Below, piece after piece: positions 1-12,153 of a stretch of 12,153 nt of DNA (positions are counted from its first letter, which is position 1; each line of letters begins with the position of its first letter). The stretch covers positions 1 through 12,153 of the forward strand of contig JAHWKR010000032.1 in NCBI GenBank assembly GCA_019347805.1, written 5' to 3'. The notes beneath the pieces are model-generated. The model did no database searches. It was given only the letters and a program-made list of their open reading frames with translations, and had not been told where the DNA came from. This DNA is from Methanobacteriota archaeon (GTDB lineage: Archaea; Thermoplasmatota; E2; JACPAO01; JAHWKR01). Position numbers and translations under genes: made by a program.

Positions 1-43
1 CCCCCCGCAATCGTTATCTCCCCCGCCCCATAGCCGCCCCCCG

Positions 44-1465
44 ATGAGCGAGGTCGCCGTCATGGAGAATGGAGACACACGGACCGAAAGCGATTCCATG
101 GGCAAGATGGAGGTCCCCAAGGACGCCCTCTGGGGCGCCTCCACCCAACGCGCCGTCGAGAACTTCCCCATCCTCGGCCAAGGCGTCCCGCCGCGCCTCA
201 TCCGCGCCCTCGGACTCGTCAAGCACGCCGCCGCCGTCGCCAACCGCGACCTTGGACTCCTCGACAAGGCGACCGCAGATGTCATCATCCGCGCCGCCAC
301 CGAGGTGCACGAGAACAAGCTCGATACCCACTTCGTCGTCGACGTCTTCCAGACCGGAAGCGGCACCTCGTCCAACATGAACGCCAACGAGGTCATCTCC
401 AACCGCGCCTCGCAGCTCCTCGGCGGCCAGATCGGCTCGAAAAAGGTCCACCCCAACGACCACGTCAACATGGGCCAAAGCTCCAACGACGTCTTCCCGA
501 CCGCCATGCACGTCGCCGCCGTCGAAGCCCTCGTGCGCGACCTTGTCCCCGCGCTCACCGACCTGCGTGACGCCCTCTCCGCGAAGGCCGAAGCGTTCGC
601 GGACACCGTCAAGATCGGCCGCACCCACCTCATGGACGCCGTCCCCATCATGCTCGGACAAGAGTTCAGCGGCTGGGCGGCACAGGTCGACAACGGTATC
701 CACCGCGTCGAAAACACCCTCCCACGGCTCTCCGAGCTCGCCATCGGCGGCACCGCCGTCGGCACCGGGATCAACACCCACCCCGAGTTCGGCACGCGCG
801 TCGCTGATGGGCTGAACGGACTCACCGACCTCGGGTTCAACGAAGCCACGAACCATTTCGAGGCACAGGCGGCCCGTGACGCCTATGTCGAAGCGAGCGG
901 CGCCCTCAAGACGGTCGCCACATCGCTCATGAAGATCGCCAACGACATCCGCCTCCTCGCCTCCGGGCCCTCGTGCGGTATCGGCGAGATCCAGCTCCCC
1001 GCGACCCAACCCGGGTCGTCCATCATGCCCGGCAAAGTCAATCCGGTCATCTGCGAAAGCGTCGTCCAGGTCGGCGCACAAGTGACCGGCAACGACCTCG
1101 CCGTCACCCTCGGCGGACAATGGGGACAACTCGACCTCAACGTCATGTGCCCGATGATGGCGCGCAACCTCCTCGAAAGCGTCTCGCTGCTGACCAACGT
1201 GTCGCGCGTGTTCGCAGACAAGTGCGTCAAAGGCATCGAAGCAAACGAAGCGCACGCCCGCGACCTCATCGAAAAAAGCATGGCGATGGTGACGAGCCTC
1301 AACCCCTACATCGGCTACGACAAGGCCGCCAAGATCGCCAAGACCGCACACGAATCCGGCCGCACCGTCCGCGAAGTGGCAAAAGAGATGAGCGGGCTGG
1401 ACGACGAGACGCTCGACCGGGCACTGGACCCGAAAAAGATGACAAAGCCCTCGGCCAAGTTGTGA
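44..1465 (+). CDS. fumC: Class II fumarate hydratase (fumarase C; aspartase/fumarase superfamily). An alternative start is the ATG at 62.
   Basis: 473 aa. Family signature GSSIMPGKVNP is present, as are KDALWGASTQRAVENFP, FQTGSGTSSNMNANEV and GRTHLMDAVPIMLGQEFSGW. Collinear along the full length with E. coli and M. tuberculosis FumC as recalled from memory. Confidence 0.9.
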   Translation: MSEVAVMENGDTRTESDSMGKMEVPKDALWGASTQRAVENFPILGQGVPPRLIRALGLVKHAAAVANRDLGLLDKATADVIIRAATEVHENKLDTHFVVDVFQTGSGTSSNMNANEVISNRASQLLGGQIGSKKVHPNDHVNMGQSSNDVFPTAMHVAAVEALVRDLVPALTDLRDALSAKAEAFADTVKIGRTHLMDAVPIMLGQEFSGWAAQVDNGIHRVENTLPRLSELAIGGTAVGTGINTHPEFGTRVADGLNGLTDLGFNEATNHFEAQAARDAYVEASGALKTVATSLMKIANDIRLLASGPSCGIGEIQLPATQPGSSIMPGKVNPVICESVVQVGAQVTGNDLAVTLGGQWGQLDLNVMCPMMARNLLESVSLLTNVSRVFADKCVKGIEANEAHARDLIEKSMAMVTSLNPYIGYDKAAKIAKTAHESGRTVREVAKEMSGLDDETLDRALDPKKMTKPSAKL

Positions 1466-1564
1466 CTTGAACAGTACTTTGGCCTGGCGATCCCTTGCCG
1501 TCTCGCGGACCCGTCCCTCGGCCCTCCCTTGCGCGCCCTGCCATCCCGATAGGAGACCCGTCCG

Positions 1565-2227
1565 ATGACCGAAACCCGTGAGGCGCTCCGATGGACAAGT
1601 ATCGGTCTCGTCGGTGTCGCGGTCCTTCTCGGTGTCCTTGCCATGTTCTTTCCCTGGTCGGAGGGGGACATGGAGGTCTTCGACGAGCTGCGGTTCGAAT
1701 GGGGGCTCCTTGGTGGAGAGGTCACCGAGGACGGCGAACCCGAAGAGGAATGGAGCTGGTACGACGAACACCTCGATAGCGACGGCGAACGACCGCTCAG
1801 CGACCATGACGGCGTGGTCCTGCTCCGGATCGCCGTCCCCCTCTACTTCATCGGCTTGTTGACGGCCGCGGCAGGGCCGGTCCTCGTCCTCGTGCGACGC
1901 CGGGTCGCCGGCGGGCTCCTGACCTTCGGCGGGGGACTCTTGTGGCTCATCTCCACCATCCTCGTCGCGATCGGTATCGGTGATTTCGAAGGAGAACTGT
2001 TCGGAGGCTTCGCCGACCGAGCCATGGACATCGCGCCCGGCCAGGTCCTCGCCTTCATCGCCGCCCCACTCGCCATCATCGCTGGTGCCCTCGCGCTCAC
2101 CTCGACCCTGGCCTTCGGAACGGCTCCGCAGAGCCCCGACCCGACCGGCTCCGTCGCGCCTTCAACGGAGGTCACCGAACCCCGACCCAAGGACTTCCGC
2201 CTCGACCGGCGCCACCGATTCCGCTGA
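1565..2227 (+). CDS. Integral membrane protein (about 4 TM) with a very acidic Trp/Tyr-rich extracytoplasmic loop. Paralog of the next gene.
   Basis: ATG start with AGGAG 9 nt upstream. Hydrophobic helices at residues 10-30 and about 90-190. Acidic loop EGDMEVFDELRFEWGLLGGEVTEDGEPEEEWSWYDEHLDSDGE. High GC3. Confidence 0.6.
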   Translation: MTETREALRWTSIGLVGVAVLLGVLAMFFPWSEGDMEVFDELRFEWGLLGGEVTEDGEPEEEWSWYDEHLDSDGERPLSDHDGVVLLRIAVPLYFIGLLTAAAGPVLVLVRRRVAGGLLTFGGGLLWLISTILVAIGIGDFEGELFGGFADRAMDIAPGQVLAFIAAPLAIIAGALALTSTLAFGTAPQSPDPTGSVAPSTEVTEPRPKDFRLDRRHRFR

Positions 2228-2296
2228 GCCAAAAGAACAAAAAGGCCACGCGGGGTGGTCACCTGCCCGGCAGGTGGCCGGTCGGAGTGCGGAAAC

Positions 2297-2869
2297 ATGT
2301 CCCTGAACAAGCAGCCCAACTGGATCGTCTTAGGCGTCGCAGCCCTCGCCATCATCCTCGGTATCTTCGTCCTCACACTCAACTGGGCGACCGCGGAAGT
2401 CTCGTTCGGGGGTTTCAACACGGACATCGACTACACGATGTTCGGTCAGGAACTTGGAGGAGAGGACCAAGGCTGGTATGATTCCGACGCCGACGAAGCG
2501 GACGGGATCGGACTGATCCGCGCCGGCATCCCGATCATCGTCGTCGGCCTCGTCGCCCTCCTGGCCGGTACCGTGCTCACAGCCATCCCGCCGAGTGTCC
2601 TCAACAAGCAGCGCCTCCTCTCCGGAGGCGTGCTCATCGGCGCCGGCATCGTCCTCCTCGTCGGTACGATCCTCTTCACGATCGGCATCAGTTCGGCCCT
2701 CGGCGATGTCGCCGACGGCTCCAACGGCGCGTTCGACTGGAACATCAGCGCCGGCATGATCTTCGCCTATATCGTCTCGGTCGTTTCGATCGGTGCCGGG
2801 GTCCTCGCGTTCGTCATGAAGAGCGGCCCCCAGATCCGCATCGCCGAGGACGCGCCGCAAAAAGCGTGA
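2297..2869 (+). CDS. Paralogous integral membrane protein with an acidic loop. The ORF track starts it at GTG 2255; ATG 2297 (MSLNKQPNWIVLG...) is preferred here.
   Basis: Same architecture as 1565..2227: TM, then the acidic loop GQELGGEDQGWYDSDADEADG, then LIRAGIP and 3 TM. The loop aligns with that of the upstream gene. GGAG lies 9 nt upstream of ATG 2297. Confidence 0.6.
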   Translation: MSLNKQPNWIVLGVAALAIILGIFVLTLNWATAEVSFGGFNTDIDYTMFGQELGGEDQGWYDSDADEADGIGLIRAGIPIIVVGLVALLAGTVLTAIPPSVLNKQRLLSGGVLIGAGIVLLVGTILFTIGISSALGDVADGSNGAFDWNISAGMIFAYIVSVVSIGAGVLAFVMKSGPQIRIAEDAPQKA

Positions 2870-2870
2870 T

Positions 2871-3305
2871 TCAAGGCTCCATCAGGTCGATGTCGGGAAG
2901 CGGCTGACGCCCCGCGAAACCGCCCTCCAAGGTGTGCCAATAGCGGATGCGGTCCTCCCCAAGCTTCCAGCACAGGAACACGATCTCGTCCCCCACCTCG
3001 CTGTAGAAATCGATGAGGCCGATCTCAGGATCCTTGAGTTCGATCCCCAACTCGTCCAGCTCCAACGCCGCCTCGCGCAAGCGCTCCAGGTTGTCCTCGC
3101 GGGCATGCACGAAATCCTTCAGCTCCTCGTGCGCCTCGTGCCCTGGCTCCTTGACCGCGTCCCCGTAGACCGTCAAGAGGTCCCGCAGGTTCGCCTCGCA
3201 ACGCCGCACCTCAGCCGCCACGCCCTGCGCCCGCTCGACGATCGGTTCCACCATCGGAAGCAACTCCTCCGCCTCCGGATGTGTGTACGTGCGCACGCCC
3301 TCCAT
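2871..3305 (-). CDS. Conserved hypothetical protein, possibly DUF2203-like. The ORF extends to 3389; ATG 3305 (MEGVRTYTHPEAEELLP...) or 3332 are the more likely starts.
   Basis: Coiled-coil N-half followed by C-terminal LIDFYSEVGDEIVFLCWKLGEDRIRYWH. The DUF2203 assignment is from memory and not verified. Convergent with the upstream membrane gene. Confidence 0.45.
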   Translation of the reverse strand: MEGVRTYTHPEAEELLPMVEPIVERAQGVAAEVRRCEANLRDLLTVYGDAVKEPGHEAHEELKDFVHAREDNLERLREAALELDELGIELKDPEIGLIDFYSEVGDEIVFLCWKLGEDRIRYWHTLEGGFAGRQPLPDIDLMEP

Positions 3306-3389
3306 CGAGACACCGCCAGGCCGGGTCGCCATTAAGGATTCCGGAGCGTGAAGCTCCACACGCCACGACGCCTCATCACTCCGAGGCAA

Positions 3390-3403
3390 GCCTTAAAGAA
3401 CCC
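3390..3403 (+). promoter_or_regulatory. Candidate archaeal-type TATA/BRE element (CCTTAAAGAAC) for the tRNA gene.
   Basis: A/T-rich TTAAAGAA lies about 45 nt upstream of the mature tRNA 5' end. This fits a TATA box at about -27 with a short leader. Inference only. Confidence 0.3.
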
Positions 3404-3444
3404 CCTCTCTTTCGCCGGCATCCTACCACCCCCACACCTTTTCC

Positions 3445-3517
3445 GGGCCCGTGGGGTAGTTTGGCATCCTTGTACCTTGGGGTGGTATAGACTCCAGTTC
3501 AAATCTGGGCGGGCCCA
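3445..3517 (+). tRNA. tRNA-Pro-like gene (anticodon UGG or GGG depending on fold). CCA is not encoded. Likely the attachment (att) site of the adjacent integrase.
   Basis: 7-bp acceptor stem GGGCCCG/CGGGCCC. D-arm GGGT/ATCC. Canonical T-arm TCCAG-TTCAAAT-CTGGG. Discriminator A. Anticodon loop has U33 and a purine at 37. The standard register gives UGG with two mismatched stem pairs; a 1-nt-shifted register gives a perfect 5-bp stem (GTACC/GGTAT) with GGG. Both readings are Pro. Confidence 0.6.
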
Positions 3518-3568
3518 TCTCTTCTTCCTCTTAGTCGTGGCTGTTTTGTCCATTTGTGCGTCACCTCG

Positions 3569-4507
3569 TCACTGTTCTTCTTCCTCTTCCCTCCGTGTCT
3601 TTGGCACGATGCGCGGGATGCGGATCTTCCGCATCTCGGCCTCGTACCGCTCTTGCGACTCGCTGATGTAGCGCTCGATCGAGCGCTGGTCCGCATGGCC
3701 GGCGTGGTACTGCAGGGCGTCCTTCGACGCGCCGGCACGGTGGCCGACCGTGAGGCCCGTGCTGCGGGTCACGAGGAAATTGACGTTGATGCCTGCGCGC
3801 TTGCAGACCTGGCGCAGGTTGGTGTAGATGGAGTTGGGGTGCATGACGCGCGCTTCCCCGTCGCCGCGGCCGCGGCCGAGCTTGGTGGTCCAGATCGCGC
3901 CGGGGTCTCCCTTGACCTTGGGGCGCCATTTGCGCCACAACTCGAATGGGTTGAACGGGTCCCAGAGCTCGCGCGGCACGATCATCTTGCGGCGCAACCC
4001 GTTCTTGGCCGGGTCGTCGATCTCGACCGTGCTCGCGATTGGATCGAGGTCCTTCTCGCGGAGCTTCCAGATCTCGCTCTTGCGGATCGGGACCAAGAGG
4101 GCGAATTGTAGTAGGGCGCGGCCGCGGAGATGCGACTCTCGGCGCTCGTGCGGTCGACGGGGCAGGTCGAAGACCGGTCCGAACCTCTCGACCGGGAGGG
4201 CCTTCTTCCGAGGTCGCGGCTCCGTCTGCCGCTTGAAATGGAGCTCCTCCCACCCCTTCATGCGTGCCAGGGCGTTCAGTACCTTGACGTCGCTGTTGTA
4301 GCCCCCATAGCCGACCTCCTTGCGCCGTTTGGCGAGCCAGTCGCGACCCGTGGTCCGGGCCGGGCGGATGCCACGCATGAATGTCTTTGCATCGAAGCCG
4401 TTCTTCAGCATCCGCCGAAGTGTGCGCAGGGCGTCGTCGATCGTCGACGGCCTCCGATCCTCGTCGACGGAGAGGAACGTCTCGAAGTCGCTGAACAGCT
4501 TCTTCAC
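3569..4507 (-). CDS. Tyrosine site-specific integrase/recombinase (312 aa).
   Basis: C-terminal catalytic region TRSTGLTVGHRAGASKDALQYHAGHADQRSIERYI matches the XerC/D box II LGHxxxxxTxxYxH pattern, with the nucleophile Tyr in ERY. Sits 52 nt from the tRNA 3' end. Its GTG start overlaps the upstream stop (GTGA). Confidence 0.85.
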   Translation of the reverse strand: MKKLFSDFETFLSVDEDRRPSTIDDALRTLRRMLKNGFDAKTFMRGIRPARTTGRDWLAKRRKEVGYGGYNSDVKVLNALARMKGWEELHFKRQTEPRPRKKALPVERFGPVFDLPRRPHERRESHLRGRALLQFALLVPIRKSEIWKLREKDLDPIASTVEIDDPAKNGLRRKMIVPRELWDPFNPFELWRKWRPKVKGDPGAIWTTKLGRGRGDGEARVMHPNSIYTNLRQVCKRAGINVNFLVTRSTGLTVGHRAGASKDALQYHAGHADQRSIERYISESQERYEAEMRKIRIPRIVPKTRREEEEEQ

Positions 4508-4683
4508 GCACGGGGGTCCCCCACGGATTCGACGTCCTTCTCATCACAGTCCAACCCCGGCACATGGACGCGAAGCATCACCTCCACAGCCACACTCACC
4601 GCGGCATCACGCGGGCAAACGACCGGCACACCCTTACCACAGTGGCCGCACGCCATCTCGATGGTGATGGTCTCGTCGGTCAT
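4504..4683 (-). CDS. Small Cys-rich (zinc-ribbon-like) protein, 59 aa, translationally coupled to the integrase. The ORF track extends it to 4800 through an Arg-rich N-terminus, which is less plausible.
   Basis: MTDETITIEMACGHCGKGVPVVCPRDAAVSVAVEVMLRVHVPGLDC. Four Cys in two pairs. ATGA overlap with the upstream gene and GTGA overlap with the integrase. Confidence 0.5.
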   Translation of the reverse strand: MTDETITIEMACGHCGKGVPVVCPRDAAVSVAVEVMLRVHVPGLDCDEKDVESVGDPRA

Positions 4684-5060
4684 GGAACCACCTCGAGCGG
4701 TTCGTTGCAACAAGTCCGATAACTGGTGTGTCCTGCCGGTCCGCAGAGCATGAGGCCGCCCTCGAGGACGATGATCCAGCCGCCTGACCTGACCGACCAT
4801 TCACGGGCATGAGGGACGGCGAACGTGAAGCGACGTCCCTCGGGATAGCCTAGGTTTGTCAGTGCCCGGCGGACGGCGGCGATGTCGGCGTCGATCGCCT
4901 CGAGCGCAGGGTCGGGGCGGATGTCCATCGCGGCGCGGTTCCTCTCGATGAGGGTGCGGACGTGCTCATTGCAACCTGAGACGGCGACGTCCCCGTTGCC
5001 GATGCGGATGAAGGCTGTCACGCCATCGTCTTGAACGCGATCGCACGCCTGGCAGCTCAT
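4680..5060 (-). CDS. Hypothetical protein with an N-terminal CxxC...CxxH zinc-binding motif (126 aa).
   Basis: MSCQACDRVQDDGVTAFIRIGNGDVAVSGCNEH. High GC3. ATG 5060 overlaps the stop of the upstream gene (ATGA). Confidence 0.55.
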   Translation of the reverse strand: MSCQACDRVQDDGVTAFIRIGNGDVAVSGCNEHVRTLIERNRAAMDIRPDPALEAIDADIAAVRRALTNLGYPEGRRFTFAVPHAREWSVRSGGWIIVLEGGLMLCGPAGHTSYRTCCNEPLEVVP

Positions 5061-5416
5061 GCCTGTGGGTCCTCCTCGACCTTCTCGCCACGGCCGAGCG
5101 CCTGGCCGGCGGCGAAGGCGGCGCGTGCCTCCTCTTCATCCGAGCCGCGGACGGGGCCGAGAGTGGGGTGGGCAGCGCCGAACAGGCGCTCGACGCGGAG
5201 GCGCGTATCTCGATCATAGTAGCCGGCGTAATAGCCGAGGTTGACACGGGCGACGTGGAGAGCCTGGTCGGGTGGGATGACGCGCGGCTCGAGGAAGCAC
5301 ACGTACTCATCGAGAAACGCCTTCGCCTCGGCTGGGTCGGTGATCGACATCGCCGGCTCGAGAATGTCGCCCCACGTCGGCAAGGGGTAGTCGAACGCGG
5401 GCCACTTCGAGCTCAC
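5057..5416 (-). CDS. Acidic hypothetical protein (119 aa).
   Basis: The GTG start overlaps the upstream stop (GTGA). Consistent GC3. No motif recognised. Confidence 0.5.
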   Translation of the reverse strand: MSSKWPAFDYPLPTWGDILEPAMSITDPAEAKAFLDEYVCFLEPRVIPPDQALHVARVNLGYYAGYYDRDTRLRVERLFGAAHPTLGPVRGSDEEEARAAFAAGQALGRGEKVEEDPQA

Positions 5417-5610
5417 TCACGACCCCCCAGGAACGGGAACACGCGCCGGATGCTCTCCTCGTGCTGAATGCGTCTCGCCAGGCGGGTAAGGTCGCGCAGC
5501 TCGTCCGCGGTCGCCTTGGCGGCCTCCTCCTCGTGCTCGGCGCAGAGGAAGATCTCCGGGTCGCCGACGTCGACGTCGCAGTCGTCCCAGATGCAGAGGT
5601 GGGAGCTCAC
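5413..5610 (-). CDS. Small C2-C-H zinc-finger protein (65 aa).
   Basis: CIWDDCDVDVGDPEIFLCAEHEEE followed by an amphipathic helix. The GTG start is 24 nt downstream of a perfect 12-bp palindrome. Confidence 0.5.
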   Translation of the reverse strand: MSSHLCIWDDCDVDVGDPEIFLCAEHEEEAAKATADELRDLTRLARRIQHEESIRRVFPFLGGRE

Positions 5611-5813
5611 CGCTTCACCCCATACCGTCGTTTCACGGGCCCGTGGAACTCGACGAGCGGATCTGTTCGAGGGAGAGAAGGGGCCGGACCCTCGACGTCA
5701 CTCAGCACGGGTGAAGCGCGAGGGGGTGTCGGGTCCGACCCCTGTTGCGAACTCGTCACACTGGCCAGTCGTGAATCCACCAGTCTGCGGGACGAGGGCA
5801 ACTCGGAGGGCAT
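5607..5813 (-). CDS. Doubtful Ser/Pro/Arg-rich ORF (68 aa). May instead be untranslated leader.
   Basis: Low-complexity composition and mixed GC3. The only support is the GTGA overlap with the next gene. Confidence 0.2.
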   Translation of the reverse strand: MPSELPSSRRLVDSRLASVTSSQQGSDPTPPRASPVLSDVEGPAPSLPRTDPLVEFHGPVKRRYGVKR

Positions 5814-5823
5814 GAGACGAACC

Positions 5824-5991
5824 TCAGAATCGAGTTTGAATGCTCTCTTTCTTCACGAGCCGGATGTGGTTCCGGACGGCGTCCTTGACGAACTCCGCGC
5901 GGCGCCTGTAGCCTTGCAGACCTTGGGCGACGAGGGCGTCCACCTCGTCGATGAGCTCATCCGGTAGGTGTGTGGTACGATGGCGACCCAT
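5824..5991 (-). CDS. Ribbon-helix-helix (CopG/Arc/MetJ-type) DNA-binding protein, 55 aa. It is below the 60-aa cut-off of the ORF track.
   Basis: Hand translation gives MGRHRTTHLPDELIDEVDALVAQGLQGYRRRAEFVKDAVRNHIRLVKKESIQTRF: a beta-strand, two helices and a conserved Gly. It is the first gene of the minus-strand operon ending in the integrase. A TATA box lies about 24-31 nt upstream of the ATG. Confidence 0.7.
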   Translation of the reverse strand: MGRHRTTHLPDELIDEVDALVAQGLQGYRRRAEFVKDAVRNHIRLVKKESIQTRF

Positions 5992-6090
5992 ATGCGATGG
6001 GTAGCATCATGCGATATATAAGCGTGGTGCAATGTATCGCCTATCCATCGCACGTAAGGCGGTTATGGGGGAGCCACCTGTGTGCCATGA
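5992..6090. promoter_or_regulatory. Bidirectional promoter/operator region between two divergent RHH genes.
   Basis: Locally AT-rich. Near-palindromic TATA GCGATATATAAGCG at 6011-6024. ATGCGAT direct repeats at 5992-5998 and 6009-6015, and an inverted copy CCATCGCA at 6045-6052. These are typical RHH operator half-sites. The minus-strand gene appears leaderless. Confidence 0.45.
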
Positions 6091-6306
6091 GTGGCGCGAA
6101 AGGAGCCGCACCGGACTGTAGCTGTTCCAGAGCGCCTTCTGGATCATGTCGACCGATTCGTTGAGGTGAACGATTGGGGCTATCGTTCTCGATCTGAGGT
6201 GATCAGCGAGGCCATCCGCCGTTTCCTCCGCGAGGAAGAGGAGCGCGTTTGGCAGCGCGCCGAATTCGAGAAGAGGAATGAACTCGAGAGGGATCTCCGT
6301 GGATGA
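6091..6306 (+). CDS. Second RHH (CopG-family) protein, 71 aa, GTG start.
   Basis: RTVAVPERLLDHVDRFVEVNDWGYRSRSEVISEAIRRFL is the RHH pattern. It is followed by a charged helix. An in-frame stop immediately upstream fixes the start. Confidence 0.65.
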   Translation: MARKEPHRTVAVPERLLDHVDRFVEVNDWGYRSRSEVISEAIRRFLREEEERVWQRAEFEKRNELERDLRG

Positions 6307-6679
6307 AGAAGTCCTTTTCAGGAACGGATCTCTGGTCGTGACGAGCTCACGGATTTTCTATAACGGGACGACGTACACCACCAAAATCATCCGCTCTGTC
6401 TCACACACGATGGAGGAGCCGAGCACCTTCTGGCCGACCGTGCTGATTTGGACCGGTGGGGTGGGTACATTCGTGCTGTGGAAATTTACTCGTTCGTTCT
6501 TTTCGCTGTTCTTGTTCATCTTGGCGATTATCGGTGGCATTTGGCGAGAGATGCAGTCCCCGATCTTCTACGTCGTCTTGAACCTCACCGAAGGGGAACG
6601 GCTAATCTGGGGTACGAAGAATTTGTCTGTGGCCCACGAACTCTTGGACGCAATCAACAAGGTGATCGTCCAGCGCTGA
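6299..6679 (+). CDS. Small membrane protein with a beta-rich, bacterial-PH-like (bPH-like) N-domain, a TM hairpin and a C-terminal segment. GTG 6299 is preferred; the ORF track gives ATG 6278.
   Basis: EEVLFRNGSLVVTSSRIFYNGTTYTTKIIRSV resembles the bPH TnrRli motif. Hydrophobic hairpin WPTVLIWTGGVGTFVLW / FFSLFLFILAIIGGIW. Markedly lower GC than its surroundings. 8-nt overlap with the RHH gene. GAGAGGGA lies 6 nt upstream of the GTG. Confidence 0.5.
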   Translation: MDEEVLFRNGSLVVTSSRIFYNGTTYTTKIIRSVSHTMEEPSTFWPTVLIWTGGVGTFVLWKFTRSFFSLFLFILAIIGGIWREMQSPIFYVVLNLTEGERLIWGTKNLSVAHELLDAINKVIVQR

Positions 6680-6721
6680 CGTCCACGACCAGGTCCTCGC
6701 CGGCGACGTCGTCGCGTCCCT

Positions 6722-6760
6722 AGGCCAACTCGGCCCTGGGTCTCCTAGGCCTTCGGCCCG
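6722..6760. repeat. Two short GGCC-stem hairpins within CTAGGCC direct repeats. Possible terminator or protein-binding site.
   Basis: CCTAGGCCAACTCGGCCC and CCTAGGCCTTCGGCCC, each able to form a 4-bp GGCC stem. A further CTAGG occurs at about 6830 and 6867. Confidence 0.3.
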
Positions 6761-6805
6761 TTCGCTGCCACCATATTAGGACCCATCTGGTTAACCTGTA
6801 TCTGG

Positions 6806-7030
6806 ATGCACTCTACCCCCTCCAGGCCTAGCGATGGCTCCGATCGTCACCGTCGGACCATCGCTAGGATCCTGGGACTCCGCGACCACCACGACGTCCA
6901 GGCTCTCCTCGAGGCCCTCCGTCACGAGCTCCGCATCGTCCAGGTCGACCACCGGCTCGACGGCGTCGACCGTGCCCTCATGAACCTCCTGCAGTCGATG
7001 GACGATTCGAACGGGAGACCGGGGGTCTGA
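6806..7030 (+). CDS. Hypothetical small helical protein (74 aa). Strand assignment is uncertain.
   Basis: High GC3. Its stop overlaps the ATG of the next small ORF (TGAGATG). An antisense ORF (6791..7312) has similar GC3. Confidence 0.35.
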   Translation: MHSTPSRPSDGSDRHRRTIARILGLRDHHDVQALLEALRHELRIVQVDHRLDGVDRALMNLLQSMDDSNGRPGV

Positions 7031-7031
7031 G

Positions 7032-7154
7032 ATGTCTAACAGGGGCCGTTCATGGTTGTTCGATGTCGCTCTCGACATCGCCCTGAACGTGCTCCTTGTC
7101 GTCGGTGCCGCCCTTTTCCTGACCTTCCTGGCGGTGATGATCGCTGGCTCCTGA
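7032..7154 (+). CDS. Single-TM micro-protein (40 aa) upstream of the SPFH gene.
   Basis: MSNRGRSWLFDVALDIALNVLLVVGAALFLTFLAVMIAGS. Coupled to the upstream ORF. Below the ORF-track cut-off. Confidence 0.35.
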   Translation: MSNRGRSWLFDVALDIALNVLLVVGAALFLTFLAVMIAGS

Positions 7155-7220
7155 CGAGCTCGAGGACCGCCTCGAGGCCCTACGCAAACGCGCCCAAAAA
7201 CTCCGAAAGAGGACCCCCAA

Positions 7221-8081
7221 ATGATCCTGAAAGACTCCCACCAGACCCGAAAACGGAAGCTCATCCTGAAGACCGTCGGCATCGCCTTGGCCGTCCTCTT
7301 CGCCCTGGTCATGTTCAGCTCGACCTACGTCGTCGGCGCCGGCGAGCGCGCCGTCATCTACAACAGCCTTGGACACGGCGTCCACCCGGAGCCGGTCGGC
7401 GAAGGACTGCACTTCAAAGTGCCGTTCTTCTCGACCGCCACCACCTACGACGTCCGAGAGAACCTCTACAAGACCAGCGCCACGAGCGCCTCGAGGGACC
7501 TGCAGGAGGTCTCGACCGCGGTCGCCGTCCGCTATGCCCCCGAGCCGGAATGGACGCCGTGGATCCACCAGAACTTCGGCGAATCCTACGCCTCGAAGAT
7601 CATCGCACCCGGCGTCCAGGAATCGGTCAAGAGCGCCACCGCGCAATACAACGCCGAGGAGCTCATCACCAAGCGCCCCATGGTCAAGCTGACCATCATC
7701 GAGGCCCTCCGCGAGCGGCTCGCGAAACAGCACATCATCCTGCAGGAGATGGACATCACCGATTTCCAGTTCTCCGAGTCGTTCGACGCCGCGATCGAGG
7801 CGAAGGTCACTGCCGAGCAGCGCGCCCTCGAGGAGAAGAACCGCCTCGAGCAGATCCGCCACCAGGCCGAGCAGCGCGTCGTCCAGGCCCAGGCCGAAGC
7901 CGACGCCGTCTTGATCGGCGCCGAGGCCGACGCGAACCGCACCCGCATGATCAACGAGCAGCTCTCCGTCTCGCCGCTCTACCTGCGGTATCTGTGGATC
8001 ACGACCTGGAACGGCGAGCTCCCCCGCTTCCTGGGCGGCGACGACGTCTCCATGCTCTACGGGATCCCGGAGGAACCGTGA
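7221..8081 (+). CDS. SPFH/band-7 protein, prohibitin-like, with an N-terminal TM anchor (286 aa).
   Basis: GERAVIYNSLGHGV...GEGLHFKVPFF and QNFGESYASKIIAPGVQESVKSATAQYNAEELITKRPMV align with the prohibitin core. A coiled-coil follows (EAKVTAEQRALEEKNRLEQIRHQAEQRVVQAQAEAD). AGAGGA lies 8 nt upstream of the ATG. Confidence 0.85.
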   Translation: MILKDSHQTRKRKLILKTVGIALAVLFALVMFSSTYVVGAGERAVIYNSLGHGVHPEPVGEGLHFKVPFFSTATTYDVRENLYKTSATSASRDLQEVSTAVAVRYAPEPEWTPWIHQNFGESYASKIIAPGVQESVKSATAQYNAEELITKRPMVKLTIIEALRERLAKQHIILQEMDITDFQFSESFDAAIEAKVTAEQRALEEKNRLEQIRHQAEQRVVQAQAEADAVLIGAEADANRTRMINEQLSVSPLYLRYLWITTWNGELPRFLGGDDVSMLYGIPEEP

Positions 8082-8226
8082 CCAACCACGTCATGACGCC
8101 CGCGGGGTCCAGGGTCACCGCCCAGCTCTGCCGGCCCGATCTCACCACCCCCGGCAGGCGCAACGGTGTCTACCTGAGCGGAATCGGCGTCCAAAAACTG
8201 TGCCCCAACTGCCTCTTGCGCATCAA

Positions 8227-8239
8227 CGCGATTATCGCG
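8227..8239. repeat. Palindrome CGCGATTATCGCG at the junction of two convergent operons.
   Basis: Perfect 6-bp arms around a central T. Lies between the SPFH stop (8081) and the HExxH gene stop (8283). Confidence 0.25.
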
Positions 8240-8282
8240 CTCTTACGCCCCCACGCTCACCTGCAGTTGCCAAGCGGGCGGC

Positions 8283-8600
8283 TCACGCTCGAGGGGGCTC
8301 AGCCTTCGAGCTCCAACGCAGCACCATGAGGCCGAGGACGCCGGCGAGGACCACCGTGGCGGGATTGAGGACCCGATGGTGGTCGCCGACGTCGGCGACG
8401 TCCTGGCCGACGTCGACGGTGCGAGTGTAATTGGCCGCTTTGCCCTCCATCCAGACCCGGGGCGTGCTGTTGATCCGGAAGCCGCCATCATAGCCGTTCC
8501 AGCGGTCTAGGCCGGCGTGGCCCAGCTCGTGGAAGACAGTGACCGCGGCGACGATCCCGATCGAGCCGAGGAGGAACCGGCTGACGTAGCCCATGGTCAC
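8283..8600 (-). CDS. Small membrane protein with an intramembrane HExxH motif (105 aa). A mini site-2-protease-like (M50-like) core. Last gene of the minus-strand operon.
   Basis: TM1 FLLGSIGIVAAVTVFHELGHAG, then a C-terminal TM with NPATVVLAGVLGLMVL. In M50 proteases the second motif is NxxPxxxxDG; here the Asp ligand position is Ala. GTG start in a GTGA overlap. High GC3. Confidence 0.5.
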   Translation of the reverse strand: MTMGYVSRFLLGSIGIVAAVTVFHELGHAGLDRWNGYDGGFRINSTPRVWMEGKAANYTRTVDVGQDVADVGDHHRVLNPATVVLAGVLGLMVLRWSSKAEPPRA

Positions 8601-9148
8601 CGCTTCCGGCGTCGCCTCGAGGGCGCCGGGCTCGAGCTCGAGGTCTTGCGGCCGAAGATGGTCACCGCGGCGACGGCCAGGACGCCAAGCGTCAGAAGCG
8701 TGCTCCCAACGGCCTCAGCTCCGCCGTCCTGCGACTTGTCCCGGTTCGGGTTCTGGTCGCCCGGCACGAACGGATCCACGATGAAGCCAAAGAAATCGGC
8801 GAAGGCGTCGCCCATGTTGCGGACGTTGTCCGCGACCGCTTTGCCGAGCAGTGAGCTCCCCACGGCCAGGCCACCGCCGACCGCAGCCACGCCGCCCGCG
8901 CGGGCCGCGCTGCGGCCGACGATCTTGCCGGGTGTGTTCGGGTCGACCTTTCGGATCGCCCGCGTCACCGCGTCGAGGTTCGCGAGGTCGGCCTTTCTAG
9001 TCAGGTCGCCGAGGTCGTTGTCGAGCCTGTTCGCCAGGTGCCCGACGTCGTCGCCGGCGCGCGTGGCACCGAAAATGGCTTCGTCGGCATACTTGGCGGC
9101 CTTCGGTGCTTTGCCGAACAGTTTTGCGATTCCTGTGCCTAATCCCAT
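8597..9148 (-). CDS. Hypothetical protein with a glycine-zipper hydrophobic segment and a C-terminal TM anchor plus Arg/Lys tail (183 aa).
   Basis: AARAGGVAAVGGGLAVGSSLLG mid-protein. The C-terminus AVGSTLLTLGVLAVAAVTIFGRK...RRRRKR is a TM followed by a basic tail. Tight junction with both neighbours. Confidence 0.5.
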   Translation of the reverse strand: MGLGTGIAKLFGKAPKAAKYADEAIFGATRAGDDVGHLANRLDNDLGDLTRKADLANLDAVTRAIRKVDPNTPGKIVGRSAARAGGVAAVGGGLAVGSSLLGKAVADNVRNMGDAFADFFGFIVDPFVPGDQNPNRDKSQDGGAEAVGSTLLTLGVLAVAAVTIFGRKTSSSSPAPSRRRRKR

Positions 9149-10033
9149 CTATGTCGTGCTCCTTTTGCGTTTCCGTGCGGTGAAAGCGAGTCCTAGGCCG
9201 ACGACGAGCGCCAGGCCGATGCCCATGGCGGTCGGGCGACCCTGGACGTCGACGAGGCCTCCGAGGAGGCCACCATCGCCACCAGGTGAGTCAGATCCAT
9301 CGCCATCTTCTGGGTCGGCTCCGCCGGCGCCGGCGCCGGCGCCAGGTGTGCCGGTGCCACCGGTGAGCCAATCGAGGTAGCCTTCGCTGAATCCGGGGAC
9401 GATGTCCGGATCGGGGCCGGCATCTTGCGAGCCCCCGCCGCCGTTCGTGGCGTCCTTGATGAATGCGATCGTCGGAGCCGCGGCCGCAGCCCCACTGGCG
9501 CCGGCGGCGCCGAGGGCGAGGTTCCTGCGCCAGGCGGCGCGTCGTGCGGCCGCCTCGGCGGGTTCGTCGGCCTTCTTGACCGCCGTCTCGAGGACCTCGT
9601 CGGTCTTGCCACCGACCTTCTTCTCGGCCTTGAGCATGCGGCTGACCAGGTCGTCGCCGGAGTCGAGCTTCTTGGACGCCTTCTGGAATGCCAAGCGGGA
9701 GGCCTCGTCAGCGCTCCTCGAAGCCGTGCTCCCGAACAGGTCGGTCGCCTTCCTCCGGAGGCCTCGTCCGAGGGGACCAAGGGCTTTCAGGGCTCCAAGC
9801 GATCCCACAGTGATCGCAAGATCCGTAACCGCCTCCTTCTTGTTTTTCGGCGAGAAGAAGGCGACCACGTGCCCTGCAGGTCCGAGCGCCGTCGTGGCGT
9901 TCTTCTGGACATTGTCGCGGCTCGGTTGCATCACATCGAGCGGGATCATGCCGCCGGCGAAGTCACGGGCGATCGTCGCGACCTGGTCGCTCTTCTTGTT
10001 CCAAGGCGTGTAGGACTGCGGTGCGGTGGCCAC
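9149..10033 (-). CDS. Lys-rich helical protein with a Gly/Asp/Pro low-complexity linker and a C-terminal TM anchor plus basic tail. The start is uncertain: the GTG at 10033 overlaps the upstream TAG, while the ORF track extends to 10489.
   Basis: C-terminus GRPTAMGIGLALVVGLGLAFTARKRKRSTT. Linker TGGTGTPGAGAGAGGADPEDGDGSDSPGGDGG. The first about 150 aa of the longer ORF are Arg/His-rich and overlap the upstream gene. Confidence 0.45.
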   Translation of the reverse strand: MATAPQSYTPWNKKSDQVATIARDFAGGMIPLDVMQPSRDNVQKNATTALGPAGHVVAFFSPKNKKEAVTDLAITVGSLGALKALGPLGRGLRRKATDLFGSTASRSADEASRLAFQKASKKLDSGDDLVSRMLKAEKKVGGKTDEVLETAVKKADEPAEAAARRAAWRRNLALGAAGASGAAAAAPTIAFIKDATNGGGGSQDAGPDPDIVPGFSEGYLDWLTGGTGTPGAGAGAGGADPEDGDGSDSPGGDGGLLGGLVDVQGRPTAMGIGLALVVGLGLAFTARKRKRSTT

Positions 10034-10770
10034 TAGGCGTTCCTCCCTATCGCTACGACAGCGACGATGATCGCGACGTACGTCACGATGGCGACGTTCG
10101 GGCTCGCCGGCGTCTCGGTGGGCCCTTCGGCCGTGGTGGCGGGCGTGGACGTCGTCGCCGGTGAGGACCTGGTCGTCGACGTCGTCGTCGTCGTCGACGC
10201 CGGCGGGGCGGGCGGTGCGGGCTGCGCGGTCGGGGTGGGTGTGACCTTGGCTTTGGGGGCCGCAGGGGCGGGGTGTGCGGCGAGGAACAGCTTGTCGATG
10301 TTGTCCTGGACGGCGCTGAAGCGATCGATGTAGTGTTTGGTCTCCCAGAATTGGGGCCAGGTCATGCCCACCTGGAACGCCTGGATTCTCTGTTCTCGCG
10401 TCGGCTTTGGAGCCGGCGGTGTGTTCGTCCCCGTGAATCGGCCGGGTTCTGATCTCATTTCGCCCAGCATGGTCTCCGGAGTACGCCAAATGGTGTGCTG
10501 GTAGCCAGTGTGGGCGAAGAAACCCCCTCCCATAGACAACGTGTTGTTGGGGTCACGCTCCTCGGTCTTGCCAGTCGGGTCGTAGATCTCCGTACCCATG
10601 AGGGTCGCGTCGCGGGGGATGCGTGAGAGACGGTCATGGATAGCGGCGTCTGGGATGGGCGAGGCGAACGGCAGAAGGAATCCGATCTGCTGTTGGCCAC
10701 GCCTGTACCCCCTGGAATTGTAGGGTCCGCTCACTCCACCACCGATAACCTCGAACTCAGTGTGCGCCAT
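10033..10770 (-). CDS. Tail-anchored protein: an N-domain paralogous to the next gene, then a Thr/Pro-rich linker, then a C-terminal TM with a short basic tail (245 aa).
   Basis: Linker PAPAAPKAKVTPTPTAQPAPPAPPASTTTTTSTTRSSPATTSTPATTAEGPTETPASP (about 10099-10272). Anchor NVAIVTYVAIIVAVVAIGRNA. No signal peptide. Shares TEI(Y/F)..PTGK and P.P.PxxEQ(R/K)I(Q/R)(A/F)(F/W)Q.G with the gene at 10771..11433. Confidence 0.6.
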   Translation of the reverse strand: MAHTEFEVIGGGVSGPYNSRGYRRGQQQIGFLLPFASPIPDAAIHDRLSRIPRDATLMGTEIYDPTGKTEERDPNNTLSMGGGFFAHTGYQHTIWRTPETMLGEMRSEPGRFTGTNTPPAPKPTREQRIQAFQVGMTWPQFWETKHYIDRFSAVQDNIDKLFLAAHPAPAAPKAKVTPTPTAQPAPPAPPASTTTTTSTTRSSPATTSTPATTAEGPTETPASPNVAIVTYVAIIVAVVAIGRNA

Positions 10771-11433
10771 CTACACCATCCCTCCTATGACGAGGGCGCC
10801 GATCGCGACGACGCCGAGGACCGCGAAGGCCGGGAACTTGCTGACCGGTGCATCCGTGCCGTCCGTGCCGTCCTCGCCAGGATCTCCTCGAGCGCCGATC
10901 GGCCCCATCGGCCCAGGATCTCCCTTCGGGCCCTGAGGGCCAGCTGGGCCACGCTCGGGCTTGGGAAGGAGATCCGTGAGGAGGGGGGCCTTGAACTCGA
11001 TCCGGACGCGGCCGTCGCTCTGCAGCGAGGCGTTCGGGTTCGACGGGTCGAAGGCGCCCCAGAACGTGTCCGGCTGCAGCTTCGACTGCCAGCCCTGGTC
11101 CTGCCAGAACCGTATCTTCTGTTCCGGCGTCGGGAGCGGGATCCCGAGCGCCTGGTGGAAGCGTTCGCTGCCGACGCCCTTGATGACCGCGGTATAGCTG
11201 GCGCCGTCGACGTTGCCACCGTGGAGATACTCGTGGGCGGCCTGCTCGCTGACCCCATAGCCAGGCGACGATCGCTTCCCGGTCGGGTTGATCTCGGTGA
11301 AGAAGATCTCCGTCAAGACCTCGCTGACCGAGATAGGCTGCTTCGGGCGCCCCCAGTGGTCCTTCCCTGCGAGCTCCTGCAGAGCCTGGTTATAGTGACT
11401 CAGTACCACCACCTCCGGGCGGGCGGCGGCCAC
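10771..11433 (-). CDS. Tail-anchored collagen-like protein: N-domain, then 11 G-X-Y triplets, then a C-terminal TM (220 aa, GTG start).
   Basis: GPAGPQGPKGDPGPMGPIGARGDPGEDGTDGTD, encoded at 10852-10950, directly precedes the anchor FPAFAVLGVVAIGALVIGGMV. The N-domain is a paralog of the downstream gene. No signal peptide. Confidence 0.6.
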   Translation of the reverse strand: MAAARPEVVVLSHYNQALQELAGKDHWGRPKQPISVSEVLTEIFFTEINPTGKRSSPGYGVSEQAAHEYLHGGNVDGASYTAVIKGVGSERFHQALGIPLPTPEQKIRFWQDQGWQSKLQPDTFWGAFDPSNPNASLQSDGRVRIEFKAPLLTDLLPKPERGPAGPQGPKGDPGPMGPIGARGDPGEDGTDGTDAPVSKFPAFAVLGVVAIGALVIGGMV

Positions 11434-11581
11434 CCCCGAGATAGATCAGGAGGTTGTTGATCGCCTTCGTGTTGTTGTCGAGCGCTTTTTGGAAGCGCGG
11501 CTCCCGGCGCATGAACCAGAAGGTGACCACGATCGGGAAACCGACGTTCGCGACGAGCTGGACGGTCTCAGGGTCGAGCAT
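11390..11581 (-). CDS. Small single-TM protein (63 aa) between the fibre-like and collagen-like genes. A holin-like role is speculative.
   Basis: MLDPETVQLVANVGFPIVVTFWFMRREPRFQK... has one hydrophobic helix and a basic flank. Its ATG is 3 nt after the upstream stop. It overlaps the start of the next gene in another frame. Mostly GC3-biased. Confidence 0.35.
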   Translation of the reverse strand: MLDPETVQLVANVGFPIVVTFWFMRREPRFQKALDNNTKAINNLLIYLGGGRRPPGGGGTESL

Positions 11582-11584
11582 GGA

Positions 11585-12153
11585 TCAGGCCCCCAGGAAG
11601 GTGACGCTGAGATGCGTGGTAACGTCGGTGAGCGCAGTAGTACCATACGTGTCGAGACCGCCGCCACTGTTTTGAAAGCCTTGCAGCTCGAGGTAGTCGT
11701 TCGCTGCGAGCTCCACGACACCATAGAGAGGCACACCAATGACCTCGGTGACGGCCGCGGGCAGGTAACCCGAAACGATACCACTTCCGGCCCCGTTCTT
11801 GCGGACACGGGCTCGGCGATGGCCGGTGGCGCTCGCTGCAAACACCAAGGTGCCTGTGATCAAGTACTTGCCTGCATAGGGAACGGTCACACGCGTGTTG
11901 TTCACAGCAGGGTCGTGCATGGCGTCCGTGTCGACGACATCGGCACCATCCAGGGCGACGCTCGTCCAATTCGCAGTCGCTATGTTTTCGGCGGCGGCCT
12001 TGATCGCCATACATGCGATCGCGCTGAGTTTCGTCGGGCTGATCCCGGTGGCGACCTTGTCGTCGGTGACGCATCCTGTCCCGAGCAGACTCTCGATGAT
12101 GAAACCGGCGCCCATCTTCGCACGCCCGGCGGCGTCCGCGGTGAGGATCCCGT
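11585..12153 (-). CDS. Tail-fibre-like protein with a C-terminal C1q/TNF-like jelly-roll domain. Partial: the reading frame continues past the window edge.
   Basis: VTDDKVATGISPTKLSAIA resembles the DG(A/S)IT.AKLA repeats of phage fibre proteins. The C-domain VPYAGKYLITGTLVFAASATGHRRARVRKNG...DYLELQGFQNSGGGLDTYG...THLSVTFLG follows the C1q/TNF pattern (KNG, alternating beta strands). There is no stop upstream of Met 12115. Confidence 0.6.
   Translation of the reverse strand, partial: GILTADAAGRAKMGAGFIIESLLGTGCVTDDKVATGISPTKLSAIACMAIKAAAENIATANWTSVALDGADVVDTDAMHDPAVNNTRVTVPYAGKYLITGTLVFAASATGHRRARVRKNGAGSGIVSGYLPAAVTEVIGVPLYGVVELAANDYLELQGFQNSGGGLDTYGTTALTDVTTHLSVTFLGA

Follow-up and report, generated by a model that had tools for sequence, protein, structure and literature searches.

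In bacterial phages that carry a tail fibre homologous to the one described here, holin and endolysin genes follow the fibre gene, accompanied in one case by an integrase module. A JGI locus (L024) presents Phage_tube_2, large tail genes and then the fibre, after which come an 89-aa protein with one transmembrane (TM) segment, a 119-aa protein with two, an M15 peptidase and GH16, and further on, 5 kb away, a serine integrase in a module that runs leftward. Elsewhere the fibre precedes a GH25 lysozyme and then a 1-TM protein (L008), or a 55-aa ORF and then a CHAP domain protein (L007), and small 1-TM proteins lie within three ORFs after the fibre in three more loci (L005, L009 and L010). The sole archaeal relative that was found, Methanofastidiosa virus vir520, shows, after its fibre, a pair of small coiled-coil proteins that carry hydrophobic segments at the C-terminus, and one of these matches the holin family phrog_689 (E = 0.003). 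The stretch from the tail genes to the att/int region is also home to morons and lysogenic-conversion genes.

The window, which is the whole 12,153-nt stretch of DNA that was analysed, belongs to a metagenome-assembled genome (MAG) labelled 'Euryarchaeota archaeon' by NCBI (39,957-bp contig) and holds the following features:

tRNA-Pro(GGG): 3445..3517, plus strand; found by ARAGORN, Rfam RF00005 at 47.9 bits
Tyrosine integrase: 3569..4507, minus strand; PF00589 at 3.8e-8, phrog_216 at 1.3e-15
Divergent ribbon-helix-helix (RHH) pair: 5824-5991, minus strand, and 6091-6306, plus strand; Pfam RHH_1 and RHH_8, sub-threshold
SPFH/prohibitin-family membrane protein: 7221..8081, plus strand; PF01145 at 2.9e-32, phrog_200 at 2.4e-48
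g7 (KY455_10135): 8283..8600, minus strand; 105 aa (103 aa from the ATG at 8594)
g6 (KY455_10140): 8597..9148, minus strand; 183 aa, basic N-region
g5 (KY455_10145): 9149..10033, minus strand; 294 aa, basic helical Ala-rich N-region
g4 (KY455_10150): 10033..10770, minus strand; 245 aa, N-region 1-165, Thr/Pro-rich linker ~166-222
g3: 10771..11433, minus strand; 220 aa, N-region 1-160, G-X-Y 162-194, hydrophobic segment 200-220
g2: 11390..11581, minus strand; 63 aa, YvrJ-family, holin-like
g1 (KY455_10165, partial): 11585..12153, minus strand; C-terminal 188+ aa of a predicted tail-fibre or baseplate protein with a C1q/BclA_C-like tip

The block formed by g1-g7 belongs to a provirus at an archaeal tRNA-Pro. 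This tRNA has a G1-C72 pair, a TTCAAAT T-loop and no encoded CCA, features that we take to be of the archaeal type, and it is likely the integration site (attL side); a second copy of its 3′ end was not found within the window. It is followed by the tyrosine integrase ('site-specific integrase' at NCBI, with a weak match to archaeal XerA), small genes and the divergent RHH pair, both members of which match phrog_38461 (5.5e-11 and 1.5e-7) and which is likely the lysogeny switch. The SPFH/prohibitin gene, convergent with g7 and outside the operon, is provirus cargo or an accessory gene. The tRNA-Pro integration, the integrase and the MAG label all support the archaeal virus origin that a first-pass annotation of this DNA had put forward as one option.

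That annotation described seven genes in a compact operon. Seven minus-strand ORFs are indeed present between 8283 and 12153, all co-directional and packed as an operon, but g1 is not a whole gene: it has no in-frame stop upstream within the window, is marked 'partial' by NCBI, and runs off the window, the contig end falling inside it. An independent gene caller returned the same gene set on the identical Logan contig, and the NCBI locus tags KY455_10135 to KY455_10165 are consistent with it. GC3 in the block genes is 0.74-0.87 vs a GC2 of 0.42-0.57, a pattern that equals that of host genes, and all five of g3-g7 have intact ORFs and a strong GC3 coding signature. A 3-nt spacer separates g1 from g2, and g2 overlaps g3 by 44 nt; the g3/g4 and g5/g6 junctions read TAGATG, the g4/g5 junction reads TAGTG, and g6 and g7 overlap in GTGA (a 2-nt spacer instead if the g7 ATG at 8594 is used). 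Shine-Dalgarno motifs lie 9 nt upstream of the g4 start (GGAGGG), 7 nt upstream of that of g5 (GGGAGGA) and 10 nt upstream of that of g6 (AAGGAG), which, together with the junctions, indicates separate, translationally coupled cistrons and contradicts the idea that they are frameshifted fragments of one large ORF. A 446-aa ORF start for g5 was ruled out, as the Shine-Dalgarno motif and the junction point to GTG 10033 (294 aa), on which NCBI and Logan agree; the start codon of g3 is ambiguous (GTG 11433, 11412 or 11409). Junctions this tight imply co-translation with g1 and g2, so that g3-g7 would be expected to be made with the late genes.

The description of the first gene as C1q-like and fibre-like agrees with its matches: Pfam BclA_C at 22.2 bits (E = 1.3e-4, below the 38-bit cut-off), phrog_13989 'virion structural protein' at 1e-13 over profile positions 454-595 of 597, PDB entries 9eul/9euf (E = 7e-4), and tblastn hits among minor tail proteins and the GP-PDE tail proteins of Staphylococcus phages. 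Judged by these homologies, g1 is a phage tail component, fibre or baseplate. Because the genes related to g1 stand last among the tail genes of Caudoviricetes, a membrane-display or spike module of an enveloped or vesicle-forming element, as previously envisaged, is less likely than a tailed virus. As the contig ends inside g1, leaving head, tail and terminase genes out of view, the case for a tailed virus is the homology of g1 and g2.

The second gene encodes one N-proximal hydrophobic segment (residues 9-24) with a basic C-side flank. It matches Pfam YvrJ (26.0 bits, E = 6.8e-6, below the gathering threshold of 29.5) and phrog_4898 'holin' (7.8e-7), is named 'YvrJ family protein' by NCBI, and can be aligned with the YvrJ-like gene that, in the phi29-like Bacillus phage DLn1, immediately precedes a GH25 + PlyG-CBD endolysin. 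By similarity, g2 is thus a YvrJ/PHROG-4898 'holin' homologue, holin being a PHROG label only, and a literature search found no paper connecting YvrJ with lysis. By analogy with the phages that share this fibre, the block occupies the slot where they keep their lysis cassette; homology of the block to a tail-fibre/lysis cassette extends to g1 and g2 and not to g3-g7. Neither the holin homology of g2 nor the position of the block figured in the first-pass annotation.

The next four proteins carry the linkers that had been read from the sequence, each ahead of a strongly hydrophobic C-terminal segment. In g3, eleven G-X-Y triplets lead to the segment with which the protein ends; in g4, the Thr/Pro-rich linker leads to residues 223-241 and a GRNA end. 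In g5, a marginal hydrophobic segment (174-192) and an acidic Gly/Asp/Pro region (193-266) precede the main segment (267-284) and the tail TARKRKRSTT, and in g6, a Gly-rich marginal segment (84-102) and an acidic stretch precede residues 147-165 and a tail of 18 residues, 7 of them Arg/Lys. Of the single TM with an Arg/Lys tail originally ascribed to all four, the C-terminal segment stands, one in each, whereas the tail is confined to g5 and g6, and the second marginal Ala/Gly-rich segments of these two, which may be two-segment hairpins, make 'single TM' uncertain for both. None of g3-g6 has a hydrophobic N-terminal segment, as befits the reported lack of detectable signal peptides, and the g4 and g6 ORFs start right after an in-frame stop, so there is no hidden upstream signal peptide. 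Flanking charges favour the C-terminus inside (N-out/C-in) for all four, and true tail-anchoring, with the N-terminus inside, is uncertain, the topologies of g2-g7 being predictions throughout. With the same crude criterion, this C-terminal-anchor type was found in 1 of ~250 ORFs in 31 other loci, nearly all viral, and in 0 of 68 proteins of HFTV1; a run of four hydrophobic C-termini is far from a random outcome.

Pfam Collagen matches g3 at 24.6 bits (cut-off 27.2). The G-X-Y repeat of g3 matches 40 PHROG families, among the listed ones mainly tail-fibre or tail families, and the g3 N-region gave no relatives in sequence searches. An exhaustive HMMER search with g4 against 1.84 billion representatives returned only itself and one spurious repeat protein, and g4 has no match in phages or IMG/VR; g5 matched only itself among 5.8 billion proteins, with none in phages, IMG/VR or PDB; and the sole hint for g6 is phrog_37896, of unknown function (E = 1.1e-3), with no match in phages, JGI metagenomes or PDB. 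Taken together, no credible relative of g3-g7 was found in 5.8 and 1.84 billion proteins, 50,697 phage genomes, IMG/VR and JGI metagenomes, every database having been run with only some of the five genes, which agrees with the view that the arrangement is not a named system. Single-sequence AlphaFold models (pLDDT 37.6 for g3; confident only at helices 125-164 for g4) are judged unusable.

The last protein, g7, was confirmed as a 105-aa membrane protein with HELGH, but the motif (24-28) comes after the first hydrophobic segment (5-23) and not inside it. It is followed by an acidic 47-residue loop, DHH (73-75) and the second segment (76-94; NPATVVLAG), and flanking charges place HELGH at the outer membrane surface. 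It has no Pfam, NCBIfam, PHROG or PDB match, even at E <= 10, and only a self-match among 5.8 billion proteins. Its proposed kinship with site-2 proteases (M50) found support in no test run, there being only two segments and no LDG-type Asp in the second.

We consider the most probable reading, at roughly 0.4, to be that the provirus at tRNA-Pro is a temperate tailed virus (Caudoviricetes) of an uncultured archaeon, that the block is the 3′-terminal part of the late operon of this virus, and that g2-g7 form an egress cassette without a muralytic enzyme. Here g1 would supply a tail fibre or baseplate protein with its C1q/BclA_C-like tip, of the receptor-binding type, and g2-g7 would be an egress module adapted to a putatively murein-less host; profile searches found no muralytic domain in g1-g7, as expected for a host without murein. 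Predicted to be N-out/C-in, g2 would accumulate late in the membrane and permeabilise it holin-like, and g3-g6 would be membrane-anchored accessory proteins from the same burst: g3 a trimer with a collagen stalk of ~9-10 nm, g4 on a Thr/Pro stalk, and g5 and g6 perhaps hairpins with acidic loops outside and holin-like polybasic tails inside. The role of g3-g6 could be to tune the opening of holes or to weaken the connection of the membrane with the surface layer, and g7 may coordinate a metal with HELGH and DHH at the outer face of the membrane.

It is unlikely, though less so than the other alternatives, that g3-g7 are lysogenic-conversion or superinfection-exclusion morons that change the lysogen surface or block entry and play no role in egress. 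The block sits between tail genes and the integrase/repressor region, the classic moron location, and abuts probable cargo (SPFH/prohibitin and DUF6232); ORFan status and fast evolution are typical for such genes, and exposure outside is favoured by the charges and by linkers of a cell-surface style (collagen, Thr/Pro, acidic Gly/Asp/Pro). Yet the genes follow one another with no space for a promoter and are translationally coupled to g1 and g2, no PADLOC defence family matches them, and there are no signal peptides for display outside.

More doubtful still is that g3-g6 are virion-borne, tail-tip or fibre-like entry proteins, the N-domain bound to the baseplate and followed by a collagen or Gly/Pro-rich stalk, whose C-terminal helices would enter the target membrane from its outer side and help to open a DNA channel, the basic tails being drawn inward by the membrane potential. 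The location directly after the fibre gene, the collagen-like stalks common in tail fibres (as in the PHROG families matching g3), the absence of signal peptides, which fits cytoplasmic assembly, and the charge pattern of all four, as expected from outside insertion, are consistent with this. Nevertheless, in the profile searches tail-protein families match g3-g6 nowhere outside the G-X-Y repeat of g3, apart from an insignificant tape-measure hit of g4 (E = 0.18); the holin-like g2, normally the end of the structural module, lies between g1 and g3; it would be difficult for a virion to hold four different C-termini of such strong hydrophobicity in solution; and we know of no tail protein of this design.

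That g3-g7 include decaying or non-functional ORFs of a defective, truncated provirus is improbable. They are singletons in one MAG, the AlphaFold models are of low confidence and the sequences rich in low complexity, and NCBI lists no protein accession for g3 between those of g4 and g2, probably from a pseudogene flag or from being left unannotated; the coding signature, the properly spaced Shine-Dalgarno motifs, the precise stop-start junctions and the succession of hydrophobic C-termini speak against decay. Very improbable is the notion that g3-g6 are sorting or anchor substrates of g7 as a dedicated S2P-like or sortase-like intramembrane HExxH metalloprotease that cleaves or anchors them. 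HExxH and DHH do adjoin the two hydrophobic segments on the same side, four co-operonic proteins have C-terminal segments (two of them also basic-tailed), the g3 end (FPAFAVLGVV...) loosely recalls PGF-CTERM and g5 matches GG_III-CTERM at E = 0.08. Against it, g7 matches no M50 or other peptidase at E <= 10 and has the segment count, loop and missing Asp noted above, the four anchors are preceded by no common motif, g3-g6 lack the N-terminal signal peptide found, to our knowledge, in every known sorted substrate, and a chance HExxH is estimated in ~3% of gene sets this size.

The proposed egress cassette, known from a single MAG, is a candidate means for such viruses to exit archaeal cells. 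The haloarchaeal tailed virus HFTV1 has no cluster comparable to g1-g7, and g3-g6, with 183-294 aa and long linkers, are unlike any known lysis protein. The layout of locus L024 is the same as that of the window, and a textbook hallmark of holins (PMC10791045) recurs in the polybasic C-terminal tails of g5 and g6.

The minus-strand block at 8283-12153 is rated, on sequence grounds, as the terminal tail-fibre/lysis region of a tailed provirus, and its design is unusual. It is tentatively read as the late-operon end of a temperate tailed archaeal virus, in which six genes, g2 to g7, would form the egress module; we give this reading a probability of roughly 0.4. The seven genes of the block are numbered g1 to g7 from right to left, and together with their surroundings, in a window of about 65% G+C, they are arranged as follows.

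Left part of the window: host genes for fumarase C, two membrane proteins and a DUF2203 protein
3445-3517: tRNA-Pro(GGG), 47.9 bits against Rfam in a search of the local region (cut-off 29)
50 nt beyond the tRNA: tyrosine integrase gene (PF00589, 3.8e-8; phrog_216, 1.3e-15; weak match to archaeal XerA)
Between the integrase and the ribbon-helix-helix pair: small ORFs, minus strand
5824-5991, minus strand: ribbon-helix-helix gene (phrog_38461)
6091-6306, plus strand: divergent ribbon-helix-helix gene, about 100 bp from the first (phrog_38461)
6278-6679, plus strand: DUF6232 gene (phrog_23009)
6680-7220: non-coding stretch of 540 bp between the DUF6232 and SPFH genes, with no frame-specific GC3 signal and no NCBI gene
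7221-8081, plus strand: gene of an SPFH/prohibitin-family membrane protein (phrog_200, 2.4e-48)
8283-8600, minus strand: g7, 105-aa protein with an HELGH motif; g6/g7 junction GTGA
8597-9148, minus strand: g6, C-terminal hydrophobic segment; g5/g6 junction TAGATG
9149-10033, minus strand: g5, C-terminal hydrophobic segment; g4/g5 junction TAGTG
10033-10770, minus strand: g4, C-terminal hydrophobic segment; g3/g4 junction TAGATG
10771-11433, minus strand: g3, C-terminal hydrophobic segment; g2/g3 overlap of 44 nt
11390-11581, minus strand: g2, YvrJ-type protein; g1/g2 spacer of 3 nt
11585-12153, minus strand: g1, partial gene for the C-terminus of a fibre protein

The integrase beside a tRNA target, followed by a divergent ribbon-helix-helix pair that looks like a repressor/antirepressor-type lysogeny switch, marks a provirus. 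No second copy of the tRNA-Pro 3' end (attR) is present in the window, and therefore the element extends beyond the contig end; a small element ending before the block is rejected on the same ground. The 39,957-bp contig itself ends within g1. The tRNA pairs G1 with C72, has TTCAAAT as its T-loop and encodes no CCA, features that we take to be archaeal rather than bacterial, and the MAG is labelled 'Euryarchaeota archaeon' at NCBI. That this tRNA was unlisted in a whole-window Rfam run at gathering thresholds is a filter miss and no argument against it. Searches of IMG/VR for related proviruses via the integrase and the SPFH gene returned none, or distant SPFH genes only. The DUF6232 and SPFH genes lie within the provirus and run opposite to the late genes, with the g7-g1 block convergent to them, and are probably cargo expressed in the lysogen. 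Between these two genes, the ORFs at 6791-7312 (minus) and 6806-7030 (plus) look spurious, and the non-coding stretch may hold regulatory elements or a non-coding RNA. G+C content is lower (0.55) at 6001-6500. On the host side, two adjacent acidic proteins (1565-2227 and 2255-2869) with four hydrophobic segments each are alike in layout, one of them weakly matching DUF4064, and are probably tandem paralogues.

The seven minus-strand genes proposed by the first-pass annotation are consecutive ORFs with a clear coding signature: GC3 is 0.74-0.87 against a GC2 of 0.42-0.57 in all seven, matching fumC and other host genes. The same genes were called by an independent caller on an identical 3.5-kb Logan contig (SRR15827330), the sole return of exact-protein look-ups for sequence to the right of the window, and the NCBI locus tags KY455_10135 to KY455_10165 are compatible with seven genes. 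Shine-Dalgarno motifs of the kind used by the host genes of the window precede the starts of g4 (GGAGGG, 9 nt), g5 (GGGAGGA, 7 nt; start at GTG 10033, product 294 aa) and g6 (AAGGAG, 10 nt). Given these motifs and the tight junctions, the genes are separate, translationally coupled cistrons; that they might be pieces of one large frameshifted ORF, a concern attached to the original claim, is ruled out by the Shine-Dalgarno motifs and the start codons at each junction. A scan for sigma-70 promoters and terminators gave no informative result.

Several peculiarities of the block deserve mention in their own right. Stop codons are TGA in 13/13 genes outside it, and TAG in g3, g4 and g5 (at 10771, 10033 and 9149; Fisher p ~0.03). 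The g3/g4 and g5/g6 pairs are in frame, and read-through of TAG, for example by pyrrolysine insertion or a suppressor, would yield fusions with two anchors; the Shine-Dalgarno motifs ahead of g4 and g6 speak for separate cistrons instead, and neither pylT nor a suppressor tRNA is found within the window. NCBI protein accessions pass from g4 (MBW3583447) directly to g2 (MBW3583448), so that g3 has no NCBI protein; it was probably flagged as a pseudogene or omitted, and its 220-aa product is recorded solely in the Logan gene calls. A 36-nt inverted repeat (33/36 matches) has one arm at 6678-6713 on the plus strand, beginning at the DUF6232 stop codon on the edge of the non-coding gap, and the other at 10148-10183, in the Thr/Pro linker of g4. 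The similarity is confined to about 40 nt and, by our own estimate, is well above chance expectation for 12 kb. A minus-strand transcript across the first arm would be antisense to g4 mRNA; as a structured RNA the repeat was discarded, since folding of the first-arm region gave no stable structure (z = -0.6).

The right-hand end of the block ties it to tailed viruses. The gene g1 is a fragment, with no upstream stop in the window and a 'partial' label at NCBI, and the fibre-like, C1q/TNF-like character first attributed to it is borne out. It matches phrog_13989 ('virion structural protein') at 1e-13, over the last 140 positions of a 597-position profile, and by tblastn it finds 213 phage records, among them Mycobacterium phage proteins annotated as minor tail proteins and the GP-PDE tail protein of Staphylococcus phages. 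The solved structures 9eul and 9euf, of a GP-PDE protein that we take to be the annotated tail protein of its Staphylococcus phage, are matched at E 7e-4. Pfam BclA_C is hit below threshold (22.2 bits; cut-off 38). With the family profile and phage tail homology together, g1 is assigned as a putative fibre tip of the C1q/TNF-like BclA_C type. It also matches a protein of the Methanofastidiosa virus vir520.

The adjacent gene, g2, is named a YvrJ family protein by NCBI and matches phrog_4898 ('holin') at 7.8e-7. It shares with that family the VQLV.N.GFPIV ... L..NT.AI..L pattern, the size and a single N-proximal hydrophobic segment, and differs in a Pfam score marginally under the gathering cut-off (PF12841; 26.0 bits, E 6.8e-6, cut-off 29.5). 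The relatives found are in phages of Bacillus and Hungatella, presumably all Bacillota. The 63-aa product has a hydrophobic segment at residues 9-24 and five basic residues in the next 15, as small holins do. In the phi29-like Bacillus phage DLn1 it aligns with a 54-aa gene that lies directly upstream of an endolysin with GH25 and PlyG-CBD domains and of the packaging ATPase, a position that we take, from phi29, to be the holin slot. A holin role is a candidate reading of g2. In the literature searched, hole formation by the YvrJ family is undocumented and no link of YvrJ to lysis was found.

What follows the fibre gene in related loci is consistent with this idea. In the IMG/VR locus L008 the order is fibre, GH25 and a protein with one transmembrane segment (1-TM); in L007 it is fibre, a 55-aa ORF and a CHAP domain protein; and in three further IMG/VR loci (L005, L009, L010) small 1-TM proteins lie at most three ORFs from the fibre. 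The JGI locus L024 (72% G+C) runs from Phage_tube_2 through two large tail genes to the fibre; next come a 1-TM coiled-coil protein of 89 aa, a 2-TM protein of 119 aa, an M15 peptidase and GH16, and 5 kb away a leftward, reverse-oriented module with a serine integrase, an overall layout like that of the window. The place equivalent to that of g2, which begins 3 nt past g1, is held in L007, L008, L024 and DLn1 by verified lysins or holin-like genes. From this gene order it follows that g2-g7 occupy the position used for lysis genes in phages with such a fibre. The enzyme of a canonical cassette, muralytic or pseudomurein-cleaving, is missing: there is no endolysin gene beside g2, g3-g7 contain no muralytic domain, and g2-g7 match no GH, amidase, peptidase or Pei-type family in Pfam, PHROGs and NCBIfam.

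The context, homologies, gene order, coupling and protein architecture behind the egress reading are observed, and the timing, topology and activity it assigns to the proteins are predictions. In it, g2 would permeabilise the membrane in the manner of a holin, with g3-g6 expressed alongside as accessory proteins anchored in the membrane and g7 as a partner that may bind metal; a muralytic enzyme would be absent because the host has no murein. As an alternative, the block might be cargo for lysogenic conversion or exclusion, consistent with its place next to the SPFH and DUF6232 genes and with its surface-style linkers; the coupling to g1 and g2 speaks against this, and we consider it unlikely.

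The accessory role in the egress reading falls to g3-g6, each of which had been described as carrying a low-complexity linker, a single C-terminal transmembrane segment with an Arg/Lys tail and no signal peptide. The linkers are all present: a collagen-like run of 11 G-X-Y triplets in g3 (residues 162-194), a Thr/Pro-rich stretch in g4, an acidic Gly/Asp/Pro stretch in g5 and a Gly-rich segment in g6. The absence of signal peptides is upheld as well, with no hydrophobic stretch in the first 45 residues by hydropathy; g4 and g6 begin directly after an in-frame stop, and therefore cannot have a hidden one. The single anchor survives in part, as each protein has one strongly hydrophobic C-terminal segment (crude Hessa-scale sums of -0.9, 2.4, 0.6 and -0.2 for g3 to g6), and g5 and g6 each have a second, marginal Ala/Gly-rich one (174-192 and 84-102, respectively). 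The crude insertion score of the marginal segments, 4.7, equals that of the second segment of g7 and is about that of the g2 and g7 segments accepted as membrane-spanning. The basic tail is real, and polybasic, in g5 and g6, and is not shared by g4, which ends in GRNA, or by g3, which ends with its hydrophobic segment. By the same crude criterion, C-terminal-anchor proteins account for 1 of about 250 ORFs in 31 other fetched loci, nearly all viral, and for none of the 68 proteins encoded by HFTV1, a tailed virus of haloarchaea; four in succession are not due to chance.

The orientation of these proteins can be predicted from their charges. On its N side, the C-terminal segment of g3-g6 is bordered by neutral to acidic sequence; on its C side there is no flank in g3, a charge of +1 in g4, and an abundance of Arg/Lys in g5 (5 in a 10-residue tail) and g6 (7 in a tail of 18 residues, 5 of them within the first 15). 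The positive-inside rule predicts cytoplasmic C-termini for all four, which conflicts with classical tail-anchoring of g5 and g6. If the marginal segments span the membrane, g5 and g6 would be hairpins (N-in/C-in) whose acidic loop is external and whose polybasic tail is holin-like, and the topology paradox would disappear. Tail-anchored membrane proteins are the clients of GET/TRC-type systems, and Get3/ArsA homologues occur in archaea. Like such proteins, g3 and g4 have, by hydropathy, one transmembrane segment within about 30 residues of the C-terminus (0 and 4 residues follow it) and no N-terminal signal, and they are compatible with true tail-anchoring, the stalk and N-domain being cytoplasmic; g5 and g6 differ in their longer polybasic tails and possible second segments. 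Nothing relevant was found in the literature on tail-anchored proteins in archaeal viruses. That these are instead virion entry proteins, inserting into the membrane from outside, is quite unlikely.

Within the set, g3 (residues 99-124) and g4 (121-151) share the pattern P.PT.EQ.I..Q...W..K..D.F just ahead of their linkers (pairwise BLASTP E 0.018), which may be the remnant of a common module. Paralogy among g3-g6 as a whole was rejected, as this short motif is the only similarity and g5 and g6 show none. Single-sequence AlphaFold2 models of the N-domains have pLDDT values of 37.6 (g3) and 56.3 (g4), too low for a fold search, the only confident region in g4 being a helical hairpin at 125-164.

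The proteins that follow g2 have almost no recognisable relatives. Searches of 5.8 billion proteins (k-mer/HMMER) with g5 and g7 returned only the queries, and an exhaustive HMMER search of 1.84 billion representatives with the g4 N-domain returned itself and one repeat-driven match, apparently a eukaryotic secreted protein, that was rejected as spurious. No match below E 0.3 was obtained by tblastn against 50,697 phage genomes for the N-terminal regions of g3 and g4, g5 or g6; scans of IMG/VR with g2, g4 and g5, and of JGI metagenomes with g6 and the g3 N-terminal region, also gave none. Pfam, PHROGs, NCBIfam, PADLOC and PDB sequences hold nothing for g4-g7 beyond low-complexity noise and one unannotated PHROG matched by g6 at 1e-3; the collagen repeat of g3 matches family libraries. 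Clusters at 90% identity are all singletons. Decaying ORFs could also be without relatives, and as an account of genes with a host-like coding signature and Shine-Dalgarno motifs they seem improbable.

The last gene, g7, had been seen as a small relative of site-2 proteases (M50) with HELGH inside a transmembrane helix. The motif, at residues 24-28, directly follows a hydrophobic segment (5-23) and does not lie inside it; as in M50 peptidases, an HExxH thus abuts a membrane helix, and ...VTVFHELGHA... resembles M50 motif 1, a likeness extending to small HExxH metallopeptidases. The M50 core has at least three helices, with an NxxPxxxxDG (LDG) motif in a later helix giving the third zinc ligand. 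The differences are substantial: g7 has two hydrophobic segments in total and no such motif, and its HELGH is predicted to lie at the outer membrane surface. In the second segment, RVLNPATVVLAGVLGLMVL, Ala stands where an Asp is expected, so that NPATVVLAG offers no Asp as a third metal ligand. Nor is there any match at E <= 10 in Pfam or the PDB, S2P chains included, or any match in NCBIfam or PHROG, and the resemblance to site-2 proteases is not sustained. Minigluzincins are small HExxH mini metallopeptidases; g7 is too small for the zincin fold. By charges, its 47-residue acidic loop is predicted to be external, bounded by HELGH and DHH, and g7 is possibly a small metal-binding membrane protein. 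By our own estimate, a few percent of gene sets this large would contain an HExxH by chance. The system of a protease and its substrates suggested by the first-pass annotation, resting on the adjacency of HExxH to a membrane helix, is with these deviations from M50 very improbable.

A stronger form of the egress reading can be stated, in which g2-g7 would be complete and self-sufficient, a bacterial-type (YvrJ/PHROG-4898) holin acting with four stalked, anchored proteins and a metal-binding membrane protein that disrupt or detach surface layer and membrane without a muralytic enzyme. This is doubtful; if true, it would establish a lysis system of a new type, the first discoverable from sequence for envelopes that contain neither murein nor pseudomurein. 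The route by which archaeal tailed viruses leave cells that lack a murein wall is recognised as an unsolved problem. According to a review of 2024, holin genes 'remain elusive' in the genomes of archaeal viruses (PMC10791045), no holin was found on archaeal tailed virus genomes in the HRTV-DL1 study (bioRxiv 10.1101/2022.10.18.512658), and later work offers computational holin candidates only (PMC11705971 supplement; PMC12596118). As such candidates are already listed, a holin-like gene in an archaeal provirus is not a first. What the locus adds is a short, defined group of six genes placed where lysis genes canonically lie, including one that is recognisable by sequence as a member of a phage 'holin' family. 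Should g3-g6 act with g2, they would represent a new class of viral membrane effectors built of domain, stalk and C-terminal anchor; should they not, the block is an unremarkable run of viral ORFans. As it is known as a singleton, from one truncated MAG contig, it is too early to say how important it is in general.

Compared with known surface proteins, g3-g6 resemble substrates of LPXTG/sortase or PGF-CTERM/archaeosortase systems in their low-complexity stalk and C-terminal hydrophobic segment, some of them also in a basic tail, and differ in having no N-terminal signal peptide and no conserved signature motif. Sorting signals of this type were rejected, as g3-g6 have no N-terminal hydrophobic segment or shared motif and the window contains no sortase or archaeosortase gene; the only xxx-CTERM match is of g5 to GG_III-CTERM, at E 0.08. 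The G-X-Y repeats of g3 and the BclA_C-type domain of g1 recall the collagen-like surface proteins Scl1/2, Lcl and BclA, although here the collagen repeat and the C1q-like domain belong to separate proteins.

The closest likeness in gene order is to the phage late-operon ends of L024, L007, L008 and DLn1, in which the fibre is likewise followed by small membrane proteins; g1 is homologous to the fibre gene of the first three and g2 to the holin-position gene of DLn1. Unlike these, the window has no GH25, CHAP or M15 enzyme, five membrane ORFans of 105-294 aa standing in its place, and its host is an archaeon. No counterpart was found for five membrane ORFans with four serial C-terminal anchors on different stalks, HFTV1 having none and vir520 (BK063667; Caudoviricetes sp., host Methanofastidiosa) being much simpler. 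The two vir520 proteins encoded after its fibre gene are small coiled-coil paralogues, and it has no long linkers, HExxH protein, YvrJ homologue or similarity to g3-g7. Nevertheless, vir520 is an archaeal tailed virus with a homologous phrog_13989 fibre-tip protein, the only archaeal relative with such a fibre found, and after its fibre gene come two consecutive genes whose products lack a signal peptide and have a hydrophobic segment at the C-terminus. The products are paralogues (86 and 72 aa) that both begin with a coiled-coil region (L003 6368-6628; L027 3-221), and one of them weakly matches the holin family phrog_689 (E 0.003), which serves as a holin annotation for archaeal proviruses in a published supplement (PMC11705971). 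The vir520 arrangement is thus a simpler parallel to that of the window.
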